Assembly (NCBI GenBank): GCA_964443675.1
Contig: CAYUDN010000003.1
Span: 1 to 58,447, forward strand
DNA length: 58,447 bases
Direction of reading: 5' to 3'
From: an uncultured Candidatus Saccharibacteria bacterium
Lineage (GTDB): Bacteria > Patescibacteriota > Minisyncoccia > Phycocordibacterales > UBA5272
Part shown: one piece after another, positions 1-58,447 of the stretch
How the letters are laid out: every line of letters begins with the position of its first letter
Position numbering within the stretch: position 1 is the stretch's first letter
Position numbers and translations under genes: made by a program
Notes under the pieces: model-generated
The model's input: only the letters and a program-made list of their open reading frames with translations
What the model was told of the DNA's origin: nothing
Databases searched by the model: none

Positions 1-124
1 CCGAAGCTGTTTCGCTTTCTTCGGGAATGGCTGACGCCAAAGTATCACTACCTGTCGGAGAGAGTGTTATTAAATCTCGTGTTACCATTACGTATACGAT
101 CAAGTAACGTATTGTGTAGGCATA

Positions 125-157
125 AAAACCGCGAACAGTATCTGTTCGCGGTTTTTG
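125..157 (+). terminator. rho-independent terminator of the gene ending left of the window
   Basis: Stem AACCGCGAACAG / CTGTTCGCGGTT with a 3-nt loop, followed by a T-run. Confidence 0.7.
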
Positions 158-226
158 CGTAATAGTAAGCAATAAAGTTGTATATTCAAGGTGTGAGGTA
201 CATGAGGTGCCGTAAAATTTTTCTTG

Positions 227-255
227 TTGACAAAAATTCTTCTTTTTGGTATCAT
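227..255 (+). promoter_or_regulatory. sigma70-like promoter upstream of secE
   Basis: TTGACA (227-232), 17-nt spacer, TATCAT (250-255). Confidence 0.5.
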
Positions 256-334
256 TAACCTATTAAACGCCCGCGGGGTGTTTTTTAGAATAAGGGCAGA
301 AAACCCTTGCGTATACTAAACTATTAGAGCAATT

Positions 335-517
335 ATGAAACTCACACAATATCTCAAAGAAACCAAAAGTGAACTCAAGGAAGTCGTTTTTCCTACTCGT
401 ACCCAGACCATTACTTTCACTATGCTTGTGATTGTCATCTCTGTAGTGGTAGCGGTATCTCTTAGTGGTGTTGACTTTGGACTTCGTTCACTTCTCGAGA
501 AGGTTATTACCCCGTAG
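335..517 (+). CDS. secE: preprotein translocase subunit SecE
   Basis: 60-aa ORF with a single C-terminal TM helix (ITFTMLVIVISVVVAVSL). It sits directly upstream of nusG-rplK, as in the conserved cluster. Confidence 0.8.
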   Translation: MKLTQYLKETKSELKEVVFPTRTQTITFTMLVIVISVVVAVSLSGVDFGLRSLLEKVITP

Positions 518-552
518 GCGAGTATTTAGTAACATTGTAATTATATTTCTTT

Positions 553-1098
553 ATGGCTAAACAAGAATTCACCGGAGAGCGTCATTGGTATGCAATCCAC
601 ACCTATAGTGGCTACGAAAATGCAGTGCTTCGTAATCTAAAGCAACGCATTGAGTCTCTTGGAATGCAGGATAAAATTTTTAACGTGGTTGTTCCTCTTG
701 AGAAAAAGATTAAAGTAAAAGGTACCAAGCGCGTTGAGGTAGAAGAAAAGATCTATCCTGGATATATTCTCGTTGAGATGATAGTAGACGACAATAGTTG
801 GTATGTGGTACGTAATACTCCTCGGGTAACAGGGTTCGTGGGTGCGGGAACTACTCCTGTTCCTCTTTCACAAAAAGAAATTGACTATCTCTTTAGTCGT
901 ATGAATACAGGTGAAGTGGAACATGATATTGAGATAGTAGAAGGGGAGCTTGTGGGTATTACCGATGGTCCTTTTAAAGATTTCGAAGGTAAGGTTTCAG
1001 AGGTTGACAAGGCTCGTGGCAAACTAAAGGTCTTGGTGAACATGTTTGGTCGAGAGACACCGGTAGAACTTGATTTTCTTCAAGTTAAAAAGGTGTAA
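553..1098 (+). CDS. nusG: transcription termination/antitermination factor NusG
   Basis: 181 aa with an NGN-type N-terminus (HWYAIHTYSGYEN) and a C-terminal KOW motif (GPFKDFEGKV...KLKVLV). Confidence 0.95.
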   Translation: MAKQEFTGERHWYAIHTYSGYENAVLRNLKQRIESLGMQDKIFNVVVPLEKKIKVKGTKRVEVEEKIYPGYILVEMIVDDNSWYVVRNTPRVTGFVGAGTTPVPLSQKEIDYLFSRMNTGEVEHDIEIVEGELVGITDGPFKDFEGKVSEVDKARGKLKVLVNMFGRETPVELDFLQVKKV

Positions 1099-1172
1099 AA
1101 AGGTCTCTATTGAAGAGAAAGAAGAAATGTGGTAGGATTATCGGACAACTTATTTAACGCAATATTCTCGTT

Positions 1173-1586
1173 ATGGCAGCTAAAAAAATTACAAAATACG
1201 TAAAAGTACAAATTGAAGCAGGGAAAGCAACCCCTGCACCTCCACTTGGTCCTGCGCTCGGTCAGGCAGGTGTGCAGATCGGTGATTTCGTGAACAAGTT
1301 CAACGCTGCAACCCAAGGAAAGCAGGGTCGTCTTTCAGTAAAAATCTACGTGTACGAAGATCGTACCTACGATTTTGTGATTAAGACTCCTACTGCAACC
1401 TCTCTTGTTATGAAGGGGGCTTCAGTTTCCAAAGGTAACTCAAAGGGTCGTGCTGGAACTATCACTAAGGATAAGATCCGTGAAATCGCAGAGCTTAAGC
1501 TTCCTGATCTTACTGCACACACCGTTGACCAAGCAATGAAGATTATCGAAGGAACTGCAAAATCAGCAGGTATCGCGGTGGTCTAA
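1173..1586 (+). CDS. rplK: 50S ribosomal protein L11
   Basis: 137 aa with the canonical L11 N-terminus (KVQIEAGKATPAPPLGPALGQAGV). Confidence 0.95.
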   Translation: MAAKKITKYVKVQIEAGKATPAPPLGPALGQAGVQIGDFVNKFNAATQGKQGRLSVKIYVYEDRTYDFVIKTPTATSLVMKGASVSKGNSKGRAGTITKDKIREIAELKLPDLTAHTVDQAMKIIEGTAKSAGIAVV

Positions 1587-1610
1587 TGTAGAGCACATTT
1601 TTTAAAAACA

Positions 1611-1637
1611 AAAAAACCGCTGCTTGCGGTTTTTTGT
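1611..1637 (+). terminator. rho-independent terminator after rplK
   Basis: AAACCGC-TGCTT-GCGGTTT hairpin followed by a T-run. Confidence 0.7.
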
Positions 1638-1696
1638 TTTGTCCGGTAGTATTGTTAATAGCCCAGAAATGGTGTTATATCATCAGGAGATATTAC

Positions 1697-2269
1697 ATGA
1701 GTATCAAAAGCGATAATTGGATCAGGCGTATGGCTACCAATCATGGCATGATCGAACCTTTTGAACCAGGTCAAGTTCGTTTTTCACAAGAAAATGGGGG
1801 AAAGATCATAAGTTACGGTACCTCTAGTTATGGGTATGATGTTCGTTGTGCTCGTGAATTTAAGGTATTTACTAACGTGTATTCTGCGGTTGTTGACCCG
1901 AAGAGTTTTGATGCAAAGAGTTTTGTGGACATCGAAAGTGATGTGTGTGTAATTCCGCCAAACAGCTTTGCTCTTGCTAGAACAGTTGAATATTTTCGCA
2001 TTCCAAGAAATGTTCTCACTGTCTGTCTTGGAAAGAGCACATATGCACGTTGCGGGATTATTGTTAACGTTACTCCCTTCGAGCCAGAATGGGAAGGGTA
2101 TGTGACTTTGGAGTTCTCAAATACGACACCTTTACCTGCAAAGATTTATGCGGGTGAAGGGTGTGCACAAGTGCTCTTTTTTGAATCCGATGAGATATGT
2201 GGGACAAGTTATAAAGATCGTGGTGGTAAATATCAAGGTCAAACAGGTGTCACATTACCAAAAGCTTAA
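1697..2269 (+). CDS. dcd: dCTP deaminase
   Basis: ORF 1634..2269, with the start moved to ATG 1697 behind CAGGAG. Dcd-like sequence ([11 protein letters not shown]...GMIEPF...SSYGYDVR...[10 protein letters not shown]...[10 protein letters not shown]). Confidence 0.85.
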
Positions 2270-2329
2270 GCTGTTTCTGTGAAGCGACTCCGCACCGGTG
2301 TCGCTTTTCTTTTGGTATACTACGAAGAT

Positions 2330-2749
2330 ATGAAGCTATAAGTTAAAAAACTTTATGAAGATGCCGTAACTCCTTTTCGTGCACACAAGGACGATGCGGG
2401 GGTTGATTTTTTTAGTTACGGAGTACACACGGTGCCGTTTCATGAGACGGTGATACTTCCAACAGGTGTTGCATGTGCAATAGAAGAAGGATGTGTTGGG
2501 CTTATTTGGGACAAGTCATCGGTTGGTGCAAAAGGAATCAAGACATTAGGTGGTGTGATTGATGCAGGGTATCGTGGGGAAATAAAAATAATTGTACACA
2601 ATCTCTCTAATGCTTCGATTACTTTTGAACATGGACAAAAAGTAGCACAAATGCTTATTCAAAAAGTCGAACTTCCTGAAGTGGAAGAGATGGCAGAACT
2701 CGAAAGCTCTCCACGAGGTGAAGGAGGGTTTGGAAGTACAGGGAAATGA
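2330..2749 (+). pseudogene. dut: dUTP diphosphatase with an in-frame TAA at codon 4 (ATG AAG CTA TAA GTT...)
   Basis: The ORF track starts at GTG 2432, but the frame upstream (2342..2431) encodes the conserved dUTPase N-terminus VKKLYEDAVTPFRAHKDDAGVDFFS. ATG 2330 is in frame and separated from it by TAA 2339-2341. C-terminal motifs GGVIDAGYRGE and RGEGGFGSTG are present. Confidence 0.7.
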
Positions 2750-2790
2750 AAAGTGCGCACCACAGGAGTGGTGCGCACTGAACTTTTTAA
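2750..2790. terminator. bidirectional terminator between convergent dut and thyA
   Basis: Perfect 12-bp stem AGTGCGCACCAC / GTGGTGCGCACT (2752-2779) with an AGGA loop, flanked by A- and T-runs. Confidence 0.75.
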
Positions 2791-3710
2791 AGCAAGCACG
2801 CTTCAATCTTGCCAAGATGGCGATAATTATCGAGCCTGAAGCTTTCCATGGTGAATCCATCAATATCGGTGACTGCAGGGTCAATCCATAAAGAGGGAGG
2901 CTCTGATGGTTTTCTTTGTAGCTGCTCTTCCACTTGTTGGAGGTGTCCTTTAGTCGCATCAATCTCTCCACTTGGAGTAATACTAGCGACGTAGATGTGG
3001 CAATCTTCAAGGGTAATGATGAGTTCACCAGGAATCATGTCCACACATTGTGCAACCATGTGAAGCAAGAGTGCATAGGATGCAATATTGAAAGGCACCC
3101 CCAGGAACATGTCACATGAACGTTGATCCATGGAAAGGTCGAGATATTTCTTCCCGTTACCACTTCGTACGAAGAACTGCATCTTCATATGACACGGAGG
3201 CAGGCACATATCGTTAAGCTCGCCTGGATTCCAGGCGATAACGATGTGGTACCTCGAGTACGGGTCTTCGCGCAGCTGGTTGATCACTTTTGCGATCTGA
3301 TCAACGGATGTTCCGTCATTCTTTTTCCAGTCACGCCACTGTGCTCCGTAGATACGACCACAGTCGCCAAGGGACAATGCTTTACCTTCTCGTGCAAAAC
3401 GCGCCTGATCGTTCGTCCAGATATTTTTTTCGTTATCTGGTTTGCCGATAAATCGATTGAGTGTGACTATGTTCAGACGATTTCCTGTTTCTTTGCCGGC
3501 ATCAAGGAACCAAAGTAGTTCGGCGGCAACTACACGGAAAGCGAGAAACTTCGTGGTAATCGCAGGGAATCCTTCTTGTAGGTTAAATCGCATCTGATGT
3601 GCAAAGATTGCTTTTGTGACACCATTTCTTGTGGAGCGCACGTCACCAGAAGAAAGTGTTCGACGAAGTGCGTCAAGGTACTGTTGTTCGTTACGGTTAA
3701 CGGTGTTCAT
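2787..3710 (-). CDS. thyA: thymidylate synthase (ThyA type)
   Basis: ORF 2787..3785, with the start moved to ATG 3710 behind AGGAG. ThyA motifs RTLSSGDVRSTRNG, AELLWFL, IYGAQWR, LPPCH, DMFLGVPFNIASYALL. Confidence 0.9.
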   Translation of the reverse strand: MNTVNRNEQQYLDALRRTLSSGDVRSTRNGVTKAIFAHQMRFNLQEGFPAITTKFLAFRVVAAELLWFLDAGKETGNRLNIVTLNRFIGKPDNEKNIWTNDQARFAREGKALSLGDCGRIYGAQWRDWKKNDGTSVDQIAKVINQLREDPYSRYHIVIAWNPGELNDMCLPPCHMKMQFFVRSGNGKKYLDLSMDQRSCDMFLGVPFNIASYALLLHMVAQCVDMIPGELIITLEDCHIYVASITPSGEIDATKGHLQQVEEQLQRKPSEPPSLWIDPAVTDIDGFTMESFRLDNYRHLGKIEACLL

Positions 3711-3865
3711 TTCATCTCCTAAGAGGTGAGGTTGATCTATAAGTAACTGTACTTGATATAGTTCTTTTGCACAATATTTACGCATCTCTTTTTTTGTTGG
3801 TTTGTGCGATGCTTATATTTTGTGTATCCTTACAACAGGTTAACAATATTTTCCGAGGAACATAT

Positions 3866-4522
3866 ATGTCAAAAGCACCTTTTATCGTGTTCGAAGGAAT
3901 TGATGGTTGTGGTAAAACCTCTGTTATCGCTGCTATTAAGAGAAGATATCCTTTTTTGTTTTGTACCAGAGAACCGGGTGGAACTTTTGTGGCGGAGCAG
4001 ATAAGAAGCCTTCTCCTTTCGCCAAAAGGAGCGTTGCTTTCACCACAAGAACAAATGACACTCTTTTTTGCCGCAAGACAAATACACCTCCATGAGGTAA
4101 TTGAATCGAAGCGGCAAGAAGGGGTTCCGGTCGTAAGCGATCGTTTCGATGGGAGTACTTTTGCCTTCCAGAAGTGTGTCGAAAGAGATGGATCAGGTAA
4201 CCATGAACTCATAGAATTTTTTATGAGTTTGCGAAACAATGTGGTTGCTGGCAAAGAACCATCGCTCTATATCTATCTTCAAGTAGACCCAGGAGTTGGT
4301 GCGCGCCGTCGCTCTACTGCTTCTGGTCAAGACGCTAACCATTTCGATAACGCGCAACTTGAAGAACAGGAAAGAAGAAGTGTTGCCTACGATGCATTCC
4401 TTGGAATGGTTCGTTTAAGCGGAGTATCTCGTGTTGAGGTGGTAGATGCGAATCAGCCTCTTGACCAAGTGATACAAGAATGTCTTTTTTTGATCGCAAA
4501 AGAACTTGGAACAGCTGCCTAG
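3866..4522 (+). CDS. tmk: thymidylate kinase
   Basis: Start at ATG 3866 (MSKAPFIVFEGIDGCGKTS P-loop), followed by REPGGT and DRF motifs. Confidence 0.9.
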   Translation: MSKAPFIVFEGIDGCGKTSVIAAIKRRYPFLFCTREPGGTFVAEQIRSLLLSPKGALLSPQEQMTLFFAARQIHLHEVIESKRQEGVPVVSDRFDGSTFAFQKCVERDGSGNHELIEFFMSLRNNVVAGKEPSLYIYLQVDPGVGARRRSTASGQDANHFDNAQLEEQERRSVAYDAFLGMVRLSGVSRVEVVDANQPLDQVIQECLFLIAKELGTAA

Positions 4523-4598
4523 GCAGCTTTTTTTGTTTGTGTTCTTGTATAGAATGCGGTACTATGTGCTCGGTTCTTGTTCTTATGAGAGGTTTATC

Positions 4599-5174
4599 AT
4601 GGACAGAAAAAATCTTGCAGTGATTGCTGCAATTTCTCAGGATGGTGTTTTTGCTCGAAACGGCACTCTTCCATGGGATTCAAAAAAAGATTTGCTTCAC
4701 TTCAGAGAGCTTACTCTTGGATGCTCTCTCGTTATGGGGAGGGGGACATGGGATTCTTTGCCGGACGCAAACAAACCTCTTCCGGGGAGAGAAAACATTG
4801 TTCTCTCAAGGTCCTTAGAAGGTCTTTCTTCTGATGTGAAAGTCGTCGCCACTCTTGGAGAAGCAATTGAGGTGGCAACTTGTCAAAAGATATTTTTTAT
4901 TGGTGGGCACGATGTTTGGTTCGAAGCTCTCCAGAAGTTCCCTGTTGATAATGTGTATCTGAGTACTATTGTTTCTTATGATAAAGAAACAGGGGCACAG
5001 GTTGTCTTATTTCCAGAACCTGGTGGGTCTATATACTTAGCACTTTTTCTCTCATCATTCGCTTCCATATTTCCTAAGTTTTCTCTTGTGTCAGAGAGGA
5101 TAGAAAGCGATGTGGATAGAAGAACCGGTTCACCTCTTTCGATTACTTTTTCACATTGGGGAAGGGTTGGGTAA
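4599..5174 (+). CDS. folA: dihydrofolate reductase
   Basis: Start at ATG 4599. DHFR-like sequence (LAVIAAISQDGVFARNGTLPW, LVMGRGTWDSLP, PLPGRENIVLSR). Confidence 0.8.
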   Translation: MDRKNLAVIAAISQDGVFARNGTLPWDSKKDLLHFRELTLGCSLVMGRGTWDSLPDANKPLPGRENIVLSRSLEGLSSDVKVVATLGEAIEVATCQKIFFIGGHDVWFEALQKFPVDNVYLSTIVSYDKETGAQVVLFPEPGGSIYLALFLSSFASIFPKFSLVSERIESDVDRRTGSPLSITFSHWGRVG

Positions 5175-5260
5175 ATGCTTGTAGTTGAGCCGATCATGCG
5201 TATGTGCATGATCGGCTTTCTGCTCTTACATTACGAGCAGAAATAGGGTAGTATAGAGAA

Positions 5261-6955
5261 ATGAATTCATACGATTATATTGTAAAGGTGCTCAATGATC
5301 ATTATGGTGCTTTTGTTACTTGTACGCTTTCACACAATGAAGAAAGTGTATTCGGTGACTATGCGACGAATGTTGCCTTTGCTCTTGCAAAGCATAGAGG
5401 TGTTTCATCAAAGGAGTGTGCTACTCAGATTGTGCAGGAACTAGGTGATGCTCTTTGTGAGTATGTAGAGAAGATAGAAGTTGCAGGTCCAGGGTTCGTT
5501 AATTTCTTCTTGAAGGATGACATACGAACAGAAGAGATAGAGGTATTCGCAAATGAAGTAATGTTTACTTCTCCCCAAGAAGGGAGGGTTATAGTTGAGT
5601 ACACCGATCCTAATCCTTTCAAACTTTTTCACATTGGACACTTGGTTCCTAATACAATTGGAGAAGCGATCGCTCGACTTCTCGAAGCAACAGGTAACAC
5701 AGTGACACGTATTTGCTATCAAGGAGATGTGGGGATACATGTAGCGAAGACGTTGTATGCGATGGTGCAAAATTTTGAACCTCTTCCCGAAGAATCCTCC
5801 TCGCTTCGCAAGAAGGTTGCTTACCTTGGTCGTGCCTATGCCTACGGTAACACTCTCTACGAAGAAGAAGTACATAAAGATGCTATTGTGGCGACCAACA
5901 AAGCAATCTTCGTTAGGAGTGATGAGCAATTAAACACCTTCTATGATCTTGGAAAAAAGTGGAGCCTGGAATACTTTGAAACAGTGTATAAAAAGTTGGG
6001 GACTTCATTTGATTACTACATTTTTGAAAGTGAAGTTGGGGAGAGTGGTAAAGCTATTGTTACGAAGCACTTAGGAACGGTCTTTGAGGAATCAGACGGT
6101 GCACTTGTGTATAAAGGAGAGAGGGTTGGGCTTCATACTCGTGTCTTCGTGAACAAAGAGGGTTTGCCAACATATGAAGCAAAAGAACTTGGTAACACCT
6201 ACAAAAAAGAAGCACTCGTTCCCCAATCTCTTGCGTCTTTTGTAGTAACCGCAAACGAGATTGATGAGTATTTTAAAGTAATCAAAGCAGTACTTCATGA
6301 AATCGACGCTCCTCTTGCAGATCGATTGGTGCACATCTCTCACGGCTTTCTTCGCCTCCCAGAAGGCAAAATGTCATCACGTACCGGTAACATTATTCCA
6401 GCAGAAGAGTTGATTGATATGGTGAAAGAAAAACTGCAAGATCGAGTCAGTAGTATGAAGGTTCAAGAAGAAGACAAAGCAACTCTTCTTAATGACGTTG
6501 CGGTAGGGGCGATCAAGTTCTCAATTCTTAAAAGTGCCCCAGGAAAAGATATGGTTTTTGATTTTGATAAGTCACTTTCTTTTGAAGGGGATTCCGGTCC
6601 TTATCTTCAGTATACTCATGCGAGACTTTGTGCACTTCTTGATAAAGCGGAAGGGTTAGGTATCACCGGTGTCGATGGATATGTGGTAGAGCACCCAGAG
6701 CGATCCCTTGAGGCGATACTTGCAAAGTATCCCTACATTATCACGAAGGCACACACAGAAGTAGGTCCTCACCATGTCGTGCAATATCTTCTTCAAATGA
6801 CGAGGCTTTTTAACAATCTGTACAGTCGTGTACAGATAGTTGATGAATCGCATCGTGATGAGAGTAAGTACTATGTGCTACTTGCTCTAGTAACTAGAAA
6901 TATTCTTGCCCACGGACTTCGTGTGCTTGGGATTGTGGCGCCGAAGAGAATGTAG
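5261..6955 (+). CDS. argS: arginine--tRNA ligase
   Basis: 564 aa with a class I HIGH region (FHIGHLVPN), the ArgRS-typical C-terminal anticodon-binding domain, and a final Met. Confidence 0.9.
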   Translation: MNSYDYIVKVLNDHYGAFVTCTLSHNEESVFGDYATNVAFALAKHRGVSSKECATQIVQELGDALCEYVEKIEVAGPGFVNFFLKDDIRTEEIEVFANEVMFTSPQEGRVIVEYTDPNPFKLFHIGHLVPNTIGEAIARLLEATGNTVTRICYQGDVGIHVAKTLYAMVQNFEPLPEESSSLRKKVAYLGRAYAYGNTLYEEEVHKDAIVATNKAIFVRSDEQLNTFYDLGKKWSLEYFETVYKKLGTSFDYYIFESEVGESGKAIVTKHLGTVFEESDGALVYKGERVGLHTRVFVNKEGLPTYEAKELGNTYKKEALVPQSLASFVVTANEIDEYFKVIKAVLHEIDAPLADRLVHISHGFLRLPEGKMSSRTGNIIPAEELIDMVKEKLQDRVSSMKVQEEDKATLLNDVAVGAIKFSILKSAPGKDMVFDFDKSLSFEGDSGPYLQYTHARLCALLDKAEGLGITGVDGYVVEHPERSLEAILAKYPYIITKAHTEVGPHHVVQYLLQMTRLFNNLYSRVQIVDESHRDESKYYVLLALVTRNILAHGLRVLGIVAPKRM

Positions 6956-7044
6956 CTTTGGCAGTTTTTTATAATGTGTCAACTCGTTTTTTGTTCTTAG
7001 AACAGGTATCCTGGAGGAGTACCTGTTCTTTACTTTAAGGAGAC

Positions 7045-7320
7045 ATGTCTATGGATTATTCAAGAATTGATTCCGACGACAAGGATCTTAGCGAAGCAAA
7101 AGTTCTTATTCTTGACCTTGTTCGTACAAGTCCTGTAACCGTGTGTGATGCAAGAAATTATTTGTGTAAAAGAACTTCTTTGGTGGTACGGTTACCAGAT
7201 GCACTTCGTGAACGAATTATGCATGAAGCAATCACTTCTTTGGTTAAGGAAGGGAAGCTTGCCGCAAGTGGAAGTTCTTTCATTAACCAAACAGTGCTTT
7301 CGTTCCCTGTTGTGGCATAA
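7045..7320 (+). CDS. hypothetical protein (91 aa)
   Basis: ORF with a good AAGGAG 6 nt upstream of the ATG. No recognisable family. Confidence 0.5.
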   Translation: MSMDYSRIDSDDKDLSEAKVLILDLVRTSPVTVCDARNYLCKRTSLVVRLPDALRERIMHEAITSLVKEGKLAASGSSFINQTVLSFPVVA

Positions 7321-7356
7321 GGTTGCATTCTTTTACTATTCTGGTACTATGAGTGT

Positions 7357-7540
7357 TATAGAAAGTGCGATGAAGGAACTAATCACTCCGGAGCATGGGA
7401 AGAACACTTGTCTCACGTAGGTGCAAGTAAGTAGAACCCATAATAACGAGGCACAAGCTTGTGCGAATCTAAGGTGGTACCACGACAAAGATCGTCCTTA
7501 GAAAATCAGCGATGATTTTCTTTAGGGCGATTTTTCTTTT
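7357..7540 (+). promoter_or_regulatory. T-box leader (Ile specifier) upstream of ileS
   Basis: T-box sequence AAGGTGGTACCACG (7471-7484). Stem I elements are present (GA/K-turn-like AGTGCGATGAAGG; distal GGTGCAAG). The candidate specifier is ATC followed by A (7382-7385). A terminator-like helix AGATCGTCCTTA...TTTAGGGCGATTT is followed by a T-run (7531-7540). Promoter: TTGCAT 7323-7328, 16 nt, TACTAT 7345-7350. Confidence 0.75.
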
Positions 7541-7597
7541 ATTACGTATCTACAATGACCGTCATTGTATCTTGCTTCACTACTATACTTATCTTCT

Positions 7598-10500
7598 ATG
7601 TCATCTTCTAATAATAATCAACCAAAAGATCTTTCTGTTAATGAGAAAGAATTAGCAACACTTCGTTTCTGGGAAGAGAATGCTGTTTTTGAAAAGTCTC
7701 TCAAGACTCCAGGAGGGGGTACACCAAAAGGAACATTTTCTTTTTATGATGGGCCTCCGTTTGCAACAGGGCTTCCTCATCACGGTTCTCTTATGGCGGG
7801 GACAGTAAAAGATCTCATTCCTCGGTATCACACCATGAAGGGAATGTTAGTGGATCGTAAGTGGGGATGGGATTGTCACGGGCTTCCGATTGAGAATTTG
7901 ATTGAAAAGAAGCTAGGTCTCAAGAGTAAAAAAGACATCGAAGAGTATGGTATCGACAAGTTCAACCATGACGCATATTGTAGTGTGCTTGAGTTCGAAA
8001 CAGAATGGAAGAAGATTATTCCTCGTCTTGGAAGATGGGTTGATATGAGTCACCCGTATAAGACAATGGATGCGACCTATACAGAAAGTATTTGGTGGGC
8101 ATGGAAGACGTTATACGAAAAAGGGTACGCATATGAAGGGAATAAAATGATGCATATTTGTCCTCGTTGTGAGACACCGCTTGCACAATCAGAAGTTGGT
8201 CTTGAGTATACTGATGTAACAGATCTCTCCGTGACTGCTGAATTTGAACTTGTTGACGAACCAGGAACGTACGTACTTGCATGGACAACGACTCCATGGA
8301 CACTTCCTGGCAATACTGCGCTTGCATTACATAAAGAGCACACCTATGTGAAAGTAAAAAGCACTTTTGAAGGAAAGGTGAATTATTTTATTCTTGCAAA
8401 GAGTAAGGTTGAGGAGTACTTTAAAGATAGTGAGTCGGTGGAAGTTATCGAAGAATTCAAAGGCGAGAAGCTTGTCGGATTAACGTATACACCACTTTTC
8501 CCATACTTCGTCACAAAAGAACTTGAACATAAGGAAAATATTTGGAAGATCTGGCATGCGGATTTTATTACCGAAGATGCAGGTACTGGCATTGCGCATG
8601 AAGCACCAGCATTTGGTGATGAAGATATGCAACTTGCAAAACTTCACAACATTCCAGTGATTAAGCATGTGAAGATGGATGGAACTTTTACTGATGAGGT
8701 TACTGATTTTGTAGGACTTAAGGTGAAGAAAGCGGGGGATACACAATCAACAGATGTGGAGATTATTAAGTGGCTTGCGCATAATGGGAAGCTTTTTGAG
8801 AAGCATAAGATTATTCACTCCTATCCACTTTGTTGGAGATGCAAAACACCGCTCCTTAACTATGCTACGTCATCATGGTTCGTAGATGTACCGAAGATGA
8901 AAGCAAAGTTACTCAAAGAAAACAGTCTGATTGGATGGACTCCGGAACATATTCGTGATGGAAGATTTGGTAAGTGGCTAGAAGGTGCTCGTGAGTGGGC
9001 GGTGTCTCGATCGAGATATTGGGGTGCACCACTTCCTGTTTGGAAAAATCACGATGGGTCGAAAGTGTTCGTGGTCGGGTCTCTTAAAGAACTTGCGAAG
9101 TACTCTGTTAAGAAACCAAAGAATACCTATTACGCAATGCGTCACGGTGAGTCAGTTTTTAATACCCTTGACCGACTTGATCGATCAGGGGATCCAACAA
9201 ATGGTCTAACTGAAAAAGGTATCGAACAAGCAAAACTGGCTGCACAGAAAGTGAAGGAATATGGCGTTGACCTTATTATCACTTCACCACTTCTTCGCAC
9301 ACAAGAAACAGCGACAGTCATTAGAAGTGTCACAGATATTCCTATTGTTGTTGACGAACGACTTGCAGAATTTAGCTTTGGGGACTACGAAGGAATGAAG
9401 GCAACAGAGTTTAGGGCTATTAAAAGTATTCATGAACATCTTGAGGAGCGAGTACCACATGGTGAATCTTTTAAAGATGTCGCGCATCGCTTCATGCAGA
9501 CAGTGCTTTCCTGTGAAGAAAAGTATGAAGGCAAAACGATTTTGTTCGTGACTCATGGTTCACTTTCGTATATGGGGGTGCATGAAGCAGAACTTGCAAC
9601 CGATGAAGAGATTATTGGTAAGAAACATAAAGAAGAAGGACTTAACATTTACAATGGCCAAGTACTTCACTTTACTCCTCTCCTTGTGCCACGCGATGAG
9701 ACAGGTGCAGTTAATCTCCATCGCCCTTTTATTGATGAGGTTGTTCTTTCTGTTGACGGGGAGGAGTATCATCGTATTGGTGATGTTTTTGATTGTTGGT
9801 TCGAGTCGGGGTCAATGCCGTTTGCGTCACTTCATGTACCATTTGAGAATAACGATCTTTTCAAGGAACGTTATCCTGCTGACTTTATTGCAGAAGGAAT
9901 GGATCAGACCCGCGGATGGTTCTATTCGCTTATCAACCTTGGTGTTGGACTTTTCGACGGCGCGCCATATAAGCATGTGATATGTACTGGTCTTATTAAT
10001 GCAGCTGATGGTAAGAAGTTAAGTAAAAGTCTTAATAATTACACTGATCCACTACTTCTTGTTGATCGTTACGGAGCCGATGCTTTCCGATATTACCTTA
10101 TGGCATCTCCTGTGGTGAAAGGGGAAGGTGTGAACTTTAGCGATAAAGATCTTGATGAAGTGTATAAAAAGAATATTATGCGACTTGATAATGTGGTCTC
10201 TCTTTATCGAATGGGTGAGGGTTCATATGCACCATCAAGTTCTTCTCCTTTACCACTTGATCGTTGGATGATAAGTCGCGTGCATGAACTTGTTGAAGAA
10301 ACAACAAGAGGGTATGACGCTTATAAGCTTGATGAAGCGACGAAGGGTATCGAAGGAGTGATTGATGATCTTTCGGTATGGTATACAAGAAGGTCTCGTG
10401 ATCGATTAAAAGGACTTACTGGAAAAGATGATGAAGCTTATGCATATGGAACACTTCGCTACGTATTACTTACTCTTGCGAAGGTGATGGCACCAGTGAT

Positions 10501-11059
10501 GCCGTTTATAGCAGAGCGTACATATCAAAGTGTAAAAGGGGAGAAGTTGTCAGTACATCTTGATGCATGGCCAGTAGCAGGGTTCGTGGATAGAGAGCTT
10601 ATACAAGATATGAAGGTAGTTCGAGAACTTGTGTCACTTGGTCTTATGAAGCGTACAGAACACAAGGTTACTGTGAAGCAGCCACTACAGTCAGTTACCT
10701 TTACCTGTCAAGTGAAGAAGGAGCTTGTGCCACTTATTCTTGATGAGCTTAATGTGAAAGAGGTTAAGTGTGATGTTGTCCAACAAGAAGAAGTGGTGCT
10801 TGATATGACAATTACCAAAGAGTTACAACAAGAAGGGGATATGCGTAAGCTTATCCGTGCAGTGCAAGAGTTACGTAAAGAAAAAGGGTTACAGCCAAGT
10901 GACATAATCACGCTTATGATTTCTTCACAAGAAGGTCTCGGTGATATGTCGACACTTCTTGTTGCTTGTAAAGTGGGTGGTGTAGTCGTTGACTCTTCTA
11001 CTGTTGGGACACAGGTAGAATTGTCTTCTTCTGTGGTTACGGTTGCAATAAAGAATTAG
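7598..11059 (+). CDS. ileS: isoleucine--tRNA ligase with an inserted histidine-phosphatase domain
   Basis: Start at ATG 7598. HIGH (PHHGSL), CP1 editing region, KMSKS (KLSKSL). About 200 extra residues with RHGES...THG lie between GSLKELAKYS and NLHRPFIDE. Confidence 0.9.
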   Translation: MSSSNNNQPKDLSVNEKELATLRFWEENAVFEKSLKTPGGGTPKGTFSFYDGPPFATGLPHHGSLMAGTVKDLIPRYHTMKGMLVDRKWGWDCHGLPIENLIEKKLGLKSKKDIEEYGIDKFNHDAYCSVLEFETEWKKIIPRLGRWVDMSHPYKTMDATYTESIWWAWKTLYEKGYAYEGNKMMHICPRCETPLAQSEVGLEYTDVTDLSVTAEFELVDEPGTYVLAWTTTPWTLPGNTALALHKEHTYVKVKSTFEGKVNYFILAKSKVEEYFKDSESVEVIEEFKGEKLVGLTYTPLFPYFVTKELEHKENIWKIWHADFITEDAGTGIAHEAPAFGDEDMQLAKLHNIPVIKHVKMDGTFTDEVTDFVGLKVKKAGDTQSTDVEIIKWLAHNGKLFEKHKIIHSYPLCWRCKTPLLNYATSSWFVDVPKMKAKLLKENSLIGWTPEHIRDGRFGKWLEGAREWAVSRSRYWGAPLPVWKNHDGSKVFVVGSLKELAKYSVKKPKNTYYAMRHGESVFNTLDRLDRSGDPTNGLTEKGIEQAKLAAQKVKEYGVDLIITSPLLRTQETATVIRSVTDIPIVVDERLAEFSFGDYEGMKATEFRAIKSIHEHLEERVPHGESFKDVAHRFMQTVLSCEEKYEGKTILFVTHGSLSYMGVHEAELATDEEIIGKKHKEEGLNIYNGQVLHFTPLLVPRDETGAVNLHRPFIDEVVLSVDGEEYHRIGDVFDCWFESGSMPFASLHVPFENNDLFKERYPADFIAEGMDQTRGWFYSLINLGVGLFDGAPYKHVICTGLINAADGKKLSKSLNNYTDPLLLVDRYGADAFRYYLMASPVVKGEGVNFSDKDLDEVYKKNIMRLDNVVSLYRMGEGSYAPSSSSPLPLDRWMISRVHELVEETTRGYDAYKLDEATKGIEGVIDDLSVWYTRRSRDRLKGLTGKDDEAYAYGTLRYVLLTLAKVMAPVMPFIAERTYQSVKGEKLSVHLDAWPVAGFVDRELIQDMKVVRELVSLGLMKRTEHKVTVKQPLQSVTFTCQVKKELVPLILDELNVKEVKCDVVQQEEVVLDMTITKELQQEGDMRKLIRAVQELRKEKGLQPSDIITLMISSQEGLGDMSTLLVACKVGGVVVDSSTVGTQVELSSSVVTVAIKN

Positions 11060-11192
11060 AACACAGATAAGAGACGGACAGACAATAGAAGAAGCAAAAA
11101 GAGTGGCGCCGTAAGGCTCCACTCTTTTTTCAGTATTTTTCTTGCATTATGTGCTACAACACGAGTATACTTTTCTCTAACGTTTAACCCTA

Positions 11193-11747
11193 ATGGCTAT
11201 CGAAAAATATGTAACTAGTGGCATTATTCTTGAATCTTATGATCAAGGAGAGCATGATAAGGTGTATAAGATATTTACTCGTGAATTCGGTCTTCTTCTT
11301 TGTCATGCAAAAAGTGTTCGCAAACTAGAAAGCAAGCTTCGTGCTCATCTTCTTCCGCGATCGATTAGTCTTGTAACGTTAGTGAAAGGGCGCGAGGTTT
11401 GGAGATTGGTGGGTGCAGAAAAAGAAACGGTAGAGATGGGGTATATTCACGAAGTTGTGGCACTTCTTAAACGTTTTGTTCGTGGAGAAGGAGAACACAA
11501 AGAGTTGTATGATCGATTGATGGAGTTCGTTACTACCGCTTCTTCGTTTGATGAAGCAAGTGCACGGTTGCTTCTTTATCTTATTATCTTAATTGATCTT
11601 GGGTATGCAGACAAGACGGTGATAGGGATTACCTCGAAAGAAATGTATACCACAAGTAGTATGCATGATATGTATACTTATCTCATGCTTACTAAAGATG
11701 TGGCACGTACACATGTGCAAAAGGTGTTGAAGGAGATACAGTTATAG
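11193..11747 (+). CDS. recO: DNA repair protein RecO (short form)
   Basis: 184 aa with a RecO-like N-terminal OB fold (GIILESYDQGEHDKVYKIFTREFGLL...KGREVWRLVGAE). Confidence 0.65.
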   Translation: MAIEKYVTSGIILESYDQGEHDKVYKIFTREFGLLLCHAKSVRKLESKLRAHLLPRSISLVTLVKGREVWRLVGAEKETVEMGYIHEVVALLKRFVRGEGEHKELYDRLMEFVTTASSFDEASARLLLYLIILIDLGYADKTVIGITSKEMYTTSSMHDMYTYLMLTKDVARTHVQKVLKEIQL

Positions 11748-11869
11748 GTGGACAGCTTTGCGAGAGGTATGAGGAATGAAGAAGAAAGGTGTGACGCCTT
11801 CGGTGTCGCACCTTTCTTCTCCTTCATACTTCTCTCCTCACTCCTCCTTTCATCTGCTATACTGTTTTT

Positions 11870-13747
11870 ATGAGTTTACCTGAAAAAGAAGAACATAGTG
11901 CACTTGATGCTATTGAGCATGAGTTGTATAACCCAAAGGCTGTTCGTGGCCAGGGGCAGCTTCATAAAGTGCATGCGAATAAACGTTTTGATCTTCCTAC
12001 AACATGGGGAGATGATTCTCCTGTGCTCATAAAAGCAGAAGAAAAAGAAGGTATTTCTTTTGGCGCAAAACTTCTTTTACTTTCAACATTTGTACTACTT
12101 GCCTCACTTTCTTTTACAGCATGGAGAGTGTTTTCTCTTCGTAATATTGTCTCACCAGAAAAGATAGAGATGTCTGCAGAAATTACACCATATATCGAGG
12201 GAGGGGAAACTAACCCTCTTGTAGTAACACTTCGTAACACCAACGCTTCTGCTTTAGAAGAAGGCGCTATTACCTTGTTCTACAAACAAGGTAATGGTTC
12301 TCAGGATGAGCAAGAAAAGATTCAAGAAAAAAGATCTCTTGGAACTATTAAGCAAAATGAATATAAACGGCAAGATTTTTCTGTTATCTTATATGGTAGT
12401 GAAGGTGAAGCAAGGGATCTTGTTGTAAAACTTGAATACAAGGTGCGTGGGTCTAATGCGCTTTTTACTAAAGTTGTTGCTGCACATGTCGTGCTTCGAA
12501 CTCCACCAATTTCTGTTGTGATTGAAGCCCCTAACAAAATTTCAGTAGGGCAAAATACCGATGTTATTTTTACGGTAAAAAATAATTCAGCAACAACATC
12601 GGCACCTTCTGTGCTTATGGCAACCATTCCATCAAGTTTTTCCCTTCAAAGATCTTCTCCAGAGTCGGTGCCACGAACAACTTCATGGAAGGTTGCTTCT
12701 CTTAAGTCTGGAGAGTCTACATCAGTAAAACTCACAGGGGTGTTTTCTGGAAAAGAGGAAGAAGTTGCAACATTTGGGGTAAAGGTTGGGTCAAGAGGAG
12801 AAAGTGAGGGTTCTGTCGGGATCGTCTATTCTTCGCAGTCATCAGATACCGTGCTTCACACTTCTCCTCTTACTGTTGAGGTTAAACTCTCTTTACAAAA
12901 TACTGATACACAGTCGCTGCACTACGGTGATATGAACACTGCTCTTGAGGTTACGTATAATAATAGTAGTAACCAGGTTCTCGAAGATGTTTCTATAACT
13001 TTATCACTTGCCGGGGAAGCTGTCGTATACACATCTATTGATCCAGGTTCTAGTGGGTACTATGATTCTGTCCAAAAAACAATAACTTGGAATAAGGCTT
13101 CGCATCCAGATCTTGCTGTTCTTGCTCCTGGTGCGAAAGGTGTGTTTCAGATAACTATGCCTGTTGTAAGTAAAAGTGACCATTCTCCTTCACTGCAGGC
13201 CTCTGTTAAAGGTGTTGCTTTAACAAAAGCAAGGGAAGAGGTGACTGCTAGCGCTTCAAAGACCTGGGGTGTTCGTGGATCTGCAACGTTGGTTGGTTTT
13301 ACTCAGTATAAAAACTCTCCTTTTGAAAACAGTGGACCAATTCCCCCTCAACCTAACAGAGAAACTACATACACAGTGCACCTGGTTATGACAGCAGATA
13401 ATGCGATTGCCTCCGGGAAAGCATCTTTTGTTCTTCCTGCGTATGTAACATGGAGAAACGTTGTCCGCGAAGGGTCATCGGTTACATACGAGGAAAGAAC
13501 AAGAACAGTAACATGGAATATTCCAAAAGTTCAAGAAGGTGTTAAAGTATTTACTGATATCGGCCTCTCTGTCAAACCTTCTCAAAGTCATGTTGGAACT
13601 TCTCCATCAATTACTTCAAAAATAGTTTTTGAAGCAGAAGAAGAAGTTTCTAAAGCTGTAGTAAAAAGTGTTCTTTCTGCTCTTACTACCTCTGTTAATA
13701 ATGAGTCTTGGGTAGAAAATCCAGCCCTTGTGGTTAGCGGTAGATAG
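11870..13747 (+). CDS. hypothetical membrane-anchored, beta-rich protein (625 aa)
   Basis: Long ORF with one N-terminal TM helix (LLLLSTFVLLASLSFTAW) and Ser/Thr/Val-rich repeats. TATACT lies 6 nt upstream of the ATG. Confidence 0.7.
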   Translation: MSLPEKEEHSALDAIEHELYNPKAVRGQGQLHKVHANKRFDLPTTWGDDSPVLIKAEEKEGISFGAKLLLLSTFVLLASLSFTAWRVFSLRNIVSPEKIEMSAEITPYIEGGETNPLVVTLRNTNASALEEGAITLFYKQGNGSQDEQEKIQEKRSLGTIKQNEYKRQDFSVILYGSEGEARDLVVKLEYKVRGSNALFTKVVAAHVVLRTPPISVVIEAPNKISVGQNTDVIFTVKNNSATTSAPSVLMATIPSSFSLQRSSPESVPRTTSWKVASLKSGESTSVKLTGVFSGKEEEVATFGVKVGSRGESEGSVGIVYSSQSSDTVLHTSPLTVEVKLSLQNTDTQSLHYGDMNTALEVTYNNSSNQVLEDVSITLSLAGEAVVYTSIDPGSSGYYDSVQKTITWNKASHPDLAVLAPGAKGVFQITMPVVSKSDHSPSLQASVKGVALTKAREEVTASASKTWGVRGSATLVGFTQYKNSPFENSGPIPPQPNRETTYTVHLVMTADNAIASGKASFVLPAYVTWRNVVREGSSVTYEERTRTVTWNIPKVQEGVKVFTDIGLSVKPSQSHVGTSPSITSKIVFEAEEEVSKAVVKSVLSALTTSVNNESWVENPALVVSGR

Positions 13748-13800
13748 ACGGTATCGCTTCATCTTCTTAGATATTTTCTAAAATATGATAGAATGCGAAC

Positions 13801-14847
13801 ATGAAGGAAACTACTACTATATCTATTGCTTCAGGTACAATTATTAAGGTTCTTGCATGGGTTGCAGTTGCTGCATTTCTTGTGTATGTTCGTGATTTTT
13901 TGGTTGCGCTTTTGGTTGCGGTTGTGCTTGCGTCAAGTATCGAGGTGCCAGTAAAAGCACTTGCAAAATGGAAGATTCCGCGCACTGCATCAGTCGCAGG
14001 AATTTTTCTCACTCTTATTGCACTTATTGTTGCTACAGTGTTTATTTTTATTCCTCCGCTTGCGGACGATATTGCCCTTTTTATCAAGACACTACCAAAG
14101 ATTCTTGAGTCTGTGCGAATCTTTGGTAAAGATATGGGGTTCAAGGATTTGTCGGTTGCGATCGCAGAACTTTCTCGTGATATTTCTAAAGGTCAAATCC
14201 TAACCATTATTAAGAACACTCTTTTTGGAGCTAGTGGTTTCTTTGCTACTACAACGGTGGTGTTATCTGGTGTTGTTAATCTCATTCTTACCTTTGTTCT
14301 TGCTTTCTATCTTGCGCTTGAAGAAAATGGAGTTCAGAAGTTTCTTCGTCTTGTGGTGCCAAAACATAAAGAAGAATACATTACTGATCTTTGGGCTAGG
14401 TCACAGCGTAAGATTGGGTTGTGGATGCAAGGACAACTTCTGCTTTCGCTTCTTGTTGCACTTCTTGTGTATGTTCCTTCACTTATCTTAAACCTTCCTT
14501 ATGCAGCACTCCTTGCGATACTTGCATTTGTTGGAGAGCTTATCCCAATGGTTGGTCTTACTCTTGCTATGGTTCCTGCATTCTTTATTGCGTGGACTCA
14601 CGGAGGTCTTTCTCTTCTTGGTGTTGTTGCGCTTATTTATTTTGTTATCAGTCAACTCGAGAGCCATGTGTTGTATCCAAAAGTGATGAACAAGATGGTA
14701 GGGGTTCCATCGGTTGTGGTTATTATTGCGATTGTGGTCGGTGCAAAGGTTGCGGGTATTTGGGGAGTGCTTCTTGCGGTACCCCTTGCTTCTATTCTTA
14801 TGGAACTTGCTGATGACCTTAATAAACGAAAATCACATGCAGAGTAA
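13801..14847 (+). CDS. AI-2E family transporter (PerM/UPF0118-like permease)
   Basis: 348 aa, multi-TM, typical AI-2E architecture with a conserved C-terminal region (GELIPMVG...ISQLESHVLYPKVM). Confidence 0.8.
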   Translation: MKETTTISIASGTIIKVLAWVAVAAFLVYVRDFLVALLVAVVLASSIEVPVKALAKWKIPRTASVAGIFLTLIALIVATVFIFIPPLADDIALFIKTLPKILESVRIFGKDMGFKDLSVAIAELSRDISKGQILTIIKNTLFGASGFFATTTVVLSGVVNLILTFVLAFYLALEENGVQKFLRLVVPKHKEEYITDLWARSQRKIGLWMQGQLLLSLLVALLVYVPSLILNLPYAALLAILAFVGELIPMVGLTLAMVPAFFIAWTHGGLSLLGVVALIYFVISQLESHVLYPKVMNKMVGVPSVVVIIAIVVGAKVAGIWGVLLAVPLASILMELADDLNKRKSHAE

Positions 14848-16282
14848 TAAAGCACTTCTTTCTACTGCAATTGCGTATGCAAATGCTGGCCCTCATATTG
14901 GTCATGCGTTTGAGTTTGTTATGACCGATACGATTGCGAGATTTTTACGTACACAAGGAGTGGATCTTTTCTTTGTAACCGGAATGGATGAACATGGTCA
15001 GAAGATTGAAGGAAAGGCTCGTGAAGCAGGTATTGCAACCCAAGCGTTCGTTGATGGTAATGCAACGCTTTTTAAGATGCTTGATGAGGAACTTTCCGTC
15101 GCGTATGATTTTTTTGTCCGAACGAGTGATAAAGAGAAACATCATATAGGCGCAATGTACCTTTGGAATAAATTGTTGGAAGCTGGAGCGCTTCAGAAAA
15201 AAGAATACAGCGCGCTGTATTGTGTTGGATGTGAGGAGTTTAAAACAGAAAAAGATTTAAACGAACAAGGTGAATGTCCTGCACATCTCAAAAAACCAGA
15301 AGAGGTCAAAGAAGAGAACTGGTTCTTTACACTTTCACAGTATACTGAAATGATTAAAGCAAAAATTCATTCCGGAGAGTTGGAGATAATTCCTGATACT
15401 CGTCGCAATGAAGTGCTTGCACTTCTTGATCGCGGACTTGAAGATGTGTCTTTCTCTAGACCAAAAGAAAAAGTTTCATGGGGTATCCCTGTTCCCAACG
15501 ATCCATCACAAGTGATGTATGTGTGGTGTGATGCACTTTCTAATTATATTACTGCGCTCGGGTATGGGACACCTTCTTTCGCAAGTGACTATGCGCTTCA
15601 TATGACACACGTGGTAGGGAAGGATATTGTACGTTTCCATGCAGCGATTTGGCCTGGTATGCTTTTGGCTTCCGGGCTTCCATTACCAAAGAGAATTTTG
15701 GTACACGGATTTATTACCTCCGGTGGACAGAAGATGAGTAAATCACTTGGTAATGTGATTAGTCCGTATGACATACTTGACCTCTTTACTCCTGTATGTG
15801 ATGAGTATGCAGGTGAAGCACTGCGCTTCGTACTACTTCATGAGATCCCTTCCTTTGACGATGGTGATATTACTGTAGAGTCGCTAAAGTCAGTGTATAC
15901 TGCGCATCTTGTAAACGGTATCGGTAATCTTACTAACCGTGTGATCAAGATGGCACAGAATGCCGATGTTACTCTCTCTGAAGAAGAGAAGGTCTCTACT
16001 AAACTTAGCTTTTTACTTAATCAATTTGATGTCAAAAAGGCACTCGAGTATGTAGTGGCTAGGTCCATAGCGCTTGATAAAAGGATTCAAGATGAGGCAC
16101 CATTTAAAGTGATCAAAGTGGACGAAGAGAAAGGGAAGGTAATGATTCATCAGCTACTTCTTGAACTTCTTCAGATTGCTACAGATTTATCAATTTTTAT
16201 GCCGAAGACTTCAGCAAAAATTATTGAGTGTATTAGAGACAATAAAATGCCAGAAAAGCCTCTTTTTGGAAGACTTGTGTAG
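14837..16282 (+). CDS. metG: methionine--tRNA ligase
   Basis: Start at ATG 14837, overlapping the upstream stop by 11 nt. HIGH (AGPHIGHAFE), KMSKS (KMSKSLGN). Confidence 0.9.
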   Translation: MQSNKALLSTAIAYANAGPHIGHAFEFVMTDTIARFLRTQGVDLFFVTGMDEHGQKIEGKAREAGIATQAFVDGNATLFKMLDEELSVAYDFFVRTSDKEKHHIGAMYLWNKLLEAGALQKKEYSALYCVGCEEFKTEKDLNEQGECPAHLKKPEEVKEENWFFTLSQYTEMIKAKIHSGELEIIPDTRRNEVLALLDRGLEDVSFSRPKEKVSWGIPVPNDPSQVMYVWCDALSNYITALGYGTPSFASDYALHMTHVVGKDIVRFHAAIWPGMLLASGLPLPKRILVHGFITSGGQKMSKSLGNVISPYDILDLFTPVCDEYAGEALRFVLLHEIPSFDDGDITVESLKSVYTAHLVNGIGNLTNRVIKMAQNADVTLSEEEKVSTKLSFLLNQFDVKKALEYVVARSIALDKRIQDEAPFKVIKVDEEKGKVMIHQLLLELLQIATDLSIFMPKTSAKIIECIRDNKMPEKPLFGRLV

Positions 16283-16332
16283 CACTTTGTTTTGTTGTAG
16301 TGTTTAGTAAGGCATGTTTTAGGAGTAATGCT

Positions 16333-16851
16333 ATGATTATAGGTGATGAGAATGATGTAGCAAGGTGGCGACGTATTGCTCGTCACAATGATAGGGAGAT
16401 CTTTGGGTTCTTTGGAGAATATCTTTTCCTCTCGAACTTTTATCTTGTAGAGACATCATATGACCGGCGAGTCTATCCTTCTGCTGAGAATGCCTATCAG
16501 GCAGCAAAATTTCTTGATAAGGATAGGGGATATTTTTCGACATGCAGTCCTTCAGAGGCAAAAGTAAGAGCTCGTGAACTTAAACAAACGATCGGTTACT
16601 GTTCTTTTTTCCTTCACGATAAAAGAAAAGTTATGGCTCAAGTAGTACAGAGTAAGTTCCGGCACAACAAAGAGCTTTCTCGGTTACTTCTTGCAACAGA
16701 GGGTTGTCTTCTTGTGAAAGCTAACTGGTGGGGTGATACCTACTGGGGTGTTCACGTTGATGAACAGGGGAATGAAATAGGGGAAAACATTCTGGGAAGA
16801 ATTTTGATGGGCGCTAGAGCGCATTGTCGCTTTGGAACCTGGACTTCTTGA
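16333..16851 (+). CDS. NADAR family protein (YbiA/DUF1768-like)
   Basis: Start at ATG 16333 behind TAGGAG. Motifs FLSNFY, SAENAYQAAKF, WGDTYWGV. Confidence 0.75.
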   Translation: MIIGDENDVARWRRIARHNDREIFGFFGEYLFLSNFYLVETSYDRRVYPSAENAYQAAKFLDKDRGYFSTCSPSEAKVRARELKQTIGYCSFFLHDKRKVMAQVVQSKFRHNKELSRLLLATEGCLLVKANWWGDTYWGVHVDEQGNEIGENILGRILMGARAHCRFGTWTS

Positions 16852-16912
16852 TGGAGGCGCTTCGGTAGAAGCGCCTTTTGTTTTTCTTCTATTGTGCGTT
16901 ATTATTATCTAC

Positions 16913-17758
16913 ATGACATACGCTTTTTTTGATGCTCATGCACATATGCATGATCGTGCCTATCGTGAGGATGTAGAAGCTGAGCTTGCCAAGATGAAGG
17001 CGTACGGTGTTGGAGCAATTACTGTTGGTACCGATCTTGCATTAAGCAAAGAAGCAGTTGCTCTTGCAGAGAAGCATGATCATCTCTATGCAACCATCGG
17101 ACTTCATCCAGCAGATAACGTGCTTGAGACTTTTGATGAAAAAGCATTCGAAGCGCTTCTTGCGAGTAAGAAAGTTGTGGCGATTGGTGAGTGCGGGCTC
17201 GACTATTACTACATTGATACATTTTTTGAAAAAGACAAAGAAGGGAAAGGGATTTCTCATAATAAAGATAGAGAAGCGGATCGACAGCAGGAAATTTTTG
17301 AACAGCAGGTTCATTTTGCATGTTCCCATAACTTACCGCTCATGCTTCACGGCCGTCCGAGCAAAGGAAGCATGGATGCGTATGAGGACATGCTGTATAT
17401 TTTGGAGAATCTCAAAAAAGAGTATGGTACAAAGTTGCGAGGCAATGCGCATTTTTTCGTAGGGACGATTGATATTGCGAAGCGCTTCATCGATATTGGC
17501 TTTACGGTGAGCTTCTCTGGAGTGATTACCTTTTCTCGAGATTACGATGACGTGGTGAGATATGTTCCTAAGACAATGCTTCTCGCAGAAACAGACAGTC
17601 CATATGCAACCCCATCTCCTTTTAGAGGGGAACGCAACACTCCGATGTATGTACAAGAGGTAGTAGCTAAGCTTGCGGTGATTCGTAATGAGCCTTTTGA
17701 GGAAGTAAGAACACAGGTCCTTGAAAATGTTAAGAGGGTATTTGATTTGACACTTTAA
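16913..17758 (+). CDS. tatD: TatD family hydrolase
   Basis: Start at ATG 16913 (FFDAHAHMH), followed by IGECGLDYYY, MLHGR and ETDSPY motifs. Confidence 0.85.
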   Translation: MTYAFFDAHAHMHDRAYREDVEAELAKMKAYGVGAITVGTDLALSKEAVALAEKHDHLYATIGLHPADNVLETFDEKAFEALLASKKVVAIGECGLDYYYIDTFFEKDKEGKGISHNKDREADRQQEIFEQQVHFACSHNLPLMLHGRPSKGSMDAYEDMLYILENLKKEYGTKLRGNAHFFVGTIDIAKRFIDIGFTVSFSGVITFSRDYDDVVRYVPKTMLLAETDSPYATPSPFRGERNTPMYVQEVVAKLAVIRNEPFEEVRTQVLENVKRVFDLTL

Positions 17759-17813
17759 GCAGAAACATTGTATTCTTGTGGTAGATGTTCAACTTCCTTA
17801 AAGGGGTGACAAA

Positions 17814-18134
17814 ATGGCACGAAGAACAGCTGTTGCCACAGTCCACCTGTATGGGAAGATTGTGGAACTAAAGACCGATAAGTCTCTTGTTAAGATCGGC
17901 ATTCGCGATGCTTGCATCTTTGCAAGAGAAAAGGATAAAGGCATCGCTTTTATTCCTATTGGCAAGCGTCGCCTTGTCGTGGTCCGTAACCACGAAATCC
18001 TTGCGGTGTATATAAGACCGCGCATCAAACTTTTCCTCGCTCTTGGTAGAGGAGAAGATATCACTGATGAATTCCTTGTATCTCTGCGACCGAAGTATTT
18101 TTATCGTCCGGATATGCAAAGAAAAGAATCATAA
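17814..18134 (+). CDS. hypothetical protein (106 aa)
   Basis: ORF with AAGGGG upstream and a terminator hairpin GACTTGC...GCAAGTC plus T-run downstream. Two antisense ORFs overlap it, so the coding strand is not certain. Confidence 0.45.
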   Translation: MARRTAVATVHLYGKIVELKTDKSLVKIGIRDACIFAREKDKGIAFIPIGKRRLVVVRNHEILAVYIRPRIKLFLALGRGEDITDEFLVSLRPKYFYRPDMQRKES

Positions 18135-18226
18135 GAAAGAGACTTGCTAGAGGAAACTCTGGCAAGTCCTTTGCTTTTTTTTTGTAGAAAAGGTATGCTT
18201 CTTTTAGACTTTTATAAGGAGTGACC

Positions 18227-18490
18227 ATGAGTCACACAACTCATATTGCAGAAGTGGCAAAGATAGAAGTAAACCAAGAAGGATGCCCATTGGTAGCGGT
18301 AACGGGAAGCAGAAGAATTCTTGTAGAAGGAGTTATCGGTTCTGAAAAGCTGCAAATAGGCCGACTCGCTTGTTTTGTTGGTTCGGAGCTTGGTTGCGGT
18401 CATTTGCAGGCAGTGAGGGTAAGCACATTACGAAAAGGAGACCTTTGGCAGATCTATACCATGCTCAACACTGTGTCGTGTCACGCGTGA
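18227..18490 (+). CDS. hypothetical protein (87 aa)
   Basis: ATG 18227 lies 7 nt after TAAGGAG. No recognisable family. Confidence 0.5.
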   Translation: MSHTTHIAEVAKIEVNQEGCPLVAVTGSRRILVEGVIGSEKLQIGRLACFVGSELGCGHLQAVRVSTLRKGDLWQIYTMLNTVSCHA

Positions 18491-18826
18491 GAAGGTGTCT
18501 AAGTCCGGATTTTCCGGACTTTTTCTTATCTCTAAAAACCTCCGGCTTTAGCCGGAGTGTACGTTTGATGGCGAAGCCGTACACTGACGTGGACACGACA
18601 GTGTCACGTCAGTACAAGAATTAAACAACGGGTGCGAAGTAATCACATAATAATATATTGGAATACATAATGTTATTCTTTAGCATTCCTGTCATGCACA
18701 ATAGAGTTGTATTAACTAACATCAATACGCCCGCGACTAGCGGGCAAACCCAAAGCCACCGGACACATGTCCGGTGGTCGATTACTTTGTTGTCTTTTCT
18801 TTGTTTTTGTGGTAGAGTAGGGACCT

Positions 18827-19315
18827 ATGACTAATGAAAATGAAACCATGGTAGATAGCCGTGTATACGAAATTTCTTTCATCTTTGATAACAAACTAGA
18901 TGAAGAAACGGCGCTTGCAAAAAGTAACGCAATCAAGCAATCTATCGCTACTCTAGGAGGTAGCTTCATTTCAGAGGAAGCTCCGTATATGCGAGAGCTT
19001 GCTTACGAAATGACTCGCGTTGTTAATAATCAGAATGTTCGTTTTAATGTTGGCTACTTCGGATGGATTAAGTTCGAACTTGATGCTGATAAGCTTAAAG
19101 ATCTCGAAAAGGGTATTAAGCTTGATGAAGAAGTGGTACGTCATATGGTGGTAAAGACAGTTCGTGAGAATACTGTGTACACTAAGCGTGCACCTGTTAT
19201 TAAAGCAGAAACTCTTGTTGAGAGTGATAGTACTGAAGGTGTGGTAGATATTGATACAACTTCTGATCCAGATGTTGTTCCAACCGAAGTTACCGCTAGT
19301 GAAGAAGTAAAATAA
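18827..19315 (+). CDS. rpsF: 30S ribosomal protein S6 (with acidic C-terminal extension)
   Basis: S6-like N-terminus (RVYEISFIFD) and position in the rpsF-ssb-rpsR cluster. Confidence 0.85.
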   Translation: MTNENETMVDSRVYEISFIFDNKLDEETALAKSNAIKQSIATLGGSFISEEAPYMRELAYEMTRVVNNQNVRFNVGYFGWIKFELDADKLKDLEKGIKLDEEVVRHMVVKTVRENTVYTKRAPVIKAETLVESDSTEGVVDIDTTSDPDVVPTEVTASEEVK

Positions 19316-19381
19316 AGATTATACTTAGGGGTATCTAGTAGGGGTGTATAATTATTAAACTAGTTACTGATAATTAATCTT

Positions 19382-19843
19382 ATGTATTTAAACAAAGCAT
19401 TTCTTTACGGCAATCTTACTCGCGATCCAGAACAAAGGACGCTTCCTAACGGAACTCCCGTCACCAACTTCTCGCTCGCAACTAATCGTATCTATAAAGA
19501 TGCAAATGGTTCTCGACAGGAACAGGTAGAGTATCACAACGTTGTGGTATTTGGACGCCAAGCAGAAACTAGTGCTCAGTACCTTAAAAAAGGACAAGGT
19601 GTGATGATTGAAGGTCGTATCACTACTCGTTCATGGGATGATAAAACAACTGGAGAAAAGAAGTACCGTACCGAAATTATTGCTGACGCAGTACAGTTTG
19701 GTCCTAAGTCAGGAGTCTCTGCTCCACAAGAAGGGTTTGCTGGTAACCCAGCTCCGGTTACACCAAAGAATGATCAGGTGCCACCACTTGATACTATTGA
19801 TTACGGAGATGCTGATGTAAATCTCGAAGATATTCCGTTTTAA
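19382..19843 (+). CDS. ssb: single-stranded DNA-binding protein
   Basis: OB fold (NKAFLYGNLTRDPEQRTLPNG...HNVVVFGRQAE) and an acidic tail ending DIPF. Confidence 0.95.
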   Translation: MYLNKAFLYGNLTRDPEQRTLPNGTPVTNFSLATNRIYKDANGSRQEQVEYHNVVVFGRQAETSAQYLKKGQGVMIEGRITTRSWDDKTTGEKKYRTEIIADAVQFGPKSGVSAPQEGFAGNPAPVTPKNDQVPPLDTIDYGDADVNLEDIPF

Positions 19844-20011
19844 ACAGACAAAATTTTTTCATCTACTTTGTCGCTACGAGATTTTTCTCAGTCGCCGTAC
19901 TCGTATGTACGTCTTCTTTGAAAAATCTCTATGCTCCTCGTATCTAAAACAATTTTCTCAGTTTTAAACTAGTGAATAAATGAAAATTATTAAAGATTAA
20001 CGCCTATTATT

Positions 20012-20215
20012 ATGAAAAAACAAGATCACTTTAACCAAAACAATATTAAGTTTATCGATTACAAGGATACAGAAATTCTTGTAAAGTTCCTCAACCCACA
20101 TGCACGTATTCTTAACCGCCGTAAGACTGGTCTTACCGCTAAGAATCAGCGCGCTCTTGCTAACGCAATTAAAAGAGCTCGTTATATGGGGCTTCTTCCA
20201 TACGTTGCACACTAA
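20012..20215 (+). CDS. rpsR: 30S ribosomal protein S18
   Basis: 67 aa with the S18 signature ([13 protein letters not shown]...[25 protein letters not shown]). Confidence 0.95.
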
Positions 20216-20220
20216 CTAGA

Positions 20221-20294
20221 CGCAGACTGCGCGGACAGAGATGCAGGCCAAGAAGCTTGGCTTTGAGATACTGAGCACGGTAGTGCGAATGTAC
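20221..20294 (+). repeat. decayed copy (E1) of the CGCAGAC-repeat element
   Basis: CGCAGACTGCGCGGAC...AAGAAGCTTGGCTTTGAGATACTGAGCACGGTAGTGCGAATGTAC. Near-identical core to 51289-51372 and, inverted, to 45414-45490. Confidence 0.7.
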
Positions 20295-20467
20295 CAATGC
20301 AGAAAAGTACAAAAAATGACCACTACAAAGTGATCATTTTTTGTTTGTATAGTTCTGTTTTTTATACTTTGTCTATAAAACAAATTTCTGCTAGTATGAT
20401 AGGTGTTAAGATGGTTATTGCAACTAGTAACCATTAACTATTAACCATTAATTGTCCACTATTCATT

Positions 20468-21079
20468 ATGCATCCAAAAAAAGAAAGAACATTTGTAATC
20501 CTTAAGCCAGACGCAGTTCAGCGAGGACTTGTTGGCGAAATTACTAAGCGTTTTGAACGTATCGGCCTTAAGCTTGTTGCGATGAAAATGCATATGGTAG
20601 ATGAAGAAATTCTCTGGAAGCATTACAACAAAGATGATGCATGGTACACAAAGAAAGGTGAGAGAATTGTAGAAAACAAAAAGTCCCTTGGTCTTCCTGT
20701 TGATAAAGAAGCTATTGAGTACGGTAAGGATATTATTCGTGCTATGGCTCACTACATGTGTGCAGGGCCAGTGGTTTCGATGGTGATTGAGGGGAACAAT
20801 GCGCAAGCAGTAGTGAAGCGTCTTGTTGGTGGTACTGAACCAGCAACTGCAGATACAGGTACTATTCGTGGCGACTATGCGATCGATTCATACCTTCTTT
20901 GTGATACTGATGGTTCCCGTGGTATGCGTAACCTTATTCACTGCACTGATCCAGCGGACGGGGAAGGGGCATATCAACGAGAGGTTGATCTTTGGTTCAC
21001 CAAGGAAGAGATTATGAGCTATCGTCTTGTTACTGAGGCAATGCTTTATGATGTTAACCTTGATGGGATTGCAGAATAG
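20468..21079 (+). CDS. ndk: nucleoside diphosphate kinase (long form with internal insertion)
   Basis: ERTFVILKPDAVQRGL, and NLIHCTD containing the active-site His. 203 aa versus the usual ~140-150. Confidence 0.85.
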   Translation: MHPKKERTFVILKPDAVQRGLVGEITKRFERIGLKLVAMKMHMVDEEILWKHYNKDDAWYTKKGERIVENKKSLGLPVDKEAIEYGKDIIRAMAHYMCAGPVVSMVIEGNNAQAVVKRLVGGTEPATADTGTIRGDYAIDSYLLCDTDGSRGMRNLIHCTDPADGEGAYQREVDLWFTKEEIMSYRLVTEAMLYDVNLDGIAE

Positions 21080-21171
21080 GTAAGTATTATGAAGGAGAGA
21101 AACCGCGAACCAGAGTAAAGAGGTGCGCGGTTTTTCTTTTTGACATTTTTTTTGTTAGGTCTATACTAAAA

Positions 21172-21325
21172 GTAGGGTGTTCGGGTATTTTTCTGGATGT
21201 ACATCTTTAGGGTTATGAGATATTGCGCTTGAGCTGTGGCTCTCCCGTTTCTCTACCCACCTGACACAATGATCAGGAAGATGTCCCCACACCCTACGAA
21301 AGAATCCGCCGAAAGGCGGTTTTTT
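21172..21325 (+). ncRNA. candidate structured small RNA of unknown class, with own promoter and terminator
   Basis: TTGACA 21140-21145, 16 nt, TATACT 21162-21167. The 5' GTAGGGTGT (21172-21180) pairs with ACACCCTAC (21289-21297). Internal hairpins GAGC-TGTG-GCTC and CCTGA-N8-TCAGG. Terminator CCGCC-GAAA-GGCGG plus T6 (21306-21325). Confidence 0.45.
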
Positions 21326-21364
21326 CGTTGTAATTGCGTTCTTTTTTCATGGTATACTTTTGAT

Positions 21365-21724
21365 ATGAAGTTATTGATAAGCTCATCATTATACCTTTTG
21401 TTTATTTTTTCTCTTTCGACATTTGTGTTTAATCCAACGAATCTCTACTATGAGCTTCCGTGGTTAGATATTCCTATGCATATACTTGGTGGTTTTGGTG
21501 TTGGCTCTCTGGTTGTCTCTTTTGCTTCATACCGAAAACAATCCTTTTCTCTTGTTGCAACTTTGCTTGTATATCTTCTTGTTGCATGTGTTTGGGAGTT
21601 GTATGAATATACACACGATCTCCTTCTTGCAAGTAAGTGGTTAGGAGATGCGGTGGATACTTTTTCTGATGTAGTAAATGGTGCAATTGGTGCAACTATT
21701 GCCTATTATATTCTTAAAAAATAG
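21365..21724 (+). CDS. small integral membrane protein (119 aa)
   Basis: Start moved to ATG 21365, 6 nt after TGGTATACT. Three to four TM helices. Confidence 0.6.
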   Translation: MKLLISSSLYLLFIFSLSTFVFNPTNLYYELPWLDIPMHILGGFGVGSLVVSFASYRKQSFSLVATLLVYLLVACVWELYEYTHDLLLASKWLGDAVDTFSDVVNGAIGATIAYYILKK

Positions 21725-21773
21725 CATCGTCATATATACTAAGAAGTATTAACGAATAATTAGCAATTTACGC

Positions 21774-23147
21774 ATGTCTACTTTTACTGTTACGTTTGCA
21801 GGAGGTGCTCAAATGCCAACAGGTTCTAACTTTCTTGTTGAATTTGGTGATAAAAAACTCCTCGTTGATTGTGGGCTTGTGCAAGGGGAGAAGTATTCTA
21901 TTCCAATCAACCATGAACCTTTTAGTTACGATCCAAAAAGTATTGATTATCTTGTGGTGACACATGCTCATCTTGATCATGTGGGCCGTATTCCAAAACT
22001 TGTTAAAGAGGGCTTTAGGGGTGCGATTATAAGTACAGCGCCAACACGTGACATGGCAGAGCTTGTTATGCTCGACTCGTTTAAGATTCTTTATAAGGAA
22101 GCGATACAATCAGGAACAACGCCTTTGTATGAAGAAAAAGATGTGCTCGAAAGTATGCGATATTGGAATACTGTTATTCCGTATGAAGAAAAGTATGTGA
22201 TTTCTACAAATCAAGGAGATGCTACTATTACTCTTCATGACGCTGGTCACATTTTGGGAAGTTCTATTGTCGAGATTGCGTATAAAGGGAAGAAAATTGC
22301 ATTTACTGGAGATCTTGGCAATACCCCGTCACCACTTATGAAAGACACCACGCTTCTTAAGGATGTTGATTATTTGGTGATGGAAAGTGTGTACGGTGAT
22401 CGTAATCATACCGATAAAGATCGTCGTGTTGAAATTTTTAAGGAAGCAGTTATTTCTACTGTGAAGAAACAGGGAACTGTGCTTATTCCCGCATTTTCAA
22501 TTGAACGTACACAAGAGCTTCTCATGGCATTTAATGAGCTTGTAGAAAGTAAACAAATACCAGAAATACCCGTGTACCTCAATTCTCCTTTAGGGATTAA
22601 TATTACCAAGGTGTATAAAAAGTACGAGCACTGGTTCAATGAAAATGCTGAAGAGATTATTACAAGCGGGGATGATATTTTTGCTTTCAAGGGCTTGTTG
22701 CAAACTGCTTCTCCTGAAGAAAGTAAGATGATTAATCATGATACTAGGCCAAAGGTAATTATTGCAGGCAGTGGTATGAGTAATGGGGGTAGGATACTTC
22801 ACCATGAAGCCCAGTATCTTCCAGATCCAAACAGTACAATTATTATTGTTGGTTTCCAGGCGGTGAATACCATAGGTCGTCATATTGTTGAAGGTGAAAA
22901 GCAGGTAATGATACACGGAGCTTCGGTTCCTGTGCGTGCACGAGTGGTCAACATTCACGGTTTTTCTGCACACAAAGATTCAGATCATTTGATTGAATTT
23001 GTTGGTTCGACACAAGATTCTTTAAAGAAAGTTTTTGTGGTGTTGGGTGAACCAAAGAGTACTTATTTTCTTGGACAAAGACTTCATGAAATGTATGGTG
23101 TACCTGTCACTGTTCCTGAACGAGGGGATAAGGTAGAATTGGAGTAG
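21774..23147 (+). CDS. MBL-fold beta-CASP family ribonuclease/hydrolase
   Basis: 457 aa with HxHxDH (VVTHAHLDHVGRIP), a beta-CASP-like middle region and a C-terminal His motif (FSAHKDSDHL). Confidence 0.8.
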   Translation: MSTFTVTFAGGAQMPTGSNFLVEFGDKKLLVDCGLVQGEKYSIPINHEPFSYDPKSIDYLVVTHAHLDHVGRIPKLVKEGFRGAIISTAPTRDMAELVMLDSFKILYKEAIQSGTTPLYEEKDVLESMRYWNTVIPYEEKYVISTNQGDATITLHDAGHILGSSIVEIAYKGKKIAFTGDLGNTPSPLMKDTTLLKDVDYLVMESVYGDRNHTDKDRRVEIFKEAVISTVKKQGTVLIPAFSIERTQELLMAFNELVESKQIPEIPVYLNSPLGINITKVYKKYEHWFNENAEEIITSGDDIFAFKGLLQTASPEESKMINHDTRPKVIIAGSGMSNGGRILHHEAQYLPDPNSTIIIVGFQAVNTIGRHIVEGEKQVMIHGASVPVRARVVNIHGFSAHKDSDHLIEFVGSTQDSLKKVFVVLGEPKSTYFLGQRLHEMYGVPVTVPERGDKVELE

Positions 23148-23294
23148 AGTAGAGAGAATAGAGAGACAGACAAGAGAAGATACTAAGCGGCGCCGTAGGC
23201 GCCGCTTCTGATTTTTCTACGAAAAGTTCTTATACCTAGTCTGTCCATCTTTTCCCTAGCATCTCCTCACGAATCTCTATATACTAGCTGATAT

Positions 23295-23870
23295 ATGAGT
23301 AAAGAACGTATTACTATTAGTGTCTCTGGTGCCGCAGAAATTGCCCATTGTGGCCCCTCTGTGATTCCGATTGCCAAAGAGCTTGGGAGAGAGATAGCAC
23401 GTCAAGGTGCGCAGATTATTACCGGGGCAACGAGTGGCTTCCCTATGTATGCCGCAGAAGGGGCGAAGGAAGCAGGCGGTTTTTCTTTTGGGCTTTCTCC
23501 TGCAGCAAGCAGAAAGGAGCATCTTGAAGTGTATCGACTTCCACTTAAAGCGATGGACACCGTCGTATACACAGGGTTTGGTTTTCCCGGGAGAGATCTG
23601 ATGCTTGTGAGATCTTCTGATGCAATTGTTATTGGTTGTGGACGTATTGGTACGATTCACGAGTTCACTGTTGCATGGGAAGCAAATATGCCACTTGGAA
23701 TTCTTGAAGGAGAGTGGGCAACTGATGAAGTGATTAGAGATATCATCAAGAATAGCAATCGTACTAATCCTAATGTAGTCTTTGAAAAAGATCCAAAGAA
23801 GCTCGTAGAAAAAATGATAGACCTAGTAGAAAAGCAACGAGATACCGGAGAAAGGGAGATGAGGTTATAA
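23295..23870 (+). CDS. TIGR00725/LOG-like Rossmann-fold nucleotide-binding protein
   Basis: ISVSGAAE...ITGATSGFPMYAAEGAKEAGG...IVIGCGRIGTIHEF pattern, typical of the SLOG/LOG superfamily. Confidence 0.7.
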   Translation: MSKERITISVSGAAEIAHCGPSVIPIAKELGREIARQGAQIITGATSGFPMYAAEGAKEAGGFSFGLSPAASRKEHLEVYRLPLKAMDTVVYTGFGFPGRDLMLVRSSDAIVIGCGRIGTIHEFTVAWEANMPLGILEGEWATDEVIRDIIKNSNRTNPNVVFEKDPKKLVEKMIDLVEKQRDTGEREMRL

Positions 23871-24003
23871 CAGATAACAGATACGCTTTGCTATAGATGA
23901 CAGAGTACAGAAATAAAGAAATAGAAAGAGCGGCGCCTACGGCGCCGCTCTTCTTTGTTATCTGTTAACAAAGTGGTCTGTTATCTGTCTATCTGTGTTC
24001 TAT
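23868..24003. repeat. ACAGA-rich palindromic intergenic element around a GC hairpin
   Basis: Left arm TAACAGATAACAGA...ACAGAGTACAGA, core AGAGCGGCGCC-TAC-GGCGCCGCTCT, right arm GTTATCTGTT...GTCTGTTATCTGTCTATCTGT. Confidence 0.8.
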
Positions 24004-24351
24004 TTATCCATTCACTTGTGTAACAATACGAGAGAAGGTCTCTGGGTTGTTAGCTGCAAGATCAGCAAGCATTTTGCGGTTGATGATAATGTTCTTCTTG
24101 GTGAGTTTATCAATGAAGACACTGTAGGTAACACCGAGCGCTCGAAGTCCTGCGTTAAGACGTACAGTGAAGAGACGACGCATATCGGTCTTCTTGTCTT
24201 TACGGTGTGCAAAAGCGTGTGCTCCTGCATGACGAAGTGCTACTTTTGCTTCAATTTCTTTTTTGCTGCGTCCGAAGCGATATCCTTTTGCTCTCTTGAG
24301 AACATTACGGCGATGCTTCATTGCGATGATGCTTCTTTTTACTCGTGACAT
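24004..24351 (-). CDS. rplT: 50S ribosomal protein L20
   Basis: MSRVKRSIIAMKHRRNVLKRAKGYRFGRSK, a canonical L20 N-terminus. Confidence 0.95.
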   Translation of the reverse strand: MSRVKRSIIAMKHRRNVLKRAKGYRFGRSKKEIEAKVALRHAGAHAFAHRKDKKTDMRRLFTVRLNAGLRALGVTYSVFIDKLTKKNIIINRKMLADLAANNPETFSRIVTQVNG

Positions 24352-24390
24352 AGTAGTTGATTACTTAAAATTATCTTGGTATTGCAAGGA

Positions 24391-24579
24391 TTATAGAAGT
24401 CCTGGAAGGAAACGAGATTTTTCTTTTCCTGTCATCACGAACTCTTGTCCGCGCTTGCCGGCCAATTGCTTGCGACGAGGAGCTTTGGCGTTGAAATGGT
24501 TAAGACCAGGCTTTCTAGCTATGATCTTGCCATTTTTCGTGACCTTGAGTCGCTTGAGAAATGATTTGTTTGTCTTCAT
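24391..24579 (-). CDS. rpmI: 50S ribosomal protein L35
   Basis: 62 aa, basic (MKTNKSFLKRLKVTKNGKIIARKPG), located between infC and rplT. Confidence 0.9.
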   Translation of the reverse strand: MKTNKSFLKRLKVTKNGKIIARKPGLNHFNAKAPRRKQLAGKRGQEFVMTGKEKSRFLPGLL

Positions 24580-24772
24580 ACAATTTTCAGAGAATTATTC
24601 TCTCCTTGCGGATAGTTGGGCTATTATAACATAGAAAAAAGCAAATAGCAACGAGGGAAATATAAGAAGTAAGAGGTGAAAAAGAAACAAGAATTAAGAA
24701 GAAAATACAGAAGGGGTGGCCACTTTGCGGTCACCCCCTTATTTTCCTCTACCCTGTATTGTCTATTTTCTG

Positions 24773-25285
24773 CTATCTGCTTTTTTCAATTACCACCATC
24801 ATAGATTTCGGTATCTTTTTGAGCGGTTCTGCAATTTTGTATTCAGCAGGGATAACTGCCATAATTCTGTCCATTCTTTCACGCAAAAACTTCTCATCCA
24901 TATATTTGGTTCTACCTTTTAGCTGAAGTTCGATTTTGACACGGTGACCTTCTTTGATCCATTCAGCAGCTTGTTTTGCCTTAATCATAATATCGTTCTC
25001 ACCTATTGCAACACTAATCTGGATAGTTTTGGTTTCGGTTATGTGTGCCTTTGCTTTAACCTCTTTTAATTTTTTGGAAAGCTCATAAATATACTTACCG
25101 TAGTCAGCGATACGTGCAACAGGAGGGTCTGCTTGAGGGGAGACTTCTATGAGGTCAAGGTTTGATTTTTTTGCTTCAAGAAGAGCCTCTTCTTTTGTGA
25201 GGATACCTAAGTTATCTCCTTTTGGTCCAATGACACGGAGTTTAGGTGAGCGGATGTTGTTGTTGATGTTTACTTTTTCTGCCAA
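24773..25285 (-). CDS. infC: translation initiation factor IF-3
   Basis: 170 aa (NNNIRSPKLRVIG...LDLIEVSPQADPPVARIADYGKYIYE). The ORF opens with TTG. Confidence 0.9.
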   Translation of the reverse strand: MAEKVNINNNIRSPKLRVIGPKGDNLGILTKEEALLEAKKSNLDLIEVSPQADPPVARIADYGKYIYELSKKLKEVKAKAHITETKTIQISVAIGENDIMIKAKQAAEWIKEGHRVKIELQLKGRTKYMDEKFLRERMDRIMAVIPAEYKIAEPLKKIPKSMMVVIEKSR

Positions 25286-25412
25286 GGTTTTTTTGTTGTT
25301 CTATAGTACCACAAGAAGCGATTTTATGCTAGATGTCGAGTAGTAGGGTGTAGTTGGAAGGTTACTTGGTGTTATGGTAGAGTGGTAAAAGACTTTACAA
25401 GGAGATCCTGCC

Positions 25413-25625
25413 ATGAGGAAGCCTTTTGATTCTGCGGAGGCGATTACAAAGAGGTGGAATAGAAATGTTTTCAAAAGGGTGTGGTTTGATGAAAGAAGGA
25501 AGTTGACCAGATTTGTAACAGAGATTTCTTTTTTGTTCTGGAAGACGTGGTTTTTTTGGATCAAACAAATAGTATCTCATCCCCCAGCAATCACTTCGTT
25601 TGAAGTAAGAAGGTTGTTGCAATGA
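25413..25625 (+). CDS. hypothetical small basic protein (70 aa)
   Basis: ATG 25413 lies 8 nt after AAGGAG (25399-25404) and directly precedes the next small ORF. No family recognised. Confidence 0.35.
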   Translation: MRKPFDSAEAITKRWNRNVFKRVWFDERRKLTRFVTEISFLFWKTWFFWIKQIVSHPPAITSFEVRRLLQ

Positions 25626-25631
25626 AGTGTT

Positions 25632-25889
25632 GTGGTGGGTATTATAGAAATTACTTTTGACGCAAGAGGGTCTAACAGTCGTCATTGTCATCTTGTGATT
25701 CTTTCTGAAGATAATGACTGTCATCCACATCTTATGAAAACCCTTCGAATGGAAGGTTTTAGTAACAAAGATTGTAAAGATATCTTTAAGGAAGTAAGAG
25801 ATTGGGCAGAGATCGGTCATTCTCCTTACAAGGGGTTTGTGTTTAGTCTTTCAAGTAACAACGAAGTTGTTGTTACTCCGGTCATCTGA
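25632..25889 (+). CDS. hypothetical protein (85 aa)
   Basis: GTG-start ORF followed by the hairpin CCGGTCATC-TGAG-GATGGCCGG plus a T-run. Confidence 0.4.
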   Translation: MVGIIEITFDARGSNSRHCHLVILSEDNDCHPHLMKTLRMEGFSNKDCKDIFKEVRDWAEIGHSPYKGFVFSLSSNNEVVVTPVI

Positions 25890-26015
25890 GGATGGCCGGT
25901 TTTTTATAACCAGAGTCTCTTGGTAGTAGTCCAAGATTTCAAATGACAGGTGTATCCTTTTATGGTAGAGTTTCAAGCAGGTGTTTCTCTTCAATAAACC
26001 TTATCAAGTAAGGGG

Positions 26016-26267
26016 ATGGTGATGGAAAGCTCTTTGTTGACTCATGGAGATCTGCTTGTGTTCCAAAGAGGTGATCTTGTGGAACTCATTGCAGATGAAC
26101 AGGATATTGAGCTTCTGCCAAAAGGAACAAGAGTAAATCTTTGTAGTCAAAATGGCAATGCTTTGTGGTATGGTACAGCAATAGTCAAAAAGGTTAATCG
26201 AATTGTGCTTGTTTATGCAAGTAACATGAGGCTGATTAAAGGTGTGAGGTTAATTGATAACAAGTGA
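26016..26267 (+). CDS. hypothetical protein (83 aa)
   Basis: ORF followed by the terminator GTCAGC-CAAAGA-GCTGAC plus a T-run. Confidence 0.45.
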   Translation: MVMESSLLTHGDLLVFQRGDLVELIADEQDIELLPKGTRVNLCSQNGNALWYGTAIVKKVNRIVLVYASNMRLIKGVRLIDNK

Positions 26268-26483
26268 GCGCTTCAATTTCATTTTCCTCGAAAACGTCAG
26301 CCAAAGAGCTGACTTTTTCTTTTATGGAGAAGAATGGATACTCGGTCACAAATCTGCCTCACTTTGTTCGAAGCAGATTCGCGACCCCTATTCTCATCCC
26401 ACGCACATGACGCAGGTCATGTGCTTCTAACTCTCCACTGTATACAAAAGTTCCGAGAAAGAATCTCGGAACTTTTGTATATG

Positions 26484-26569
26484 CGGAAACGGAGGGATTC
26501 GAACCCTCGAAGGCTTTCACCTTACCGCGTTTCGAGTGCGGCGCACTAGACCAACTATGCGACGTTTCC
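26484..26569 (-). tRNA. tRNA-Ser (anticodon CGA), class II with long variable arm
   Basis: Hand-folded cloverleaf: acceptor GGAAACG/CGTTTCC, anticodon loop CU-CGA-AA, variable arm AAGG-TGAAAG-CCTT, T arm GAGGG-TTCGAAT-CCCTC. CCA is not encoded. Confidence 0.8.
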
Positions 26570-27352
26570 AAGTTTTAATTGTAAGATGTTATGATACTTT
26601 GTCAAATGTTTCATATTGTGTGTTCCAATTAATTTCATAAAAGAGATTACCCCTGTATGTGTTCTGATAAGGATCTTATTCTTACTTGTCGAAGTGGAAT
26701 GAATAGCGAGTAGTAGAAGTGAATTTTTAACTTCTTTAAGAAAATCGTCGGAAGCGGAGCTTATAGATATGCAAGGATAGTGATAAGTTTTTTGTTTTAC
26801 AATTTTTTTCTCAAGATATATTGATCCATCAGTATCAAAAAGGCCACGAAGAAAGGCTGATAGAAGTTTTTTCTTCGCTAGGATCCAAAATGGTATTACT
26901 AACCCCTTTTTAAGCTTATTGCCAACAGGTATCCCAAGTTTCGAGAGGTGTTCAGTTATCATTCGTGACGAGATAACAATATCTATTGCTTTTGCTGTGC
27001 GACGTAGCCTCTTTCTGGTTTGTATTTTTAACTTTTTCTCAAGTAGTTCTGTTACAAAATGAGCGTACACCTCATCCTTTTCACTGTTAAGAGTGATAGA
27101 AGATTGGTAATAAGATAAATGTCCATCACCGAAGAAGATACCAACAATTTCTGCTAATTCTTCATCTTTTTTAGGGAAAGGGGTAATAGTTAAAGTTTTA
27201 AAATTTGAACTTTTTTGGATTTTTTGCGTAAGTAAAGAATTTCTCCCTCCCTTTGCTCTTCCTTCTTTTGTTCCAGGGTTTCCATATAACTCTATTCGAC
27301 GCTTTCCACCAATCTTTGCAGCTATTATTTTTTTGGTATGTGTCACCAGCAT
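26555..27352 (-). CDS. free-standing LAGLIDADG family endonuclease (two-motif, single-chain)
   Basis: Two LAGLIDADG motifs (IVGIFFGDGHL and LRGLFDTDGSIY). The 3' end overlaps the tRNA-Ser 5' end by 15 nt. Confidence 0.75.
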   Translation of the reverse strand: MLVTHTKKIIAAKIGGKRRIELYGNPGTKEGRAKGGRNSLLTQKIQKSSNFKTLTITPFPKKDEELAEIVGIFFGDGHLSYYQSSITLNSEKDEVYAHFVTELLEKKLKIQTRKRLRRTAKAIDIVISSRMITEHLSKLGIPVGNKLKKGLVIPFWILAKKKLLSAFLRGLFDTDGSIYLEKKIVKQKTYHYPCISISSASDDFLKEVKNSLLLLAIHSTSTSKNKILIRTHTGVISFMKLIGTHNMKHLTKYHNILQLKLGNVA

Positions 27353-27681
27353 ACTGTTAAGTGTAACATTATATAAACACTTTTGTGTCTGTTAAGAATT
27401 TGATATTCAGCCACTTCTCTTTCACTTCTCCTTAAAACATTTTGTCAACAAAATGTTCAGGCGACCATTCGTCTTGGTTATTACGAATGGTTTAGCCAAA
27501 TATAAGTCCTCGCGCTGCTTTAGGACTAGTTGTTATCTTACTTCACTTTTTTGTATACAGCAAATCACAAAAGAGGAACGATACGTATAAAGGCTACTTA
27601 CTTTGCAGTACATTTTGTGTAAGTCGTCTAGACTATTTTTGTTGGTATAAAAATGTTTTACTCGTACATAGATCGGTCGCC

Positions 27682-28740
27682 GTGACTGAAGAGGAAATCA
27701 TGAATACTTCCAAAGCTCTTTCTCTTAAAGGCATGGCGGCACCAGTTCCATCTGACGTGTTCCGTGTCTGTATTTCTCCACAAGTGATTATAACGCTTTC
27801 GCAACAGCGGAGCGCTATGAATGGTGAGGCAGTTGAACAACTTGCTTCATCTATCAAAAAGAACGGTCAAATGTACCCAGGAGTTGTGTATGCTTTTGAG
27901 AAAGGTGATGCAGAAAAGTACCTCGCTAGCATTAATACATTGTGGGGATCAAAGCACTCACTTCTTGATATGCATCCGGTTCTTTTCAAAGAAAAGCATA
28001 AGAAACCTTTTTACCTTTTTGTGGTTGCTGGACACCGAAGGTTGCGTGCGTGCAAACTTGCGCAGGTTGAGTACCTGTGTGAGATTGTCTTCGGTGGAAC
28101 TTTTCAGAAGGCAATTATGGTGCAGTTGGAAGAAAACTTCCACGAAGCTGTTCCGCTTAGTGATCTTATCCGTAGCACGCACGCGTACTGGGTAATGATG
28201 AAGACAGAGAATCCTTCGCTTACCCTTAAAGCTTTTTCTGAAAAGGTGCATCGTCGTCCTGAATGGGTTCGTGATGCGCTGCGCTTTGCAGAGCTCCCAC
28301 TTTCGATACAATCTCTTCTTGTGTACAAGGGAGACAAGGCTCCGAAAGGGGTGCCGTATCATGTGCTTCTTGAATTTGCGAAGTTGTATGAATATGCACT
28401 GAAGAAGGATGTTCACATCAAGGAAGAGATGCTTCTTGGGTACATCTTTCATGCAGTTGCTAGTAGAAGCACTTTGAAAGAAGTGAGAAGTTTCTGTGAG
28501 TCATTGCGCACAGAACTCGATGGGCAGGATAATTTCTTTACACTAGAAGAAGAAAAAAGTATGTATGAGGGGGTACGTCGCAATCTTGCTGTGTTGCGTA
28601 GAGAAGCAACACTTCAGCTTGAGCAAGCAAGACGGTATCTTGCGGATAATGTTGGACTTGCTCACACTATCATCACAAGATCAGGAAGACGGCGTGCTAC
28701 GCAAGTCATCGACCTTAGTCAAGAAGTTCTTGCTCTTTGA
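27682..28740 (+). CDS. ParB/Srx-like N-terminal domain protein
   Basis: 352 aa with the ParB-N signature FVVAGHRRLRACKL. The C-terminal two thirds are unassigned. The start is uncertain (GTG 27682 or ATG 27700). Confidence 0.65.
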   Translation: MTEEEIMNTSKALSLKGMAAPVPSDVFRVCISPQVIITLSQQRSAMNGEAVEQLASSIKKNGQMYPGVVYAFEKGDAEKYLASINTLWGSKHSLLDMHPVLFKEKHKKPFYLFVVAGHRRLRACKLAQVEYLCEIVFGGTFQKAIMVQLEENFHEAVPLSDLIRSTHAYWVMMKTENPSLTLKAFSEKVHRRPEWVRDALRFAELPLSIQSLLVYKGDKAPKGVPYHVLLEFAKLYEYALKKDVHIKEEMLLGYIFHAVASRSTLKEVRSFCESLRTELDGQDNFFTLEEEKSMYEGVRRNLAVLRREATLQLEQARRYLADNVGLAHTIITRSGRRRATQVIDLSQEVLAL

Positions 28741-28871
28741 TGATGTTGTAATGTTTGCTGTACTGCGGTGCTGTTGCACCGCAGTTTCTTTTTGTGTGAC
28801 ACTTGCAACCCAAAAGAAGAAACGGTAGGATGCAGAGAGATTGTTCTCAGTAGAGATGAAAGGACTTTGCT

Positions 28872-29264
28872 ATGATTTCATTAGTACTTCGTGCTGGCGA
28901 CAAGGTGCACAGGAAGGGGAATGATTCTAGTATCTACATCATAAGAGAAGTAAGCGAAGAACAACATGGGCTTTTTTGGGAAGAAGAAGGAGAGCTTGTC
29001 TCTTTCGGTGAAGTGATACTTGTTTCTCTTTTACCACGACATGTTGCTTTCTATTTGTTGGTTAGCTTACAAAAAATACACCAAAGAATCACTGAAATTA
29101 AGGAGCAGGGAGAAGAAGGAAAAAAGAACTTCAAGAGTTTGCTGCTTGAACACCTTACACATGACTTTTTGATTGGGTTATGTGTCATCTTTCCTGCGTC
29201 TGGGTATGCGTGGCGATCACGAGATGAATATGTGCAGGAAGTATGTGATTTTCTGTGGGAATAA
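28872..29264 (+). CDS. hypothetical protein (130 aa)
   Basis: ORF followed by the terminator GTGCCCCG...CGGGGCAC plus a T-run. Confidence 0.45.
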   Translation: MISLVLRAGDKVHRKGNDSSIYIIREVSEEQHGLFWEEEGELVSFGEVILVSLLPRHVAFYLLVSLQKIHQRITEIKEQGEEGKKNFKSLLLEHLTHDFLIGLCVIFPASGYAWRSRDEYVQEVCDFLWE

Positions 29265-29369
29265 TGAAAAAAGAAGGGTGCCCCGGAGACTATCGGGGCA
29301 CTTTTGTTTTTTGGAAAGGTAAAGGGTGGAGGACGGTAAAAAAAGTAAGTAAATAAAGGCGAAAGTTGC

Positions 29370-29398
29370 TTGACAAACTAGCGTAAATATGATATATT
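29370..29398 (+). promoter_or_regulatory. near-consensus sigma70 promoter
   Basis: TTGACA (29370-29375), 17 nt, TATATT (29393-29398). The -10 lies inside the palindrome TGATATAT-TGT-ATATATCA. Confidence 0.6.
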
Positions 29399-29470
29399 GT
29401 ATATATCATAAACCCGAGCTAACTTTTGGCTTTAAGGGCAATGAAGAAGCTCATTTCAAGGAGATAACAG

Positions 29471-29911
29471 ATGCGTGCTGCAAATTTCAAGCAGTTCAAG
29501 AAGGGGCTGCAACGACACATCGTCGATTTCTCGATTGAAGCTGACAGAGATGTTGATGACGACGAGTTCGAGCCCCCAATCTATCGCCATTCGGCGGCAG
29601 AAATTCTGGTCTGGATCCTCAACAAGACGGGAGTAACTCTGCGCAAGAGCCAACTCGTCGAAGCGTGGAGGTCGATCGTCAGCAAGTGCTGGAACTTGGT
29701 CGACTTCACGGCGTTCACCGAACAGAACCGCAAGATGATCCTCGGTGACATCGGCTACTACGCAGCAAAGTCGGACCGCAAGAAAAATGCGGACGTCCCG
29801 GTGCAAGACAGCAACTGGAACCACTCTGAAGTGGTGGTGACATCTGGTGCTCATGGGGACACCGTTCGTGTGTCTCGTGCCACTCGCATTCGCCGAGTTG
29901 CTACGGCTTGA
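29471..29911 (+). CDS. GC-rich orphan protein (146 aa)
   Basis: AAGGAG 7 nt upstream of the ATG, and the terminator CCCCGCC...GGCGGGG plus a T-run at 29926-29965. Two sampled 60-nt lines gave 53% and 58% G+C. Confidence 0.6.
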   Translation: MRAANFKQFKKGLQRHIVDFSIEADRDVDDDEFEPPIYRHSAAEILVWILNKTGVTLRKSQLVEAWRSIVSKCWNLVDFTAFTEQNRKMILGDIGYYAAKSDRKKNADVPVQDSNWNHSEVVVTSGAHGDTVRVSRATRIRRVATA

Positions 29912-30258
29912 AGGAAGCAACACAACCCCGCCAACGGGATCCCGTTTCGGCGGGGTCTTTTTTTGCTTATTTCGTAACTATATCTACTCTAGTTGTTAGA
30001 CTGGTGGAGAGATTCGGCGATTGTTAAGGTGTTTTATTTTATCACTTCGTGATTCATACAACACTCGTGAACTTAGCCTAAAGAAAAAGCGTCAAAATCT
30101 TATAAAGAAAAGTCAGGAAGAAAGCTTTTCTTTATAAGATTTCGTAGACCGCTTTTTCGTTCGAATCTCCACGTATGACACGCAGGTGTCATACTCCAAG
30201 TACTCACTGATAACACAATATCCCATTAGGAGTACCTAAAGGGATATTGTGTTATCAG

Positions 30259-30647
30259 TGGAGGTGGGGAGATTCGAACTCCCGTGTAACAAGGTATGAA
30301 GTATGCATCTACTGTGCGTAGTTTGCTTGGTTGATGTTCGCATGAAGTCTTATGAGCAAACAAAATAACTTCATGCTAAGCATTATTCTTTCGAATGGTG
30401 TGCTATGCAACACATCATTCTACATCTTCTGTTATATTGCCCAGTATCTTCCCGGAGATACGAAAGAAGTGGACACCAGATTGGCGTAGATTACGCGAAT
30501 GCTGGAACTAGCCCTGCCATATAAGGTGAAGGGATAGCCTTGCCAGTTGACTTTGCAACATGGTTTCTCAAACGTTAACGAGTGCTTGAGAACTCTCGGC
30601 ATAGCACATAGTTCATGATCTTATTATCGATGCCAAAGTACACCCCC
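30259..30647 (-). ncRNA. ssrA: tmRNA (SsrA)
   Basis: 5' GGGGGTGTACTTTGGCATCGA pairs with 3' ...GGGAGTTCGAATCTCCCCACCTCCA (tRNA-Ala-like acceptor with G3-U). The candidate tag ORF GCA AAG...GCG TAA (30556 down to 30491) gives AKSTGKAIPSPYMAGLVPAFA. smpB lies immediately upstream. Confidence 0.9.
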
Positions 30648-30649
30648 CT

Positions 30650-30754
30650 AGTTAAGACGACAGACAGACAGACGACAGAGTACAGAAGGACACAGAATTC
30701 GGTTGCAAAGCAACTGAATCGTCTGTTATCTGTAAGCCTGCGGTCTGTGCTCTG
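30650..30754. repeat. ACAGA-rich palindromic element between smpB and ssrA
   Basis: Left arm GACAGACAGACAGACGACAGAGTACAGA, central hairpin TTCGGTTGC-AAA-GCAACTGAA, right arm GTCTGTTATCTGT...CTCTGTTATCT. Confidence 0.7.
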
Positions 30755-31186
30755 TTATCTATCTCGCATTTCTCTTCTTGAAATATCTTTTTTGATATCT
30801 TCTCGTCTATCGTGTACTTGCTTTTTTCTACAAAGAGCAACTTCACACTTCACGAGAGTATTTTTAAGATATAACGAATGAGGGACTGCTGTCAAGGTCT
30901 TTGCTTGTTCTTCTTTGTAGAGGTCAATAATCTCTGCTTTGGTAAGAAGAAGTCGTCGCGTACGATAGGGGTCGTACCCTTTGGGGGTATTGGCTGGCTG
31001 GTATGGTGGAATATATATACCTACTACAAAAGCTTCTCCTCCGCGAACAATTACTTTGGCACCCTCAAGAGACCCAAGCTTATTGCGGAGTGCTTTTACT
31101 TCAAAACCAAAAAGCTCGATTCCGGCTTCTTTTGTATCGTCAATAACGTGTGTGAGGTGTAGTTTTTTGTTTTCTATAAGACGCAT
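30755..31186 (-). CDS. smpB: SsrA-binding protein SmpB
   Basis: 143 aa (GIELFGFEVKALR...YDPYRTRRLLLTKAEI). Confidence 0.95.
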   Translation of the reverse strand: MRLIENKKLHLTHVIDDTKEAGIELFGFEVKALRNKLGSLEGAKVIVRGGEAFVVGIYIPPYQPANTPKGYDPYRTRRLLLTKAEIIDLYKEEQAKTLTAVPHSLYLKNTLVKCEVALCRKKQVHDRREDIKKDISRREMRDR

Positions 31187-31242
31187 AGTGTACTCGTTGG
31201 TGACTATATCTATCTCTAGTGTATCATGATAGAATGGTCTTT

Positions 31243-33180
31243 ATGAAAAAGATGAAATTACCAACTATTACGAAAACAAAGCGTGGGAAAAGTGATAATC
31301 CGCTCACCTCCTCTTCTCCAAAAGGAGATAAAACAAAATTACCGGCAAGTTTCTCTCAACAGCTTCTTGGTGCTTTCATTATTCTTATGTGTCTTACGTG
31401 GGGATATTCTCTTTTTACAGAGCGTGCAACAAGTACAGAAGTTCCTTTGTCAGAGTTTGCTGCGCTTGTTACTAATCGCACAATCACCTCTATTGTAGTA
31501 AAAGGTGATGTGCTTACTGGTACTAAGACTGACGCAAGCAAAGTTGAAAGTAAAAAAGAACAAGGTGCCTCAGTGCTTACCACTCTTACTGTGTATGGTG
31601 TGAGTTCAAGCACTCTTGCGAGCACAACGATTACCATCGAAAGTGAGAAAGGTCTTGCCTTCTGGGGATCTATTGTTCCAATCCTTCTTCCTGTAGTATT
31701 CTTGGCGCTTATGATTTGGTGGCTTGGCCGAGGGATTAAAGGTGCAAACATGCAAGCACTTTCATTTGGACAGTCGCGAGCGAAGATTATCTATCCAGAT
31801 GACGCAAAAGAAAAAGTTACTTTTAAGGATGTCGCTGGTGCTAAAGAAGCGAAGGCAGAGCTTGAAGAAATTGTAGAGTTCTTAAGAGCTCCGAAGAAGT
31901 TTACCGACATTGGTGCAGAAATACCAAAAGGTGTGCTTCTCATGGGAGCACCAGGAACAGGGAAGACAATGCTTGCTCGTGCTGTTGCAGGGGAGGCAGG
32001 TGTACCATTCTTTCATCTTTCTGGTTCAGAGTTCGAAGAGATGTTCGTGGGAGTTGGAGCTTCTCGTGTTCGTGATCTCTTCGACATGGCTAAGCAAGCA
32101 GCTCCTGCGATTATTTTTATTGACGAAATTGATGCAGTGGGACGCACTCGTGCTACTTCTATTTCTGGGCAAGGCGAAGGAAGAGAACAGACGCTCAATC
32201 AGATTTTGGTTGAAATGGATGGATTCGAGCCAACTATGAACTTGATTGTTATGGCTGCAACTAATAGACCTGATGTGCTTGATAAGGCTCTGCTTCGACC
32301 AGGACGATTCGATCGTCGTGTAACACTTGATCTTCCTGACCGAGCAGATCGTGAAGCGATACTTGCGGTACATGTGAAGAACAAGCCACTTGCAGAAGAT
32401 GTGAATCTTACTGTGGTTGCAGAACGTACTCCTGGATTTTCTGGTGCTGATCTTTATTCGCTGATGAACGAAAGTGCAATCTTAGCAGCTCGTGAAGGAC
32501 GCAAAACCGTAGGACAGTATGACCTCATTCGTTCTATTGAGAAGGTGATGCTTGGGCCAGAGCGTAAGAGTCATGTGCTTTCTACAAAAGAGAAAAAGTT
32601 GACTGCATACCATGAAGCAGGGCACGCACTTGTTGCATCATGTCTTCCGGATGCGGACCCAGTACACAAGATTTCCATTATTGCACGAGGTCATGCAGGA
32701 GGATATACACTCAAGCTTCCTCTTGATGAAAGGCGTCTTATGAGCAGGTCGGCATTCTTAGATGATATCGCTATGTCACTTGGTGGGTATGTTGCAGAAA
32801 AAGAAATCTTTGGTGATATTACCACAGGACCATCAAATGATTTGGAGGTTGCAACTGCTATGGCACGTCAGATGGTGACGAGATATGGTATGAGCACTCT
32901 TGGGCCGGTGGCATTCGTTGCTGATAGCGAAGGATCAAGATTTTTTGTTGGTAAAGAACATAGTGAGCTGTATGCACAAAAGATTGATGATGAGGTGAAG
33001 CGTATTATGGACGATGCATGGAATAGGGCACGACTTATTATTACTGATAAGCGTCATGTGCTTGCTGCGATTGCGGAAGAACTAATGCGTGTTGAAAATA
33101 TTGAACGCGAAGATTTCGAAAAAATACTTGTTCTTCACGGTATTGCACCAAAGAAAAAAGAGGAAGGGGTTGTGGGGTAG
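31243..33180 (+). CDS. ftsH: ATP-dependent zinc metalloprotease FtsH
   Basis: Walker A GAPGTGKT, Walker [12 protein letters not shown] region, zinc site HEAGHA. The start is set at ATG 31243, 7 nt after TAGAAT (the ORF opens at GTG 31219). Confidence 0.95.
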
Positions 33181-33223
33181 ATATGAGATAACAGACCGCT
33201 TCGCTACAGATAACAGAAAAGAG

Positions 33224-33264
33224 AATAAAGAAGCGGGGCGCCTACGGCGCCCCGCTTCTTTATT
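33224..33264. terminator. bidirectional terminator (perfect 19-bp stem)
   Basis: AATAAAGAAGCGGGGCGCC-TAC-GGCGCCCCGCTTCTTTATT. Confidence 0.8.
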
Positions 33265-33296
33265 CATACAATGACTATTATTGTATTGCAAACAAA

Positions 33297-33439
33297 GTTC
33301 GTCTACCGGGACCAGGAACTTGAGGACCAGTCGTGTATACTGAATCGTATTTTAGGTTCGTTCAGTCTTTGTATTCAAAGTGCGCCCACCTGGACCAGGA
33401 ACCTGTGGACCAGTCGTGTATACTAAGACGTATTTTTAG
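33297..33439 (-). repeat. two tandem tRNA 3'-half-like repeats (H3a 33297-33356, H3b 33380-33439)
   Basis: The two copies are about 48/57 identical to each other. Both are homologous to the 3' half of the adjacent tRNA-Ile (GGACCAG-CGTGTATA...). The tandem period is ~83 bp (33297, 33380, 33463). Confidence 0.8.
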
Positions 33440-33463
33440 TTCATTCGCAGATTATGCTCAAGG

Positions 33464-33536
33464 TGCATCCACCAGGACTCGAACCTGGGACCAGACGTGT
33501 ATAAGACGTCCGCTCTACCAACTGAGCTATGGATGC
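33464..33536 (-). tRNA. tRNA-Ile (anticodon UAU)
   Basis: Hand-folded 73-nt cloverleaf with all four stems fully Watson-Crick: GCATCCA/TGGATGC, GCTC/GAGC, GACGT/ACGTC, CCAGG/CCTGG. Anticodon loop CT-TAT-AC, discriminator A. Confidence 0.85.
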
Positions 33537-33566
33537 ACCTTTTTCATAATCTACTCATTTCTAAAA

Positions 33567-33817
33567 ATAAGACGACGGCTCTACCAACCGAAGCTTAGGC
33601 GCACTTTATTTATAAATCCATTCGTTGTCAAAAATACTAATCGTAGCAAATGTTCATTCGTTTCAAAATGATACAAGAGTACTTGTCTCATTTTTCCCTC
33701 ATTCCATTTGATAAGACGACGGCTCTACCAACCGAAGCTTAGGCGCACTTAATCCATTTTTTCTTCTTTTGTTTTGATAAGACGTTCCTTTTGCTAACTA
33801 AGCCAGTTTTGCACACC
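33567..33817 (-). repeat. three tRNA 5'-half-like repeats (H5a 33567-33604, H5b 33711-33748, H5c 33777-33817)
   Basis: H5a and H5b are identical (GTGCGCCTAAGCTTCGGTTGGTAGAGCCGTCGTCTTAT on the minus strand). H5c is degenerate. All three stop at ...CGTCTTAT, the anticodon position. Confidence 0.8.
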
Positions 33818-33913
33818 AGGTGCAAAACTGTAGTCTACTATACCAAAAAAAGAGCTAAGTATAAAGTTCTTTGCTTGGTAACCTTTTTGTTTGCTATGCT
33901 GAGAAGATATAGT

Positions 33914-34873
33914 ATGAAAACAGTTGCTATTCTTTATGGGGGTCCGTCAAGTGAGTATGAAGTTTCGGTGCGTTCTGGGGTGGATGTGATTGAATATATT
34001 GATCGAGAGTGTTATCGGGTGCTACCGGCACACATCACGAAGACCTGTGTCTACGAAATTGAAGGAAAAGAATACCAAGAAGATGATGCGCTTACTTTTC
34101 TTTCTCAACATGCTGATCTGGTATTTCCAGTGCTTCACGGTAAGTATGGGGAAGGGGGAATATTGCAAGCCAAGCTCGAACATCGCAGTGTTCCTTTTGT
34201 TGGTTCATCAAGCGAAGTATCTGCGTGTGCAATGGATAAACATAAAGCAAGTGAAGTATTTGTGCTTGGTGGTCTTACTGTGCCACAAGAAAAAGTGATC
34301 ACGAAGGAGGAGTATACTCATTCTTTACGGTATCCAATTATTTGTAAACCGATAGACGAGGGGTCGAGTGTTGGTCTTTCGATTATTGCGTCCGAGAGAG
34401 AATTTTTGGATGCACAAGAGAGTCTTTTTGCTTCGTATGACACACTTCTTGCGCAAGAGTATATTGCTGGACGAGAGTTCACTTGTGCGGTGATTCAAAA
34501 GGGAAGTGAAGTAGTTCCTCTTCTTGCAAGTGAAGTGATTCTAACAAATAGTACACTTCTTGATTATGACGCTAAATACACAAAAGGTGGTTGTCAAAAA
34601 GTAACCCCTGCAGAAGTTGATGAGGTGCTTATGCAAAGAATACAAGACACTGCGATCAGATGTTATAAGCTTCTTGGTTGTAGGTCTCTTTCACGAACGG
34701 ATATGATTCTTGCTCACGATACATTGTATGTATTAGAAACAAATACCATACCAGGAATGACAAAGACATCCTTCCTTCCGGCACAAGCACAAGCTTCCGG
34801 TATCTCGATGAAAGAACTTATTACCTTTTTGATAGAGTCGGTACCTGTTGGGAAAGTAAACAGTAAAAAGTAA
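33914..34873 (+). CDS. ddl: D-alanine--D-alanine ligase
   Basis: Start at ATG 33914 (KTVAILYGGPSSEYEVSVRSG), followed by an ATP-grasp core and C-terminal LETNTIPGMT. Confidence 0.9.
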   Translation: MKTVAILYGGPSSEYEVSVRSGVDVIEYIDRECYRVLPAHITKTCVYEIEGKEYQEDDALTFLSQHADLVFPVLHGKYGEGGILQAKLEHRSVPFVGSSSEVSACAMDKHKASEVFVLGGLTVPQEKVITKEEYTHSLRYPIICKPIDEGSSVGLSIIASEREFLDAQESLFASYDTLLAQEYIAGREFTCAVIQKGSEVVPLLASEVILTNSTLLDYDAKYTKGGCQKVTPAEVDEVLMQRIQDTAIRCYKLLGCRSLSRTDMILAHDTLYVLETNTIPGMTKTSFLPAQAQASGISMKELITFLIESVPVGKVNSKK

Positions 34874-34887
34874 AAAGGGAAAGACAA

Positions 34888-34926
34888 AATACGAGGGGCG
34901 GCCGCTTCGCGGCCGCCCCTCGTATT
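34888..34926. terminator. bidirectional GC-rich terminator between ddl and recG
   Basis: AATACGAGGGGCGGCCGC...GCGGCCGCCCCTCGTATT (18-bp arms). Confidence 0.8.
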
Positions 34927-34966
34927 CCTGTCTGTTATCTGTACTCTGTTATCCGTTGTCTTGTAC

Positions 34967-37606
34967 TTACTCCATATGCACCTGTTCTTTTTTCTTAATT
35001 GTTTCGAGAAGGGTGGGGTGATTCTCTAATCGCTCATCTTCTTTGATAAGTGCATGTGCTTCTTGTTGTGCAACTTCGACTAATTTTGGATTTTTGATTG
35101 CCTCCATTGCAAGGTCACTTATTCCCCACTGCTTGCCTTCTGTTAATGTGCCGATGCCACGTGTGAGCATATCTTGTTCTGCGAGCTCAAAACCATTTTT
35201 TGCTTTGACTAATCCCTTCAAGCGAGTGAAGGTTGTTTCACCAAAGCTTTCTGTGAAGAGATAACAGTAGGATTGGTGTGAAGATCTTCCGACACGGCCA
35301 CGCAACTGGTGGAGTTGCGCAAGACCAAATCTATCCGCATGTTCAATAATAATAACAGTAGCATTAGGAACATTCACACCGACTTCAACCACAGAGGTAG
35401 CAACTAATATGTCTGACTTTTTATCCAAAAAATCTTGCATTACTTCTTCCTTCTCTTCTTTTTTCATTTTGCTGTGAAGAATGTCGACAACGAATTCAGG
35501 GAAGACTTCTTCACTTAGACGCTTCGCTTCTTCTTTGACACTTTTTAGGATTCGCTTCTGTCTCTCCTCTTCATCTTGTTCATCAATGCGAGGGCAGATG
35601 ACATATACCTGTCTTCCTGCTTGCAGTTCTTGGCGTATTGCTTCGTACATTTCGTGACGTTTCGAAGCCTTCACAACCTCCGTGATAATTTTTTTGCGTT
35701 CTTTCGGTACTTCGTCAATTACCGTAAGATCAAGATCACCAAAAATAGTAAGTGCAAGAGTTCGAGGGATAGGGGTGGCAGTCATCGACAACAAGTGAGG
35801 TAACTTGTTCGCAGACCTCGCAGACTGAGGCAGACCTCGCAGACCTATCCGTGCGGTTTCGTACACGACACGTTTTATTTCTATGTCACTACCACCAAAG
35901 TTAACAAGAAAACCAACGGAGTAATCACTTCCTTGTAAATACGTAAGAAGTTGTCTCTCTTCTATGTTTCCAAGAAACTTAATTGACTTGAATTCAATAA
36001 TAACTTTTTCGTCAATGATAAAATCAGGTTGGTAGACACCAACTTTTTTATTGTGGTATACGACAGGTAGTTGTCTCTCCCTTGTGTAAGGAATAGAACG
36101 CTTTTGTAACTCAATTTCAAATGCATTCTGGTACACAAGTTCTTTATGCCCGAGTCCTAGTTGTTTCTTTAGATCAAAACAAATTCCTCGAAGTGTGTAC
36201 GATAATTCTTTATACAAAAACTCATCTGTGTTGTCTGCGTGGTCTGCATTAAGTCTGCGTGGTCTGCGAGAGAGCTCTGCTCTCTGTTTGACGCCGAAGC
36301 GGTGTTGTTCGTCGATGATAATGAGTGCGAGATCTTTGAATGCGACAGACTTCTGGATGAGTGCGTGTGTTCCGATCACGATGGAGATACGACCATCAGT
36401 CAGCCATTTGATGAGCTGCGCGCGTGAGATCGAAGTAGGCTCATCACTTGTTTTGCTCGGGTACTTCTTGCAACCACTTCCTGTTAAGAGACCGATCTCG
36501 ATACCGGTACCCTTGAAGTATTCGATGAAGCTTTCGAAGTGTTGCTTGGCAAGAATTTCTGTTGGTGCCATGTAGGCAACCTGAAGTGGTGTGCCGTGCT
36601 CTTCTTCGCTATTAGAAATAGTTGCATATGCTACCACCGCAGCAACGAACGTCTTGCCACTTCCTACATCACCCTCAAGAAGCCTTCCCATCGGCTTATG
36701 TGCTTTCATGTCATCAAGAATAGTTGCGATCGCATTCTTCTGGGCATTCGTTGGGGTAAAAGGGAAGCGCTTCATGAAGTCATTTAATGACTTTTTGGTG
36801 ATAGTAACTTCGTGTGCAACAGTATGACTGAGCTCTGCGCGCTCTTTCTCTTGTTGTAGTTTGAGATAAAAAATTTCTTCGAAGGCGAAGCGTTTGCGCG
36901 CCGCGATAGTGAGCGCTTCGTTCTTAGGGAAGTGAAGATAAAGAAGCGCGTCTTTGAGGTACGGAAGATGAAGTCGCTTAAGAGTTGCTTCTGGTATTGG
37001 ATCAATGATGTGATCGAGGACTCCTTTTGCAACAGCTTTTTTGATAAGCGTGTAGAGATACAGCGAAGAGACACCTTTGGTCTCGGGGTAGATCGGAGTG
37101 AGGAATGAAGTATCGTTCGAAGCTCCTTTTTCTTCTTTCTGTTCTTGTGATGTTTCGACGTGAGCAAGAAGTGTCTCTTGTGCAGCGGGGATCTCACCCG
37201 TTACTTTTTCGATGCTTGGATTAGAAAGAAGGAAACCTTTGCTGTCTTCTTGTACCACTCCCATGACTTTTACTTTGGTGCCTTCTTGATACATTTTGCC
37301 AATGTAGGCTTGGTTGAACCATATCGCCCGAATGAAGCCGGTGTTGTCTACGATACGTGCCTCGGTAAGTGGTATGTGTCCGCGGAAACTTCTTCGTACT
37401 ACTACTTTTTCCATCACACCATAAATGGTGACAGACTGACCTTTGGTGAGTGACCCGGTGCCTGCGATTTCACGAAGGTCCGCATAGCGAAAAGGGAAGT
37501 GAAAGAGAAGATCTTCTATGGTGGTAATAGAAAGACGATGAAGACCAGCTGCGTGATCTTTGTCTATTTTTGCAAGAGTAGTAATGTTCTCATGAAGAGG
37601 GGACAT
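34967..37606 (-). CDS. recG: ATP-dependent DNA helicase RecG carrying an in-frame 153-codon insertion
   Basis: 879 aa: N-terminal wedge/OB region, motif I GDVGSGKT, motif II DEQH, motif III MTATPIPRT, motif VI QLRGRVGRS. Confidence 0.9.
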   Translation of the reverse strand: MSPLHENITTLAKIDKDHAAGLHRLSITTIEDLLFHFPFRYADLREIAGTGSLTKGQSVTIYGVMEKVVVRRSFRGHIPLTEARIVDNTGFIRAIWFNQAYIGKMYQEGTKVKVMGVVQEDSKGFLLSNPSIEKVTGEIPAAQETLLAHVETSQEQKEEKGASNDTSFLTPIYPETKGVSSLYLYTLIKKAVAKGVLDHIIDPIPEATLKRLHLPYLKDALLYLHFPKNEALTIAARKRFAFEEIFYLKLQQEKERAELSHTVAHEVTITKKSLNDFMKRFPFTPTNAQKNAIATILDDMKAHKPMGRLLEGDVGSGKTFVAAVVAYATISNSEEEHGTPLQVAYMAPTEILAKQHFESFIEYFKGTGIEIGLLTGSGCKKYPSKTSDEPTSISRAQLIKWLTDGRISIVIGTHALIQKSVAFKDLALIIIDEQHRFGVKQRAELSRRPRRLNADHADNTDEFLYKELSYTLRGICFDLKKQLGLGHKELVYQNAFEIELQKRSIPYTRERQLPVVYHNKKVGVYQPDFIIDEKVIIEFKSIKFLGNIEERQLLTYLQGSDYSVGFLVNFGGSDIEIKRVVYETARIGLRGLPQSARSANKLPHLLSMTATPIPRTLALTIFGDLDLTVIDEVPKERKKIITEVVKASKRHEMYEAIRQELQAGRQVYVICPRIDEQDEEERQKRILKSVKEEAKRLSEEVFPEFVVDILHSKMKKEEKEEVMQDFLDKKSDILVATSVVEVGVNVPNATVIIIEHADRFGLAQLHQLRGRVGRSSHQSYCYLFTESFGETTFTRLKGLVKAKNGFELAEQDMLTRGIGTLTEGKQWGISDLAMEAIKNPKLVEVAQQEAHALIKEDERLENHPTLLETIKKKEQVHME
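35810..36268 (-). mobile_element. TIR-bounded GxxExxY (PD-(D/E)XK) module inserted in-frame in recG
   Basis: 36-bp inverted repeats at 35810-35845 and 36233-36268 (31/36 identical with one gap), each made of four CGCAGAC heptads. The interior encodes GHKELVY...DFIIDEKVIIEFK...LLTYL...GFLVNFG. 459 bp = 153 codons with no stop. Confidence 0.75.
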
Positions 37607-37614
37607 GAAAAGTA

Positions 37615-37950
37615 TTAGCGTGCATTTCTTTTACTGAATCTGTCGAAACCATTTCCAGGTTCATTGTAAGGAGATTTAGGTTTTTGTTGTGTTCGACGCA
37701 CTAGTTCTTCCTGTATCGCATCAAGCTCTTTTTCAATTTCTTCCAGTCGGTTAGTTTTTTTCTGTAACCAAAATTCAGAAGAAGCTCTTTCTTCTGGGGT
37801 GTTTGCAGAGTCTGTTTCTTTTCGTAGTTTAACCAGTAAAGGTCGAATATCTTTAAGTTCTTCCAATAGAGTATTTCTTCTACTGGTTATTTCTTCCTGA
37901 CTCATGTTTTCAAAAGTAGTTGTATTGATTTTTGGTTGTTCCATTGGCAT
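37615..37950 (-). CDS. hypothetical charged, probably helical protein (111 aa)
   Basis: ORF with TATACT 8 nt upstream of the ATG. Composition looks coiled-coil-like. Confidence 0.5.
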   Translation of the reverse strand: MPMEQPKINTTTFENMSQEEITSRRNTLLEELKDIRPLLVKLRKETDSANTPEERASSEFWLQKKTNRLEEIEKELDAIQEELVRRTQQKPKSPYNEPGNGFDRFSKRNAR

Positions 37951-38015
37951 ATGAGGAAAGTATACCTTTTTCTAAAAAATATGCATATGCTATGCAAATG
38001 AAAGACCGCCCCGGT

Positions 38016-38591
38016 CTATTGTGGGCGGTCAGAGGGGACGGCAATAAGTCTTGCTTGGTGAGGGGTGTGTGCAACTCTTTCACGCTGCTCTCTCGTAAAG
38101 GCAATTGTCTTGTCGAGAACATCAAGTATTGTGTTGATTTCCTTGCGCTGGGATCTTGTTAAGGTTTTTTCGTGATCAAGAAGAAGATCGGTAACTCGTG
38201 CACGTCTTTCGTAGAGTACAACAATTTCTTCTAGAAGCAAATTATACACCTCGGTTTTCTCGCCATCGATTGCTTCCCAGGTGGTACGGTGTGTATCCAC
38301 AGACTGTACCCCGGTCGCAAGGGAGAGATTTGTCTCTTGATAGTTACTCTGTACTCTTCCTGTGATTGCCAAAGAAAGTGCAAATGTTCTTTCTTGGTGA
38401 GCAAACAACTGCTCGATAAGCTTGTTCAGTTGATTGGCAGCGTCGAGCTCTCCCTTTTTTATGTGTCTGTCACGCTGTTCTTGAAGTTGCTGTCGTATGG
38501 TTTGCAGTGTTTTTTCACCAAAGAGATCGATAGCTTCCTTTGCTTTTTGTAGTACCGTCCAGAAGGTAAAGTCTGGTGTTGGCGCTATCAT
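38016..38591 (-). CDS. hypothetical probably helical protein (191 aa)
   Basis: ORF with AGGAG 7 nt upstream of the ATG. Confidence 0.55.
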   Translation of the reverse strand: MIAPTPDFTFWTVLQKAKEAIDLFGEKTLQTIRQQLQEQRDRHIKKGELDAANQLNKLIEQLFAHQERTFALSLAITGRVQSNYQETNLSLATGVQSVDTHRTTWEAIDGEKTEVYNLLLEEIVVLYERRARVTDLLLDHEKTLTRSQRKEINTILDVLDKTIAFTREQRERVAHTPHQARLIAVPSDRPQ

Positions 38592-38716
38592 TGTGAGCTC
38601 CTAAAGGTCAACTACTTTTGATACTACGCTTTGGCGATGTGTGTGTCAATAAAAGGAAAAGCCACTCGGTGTATAAGCAGGTGGCTTTGTTGTTGATCGT
38701 CGTCGTGTTGCAGATA

Positions 38717-39025
38717 TCACAGGAATCCTATTTTCGACGGAGGTTTCTCAGAAGAGAATGGACTTTTCTTTTGCGAAAGAGCTGCTCTTCTTGCTGCTAT
38801 CTGTGTTGTTAGTCTGTGAAGATCAAGGACTAGTGCGAAAAGTTCTCGTTTTTCTTCACATGCGGACATCTGGCTGTTTAGCAAGAGGTCGGTAACCTCC
38901 TTTTGTAGTTTTTGGATGGATGTTTCGGATCGAGTGAGGATATTTGCTAGAGTTCTTTTGATACGAGTAACGTCGCGAGCAAGTTTTTTTCTCTTTATGG
39001 CGTCGGTGTTTGTGTTCTGTTTCAT
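38717..39025 (-). CDS. hypothetical basic, probably helical protein (103 aa)
   Basis: Start moved to ATG 39025 behind GGAGAAAGG. Confidence 0.5.
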   Translation of the reverse strand: MKQNTNTDAIKRKKLARDVTRIKRTLANILTRSETSIQKLQKEVTDLLLNSQMSACEEKRELFALVLDLHRLTTQIAARRAALSQKKSPFSSEKPPSKIGFL

Positions 39026-39133
39026 TACCTTTCTCCTTAGTGGTGAAGTGCTTCTGCTTGTGATACTACCGTTAATGAAGAATGTCGTCAACAAACGAGT
39101 TGAGATACTAGATGAAGTGTAGGGGTGAGGTTT

Positions 39134-39505
39134 TTATCTAAACTGTGGTCGTGAGTGATAGATGATGAGCGCAAGGGTAACTAGGATGAGCACAAAGAGA
39201 AGCATGTTGGTGCCTGCGTAGGCACCGACAGAGAAGTTGATATACAGTGACGCAGAAAGAATGAGAAGCACTACGATGAGAGGGAGTATTGGTCGTGGCC
39301 ACACAAGAATAAGGATGCCAAGGAAGATGAAGAAAGAGTGCCACAAGGTGAAGGTGACAGTTTCTGAAAGTTGCATTGATTGGTTGATGCACTCAAAGAG
39401 CGCCATGCGAGCCTTCTTTACCCCAAGCGAAAGTGCTTGCGCATGAGGATAGATGAAGTAAAGCGCAACTGCAAGTCTAAGAAGATAGGGCCAAATGTTA
39501 AACAT
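39134..39505 (-). CDS. small integral membrane protein (124 aa)
   Basis: Start moved to ATG 39505, 6 nt after TGGTATACT. Four predicted TM helices. Confidence 0.6.
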   Translation of the reverse strand: MFNIWPYLLRLAVALYFIYPHAQALSLGVKKARMALFECINQSMQLSETVTFTLWHSFFIFLGILILVWPRPILPLIVVLLILSASLYINFSVGAYAGTNMLLFVLILVTLALIIYHSRPQFR

Positions 39506-39520
39506 AAAAAAAGTATACCA

Positions 39521-39632
39521 TAGAGATAGATAACAGATAACAGAGCGTGGGCGGCAGAACACAGACAACAGATAGACAGACAACAGACAAATACAGGGGG
39601 CGGCCGCGAAGCGGCCGCCCCCTGTAGTATCA
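39521..39632. repeat. ACAGA-rich element (one-armed) plus GC hairpin
   Basis: GATAACAGATAACAGA...ACAGACAACAGATAGACAGACAACAGACAAATACAG followed by GGGGGCGGCCGC-GAAG-CGGCCGCCCCC. Confidence 0.7.
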
Positions 39633-39684
39633 GGTATCTATTCACTCTACTGTGATTACCATTTCGAAGCAGGGTTTCTTTGAG

Positions 39685-39732
39685 TATATTTTCTGCTTCA
39701 GTCCGCGTTAGTTCAGCATTTGTCCGCGTCTA
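39685..39732 (+). repeat. CGCGGAC-type repeat element (E4), direct repeat of 45414-45443
   Basis: TATATTTTCTGCTTCAGTCCGCGTTAGTTCA matches 45414-45443 at 27/31 positions. It contains two GTCCGCG heptads. Confidence 0.65.
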
Positions 39733-42700
39733 CTATTGTTCGTTACTATTTGCAATACGTACACGTGCAGTTGCTCGTTTTCCATTACCGCAATCAACAG
39801 TGAAGTCTGTAGTGTAAGAGATCTGAAGTGTTTTCTTGCCAATAGCTTTTGCACCTGATCCTGTTTGACCTGTTGCGATATATTTTACTGCGTTTGCGAT
39901 TGGTCTTCCGTCATCGGTGTACCCAGAGGCAAGTATTGTTTTTATTCTATTAATCGCAGTTGTTTGATCTTCTTTTGCTTCGTGTTGAGTGTCACGACCT
40001 CCATTAGTACCTGCAGAGGTTGGAGTGGTGCATACTCCGTTAGTACACACTGCTGCAGCAGAGATGGTGCAGAATGGTGCAGTAATCGAAGGGTTGGCAA
40101 TACTCCAAGAGATTGTTGACTTACCTCCTGAGGTAATTGTTTTTGGATATGCTTCGACTGAGACAGTTGCTCCATCTGGTGGAGGGGAATGGTAGGACTT
40201 AGTTACTGAGTCGCTCACGGAACCATGGATACAGTATACTTTGTAGTTTCCTGTTACTGCTACTGGAATACTAGTTACTCCTGAATAGGTACTTGTTGCA
40301 ACATATGCAGTGCCATCTTTGTAGACACTGTACTTAAGAGAATTGGAACAGGTGAGTGTAATTGCTTCAGGAGAGGTATAGTAGTAGTCACCAGAGACTA
40401 CCGCAGACACTACTTGAGGATTCGCACAGACACTATTGGTTGTATCGTACGTGTATCCAGAAGGGCAGACACATGAGGCCGCACTTCCTGATCCCGCTGG
40501 AGCGGTGGTGCCGTTCGGACAAGCAACAGGAGGTTTCGATGTTCCTCCGGGAGGAGTGTTACCACCATCACAGTAGGTGTTCGCAAGACAAAGAGTTGGG
40601 GGGTCAAAACCAGTACAATAATTTCCTAGAGGGCAAGGGGTACAAACTCCACCATTGTCATAGTTTCCTTCTGTACAAACACCAGACCCTCCAGATACAT
40701 TTACAGTAGACCAGACACTACAGTTATTAGTTTCATCAGATTCTGTGATCACACCACTGTTGCCGCTATTTAGTTTGTCCCCACAAACACGTATTGATTG
40801 CACTGCAGAACCAGTGAACGTATGTGTGAATGAGATACTAAGACTTTGTCCCGCATTCATTGCTTGATGGTTGTTTACCAAAGCGTAGTCAGTTACTGTT
40901 CCGGAACCGCTATCTCCTGTTGCTACTTGATAGAAGACAGGGAAGGAGGCTCCTGTTCCTGCTGTTCCTTGATTAGTGAGGGTTGTTGTGAGATTGGTGG
41001 ATTGGTTAACTGAGGTGGTAATAGGAAGTGTAGCAGAGCCTTGCTTGAGAACCGGAGAAGCAATAAGATCAGGGGATGCTGCACTTACAGTTACCGTGGT
41101 CCATGTTGGACTGCAATTGTTCCCTTCATTACTTCCTTCGTCAATAGACCCTGTGTCGCTTGAATTTGCTTTATCTGCACATGCTCGCATGTAATAAGTA
41201 CCAGGGGAAGAGAATGTGTAGGACTTGGATGCTTGCGCACTTGCTGAAGCACCAAGCGTGCTTACTGTAACTGAAGGAATATCGGTAACTGTTCCTCCGC
41301 CATTTGGTAATGTTGAGTATTGGAAGAATGTATCGAACGATGCTCCAGTACTTACAAGACCGCCATTTGAGATGGTTGCAGCGAAGGTGGTTGCGTTTCC
41401 TGTGATTGCAGAAGAAGGTGATACTGCTCCTGCACTAAGGTCAGGGTAGAGGCCTGTAGTGTAGACGGTTAGATCTGCGCCAGAAGATTGAGTTTGGTTG
41501 CTGTTGTTTCTACACTCTCCACGATAAAGGTAAGCTCCTGAAGCTCCTGGAATAGTTACGGTATAATTTTTTTGTCCTAAAGATCCGTACCCTGTTCCAA
41601 AGTATGACCAATTATGTAAGGTGGCTCCATTGTTATCGAGGAGTCGACACCATACTTCGATCATGCTGTCTGTGGTTATAGAATACCCGATAGTAATAGT
41701 TGACCCAGGGGTAATGTTTGTTCTGTCTGTTGCGCTTACATAAATACCTTGATCTTGCACACATACACCACCACTCATGCTATATCCTGACGTACAGGTA
41801 CAACTTCCAACACCAACTGATCCAGCAGGCGCGCTTGAATTAGCAGGACATGAGTAGCAAGATCCTCCGCTATAGTATGTATGAATAGGACAGAAGTCAC
41901 AGGTTGGATAATTAGTTGCACCATTGCTACAGGTCCCACTGTTATCTTGGGTACATGATTGAGAAGTAACGCCGTAGGTGCCATTGGAACAGATAAATGT
42001 TGCAGACCCTGTATAACCACTTTGAGTGTTGGTGACGGAGTTAGATGCGCCATTAGTGGTTGCAGCAATAGTCCCAAGACATGAAGTTCCCCAGTTGATA
42101 AGTTGTGAAGGACAGTTGTTTCCACTTGTGACACAAGTAGGCACCGTACCACCGTTATTACAGGTACAACTGTTATAAGGAGAGAGAACACTTGCAAGAC
42201 ATCCACCACATCCTGTTGCGCCACAAGAAGCACATGAGGATCCGTCCCAGTATTGAGTGCTTCCACAAAGTTGTGCTACCTGACATGATGCGGAATCACA
42301 CGACCAACGGAAGTAACCGCCAGAGTCTGATGTGTCTGAGTAAGCGCCAGAAGAACATCGCTCGCTTGCATTTGTTGGTTGGCTTGATACCGGAGAGCCA
42401 TTGTGTGCGGTACCACAACTACCACTACTTGGTGCGATACATTGTCCTACACTTGTTGAGCCGGAAGGGGAGGTGTAGTTAGTTGGACAGTCGTACTTTT
42501 TGTAATCACCAGGGCAGTAGCTATTAGCGGGGCAGGTGCTACAACTATAGGTTCCTGGGTCGTATTGTCCAGCAGGACAGGTGAAAGAAAAACAAGTACT
42601 TCCCGGGTTGACGGTGTAGGTGTCAGTAGTTGCGTTACAGGTAAACGATGCATATCCATCTTGTCCTGCACTATAGGTAGTATCGTTACGAAGTGATGCT

Positions 42701-43839
42701 GTGGATTGTGTGTCGTTGGTGACACCAGAAAGTGACATACATCTATCAAGATTAGCACCTGTTCCCCAAAGAACTAGTTTTGAAGAACATGTTGAAGTAG
42801 GTGGTCTTGTTGCAGAACATGATGCCGTGTTAGAGGTTCCTCCTCCTGCACAAGTCCAAGTATAATTACTTGCACTTGTGGTGACACTACTTGGTGTTCC
42901 TATGGTACAAAGATTAGATGAAGGTGCTGATGCAAAACTTTGACCATTAGATGTTCCACATGATGCTTGGCGGTATGCCTGACATGAGAGGGATCCACTG
43001 TTACAGGTCCAATCATAAGTGCTTGCGTTGGTAGTGACACTGCTTGCCGATCCGCTGGAACATAGTCCCGAAACTGGCGCAGAAGAAGTAACGGTCTGGT
43101 CTGATGATCCACAAGTGATTGATGGTGCTACCGCGACACAAGATGAGCCATTCCATGTAGTAGTTGTTCCGTCACACACAGTTACTTGTGCGGATGTGGA
43201 AGTGCTTCCACTTGCATTGGTGCAAGTGGTGGTAAATGTCCAATCTCCGGTGCTTGTTTGTGCCGAAAGAGAGTCGTTCATTAAAGAAGAAACAACAGTT
43301 CCTCCAGGATTTTGTGTTGTCGAACAACTTGTTGCACCGGAAGATGAAATCGTGTAGGTGAAAGTGTCACCATTGTTCCCACCACGAGGGGTTGCAGATA
43401 GAGATGCGGTTGGGGTGCTTCCTCCGCCACTAGCGACACAGGCAGTACCATTCCAGGTTGGTGTTGCGCCAGAGCAGTCATTAATAGTAAGTGTTGCTGT
43501 ATCGAAGTGAGTTGAATCTGCTGCACATTTAAATGTATACGATTGAGGAAAAGACTGTGCAGAGTTTCCGTAAACAGGAGAACTGATGCTGCCAGAAACG
43601 TCATTTGTGCTCGCCCATTGAGTTGCAAGAGTGTCACCTGAAGCGCTGTTATCAGGGTACTGTGTACCGCTATATGAAGGAGTACAAAATAGTGCTCCTG
43701 CTACATTCCATGTGAGTGTTGCGGTCTCACCACGTGTCCTGGTCACAGGGTTACCAGCGTACGTATGTGGAATATTAGTAACCGTTACTAAGAAAAACGA
43801 AATAAAAATAAGAGCTTGTAAAGAAAAATATCGTATCAT
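39733..43839 (-). CDS. giant secreted Cys-rich surface protein (1368 aa)
   Basis: Signal peptide (FISFFLVTVTNIPHTYA). Repeated W-N-G-[ST]-x-C-V and CG...LC...W[TS]C modules. CxxCPxxxYC ephrin-receptor-like/GCC2-GCC3-type repeats. Two CARDB-like segments (PDL...NxG...DExNExNNC). Confidence 0.8.
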   Translation of the reverse strand: MIRYFSLQALIFISFFLVTVTNIPHTYAGNPVTRTRGETATLTWNVAGALFCTPSYSGTQYPDNSASGDTLATQWASTNDVSGSISSPVYGNSAQSFPQSYTFKCAADSTHFDTATLTINDCSGATPTWNGTACVASGGGSTPTASLSATPRGGNNGDTFTYTISSSGATSCSTTQNPGGTVVSSLMNDSLSAQTSTGDWTFTTTCTNASGSTSTSAQVTVCDGTTTTWNGSSCVAVAPSITCGSSDQTVTSSAPVSGLCSSGSASSVTTNASTYDWTCNSGSLSCQAYRQASCGTSNGQSFASAPSSNLCTIGTPSSVTTSASNYTWTCAGGGTSNTASCSATRPPTSTCSSKLVLWGTGANLDRCMSLSGVTNDTQSTASLRNDTTYSAGQDGYASFTCNATTDTYTVNPGSTCFSFTCPAGQYDPGTYSCSTCPANSYCPGDYKKYDCPTNYTSPSGSTSVGQCIAPSSGSCGTAHNGSPVSSQPTNASERCSSGAYSDTSDSGGYFRWSCDSASCQVAQLCGSTQYWDGSSCASCGATGCGGCLASVLSPYNSCTCNNGGTVPTCVTSGNNCPSQLINWGTSCLGTIAATTNGASNSVTNTQSGYTGSATFICSNGTYGVTSQSCTQDNSGTCSNGATNYPTCDFCPIHTYYSGGSCYSCPANSSAPAGSVGVGSCTCTSGYSMSGGVCVQDQGIYVSATDRTNITPGSTITIGYSITTDSMIEVWCRLLDNNGATLHNWSYFGTGYGSLGQKNYTVTIPGASGAYLYRGECRNNSNQTQSSGADLTVYTTGLYPDLSAGAVSPSSAITGNATTFAATISNGGLVSTGASFDTFFQYSTLPNGGGTVTDIPSVTVSTLGASASAQASKSYTFSSPGTYYMRACADKANSSDTGSIDEGSNEGNNCSPTWTTVTVSAASPDLIASPVLKQGSATLPITTSVNQSTNLTTTLTNQGTAGTGASFPVFYQVATGDSGSGTVTDYALVNNHQAMNAGQSLSISFTHTFTGSAVQSIRVCGDKLNSGNSGVITESDETNNCSVWSTVNVSGGSGVCTEGNYDNGGVCTPCPLGNYCTGFDPPTLCLANTYCDGGNTPPGGTSKPPVACPNGTTAPAGSGSAASCVCPSGYTYDTTNSVCANPQVVSAVVSGDYYYTSPEAITLTCSNSLKYSVYKDGTAYVATSTYSGVTSIPVAVTGNYKVYCIHGSVSDSVTKSYHSPPPDGATVSVEAYPKTITSGGKSTISWSIANPSITAPFCTISAAAVCTNGVCTTPTSAGTNGGRDTQHEAKEDQTTAINRIKTILASGYTDDGRPIANAVKYIATGQTGSGAKAIGKKTLQISYTTDFTVDCGNGKRATARVRIANSNEQ

Positions 43840-43971
43840 ATTTTTAAGTATAGTCTAGTTATGCAAAAGAAAAAGGGCTTCATCAACAGGGTATGTTGAT
43901 GAAGCCAAAAAAGTATCCGACGCACTAGCATGCCACGAGAATCTCTCTTGGGTTCTTAATGGTTGACTAGA

Positions 43972-45039
43972 TCAGTTGGAGAATACACCGAATGCCTTGA
44001 CAAGGCCGATTGAGAGTGGCAAAATCGTGTCTGTTCCATCACTCTTCCGCTTGAAATGCTGTGTCCCCCAATCCGTGGTACTATTCCAGACCCATCCGGC
44101 GCCAATCTCAGCGAATCTGCTCCACCCGGCGACGGGTGGGACGTCCGTCGGTGCAAAAACCCAAGTCGTATCCGAGAGTACCGGGTAAGCACCCTCGGAA
44201 TCGTCGTACTCGGTAATCTGGTTCGTGACCGGACTCCAGACGAGGTTTTGCCTTGCTCCGCTTACACGATCCTGACACGAGAGCTTGATGGCCCCGGTTG
44301 CAAGCTTGACCCGGTTGAAGCCACAGTTGAAGAGAGGCCATTCGCCTGTCTGGAACTTTGTCATGTTGACTGCCTTTTCGGCAGTGAATGTCACTGTTCC
44401 TGTGGTTGCGCCAGAAGTGAGCACAAGCTTCATCGGGTACCAACCGTAGAGGTCGGTGTTGGCAAGGATCACATCTTGGTAGTGCAACACTGCGTACGGG
44501 GTGATGTACGAGGTGAGTTGGCCGACGTAGGTGGGGGTGGTCCCGAAGGGACCACCCATCACATAGACACCACCGTCTGTGGTGCCGCCAGTTCCATCAG
44601 CAACGCCAAGGTACACACCGGTGTCCGGGTAGTACCGATAGCGATACTGCTGGAATGTGAGCGTGTCCGTGTGCTTCGGGAAGTACATCGCATAGGATGC
44701 TTCCCCAAAGTTGAGGAGTTGCTCGATGGCGTCAGCGGGGGAGGCGGCCCCGTAAGGGGACGCCGGACCGGTGGACGTCTGTGTCGCTGCGAGCGCGAAC
44801 TTCTTCGCGTCTGCGGTCGCCTGCGGAGCAGTCAACGCGATCGGGGCGATCGCGAAGTTCTGCACAGTCACAGGACCCGTTGCGGCCGTGCCAGTCGTGT
44901 CGGTGTTGCCACCGAGAGACTGGACGGTCTGTTGGGTGACGTCACCGCCGCCACCGCAAGCGGTGAGCACGAGGGCTGCCGCAAGGATGAGAGCGGGAGG
45001 AAGAGCGCGAGCGAAGCGAGCGCGGTTGATCGTGGTCAT
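43972..45039 (-). CDS. GC-rich lipoprotein (356 aa), probable horizontal acquisition
   Basis: Start moved to ATG 45039, 8 nt after AAGGAGG. Lipobox signal MTTINRARFARALPPALILAAALVLTAC. Two sampled 60-nt lines gave 63% and 65% G+C, against 28% in a sampled line of the neighbouring gene. Confidence 0.75.
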   Translation of the reverse strand: MTTINRARFARALPPALILAAALVLTACGGGGDVTQQTVQSLGGNTDTTGTAATGPVTVQNFAIAPIALTAPQATADAKKFALAATQTSTGPASPYGAASPADAIEQLLNFGEASYAMYFPKHTDTLTFQQYRYRYYPDTGVYLGVADGTGGTTDGGVYVMGGPFGTTPTYVGQLTSYITPYAVLHYQDVILANTDLYGWYPMKLVLTSGATTGTVTFTAEKAVNMTKFQTGEWPLFNCGFNRVKLATGAIKLSCQDRVSGARQNLVWSPVTNQITEYDDSEGAYPVLSDTTWVFAPTDVPPVAGWSRFAEIGAGWVWNSTTDWGTQHFKRKSDGTDTILPLSIGLVKAFGVFSN

Positions 45040-45174
45040 GGTAGTGACCTCCTTTGAATGGTTGAATGTTGAAAGAGCTTGGTGCGGAGTATGTTTTGTG
45101 GACATTTTCCGCGATTTTTTTGTCCGTATCCAGTGTACCATAGTGGTGACAGGGGACAACAGACGGCTTATACT

Positions 45175-45203
45175 ATTATACAGGAAATTTGTTGACTTGT
45201 CAA
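45175..45203 (-). promoter_or_regulatory. perfect consensus sigma70 promoter for the lipoprotein gene
   Basis: On the minus strand: TTGACA (45203-45198), exactly 17 nt, TATAAT (45180-45175). The -35 lies inside the palindrome GTTGAC-TT-GTCAAC. Confidence 0.7.
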
Positions 45204-45217
45204 CTCTCCTTCTGGTT

Positions 45218-45310
45218 GCGGACAAAACGCGGACAGACGCGGAAGTGACGCGGAAAAATACAGGCGAAAGGCGGAAAAGACGCGGACGAAACGCAGACAA
45301 AACGCGGAAA
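45218..45310. repeat. phased tandem array of about nine CGCGGA(C/A) units
   Basis: Units start at about 45217, 45228, 45238, 45249, 45270, 45281, 45292 and 45303, with one degenerate unit near 45260. The mean period is about 10.75 bp. Confidence 0.8.
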
Positions 45311-45413
45311 ACATACAGAAGGACAGCTGAGAATGATTTGAATATTCTTTTGTGGTTAGTTCTTAGGTTCATTGTTTTTTGTTTGGGCGGTCGCGAAGCG
45401 ACTGCTCCCTGGA

Positions 45414-45490
45414 TATATTTTCTGCGTAGTCTGCGTTAGTACATTCGCACTGCTGTGCTCAGTATCTCGAAGCCAAGCTTCTTGATCTGT
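45414..45490 (-). repeat. decayed copy (E3, inverted) of the CGCAGAC-repeat element
   Basis: Its reverse complement reads CAAGAAGCTTGGCTTCGAGATACTGAGCACAGCAGTGCGAATGTAC-TAA-CGCAGACTACGCAGAAAATATA. Confidence 0.7.
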
Positions 45491-45550
45491 GTTTTGTTGT
45501 CTAATCTGCGATAGTATTGACAGCATTCAAGCAAGATGTATACTGTAATC

Positions 45551-45602
45551 ATCACCACGAAAGAGACCCTTATGAAGTTCCGTCTTCATTGGGGGCTTTT
45601 TT
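45551..45602 (+). ncRNA. candidate small RNA A, convergent with NYN gene 1
   Basis: TTGACA 45517-45522, 16 nt, TATACT 45539-45544. A hairpin (ATGAAG/CTTCAT plus a CCC/GGG extension) is followed by T6, which abuts the stop codon of the NYN gene. Confidence 0.4.
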
Positions 45603-46092
45603 ATTGTAGGTTATTTTTCTGATCGTTGATATAAAATATTTTTGCTGCTGTCCTCTTTAGTAAGATGGAGCATTTCTTTTCTCTTGCTGGGGAGATGACA
45701 CCAAGTAGTCTTTTTTCTGAAGCAACGAAAGCAACAAGTGGAGCATAATCACCGTCACTCGAAACAAGTAGCATCTTATCGTATGTGTGAGTGTAGAAAT
45801 CTTGTGTAGCCTTAAGAACAAGGTCAGCATCGCAATTGCCTTTTGGTTTGCCGTTGTTATCGTATACCACTTCTTTAAAAATCAAAACATAACCACACTC
45901 TTGTAGATGGCTATACAGCTTGCCATACTTAGGGACATTTCCTATAAAAAGGTATGCAGTAGTGATGTTGAACTTTTCTGTAAGCCAGACCCTTAGTTTC
46001 TTGTAGTCAAGCTCCCAACTAAGACTGTTCATTCCTTGGTGCAAGTTGGCACCATCTATGTATGCATAGTTGTTTTCTTTACGCGATTTCAT
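45601..46092 (-). CDS. NYN domain (LabA/DUF88-like) predicted RNase, paralog 1
   Basis: Start set at ATG 46092 (MKSRKENNYAYIDGANL...LLVSSDGDYAPLV). Confidence 0.75.
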   Translation of the reverse strand: MKSRKENNYAYIDGANLHQGMNSLSWELDYKKLRVWLTEKFNITTAYLFIGNVPKYGKLYSHLQECGYVLIFKEVVYDNNGKPKGNCDADLVLKATQDFYTHTYDKMLLVSSDGDYAPLVAFVASEKRLLGVISPAREKKCSILLKRTAAKIFYINDQKNNLQ

Positions 46093-46224
46093 AACAACAA
46101 GTGTATCATGAAGGGAGTAGAGCACAGATGACAGATAACAGACCGCTTCGCTTACAGATGACAGATCGCTACGCTGACAGAATACAGACGACAGACCGCT
46201 CCTCTGTATTTATCTGTACTCTGT
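46069..46224 (-). repeat. 156-bp cassette, copy 1 (155/156 identical to 46822-46977)
   Basis: Covers the first 8 codons of the NYN gene, the upstream 5' region, and an ACAGA-rich element. Confidence 0.9.
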
Positions 46225-46271
46225 TGTCTATCCGCGATTGACATTTTTTTTTATCTCTTTATACTGTGTAC

Positions 46272-46329
46272 ATATCCACACGAAAAGGGGTCCAAAAGGT
46301 GAAGGTGCCTAAGGCACCCTTTTCTTTTT
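46272..46329 (+). ncRNA. candidate small RNA B, convergent with and overlapping the 3' end of NYN gene 2
   Basis: TTGACA 46238-46243, 16 nt, TATACT 46260-46265. Hairpin GGTGCC-TAA-GGCACC plus a T-run. The 5' part (ATCCACACGAAAAGGGG) resembles RNA A (ATCACCACGAAAGAGA). Confidence 0.4.
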
Positions 46330-46845
46330 GTCATTTTTCATTGCTATTTTTTCTTGTACTGCACTATCATCAAGATAGGCGAAATATTTGTTGGAGAGTT
46401 CGTTATAAAGAGAAGATTTAAATTTTTTATTAGGGAACAATATTTTCCGGAATCTTTCTTTCTTCACTAAGTAGTCAACAACCTTTTTATAGTCACCGTC
46501 TCCAGAAACAAGAAGAACTTTGTTGAAATTTTCGCTGTTATCAATTATGTTCTTCATTATTTCAAAGACGATATCAGTATCCACGTTCCCTTTCTTCTGT
46601 GATTGTAGTGCAGTGTTATGCTCTTTAAACAAGACTATAAAACCAGCTTTTTGTAGTTTTGTGTAAAGATTTTGTTGGTCTTCGTCGATATATCCAAAAA
46701 AGTAGTACGCTTCTACGACGTGATATTTGTCTCGCAGGTAAGTTCGAAGTCGATAATGATCTGTTTTCCAATTATTGATAGTAGTACCAAGGTGTAGGTT
46801 TTGTCCATCGATGAAGGCGAGGTTGTTTTCTTTACGCGATTTCAT
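46309..46845 (-). CDS. NYN domain (LabA/DUF88-like) predicted RNase, paralog 2
   Basis: Start set at ATG 46845 (MKSRKENNLAFIDGQNL...LLVSGDGDYKKVV). Confidence 0.75.
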   Translation of the reverse strand: MKSRKENNLAFIDGQNLHLGTTINNWKTDHYRLRTYLRDKYHVVEAYYFFGYIDEDQQNLYTKLQKAGFIVLFKEHNTALQSQKKGNVDTDIVFEIMKNIIDNSENFNKVLLVSGDGDYKKVVDYLVKKERFRKILFPNKKFKSSLYNELSNKYFAYLDDSAVQEKIAMKNDKKKRVP

Positions 46846-46977
46846 AACAACAAGTGTATCATGAAGGGAGCAGAGCACAGATGACAGATAACAGACCGCT
46901 TCGCTTACAGATGACAGATCGCTACGCTGACAGAATACAGACGACAGACCGCTCCTCTGTATTTATCTGTACTCTGT
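46822..46977 (-). repeat. 156-bp cassette, copy 2
   Basis: Differs from 46069-46224 by a single T/C. Confidence 0.9.
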
Positions 46978-47090
46978 CAGCAAAGCGGGTCTGTACTCTG
47001 TTGTCTATCTGTATTCTTTCAGCGAAGCGATCTGTACTCTGTTGTCTGTCTATCTGTACTCTGTAGTCTTTCAGCACAGCGGGCTGTGTA
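46879..47090. repeat. large ACAGA/TCTGT palindromic element in a divergent promoter region
   Basis: The left half is rich in ACAGA units. The right half carries four exact TCTGTACTCTGT 12-mers (46966, 46990, 47031, 47053). Confidence 0.8.
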
Positions 47091-47133
47091 CTACTTCCTT
47101 GGTACTGCTCGTACTCGAGGTATACTAGATAGT

Positions 47134-48843
47134 ATGAAAAAAGTAGCATATATTTTGTTCCCTTTACTCACGTGTACAACGCTATCACTTGCTTCTGCTC
47201 TTGATGCGGTGCAACCAGCTCCAACTTCACCGGTATCTGTTACCAAGGTATCTGTTGTTGCTGATGTTAACTTGGTGAATCTTATTTTTTCGGAAAAAGA
47301 TAACACGTATTCAGGATCCTTCGCACTTCAAGCAAAGATGGGTAAGCAGAACAATATCGCCTATGGTGTGGTGGTAATGGGAAGTAAAGGCCAAGTGCTT
47401 TCTTTTGAAAAGCTTGGCACTGTTCCTTCCCTCCAGCAAGGTGAGCTTCTCACTAAGTCATTCACGTATAGACTTCCTCCGCTCAAAGAAAGTAAAGTCG
47501 ACGTACTTCTTGTTGCAGAAAATGAAGAAGGTCTTCGTCTTAGTACTCGCATTCTTGCAAAAGATCGCTCTGTTACTGCCGCTTCACCAACTATTACGTG
47601 TGCAGTAAACAAAGAAGAGGTTGCATCGTGTACTTTTAAAGAATCAGCGACGATATCTATTGGCCAGTACACAGCACTCTTTGGTCCAACGATTGGTATG
47701 CCTTCCTCTGTGATAGTGAAAAAAGGAGAGACCAAAACATTCCCACTTGTCGACAAACCAGGCAGGTATATTTTTGTAGCTACTAACGTAGCAACTAAAG
47801 AAATGGTTGTAGTGCCAACAGCAATTGCAGGTTCTTATGGACAAATCAAAAATGCTACCGTGGTAAGCAAGGGTCCAGGTAAGATTGCTCTTATAGCATA
47901 TGTTCGTGTAAGCCCTTTTAAGGGTTCTAAGATTGCCTACTCACTAAAAGCACATGATGGAAGTCTTTGTGGTGAAGCAGTGCGTCCAATCACAGATCTT
48001 GCACTTGAAGAAGAATTCAACACCTCTTGCAAGGAGGGAGTAGTAACGCTTTCACTCTTTGGACAAGATGGTACGTTGCTAGACCAGAAGACAGAAGACT
48101 TCTCTACTATTGTACTTGCGCCGAAAGGAACACAGTCTGCTATGACGCCAGCAAGGCTTGCAGTTGGAATTCTCATTATTCTTGTGCTTATTAGTATTGC
48201 CTTTATGATGTTCAAAAAATATTCTGCAAAATCAGTAGTAGTATCAGCACTCTTTTTGATGATGGTGGTGAGTGGAGTGGGGAGGGGGTATGCGGCGTCG
48301 TATTTCGTCAGAGTCTGGGGCCCTCCTTTGTCAATGGCGGAAATTGCGTTTATGTGTAACGTAAGTGTTACCTCAGACAAGGCTACTTACTCTCCCGGAG
48401 AGTCTATGATCGTCACAGGAACTGTCTCTCTTTCAAGGGATGCTGGAGCAGACAGCGGGGATACTGGGTATTGTTATCTTTCTTACTTTAGCTCTTTCGA
48501 TGTAACTTCTGGTGCTTCTTATAATTTTGCACAAACAAGTGGTGCTTTTTTGGACACCATCACTGTTCTTGAAAACACAGGACAGGCAACGCTCAGCGCT
48601 CCTGTTGGTATAGGTAGTCATTATCTCGGGACGCGTACAATTGTTGAGGCATGGCGCGGGGGTTCAAGATGGACAACCGATAGCCAGACAGGGAATGTAA
48701 CTTTCGATGTTGTCGACGCAACGCCAACAGTCAATCTTAACTTCGGACAACTTCTCAACAAAGCAAAGAGTTTTGCAGGTGCATATTCTAAGAAGCTTGA
48801 CGGATCATTGATACCGGTTGCACATGCGGCAGGAGGTAGATAA
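47134..48843 (+). CDS. hypothetical secreted/membrane protein (569 aa)
   Basis: Start at ATG 47134, 7 nt after TATACT. Signal peptide (ILFPLLTCTTLSLASA) and two central TM helices. Confidence 0.65.
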   Translation: MKKVAYILFPLLTCTTLSLASALDAVQPAPTSPVSVTKVSVVADVNLVNLIFSEKDNTYSGSFALQAKMGKQNNIAYGVVVMGSKGQVLSFEKLGTVPSLQQGELLTKSFTYRLPPLKESKVDVLLVAENEEGLRLSTRILAKDRSVTAASPTITCAVNKEEVASCTFKESATISIGQYTALFGPTIGMPSSVIVKKGETKTFPLVDKPGRYIFVATNVATKEMVVVPTAIAGSYGQIKNATVVSKGPGKIALIAYVRVSPFKGSKIAYSLKAHDGSLCGEAVRPITDLALEEEFNTSCKEGVVTLSLFGQDGTLLDQKTEDFSTIVLAPKGTQSAMTPARLAVGILIILVLISIAFMMFKKYSAKSVVVSALFLMMVVSGVGRGYAASYFVRVWGPPLSMAEIAFMCNVSVTSDKATYSPGESMIVTGTVSLSRDAGADSGDTGYCYLSYFSSFDVTSGASYNFAQTSGAFLDTITVLENTGQATLSAPVGIGSHYLGTRTIVEAWRGGSRWTTDSQTGNVTFDVVDATPTVNLNFGQLLNKAKSFAGAYSKKLDGSLIPVAHAAGGR

Positions 48844-49000
48844 CAGATCGCTCCGCTTACAGACAACAGAGTACAGACATACAGATAAAGACAAGGGACG
48901 GCCGCGAAGCGGCCGCCCCTCTGCATTTGTCTGTATTCTGTAAGCGTAGCGATCTGTACTCTGTTATCTGTCAGCGAAGCGGTCTCTTGTCTACAATAAT
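48840..49000. repeat. ACAGA-rich palindromic element around a GC hairpin
   Basis: Left arm ACAGATCGCTCCGCTTACAGACAACAGAGTACAGA, core GGGACGGCCGC-GAAG-CGGCCGCCCC, right arm TCTGTAAGCGTAGCGATCTGTACTCTGTTATCTGT. Confidence 0.85.
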
Positions 49001-49038
49001 AGCGGTCTATTCGTAAATATGGTAGAATCCCGGGTATT

Positions 49039-50355
49039 ATGAAGGAGAAAATAAAAGCATTTTGGGTAATTGTAATTGTGGCACTTCTTTCTGGCTGGCT
49101 CTGGAAGGGAGATGTATTACTTAATGGTAATTTTAAAAAAGATTTTGTACTTGGTCTTGATCTCGCAGGAGGCGCAGCACTTACGTATACTGTAGATACG
49201 AAAGCTCTTCCTGAAGGAACCAATGTTGAGGAAAGTGTGGAAGCACTTCGTGATGTGATCGAGCGTCGTGTGAACCTTTTTGGTGTTCGAGAACCAACAG
49301 TGACTACATCTTACAGTCGTCTCGCTAATGAATGGCGACTTGTCGTGGAACTTCCTGGTGTTGCAGATATCGATCAAGCAGCAAAGCTTATCGGCGAAAC
49401 CCCTGTGCTTGAGTTCAAGACACAGAAAAAAGACGCAAAGGATCTTACTGCATCTTCAACACTTGCTGACATGATTGGTAATTACGAAAGCACACCATTA
49501 ACAGGAACGTATCTTAAGAAGTCTTCTCTCGTGTTCGACAAAACAAGCAATCGTCCGATGGTAGAACTTACTTTTGATGATACTGGTGCACAACTTTTTG
49601 CAAAGATAACTAAAGAAAATGTTGGTAAGCAGGTTGCTATCTTCTTAGATGGTGTGCCAATTTCTTCACCAACTGTTAACGAAGAAATTACTCTTGGTAA
49701 GGCAGTGATTTCTGGATCATTTTCTGTACAAGAAGCAAAGACACTCGTAGGAAGACTTAACTCAGGTGCACTTCCTGTACCAATTACTCTTGCAGGGAAG
49801 ACCCTTGTTGAGCCATCACTTGGAGCAAAAGCGGTTGGTGCTGGTACTAAGTCAGCAGTGCTTGGATTTGCACTCATTGTACTCTTTATGATCTATTGGT
49901 ATAGACTTCCTGGTGTCATGGCATCTCTTGCACTTGTTTCGTATCTTGCGATTATGCTCACTCTCTTCAAACTCATTCCTGTTACTCTTACCGCGTCTGG
50001 TATCGCGGGGCTCATTATCTCACTTGGTCTTGCGGTGGATGCTAACGTGCTTACCTTCGAACGTATGAAAGAAGAACTTCACCGTAGTAAAGGTATCAAA
50101 GATGCAGTCGAGACAGGGTTCGTGCGTGCGTGGACTTCTATTCGTGACTCACACATTGCAGCGATTATTGTTTCGATTATTCTCTTCTGGTTCGGATCTT
50201 CTATTGTCAAAGGATTTGCGTTCACTTTCTTTTTGGGGGCAGTGGTATCACTTTTCTCTGCACAGATTGTGACACGAGTATTCTTGCGTGCCATCGTTAT
50301 GAAAGCTCCAGGGAAAGTTGGTCGATTCCTTTTCGGTAGTGGCTTTTCAAATTAG
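49039..50355 (+). CDS. secD: protein translocase subunit SecD
   Basis: 438 aa: N-terminal TM, periplasmic domain (LGLDLAGG), C-terminal 5-TM bundle. Confidence 0.9.
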   Translation: MKEKIKAFWVIVIVALLSGWLWKGDVLLNGNFKKDFVLGLDLAGGAALTYTVDTKALPEGTNVEESVEALRDVIERRVNLFGVREPTVTTSYSRLANEWRLVVELPGVADIDQAAKLIGETPVLEFKTQKKDAKDLTASSTLADMIGNYESTPLTGTYLKKSSLVFDKTSNRPMVELTFDDTGAQLFAKITKENVGKQVAIFLDGVPISSPTVNEEITLGKAVISGSFSVQEAKTLVGRLNSGALPVPITLAGKTLVEPSLGAKAVGAGTKSAVLGFALIVLFMIYWYRLPGVMASLALVSYLAIMLTLFKLIPVTLTASGIAGLIISLGLAVDANVLTFERMKEELHRSKGIKDAVETGFVRAWTSIRDSHIAAIIVSIILFWFGSSIVKGFAFTFFLGAVVSLFSAQIVTRVFLRAIVMKAPGKVGRFLFGSGFSN

Positions 50356-50366
50356 TATTTGAATGT

Positions 50367-50401
50367 ACTAATTACTAATTACTAATTACCAATTACCAAT
50401 T
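50367..50401. repeat. heptamer microsatellite (ACTAATT x3, ACCAATT x2)
   Basis: Five tandem 7-mers between secD and secF. A related TTACTAATTACTAATTAC lies at 57038-57056. Confidence 0.8.
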
Positions 50402-50410
50402 ACTACTACT

Positions 50411-51283
50411 ATGTTTATCGTCAAATACAAAACCATTTTTATAGGCATCGCTGTCTTTATGGTACTTTTCTCAGGACTTCTTGTTCACTACTACGGGATC
50501 AAAAAAGGCATTGATTTTACCGGAGGAACAGTAATCGAAATTACTTATCAAGGAAAGGGTGAAATGCCTGCACCAGAAGTATTCCATGCCAAAGGTGTTA
50601 AGATGTTTCAGACAGGAAGTGTGACCTACAAGTTCATTTCTCAAAAGTCATACGAAGAGACAAGTAAGTCACTTGTTGAACTCATTAATAAGACCAGTAA
50701 CCCTTACATAGAAACACAGGTAAGCACTGTGGGGCCAACAATGGGTAAGGAAATGACCAAGAAGGCAATGATTGCGATCACACTTGTTGCTCTTGCGATT
50801 CTTTCTTTTATTGCTTTTGCATTCCGTGAAGTATCGTATCCTGTTGCGTCATGGAAGTATGGTCTTGTTGCAATGATCACTATCGTGCATGATATTATTG
50901 TGCCAACAGGGGTGTATGCATTCCTCTCCGCTAAGTATGGCGCTGAGATCGATACTCTCTTTGTGGTTGCACTCCTTACGGTGATGGCGGTGACTATTTC
51001 TGACAAGATTGTGGTATTCGATAGAATCCGTGAGAATTTAAAATCTGGATCTGCAAAGCGTGATTTTGATCAGGTGGTCGGAGAGAGTCTTGTGCAGACA
51101 TTTACTCGTTCAGTGAATACCTCAGTTACAGTGATCCTCTCGCTTCTTGCGCTCTACTTTATGGGGCCAACTTCTACTAAGTTTTTCTCACTTACGCTTA
51201 TCGCGGGAATGGTTGTTGGAACCTATTCATCAATCTTCGTAGCATCTCCAATGCTTACGTATTTTGTGAAGAAGGGGAAGTAG
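50411..51283 (+). CDS. secF: protein translocase subunit SecF
   Basis: 290 aa with SecF topology, adjacent to secD. Confidence 0.9.
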   Translation: MFIVKYKTIFIGIAVFMVLFSGLLVHYYGIKKGIDFTGGTVIEITYQGKGEMPAPEVFHAKGVKMFQTGSVTYKFISQKSYEETSKSLVELINKTSNPYIETQVSTVGPTMGKEMTKKAMIAITLVALAILSFIAFAFREVSYPVASWKYGLVAMITIVHDIIVPTGVYAFLSAKYGAEIDTLFVVALLTVMAVTISDKIVVFDRIRENLKSGSAKRDFDQVVGESLVQTFTRSVNTSVTVILSLLALYFMGPTSTKFFSLTLIAGMVVGTYSSIFVASPMLTYFVKKGK

Positions 51284-51288
51284 CCAAA

Positions 51289-51372
51289 CGCAGACTACGC
51301 AGACTGATGCAGACCACGCAGATCGAGAAGCTTGGCTTCGAGATACTGAGTACAGCAGTGCGAATGTGCTAA
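51289..51372 (+). repeat. solo end (E2) of the CGCAGAC-repeat element with a truncated GxxExxY 5' remnant
   Basis: CGCAGACTACGCAGACTGATGCAGACCACGCAGAT is about 32/36 identical to the recG insertion repeat. The following 48 nt translate to EKLGFEILSTAVRMC*, compared with DEFLYKELSYTLRGIC in the recG insert. Confidence 0.7.
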
Positions 51373-51483
51373 CAACAGAAAAACAGAATACAAGATACAA
51401 AAGAGTGGCCGCGAAGCGGCCACTCTTTTGTATCTTTATTGTGAAAAACTGTACTATTCTATAATCTGTGTTATAATAAGTTA

Positions 51484-51831
51484 ATGGGAGAAATAGTAAA
51501 GTTTCCAAGTTCTGTAAATAAAAATGAAGAGAAAAAGAGAAATGGTGAAGAAGGGGAGAGGTCTCAAGTTTTACAATTTGAAAATAAATCTTTTCAGACA
51601 GGAGGAGCGAGGGCTTTTTTATCACGATCACATCCGTTTGTTGCTGAGGGTAATGAGATTATTGTTGAGATACAAGGAAAAAAGTATATAGGTATTGTAA
51701 CTTCAATTGTAAGCAGGGATAGCAGTAATAATGTCACTAAGGTCTCTTATAGTATTCCATTTTTACACGGAGATGATCCATTTAAGTTCGGAAGTGCAGA
51801 TTTTATATATACAATCGAAACACATGACTAA
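51484..51831 (+). CDS. hypothetical protein (115 aa)
   Basis: ORF whose end overlaps the argH start by 8 nt. Confidence 0.45.
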   Translation: MGEIVKFPSSVNKNEEKKRNGEEGERSQVLQFENKSFQTGGARAFLSRSHPFVAEGNEIIVEIQGKKYIGIVTSIVSRDSSNNVTKVSYSIPFLHGDDPFKFGSADFIYTIETHD

Positions 51832-53116
51832 AATTTGGCAGAAAACAAAAACAAAAAGCAATAAGGTTGTCGAAATGTATAATACTGGAGATGATTACAA
51901 GATCGACATGGAGATTTTTCCTTTTGATATTGTTGCTTCTATTGCTCATGCTGAAATGCTTGGTTCAATTGGTGTACTTACTAAGGGAGAAGTTGTAAGT
52001 ATCGTGGAAGAACTTAGTCGTATACGTAAAAGTTTCAATGAAGGAAAAATCAAAATTCGTGTAGAAGATGAGGATTGTCATACGGTTATAGAAAATCTAC
52101 TTATAAAAAAGTTAGGGGATGTGGGAAAGAAAATTCATACAGGTAGAAGCAGGAATGATCAAGTTTTAACTGCTGTAAGGTTGTTTACACTTCATACACT
52201 GAATGTTATTTCTTCTCTCAATAAAGAGTTAGCGGGATTATTTATTGAGTTCGCAGAAAAACATAAGAATTCACCACTTCCAGGATACACACATACACAA
52301 CAAGCGATGCTTTCTAGTTTTGGACACTGGAGCCTTTCTTTTGTTGAGGGTCTTGTTAACGATCAAGAGCTTTTAAAAAATGCTATAGAATTAAATAGTC
52401 AGAATCCACTTGGGACCGCTGCTGGGTTTGGTGTTTCTTTTCCACTCGATAGAGACTATACAAGAAAAAGAATGGGGTTTAATAAAAATATAGTAAACAG
52501 TTTGTTTGCTCAGGCTAGTAGGGGAAAGTTTGAGTCTATGACACTCGAAGCGTTGTCGCAGATAATGCTTACCTTGTCACGATTTGCTACTGATATGCTT
52601 TTTTTTACAGCAAGAGAAACTTCATTTATAAAAGTTCAAGAGAGTTTAACAACAGGATCAAGTATTATGCCTCAAAAAAAGAATCTTGATTCAATGGAAT
52701 TAATGCGAGGGAATGCTTCCGTTGTATTTTCTCATCAACTTGCTATAAAAAATATTCCCAAAGGTGTTATCTCTGGGTATAATAGGGATCTTCAGCTTAT
52801 TAAAAAACCACTTATAGAAAGTTTGCATATCATTGAAGACTCGTTACGTGTTGCGTGTGAGTTTGTTAAAGGGGCAGAAGTTAATGAAGATAATGTGAGA
52901 AAGGCTATTAAAGCTGATATTTTTGCAGCAGATATGGCAAATGAAATGGTTGAAAACGAAGGTCTCTCTTTTAGGGATGCATATGTTAGAGTTGGTCAAT
53001 CACTTAATCAAGTAAAAGATTTTGATGTAGAGAAAAATATTGCATCAAAGAAGTCTCTCGGATCACCCGGTAATCTTGCGATTGCATACTACAAGAAAAT
53101 AATTAAAAAAATGTAG
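51824..53116 (+). CDS. argH: argininosuccinate lyase (fumarate-lyase superfamily)
   Basis: Start at ATG 51824. Motifs SIAHAEML, TGRSRNDQV and GSSIMPQKKN. Confidence 0.75.
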   Translation: MTKIWQKTKTKSNKVVEMYNTGDDYKIDMEIFPFDIVASIAHAEMLGSIGVLTKGEVVSIVEELSRIRKSFNEGKIKIRVEDEDCHTVIENLLIKKLGDVGKKIHTGRSRNDQVLTAVRLFTLHTLNVISSLNKELAGLFIEFAEKHKNSPLPGYTHTQQAMLSSFGHWSLSFVEGLVNDQELLKNAIELNSQNPLGTAAGFGVSFPLDRDYTRKRMGFNKNIVNSLFAQASRGKFESMTLEALSQIMLTLSRFATDMLFFTARETSFIKVQESLTTGSSIMPQKKNLDSMELMRGNASVVFSHQLAIKNIPKGVISGYNRDLQLIKKPLIESLHIIEDSLRVACEFVKGAEVNEDNVRKAIKADIFAADMANEMVENEGLSFRDAYVRVGQSLNQVKDFDVEKNIASKKSLGSPGNLAIAYYKKIIKKM

Positions 53117-53224
53117 AGTTGGTGTTGGGGCACAAGAAAGAGTGGCCGCTTCGCGGCCACTCTTTGTAGGTCTGTATCATTGTTCTATCTGCATGCAAAT
53201 GCTGTGGTATACTCTCCTAAAGAC

Positions 53225-54109
53225 ATGGAAAAAGTTGTAAAGAATGAAACAACAACAAAAAAGAATCTCGACCACTACTTACCACAAACAGAAGAGGAAT
53301 GGCTTTCTACTGGACACTTTAAAGTCGAAGATGTCATGGTTGGTAATAATACCATACGAAGTGCTTTTTCAAATGGTGGTGACAGCTCTCGTCTTGTGAC
53401 TATGGTTGGAGGTATTCCTCGTGACAAAGAAAGGAGAAAAAAGTTGCCGCTTATCAACAAACTTTACGGACATATTGCGCTTAAGCTTTTAAAGGTTAAA
53501 GAATCAAGTGTCATGTATAATCAGCCGGCAACAGGTAAGTCAGATGGTTCTTGGGAAGAAGAAACATTAGCAACACGGGCACGTGTTGTCACAGAAATAA
53601 CTGATTACTTCGCAAACAAGATACACACAAAGGATATTGCTCTTATTGGTACCAGTGCCGGCGCGTACATGACGGTCAGGTCTCTGCGTATGTTAAAAGA
53701 AAAAGGATATACTCCTTCTAGGGTTACTTTAATTTCTCCAGCATTTTACCCTGACCATGTTGAGAATGTTCCTTATGGAGAAAAGTTTAAAGAAATAATC
53801 TCGTCATCGTGGGATTTGGAGTTGTCCCCACTATTTAGTGACTTGAGGGCGTATGTTTTGGAAGGGGGAAGTGTGCTCATAAGTTTTTTTGAGAATGATG
53901 ATCCTCCAATTCCTCTTCGTATGCAGGAGTTTTGTAAAAAATTTGCAAACGAACTTTCAGAAAAAGGAGGAAAGATAGAGGTAATTACTATCCCTGGTGT
54001 GGCACATAACTTTAGGAAGATAGGGGTAGAGGAAACAAAAAATGTAATTGATAATAAGAGTGTGAGAGACACCGCTTCTACTATCTTTTCTTTTCTTTCA
54101 AAAGAGTAA
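53225..54109 (+). CDS. alpha/beta hydrolase
   Basis: Nucleophile elbow GTSAG and a C-terminal His (GVAHNF). Confidence 0.65.
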   Translation: MEKVVKNETTTKKNLDHYLPQTEEEWLSTGHFKVEDVMVGNNTIRSAFSNGGDSSRLVTMVGGIPRDKERRKKLPLINKLYGHIALKLLKVKESSVMYNQPATGKSDGSWEEETLATRARVVTEITDYFANKIHTKDIALIGTSAGAYMTVRSLRMLKEKGYTPSRVTLISPAFYPDHVENVPYGEKFKEIISSSWDLELSPLFSDLRAYVLEGGSVLISFFENDDPPIPLRMQEFCKKFANELSEKGGKIEVITIPGVAHNFRKIGVEETKNVIDNKSVRDTASTIFSFLSKE

Positions 54110-54903
54110 TGCAAGTAGAAAATTACACGGTATCCACTTCATACGGAAATCTTGCTGGTGATATGTATCACGCAGCGAAGAAGGAAAATTCCTCGGATGT
54201 TATTTTTATTCACGGCGGAGGTCTACGTGGACGTCTCGGTTGGAAAAAAGTAAGGGAGGAATTTGCTATGAAAGGAATTTCGTCATACGCTTTTGACTTT
54301 GTTGGTCATGGAGAAACAGGTGGTGACATTACTACAACCAACCTTGCAGGGAGAGTAGATCAGCTTGTTCAGATCGTAAAGCAGATATCACCTGATCGCG
54401 GAGTGACTCTTGTTGCATCAAGTATGGGTGGTTATATAGCTTTAGCTTCTCTTGCTCGTATTAAAGTCACTACGCTTATTTTAGTGGCACCCGCTGTATA
54501 CGCTAAAGAAGCTTTTCTTGTTCCATTTGGTCCATTATTTTCTTCGATATTACGGAAACAAAATAGTTGGATGACTACAGATGCATGGGAGTATATTGCT
54601 TCTTTCACAGGAAACCTTCTGATTATACAAGCAGAAAAGGACCAGATTATACCTGAAGGTGTGGTGGAAGGAATATATACTCACGCAACAAGTGCATACA
54701 GAAGAGGAATTGTTCTTTGTAAAGAAGCGACACACCCTTTAACTGATTGGTTAGGAGTACATCAAAAAGATCTTACTGCTGTTGTTTCGGCTAGCATACC
54801 TTTAATTCTAGAAAGAAGTTTTAGTGATATACTTCCTAAAGATCCATCATCCTTAAGAGGAGACAAAACATCATGGAACGACCGAACAAACAAGCAACCG
54901 TAG
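54109..54903 (+). CDS. alpha/beta hydrolase
   Basis: HGGG oxyanion-type motif (IFIHGGG) and nucleophile elbow ASSMGG. Confidence 0.7.
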   Translation: MQVENYTVSTSYGNLAGDMYHAAKKENSSDVIFIHGGGLRGRLGWKKVREEFAMKGISSYAFDFVGHGETGGDITTTNLAGRVDQLVQIVKQISPDRGVTLVASSMGGYIALASLARIKVTTLILVAPAVYAKEAFLVPFGPLFSSILRKQNSWMTTDAWEYIASFTGNLLIIQAEKDQIIPEGVVEGIYTHATSAYRRGIVLCKEATHPLTDWLGVHQKDLTAVVSASIPLILERSFSDILPKDPSSLRGDKTSWNDRTNKQP

Positions 54904-55403
54904 CACTTCTTGTTGATCAAGAAGGGAAAGTGTGTCTTGCAAGGAAAAAGCAAGCTATTCACACTGAAGGTGAGGCGATTTCATATAGCCTTGGTATGTA
55001 TAACGGATATGGTGGCAAGAGAGAAGACTACGATGTCTCAATTGAAGCAACTGCAATCCGAGAAGTAAAAGATGAGTGCGGTGTGACAATAGACGAAACT
55101 TCGCTTACACGTGCTCTTCGTGTCTATTTCTATCTTACCAAAGATGATGAAGTGATACCCTTTCTTGATGTGTTCTTTTTTGTGGTAAGAGAGTGGTCTG
55201 GTGATCCAACAGAAACCAAAGAAATGGGTCCACCAGAATTTTTCACCCACGATAGGATTCCTTATGACGAAATGATGCCTGCTGATCGTGTGCTTTTTGC
55301 AAATCTACTAGCGGGCGAGCATGGTACCTATCAGATTATCTTACGGGGCAAAAGTATTCCACCAGAGATCGTCAAATTAACTGATGAGGTCACTACTGTG
55401 TAA
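54873..55403 (+). CDS. NUDIX hydrolase
   Basis: Nudix box GGKREDYDVSIEATAIREVKDECGV. Confidence 0.8.
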   Translation: MERPNKQATVALLVDQEGKVCLARKKQAIHTEGEAISYSLGMYNGYGGKREDYDVSIEATAIREVKDECGVTIDETSLTRALRVYFYLTKDDEVIPFLDVFFFVVREWSGDPTETKEMGPPEFFTHDRIPYDEMMPADRVLFANLLAGEHGTYQIILRGKSIPPEIVKLTDEVTTV

Positions 55404-55499
55404 GTAAATTGTTTTTTGGTTGGTGTGCAAATTCCCTTCGGAAATTTGTACACTTTCTTTTTTATGGTCTTAGAGATGTTGACGTGATATACTTTTGTA

Positions 55500-56063
55500 A
55501 TGGAACAGTTACCATCATACGCAACTTCGCTAACTCACTATTTATCACTTGCTACGGGTCTTGGGCTTCTTTTTGTTATTGTTTTTGTAGTTCGTGCAAC
55601 ATATCTTATTGTTTTTAAGAAGCGTTGTCCAATCGCACCGTTTGTAACCGATCATGTTTTTTTGATTGGTTCAGCACTTTCTTTTGCGGGTATTTCTCTA
55701 TCACTTTTTTATTCTGAAGTACTCAAGTATGCACCATGTGATCTTTGTTGGTATCAGAGAATATTTTTGTACCCACAAGTATTTATGTTCTTGTATGCGT
55801 GGTACAAAAAAGATTACGCAGTGCTACGGTACAGCACGGTTCTCTCTATTGTTGGTGCTAGTATTGCTCTCTATCATCACATGCTTCAGATTGGGTACGA
55901 TCTTATGAAGCCTTGCTCAGATGCTCCATTTGCAGTTGATTGTGCTAAGCCGTCATTTGTTGAATTCGGATTCATTACTTTTCCTATGATGTCTTTTGTG
56001 CTTTTTAGTATTTTGGTTATTGTATCGTTTATTGCAACGGTACTTGCAAAACAGTCAAAGTAG
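55500..56063 (+). CDS. disulfide bond formation protein (DsbB/BdbC family)
   Basis: Four TM helices, a CDLC redox pair (YAPCDLCWYQRI) and a second Cys pair in the later loop. Confidence 0.75.
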   Translation: MEQLPSYATSLTHYLSLATGLGLLFVIVFVVRATYLIVFKKRCPIAPFVTDHVFLIGSALSFAGISLSLFYSEVLKYAPCDLCWYQRIFLYPQVFMFLYAWYKKDYAVLRYSTVLSIVGASIALYHHMLQIGYDLMKPCSDAPFAVDCAKPSFVEFGFITFPMMSFVLFSILVIVSFIATVLAKQSK

Positions 56064-56097
56064 CATTGAGTGGCGCGAGTTAAAAAGCGTTAGTCTA

Positions 56098-56143
56098 CAA
56101 AGACTACCGCTTTTGCTTTATTACACCTTACACGTACACTAAC
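56098..56143 (+). repeat. left copy of a ~46-bp imperfect direct repeat
   Basis: CAAAGACTACCGCTTTTGCTTTATTACACCTTACACGTACACTAAC matches 56991-57037 at about 37/46 positions. Confidence 0.7.
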
Positions 56144-56248
56144 CATGCTACCTGAGTTACCACTCTTTTATGTTTCGTTGACTTTCCTATATTTTAATGA
56201 TTGAATAGAATTCTCGTTGTTCGTTTTTCTTCCGCGAAGGAGATTGAG

Positions 56249-56875
56249 ATGAAACCAGAAGCATCTTTACACCTTACTGGACAGTTGCCTGTAACAGCAC
56301 CGGAGACCGGTCACGAAGATCATCTTCTACACGCCTATGACTTGTTGGCTATTCAAGCAATTCGGTGTGCTTCTAGTGTTGAGGAGTTGAAGCAGATAAA
56401 CTGTCAGTATTCTTTTGATCACAGAAAAGTCTTTGATTTGTTCACAAGCAAACTTCTTGAAGTTGTTGGTGGAGATAGAGAACTTCTTGCCTTGTGTTGG
56501 GTTGACAGAGATGACGCGCTTCCTTCTTCAGCCCATAAGGCTTGCTTAAAAGCTCTTATTCAGAGCTCAGAAAATCTTTTCCTCGTATATCTCGCATCTT
56601 TTGGTGCCCGTAACCCTATTGACTCTTCTTGTACGGTTGTTGAGGAGATGGTCAAAAGGTGTCAACAAAGTGAAGATCCTTTAGGGTTCTTGTTTAGGTT
56701 AGATCGTCTTTTCTGTAAGAATGATTCCTCTTTGGAAGAGGATCTTTCTTTTGCTACAGACCCACACCCCGATATCGATACCTTTGGGGTTCGGCACCTT
56801 TGCCGATGCAGAGCAAGGAAAATGATCTTTGATGCAGTTACTAGCATTGCACCAAACACAGGCACTACTTCTTAA
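56249..56875 (+). CDS. hypothetical protein (208 aa)
   Basis: ATG 56249 lies 6 nt after AAGGAG. Terminator GCACAGC...GCTGTGC plus a T-run downstream. Confidence 0.55.
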   Translation: MKPEASLHLTGQLPVTAPETGHEDHLLHAYDLLAIQAIRCASSVEELKQINCQYSFDHRKVFDLFTSKLLEVVGGDRELLALCWVDRDDALPSSAHKACLKALIQSSENLFLVYLASFGARNPIDSSCTVVEEMVKRCQQSEDPLGFLFRLDRLFCKNDSSLEEDLSFATDPHPDIDTFGVRHLCRCRARKMIFDAVTSIAPNTGTTS

Positions 56876-56990
56876 CGAAGATTCAATTGCACAGCGCTAC
56901 TCTTACAGTTGCTGTGCTTTTTGTTTTCTGTACTTGTTATAAAATTTGTTTTAACCAATCTTTAAAGTCCAAAACATATTTTCAAACCTT

Positions 56991-57037
56991 CAAACGACTA
57001 CCGCTTTTGTTTTACTACACCTCGTACGTATACTTAC
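56991..57037 (+). repeat. right copy of the ~46-bp imperfect direct repeat
   Basis: CAAACGACTACCGCTTTTGTTTTACTACACCTCGTACGTATACTTAC. Confidence 0.7.
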
Positions 57038-57052
57038 TTTACTAATTACTAA

Positions 57053-57751
57053 TTACACCCCCTTCACCCCTTTCTGGGTACACCACTCAATACATGTATC
57101 AAGTACTTCATCAATAGTCATATCACTCGTATCGATAAAGAAAGCATCGTCTGCTAGTTTGAGTGCTCCTATTGCATGACCTTTGTCTGTTTCGTCTCGC
57201 TTGCGCAACTCTTCACAAAGCATTTCGAATGTTTTGCCTGAGTTGCGTCTTTCTTCATCTTTGAGTCGTCTCTTAGCGCGTGCTTCCACAGAAGCATCGA
57301 GATAGATTTTTGCTTGTGCGTCCGGGAAGACTTCTGTTCCCATATCTCTCCCTTCTGCAACAAGTCCCGGAGTTCTTATCCTACCGCGTTGGAATACACG
57401 TATCGCATAGCGTAGCGGTGGATAGAAGCTAATGAGTGCGGCATTGTTGCCTGCTTCTTGTGAAGCAAGGATTGGCCAGATGTCGGTTTCTTTATAAATT
57501 ACTTGCTTCCCCACGAAAGAGACATGCTCGCTTTCATTTACAATAAGAGAGACAACTTTATCCAAGTTGTCTCCCGTATGATCATTGATATCGATATTGT
57601 GTGCAATCGCGAGATGTGCAGAGAGGCGATAGAGTGCACCAGAGTTCAGATAGTGGTAGCCAAGCTTTTTTGCAAGAAGACTTGCGACCGTGCCTTTACC
57701 AGAGGAAGAGGTCCCATCAATTGCGACAATTGGAATGGGGTTACTGCTCAT
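57053..57751 (-). CDS. cmk: cytidylate kinase
   Basis: P-loop VAIDGTSSSGKGT and the Cmk-typical NSGALYR. Confidence 0.9.
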   Translation of the reverse strand: MSSNPIPIVAIDGTSSSGKGTVASLLAKKLGYHYLNSGALYRLSAHLAIAHNIDINDHTGDNLDKVVSLIVNESEHVSFVGKQVIYKETDIWPILASQEAGNNAALISFYPPLRYAIRVFQRGRIRTPGLVAEGRDMGTEVFPDAQAKIYLDASVEARAKRRLKDEERRNSGKTFEMLCEELRKRDETDKGHAIGALKLADDAFFIDTSDMTIDEVLDTCIEWCTQKGVKGV

Positions 57752-57938
57752 ATACCTCTCATTCTAACAAAATTATATTCAAAATGCATGTGGATATAGC
57801 GAAGCAAAAAAGAATTTGGTGAATATGTGTCCTCAAACAAAGAAAGTAAAATACCCTTTATTTATAGTACTTTTTCGGCTCCTGTTGAAAGCTTTTTCTG
57901 TTTTATGGAATCTCGTACAAGATTCGACAAGAAATTCC

Positions 57939-57967
57939 TTGACTTTGCATATTCTTTCGTATAGAAT
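57939..57967 (+). promoter_or_regulatory. candidate rRNA operon promoter
   Basis: TTGACT (57939-57944), 17 nt, TAGAAT (57962-57967), about 200 nt upstream of the 16S 5' end. Confidence 0.5.
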
Positions 57968-58171
57968 AGGGGCTACTTCTTACTTTATGCAAAGTAAGTA
58001 GTTATCGTAGTCATTTGAAAAAATAATACGAAGCTACTTTTGAAAAATATACATCAGTTTATTTTTCAAAAGGTGACGCTTCAAATTACATTACACAATA
58101 AAGTGCTTGTCCGTTACTTTTTTTCGGAAAAGTAATTAGGACGTTTTTGTTTTTCTTTTGTCACACTCTAT

Positions 58172-58447
58172 ATAAATAGAGTTTGATCCTAGCTCAGGAT
58201 GAACGCTGGCGGTGTGGATAAGGCATGCAAGTTGAACGGAACTAATCACATGGAAGTACTAAGCAAGTTAAAGTAGCAATACGGCAATAAGCGAAGTATG
58301 GAAGCGTGACAGTTTAGTAGCAAACGAGGTAGTAATATTTAGGAACGCACCCCGAAGTCGTGAATAGCCTTTCGAAAGGAAGAGTAATACACGATGGTAC
58401 CGCAAGGTTAAAGATTTATCGCTTCGGGAGCGGCTTAAACAGTATCA
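58172..58447 (+). rRNA. rrs: 16S ribosomal RNA, 5' part (runs off the window)
   Basis: AGAGTTTGATCCTAGCTCAGGATGAACGCTGGCGGTGTGGATAAGGCATGCAAGTTGAACGG. The helix-6/V1 region looks longer than in E. coli, and the GGCGGACGGGTGAGTAA region is divergent (GTAGCAAACGAGGTAGTAAT). Confidence 0.9.

Follow-up and report, generated by a model that had tools for sequence, protein, structure and literature searches.

Conserved pairing of LabA-like NYN nuclease genes with convergent small RNAs in CPR bacteria points to an RNA-controlled, toxin-antitoxin-like module

In a 58,447-nt stretch of DNA from an uncultured Candidatus Saccharibacteria bacterium, hereafter the window, two genes for LabA/DUF88-like NYN nucleases are each opposed at their 3' end by a convergent small RNA gene. 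As judged from sequence comparison, all of the ~160 CPR relatives that were examined, and at least one phage, retain this NYN-RNA pairing, which points to an undescribed RNA-controlled, toxin-antitoxin-like module. We assign a probability of roughly 55% to the reading that each pair forms a self-contained module of an NYN nuclease and an antagonist small RNA with toxin-antitoxin logic, of the addictive or abortive-infection type, in which we infer both the toxicity of the NYN protein and its antagonism by the RNA. To our knowledge, almost no regulatory RNAs, toxin-antitoxin systems or defence systems of CPR/Patescibacteria have been characterised experimentally.

The NYN-B gene (45601..46092, minus strand) encodes 163 aa and the NYN-A gene (46309..46845, minus strand) 178 aa. 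Both were already recognised as NYN genes in a preliminary description of the window, and both proteins match Pfam PF01936 (E = 1.2e-13 for NYN-B and 1.9e-15 for NYN-A), the scores of 52.3 and 58.1 bits lying above the gathering cut-off of 24.2. The protein identity, formerly estimated by eye at about one-third, was measured as 34%, with ~46% nucleotide identity of the gene bodies, and the two are assigned to two old subfamilies. Within these, identities are 56-72% across CPR lineages (NYN-A) and 58-83% across metagenomes (NYN-B). According to the alignments, D13, N16, D89, D91, S114, and D116 are invariant in the NYN-A family and D13, N16, D88, D90, S112, D113, and D115 in the NYN-B family, and both families show the acidic/Asn pattern of PIN-like metal sites (DG.N ... 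GN.D.D ... S.DGD). An AF2 model of NYN-A (pLDDT 80.4, pTM 0.79) has a PIN-like alpha/beta fold; its best and sole significant PDB match was 2QIP (VPA0982; Foldseek E = 9e-9, TM 0.71/0.77), beyond which the structure search with this model gave nothing informative, and the NYN profile also matches 2qip_A (E = 3.5e-10). In PADLOC-DB 2.0, partial, domain-level matches only were obtained, to PDLC01154 'NYN LabA-like' (E = 4e-11 and 7e-4) and, for NYN-B, to HEC-09 (E = 3e-7). In sequence, fold and retained acidic active-site residues, the proteins belong with LabA/COG1432 (PF01936; 2QIP, VPA0982), a family of uncharacterised nuclease function (PMC5499597).

On the plus strand, both promoters given in the preliminary description were found, for the type-B small RNA at 45517..45544 (-35 TTGACA at 45517-45522, 16-nt spacer, -10 TATACT at 45539-45544) and for the type-A small RNA at 46238..46265 (-35 TTGACA at 46238-46243, 16-nt spacer, -10 TATACT at 46260-46265), with 11 of 12 consensus matches each. 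The whole 58 kb window holds only 13 TTGACA-N16-18-TAnnnT sites, and several of these, checked by coordinate, are located directly upstream of tRNA genes or ORFs. Since such sites are rare in the window and the promoter-RNA-terminator unit recurs at the same position in about 160 independent loci, the unit goes beyond chance. Hairpins followed by T-runs were likewise present at both modules, at 45582-45596 (type B) and 46304-46318 (type A); both sites have the G+C-containing hairpin, U-run and 5'-side A-tract of intrinsic terminators, and the GAAAA...UUUUC flanks of the hairpin are kept in the alignments of both RNA families. The NYN stop codons abut or overlap these terminators, as had been proposed: that of NYN-B (45601-45603) lies within the U-run of the type-B RNA and that of NYN-A (46309-46311) inside the hairpin, some 20 nt into the type-A RNA and in its UAA internal loop. 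The ~20 nt of the NYN-A coding 3' end predicted to be antisense to the RNA were also borne out, the last ~6 codons (KKKRVP*) being an antisense reading of the 3' half of the type-A RNA.

The upstream regions of NYN-B (46093..46224, minus strand) and NYN-A (46846..46977, minus strand) are identical at 131 of 132 positions and contain a candidate extended -10 at 46100-46108 (TGATACACT) and 46853-46861, respectively. Because that of NYN-B lies 7 nt before the ATG, the NYN-B mRNA is probably leaderless; in 55 of 75 NYN-A loci, the start codon is preceded by a TAnnnT box whose end lies 4-9 nt away. A GUAUCA similarity upstream of the window NYN was discarded as the NYN's own -10 box read backwards.

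Covariance models detected exactly one RNA of each type in the window, and both follow a common plan of ~57 nt: behind a conserved 5' tail comes a long imperfect hairpin, in which compensatory changes occur, and then a U-run. The type-B RNA (~55 nt, predicted ends 45551..45606, plus strand; model R2: 77.6 bits, E = 3.8e-16, at 45547-45612) comprises the 5' tail AUCACCAC, P1 GAAAGAG/CUUUUUU with an A·G mismatch, CCC/GGG, an inner 6-bp stem AUGAAG/CUUCAU with the loop UUCCGU, and the U-run. Its minimum free energy fold (-18.5 kcal/mol, z = -3.5) agrees with the family structure, in which 99.2% of cells are paired and 10 of 17 pairs show compensatory changes (0 of 500 shuffles as good). The type-A RNA (~58 nt, predicted ends 46272..46329, plus strand; model R1: 75.2 bits, E = 2.9e-14, at 46270-46334) consists of the 5' tail AUAUCCACAC, P1 GAAAAGGG/CCCUUUUC, a mismatch, CC/GG, an internal loop AAAA/UAA (GAAM/UWA in the family), P2 GGU/GCC, and the U-run. 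Here, too, the fold (-18.1 kcal/mol) agrees with the family structure (94.9% of cells paired and 9 of 15 pairs with compensatory changes, a result that none of 500 shuffles equalled). The internal loop is one that we take to resemble the UAA/GAN motif; sarcin-ricin-loop mimicry and a standard K-turn were dismissed by inspection, strand order and loop sizes being unsuited. Two other type-A structures were also set aside: a plain GGUGCC-UAA-GGCACC hairpin, as the hairpin of the family structure is longer and interrupted by an internal loop, and an SRP-RNA-like CC-GNRA-GG hairpin, as covariation instead pairs G29G30 with C39C40 and C23C24 with G44G45. An integron attC-like site was rejected by reasoning, as it is unsuited to a conserved promoter and conserved sequence.

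The comparison with relatives documents an RNA gene with its own structure, strand and promoter, linked one-to-one to a cognate NYN gene. On the strand opposite the NYN gene and at its 3' end, the type-A RNA was found in 80 of 80 NYN-A loci (79 at 50-88 bits and one variant at 31.8 bits) and the type-B RNA in 81 of 81 NYN-B loci (64-89 bits). The covariance search next to NYN genes of relatives that the preliminary description had suggested was thereby positive throughout, and NYN relatives without a downstream RNA or promoter, named there as an outcome that would speak against the module, did not occur (80/80 A, 81/81 B with both). Both promoter boxes, -35 (TTGACw) and -10 (TAnAAT), are kept at a set spacing from the RNA, which argues for an independent transcription unit. 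For type A, conservation in 80 loci is T77/T76/G73 in the -35 and T75/A78/...T78 in the -10 box, the latter ending 14 nt before 'ACG' in 59 of 80; for type B, this distance is 12-13 nt in 64 of 74 loci. At least 9 of 12 box positions match in 66/80 type-A and 70/74 type-B loci vs 9% of random windows. The RNA type tracks the NYN subfamily, with cross-type scores of at most 35 bits vs about 75-89 bits for cognate pairs, and additional diverged NYN paralogs each possess their own RNA variant, with the 5' tail and P1 in common. A distant LabA-like NYN gene in locus L035 has no such element, unlike the CPR NYN subfamilies described here, so that the RNA partnership is specific to the latter. Rfam 15 gave no relevant match in the window at gathering score or E <= 10, nor did 20 loci scanned at gathering score match any family, and nothing comparable to the NYN-RNA module was found in Rfam 15 or in the literature searched.

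The fold is selected on the strand opposite the NYN gene. This is shown by G·U pairs, U24·G45 in 68 of 75 type-B sequences and U31·G38 and G32·U37 in 62 and 57 of 78 type-A sequences, which on the NYN strand would become A·C mismatches. With the covariance models, the reverse strand reaches at most 31 bits, and in the window the plus strand folds at -18.5 vs -11.1 kcal/mol for the opposite strand (type B) and at -18.1 vs -16.3 kcal/mol (type A). Among the loci, the NYN stop codon is located before, inside or beyond the RNA, giving an overlap of 0 to about 55 nt with the coding sequence; as the stop codon slides across the RNA, conservation of the RNA is not a coding artefact. Conserved C-terminal tails of the NYN proteins (KKKRAP*, KEKAPDGDGTP*) are accounted for as antisense readings of the RNA.

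We regard it as very unlikely that the element is merely a conserved bidirectional terminator of the NYN mRNA and oncoming transcripts, with promoter-like boxes lacking a dedicated product. The A-tract and U-tract flanking the hairpin would allow termination both ways, stem covariation is also expected for a plain terminator, and models R1 and R2 weakly match ordinary terminators elsewhere in the window. Moreover, metatranscriptome contigs from two runs (unstranded, assembled) ending at the RNA terminator of one locus (L145; 2977, 2980) start upstream of the predicted RNA start site, although their ends at the terminator also agree with a small RNA that stops there. A search for RNA sequencing runs covering the window or locus L161 listed none. 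However, ordinary terminators lack the sequence conservation over phylum-level distances that is seen here, and the fixed distance of the -35/-10 boxes, the conservation of internal loops and of a 5' tail outside the hairpin, the strand preference of the G·U pairs and the absence of the element from the distant LabA-like gene all speak against this explanation. We infer that a short ~57-nt species is transcribed.

Mobility of the module is evident from its genomic contexts. Neither conserved synteny nor a conserved protein partner was found, as 150 flanking ORFs match 119 Pfam families, none more than five times. Modules occur in tandem arrays, one has a serine recombinase, T4SS coupling proteins and ArdC as neighbours in an ICE-like region, another between Mu-F-like and scaffold genes in a phage head-gene block, and one full module is present in a Spirochaetia genome; a search for homologs in curated phage or plasmid collections found none. 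At several loci (L161/L003, L146, L099, L132), NYN is truncated or lost and promoter and RNA are kept, and no intact A- or B-type NYN without RNA exists among the examined loci. With the lack of synteny, the presence in a phage and in one ICE-like region, the cognate RNA types and the decayed NYN genes keeping their RNA, the comparative data agree with a type I/III toxin-antitoxin or RNA-guarded nuclease, as the preliminary description had suggested.

We know of no LabA-like NYN protein shown to act as a toxin, and an identity of 56-83% across deep CPR lineages and classes is unusually high for a toxin of a toxin-antitoxin system and would also fit a constrained housekeeping role. The NYN protein might thus be a housekeeping RNA-processing nuclease (tRNA/rRNA maturation, mRNA decay), its expression being tuned by the convergent RNA via 3'-end pairing and RNase III, with no role in addiction or defence. 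For bacterial NYN domains, a function in tRNA/rRNA processing was predicted earlier from gene neighbourhoods (PMC5499597), and about 16 of 120 modules have tRNA genes within 400 nt, which fits this role and equally insertion as islands. We nevertheless consider a housekeeping role unlikely, as the flanking tRNAs have many different identities, the neighbourhood is not conserved, several paralogous modules per genome have their own RNA type each, decayed copies exist, and modules reside in a phage head-gene block and an ICE-like region.

In the toxin-antitoxin-like reading, two genes would make up the module. One encodes a metallonuclease of the LabA-like NYN group (PIN superfamily), whose mRNA is probably leaderless and driven by an extended -10 promoter; the other specifies a structured RNA of ~57 nt that would be transcribed towards it from a sigma-70 promoter close to consensus. 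One bidirectional hairpin terminator would be common to both transcripts and would give the small RNA full complementarity to the NYN mRNA 3' end; the RNA also overlaps the last 6-20 NYN codons in many genomes. The RNA may counteract its cognate nuclease as an antagonist ('antitoxin'). It may do so at the mRNA level, pairing in antisense with the NYN 3' end as in type I, or at the protein level, where direct type-specific binding of the protein to features of the tail, P1 and internal loop would resemble type III; both routes may also act together. On this view, CPR genomes and their phages may exchange the unit, which would behave as a module of the addictive or abortive-infection type.

Among type I systems, par/Fst-RNA II of pAD1 as well as txpA/RatA and bsrG/SR4 of Bacillus subtilis are convergent loci overlapping at their 3' ends. 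As in these, an mRNA and a short antisense RNA converge here and either overlap at a bidirectional intrinsic terminator or have it in common. RNA II of par (~65 nt) has a 5' single-stranded tail and a terminator hairpin, with bulges or mismatches in the stems, and the RNAs described here resemble it in combining such a tail with an imperfect terminator hairpin. The complementarity to the putative toxin mRNA typical of type I is seen in the sequence as cis-overlap and would include the 3' UTR, given the common terminator. In contrast to the small membrane peptides of par, txpA and bsrG, the putative toxin is a 163-178-aa NYN nuclease, and unlike theirs the RNA keeps its sequence across very great evolutionary distances. 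The second, 5'-end complementarity of par was not found with RNAduplex: pairing of the RNA 5' tail with the NYN 5' region gave -7.17 (cognate) vs -7.05 (non-cognate) for type A and -5.46 vs -5.24 for type B, and was rejected because cognate and non-cognate energies were equal. SymE/SymR and RalR/RalA are type I systems with nuclease toxins, where the overlap falls on the 5' end or within the coding sequence. They share with the present module a nuclease-type protein opposite a cis-encoded antisense RNA and differ from it in their toxin folds and in the position of the overlap, here 3'-terminal and variable (0 to about 55 nt of coding sequence).

Type III antitoxins are encoded as tandem repeats that precede the toxin gene on its own strand, and the toxin processes them. 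Similar to ToxIN, CptIN, TenpIN, and AbiF with its ncRNA, the present module joins an endoribonuclease with a cognate structured RNA in several non-cross-matching types, is carried by mobile elements and phages, and has an RNA gene with a strong promoter, whereas the protein fold is NYN/PIN-like instead of ToxN or HEPN. An upstream same-strand repeat array was not found: in all loci, the RNA is single-copy, downstream and on the opposite strand, the sole exception-like case being a second copy of the apical motif in L168, a viral contig. For a type III-like binding and inhibition of the nuclease by the RNA, the specificity of each RNA type for one NYN subfamily would be indirect support. VapBC resembles the module in being a small, mobile two-gene unit with a PIN-like superfamily nuclease, but its antitoxin is a protein encoded upstream in the operon, whereas no conserved protein partner lies beside NYN. 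The classification of the PIN-like superfamily covers both VapBC PIN toxins and NYN (PMC5499597).

Several further RNA features are conserved, namely the 5' tail AUAUCAnnAyG, the A·G mismatch and the GAAM/UWA internal loop, the latter even in phage relatives with 45-54% identity. These would be unneeded for antisense action or termination, and together with the strict tracking of protein subfamily by RNA type they could indicate a functional ribonucleoprotein, in which the RNA serves the NYN protein as a cofactor (scaffold, specificity subunit, or short guide via the 7-10-nt single-stranded 5' tail). This seems rather improbable to us: the tail is short and nearly invariant and a guide would vary, target complementarity was not found, the tail/NYN 5'-region comparison gave equal values for cognate and non-cognate pairs, and orphan RNAs beside dead NYN genes suit an antidote better than a cofactor. 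More tentatively, the toxin-antitoxin-like reading can be narrowed to an unrecognised class of RNA-antitoxin or abortive-infection systems, widespread in CPR bacteria and phages, in which the ~57-nt RNA, recognised via its 5' tail, A·G-containing P1 and type-specific apical domain (a UAA/GAN-like loop in type A), might silence the cognate NYN RNase by direct binding and antisense pairing; this hybrid type I/III logic with several orthogonal specificities is possible, though doubtful.

The data strongly support two, and probably more, new small-RNA families, each strictly linked 1:1 to one LabA-like NYN subfamily. The several orthogonal RNA-protein pairs are compact enough for testing in E. coli. 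If the RNA acts as antidote, the module would be an RNA-antitoxin system of new architecture, with its toxin drawn from the PIN superfamily, and if it acts as cofactor, a new small RNP nuclease; under either reading, the covariance models would annotate hundreds to thousands of intergenic regions that are now blank.

Translation of the short transcripts into small peptides acting as type I-like hydrophobic toxins has a negligible probability. Both window RNAs contain an AUG or GUG with a short F/L-rich frame, e.g. MKFRLHWGLFYCRLFF from 45572, but the type-B AUG is part of a covarying stem and gives way to AUA, ACG, GCA and others at many loci, type A has no conserved start codon, and the reading frames pass through the terminator. 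Peptide coding was rejected on these grounds.

The ~750-bp tandem duplication of the whole unit assumed in the preliminary description did not hold up. The 753-nt periodicity in the window arises from a 187-nt repeat, consisting of the 132 nt upstream of each NYN gene and the first codons, and only this part is recently homogenised. A recent duplication of the entire unit was rejected in view of the diverged gene bodies, the NYN proteins and RNAs coming from two old families. The shared context upstream of both small RNA promoters (TGTTGTCTA...) is indeed present and belongs to a short dispersed repeat; words related to this repeat, e.g. TCTGTACTCTGT, recur across the window.

Both minus-strand genes, NYN-B (45601-46092; 163 aa from ATG) and NYN-A (46309-46845; 178 aa), matched Pfam PF01936 (E = 1.2e-13 and 1.9e-15, respectively), and their products share 34% identity. 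The predicted catalytic residues DG.N, GN.D.D and S.DGD are invariant in the alignments of families A and B, and an AlphaFold model of NYN-A (pLDDT 80) gave the LabA-like 2QIP as sole structural match. A PIN-superfamily survey from 2017 (PMC5499597) classes the bacterial LabA-like NYN proteins as being of unknown nuclease function. On the plus strand, TTGACA-16-TATACT promoters matching the consensus at 11 of 12 positions were located at 45517-45544 (type B) and 46238-46265 (type A), each followed at a short interval (~55 nt) by a hairpin and T-run at 45582-45596, 3′ of NYN-B, and 46304-46318, 3′ of NYN-A. The promoters, RNA ends and nuclease genes of the preliminary description were thereby borne out at their coordinates. 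Since the 58-kb window has only 13 TTGACA-N16-18-TAnnnT sites in all, and several of these, checked by coordinate, lie directly upstream of tRNA genes or ORFs, such strong matches seem to be real promoters in this genome.

The preliminary description had also regarded the two units as a ~750-bp tandem duplication, which did not hold for the unit as a whole. The 753-nt periodicity is due to a direct repeat of just 187 nt, comprising 132 nt 5′ of each gene (46093-46224 and 46846-46977; 131/132 identical) and the first 18 codons (43/55 identical), whereas nucleotide identity of the remaining gene bodies is ~46%. Therefore, the promoters and 5′ ends appear to have been homogenised recently, while the bodies are old paralogs. 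Such a pattern suggests gene conversion or a promoter swap in the recent past, and hence probable co-regulation of NYN-A and NYN-B.

For analysis of relatives, 80 family A loci were taken from species-representative genomes and 80 family B loci from metagenomes, and the DNA past the NYN stop codon was examined on the opposite strand in all of them. Family A (2,798 clusters; 56-72% identical over the fetched loci) carries record labels of Paceibacterota, Peregrinibacteria/Peribacteria, Minisyncoccia, Nomura-, Vogel-, Taylor- and Kaiserbacteria and others, plus one Spirochaetia genome; family B comprises 3,460 clusters (58-83% identical, likewise over the fetched loci). After the promoter, the type-A consensus reads gUAUCmAkAC-GAAAAGGGAUCC-GAAM-GGUGUUAGUGCC-UWA-GGAGCCCUUUUC-UUUU and that of type B AUmACyAC-GAAAAAGACCCUU-AUGGAG-UUCCGU-CUCCAU-CGGGGGCUUUUUC-UUUU. 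From the two alignments, one covariance model per type was made. As to whether NYN genes of relatives lack the RNA or the promoter, a point raised in the preliminary description, the models found the RNA at the NYN 3′ end in 80/80 type-A loci (50-88 bits in 79 of them, 31.8 bits in one variant) and 81/81 of type B (64-89 bits), and every intact NYN gene of type A or B among the loci examined was accompanied by the RNA. A promoter match of at least 9/12 was found in 66/80 type-A and 70/74 type-B loci, compared to 9% of random windows; over the 80 type-A loci the -35 region showed T77/T76/G73 and the -10 region T75/A78/T78. The distance from the -10 end to 'ACG' is 14 nt in 59/80 type-A and 12-13 nt in 64/74 type-B loci. 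From this fixed spacing, the predicted start is the conserved purine that precedes UAUC, resulting in predicted RNAs of ~55-58 nt. Neither RNA matched a family in Rfam 15; both RNA families are new.

In the window, the models detected exactly one type-A (46270-46334; 75.2 bits) and one type-B copy (45547-45612; 77.6 bits), predicted to fold into the family structures with -18.1 and -18.5 kcal/mol on the plus strand versus -16.3 and -11.1 kcal/mol on the reverse strand. Across the alignments, 94.9% of cells in the type-A and 99.2% in the type-B hairpin are paired, with compensatory changes in 9/15 and 10/17 pairs, respectively. None of 500 column shuffles per type matched the observed covariation, and slid controls remained far below. 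G·U pairs are frequent (type A: U31·G38 in 62/78 and G32·U37 in 57/78 sequences; type B: U24·G45 in 68/75) and would be A·C mismatches if read on the NYN strand, and the reverse strand scored at most 31 bits at the fetched loci. On this covariation and strand evidence, the conserved element is an RNA encoded opposite to the NYN strand. Coding does not account for its conservation, as the position of the NYN stop codon along the RNA shifts between loci. In about half of the type-A loci it falls in the UWA internal loop, in the others in the U-run or past the RNA; in type B it follows CCC in 38 loci, lies within the 5′ tail with the RNA overlapped whole in 12, and otherwise at or past the U-run. 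The C-terminal tails ...KKKRAP* and ...KEKAPDGDGTP*, which look conserved, are the antisense translation of the RNA. Of the four rival explanations considered for the module, a peptide gene is the least plausible.

Evidence of transcription is weak and comes from relatives, as no RNA run was found to cover the window. At L145, one of the loci fetched from relatives, parts of the locus occur in four metatranscriptome assemblies: two independent contigs (2977-3195 and 2980-3203) stop exactly at the sRNA terminator and leave the NYN body uncovered, and a third includes both the 3′ end of NYN and the RNA. Also, the type-B RNA of a relative lies within a wastewater RNA-seq contig. These contigs, which are unstranded and reach upstream of the predicted RNA start, establish transcription of the region and mark the hairpin as a boundary; the ~57-nt species itself stays predicted.

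Upstream of NYN, the end of a TAnnnT box lies 4-9 nt from the ATG in 55/75 type-A loci (TGATACACT-7-ATG in the window), candidate extended -10 boxes (TGnTAnAAT-like, minus strand) lie at 46853-46861 and 46100-46108, and no Shine-Dalgarno sequence precedes the NYN genes in the window and the type-A loci inspected; the NYN mRNA is probably leaderless. As A- and U-tracts flank the hairpin on both sides, NYN mRNA and sRNA should both terminate in this common hairpin. The sRNA would thus be complementary to the 3′-terminal ~45-50 nt of the NYN mRNA at every locus, wherever the stop codon falls. A mere terminator ranks third among the rivals, and a housekeeping nuclease throttled by an antisense RNA ranks first. 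The type I toxin-antitoxin loci par, txpA/RatA and bsrG/SR4 have a convergent 3′-overlap geometry, which the NYN modules share; the second, 5′ complementarity on which par relies was looked for and found absent. The tail, the A·G mismatch and the GAAM/UWA loop, all unpaired, are strongly conserved in sequence and kept in distant phage copies, and RNA types strictly match NYN subfamilies. This goes beyond the needs of antisense pairing or termination and suggests direct recognition of the RNA by the protein, as in type III systems; a functional RNP is the second most plausible rival. We slightly favour a toxin-antitoxin-like module (probability roughly 0.55), in which a strongly transcribed small RNA would antagonise its cognate NYN nuclease by antisense action, binding or both. 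PADLOC matches of the NYN proteins were domain-level only, NCBIfam gave none, and the full-text literature searched described neither NYN/LabA-sRNA pairing nor NYN toxins with RNA antitoxins. If it works as proposed, the system would be a new variant of toxin-antitoxin systems with RNA antitoxin.

Cross-type covariance scores were at most 35 bits. A second NYN gene or fragment was present in 7 of 161 sequences (160 loci and the window), and the diverged tandem paralogs in L003, L052, L109 and L121 have one own RNA apiece. Additional RNA types occur; the 5′ tail AUAUCAnnAyG and an A·G mismatch in P1 are common to all, and the apical domain varies; beside a distant LabA-like NYN gene in L035, no RNA of these types was found. 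In the G+C-rich viral contig L168 (3520-3585, minus), the type-A apical motif GCGC-AAAC-GG-AGAGAU-ACC-UAA-GCGC occurs twice, the extra copy forming a hairpin of its own directly upstream of the main RNA, which hints at an autonomous binding unit.

Its genomic settings mark the module as accessory and mobile. Matches of the 150 flanking ORFs were spread over 119 Pfam families, with a maximum of 5 matches per family. One type-B module adjoins a large serine recombinase, T4SS coupling proteins and ArdC, and in another region there are two type-A modules, of which one has a NYN gene truncated at the N-terminus. Searches of curated phage and plasmid collections gave no NYN homologs. NYN-A relatives (45-54% identical) are encoded on four IMG/VR viral contigs, all with a type-A-like RNA in the corresponding position, the CGAACGG...ACCUAAG core kept and P1 compensated. 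In one of these contigs, L165 (182-5904), the module sits as a moron in the phage head-gene block, in the order SPP1-type portal, Mu-F-like protein, NUDIX, module, DUF4355 scaffold. In L065, a 2.03-Mb contig of a Spirochaetia genome that does not bear a CPR label, a complete type-A module is present (RNA 70 bits); barring a chimeric record, this suggests that the module has been transferred outside Patescibacteria. About 16 of 120 modules have a tRNA gene within 400 nt (rough expectation from typical tRNA density, ~4), with tRNAs of diverse identity, upstream in L032, L034, L056, L059, L120 and L145, downstream in L004, L008, L022, L037, L076 and others; insertion at tRNA-linked islands may explain this, or else a functional NYN-tRNA link. 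Promoter and RNA are kept beside truncated or vanished NYN genes in L161/L003 (L161: 4345-4737), L146 (2059-2400), L099 (1369-1560; remnant ORF only) and L132 (3085-3150; degenerate second copy). By these sequences, decay is asymmetric, with NYN lost and RNA kept.

A dispersed short repeat, TCTGTACTCTGT and relatives, has ten copies in the window, apparently in intergenic DNA (23900, 30675, 34938, 46213, 46966, 46990, 47031, 47053, 48866 and 48953), often inverted or in tandem clusters (e.g. 46124-46188, 46966-47087). A G+C-rich lipoprotein-like gene (43972-~45040, minus) has a perfect 12/12 sigma-70 promoter at 45203-45175, and upstream of it ~11-nt-periodic GCGGA(C/A)AAACGCGGA repeats span 45218-45312. 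The window also contains tRNA-Ile with anticodon UAU (33462-33536), a full-length tmRNA (30256-30647) and the 5′ end of a 16S rRNA gene (58171-58447).
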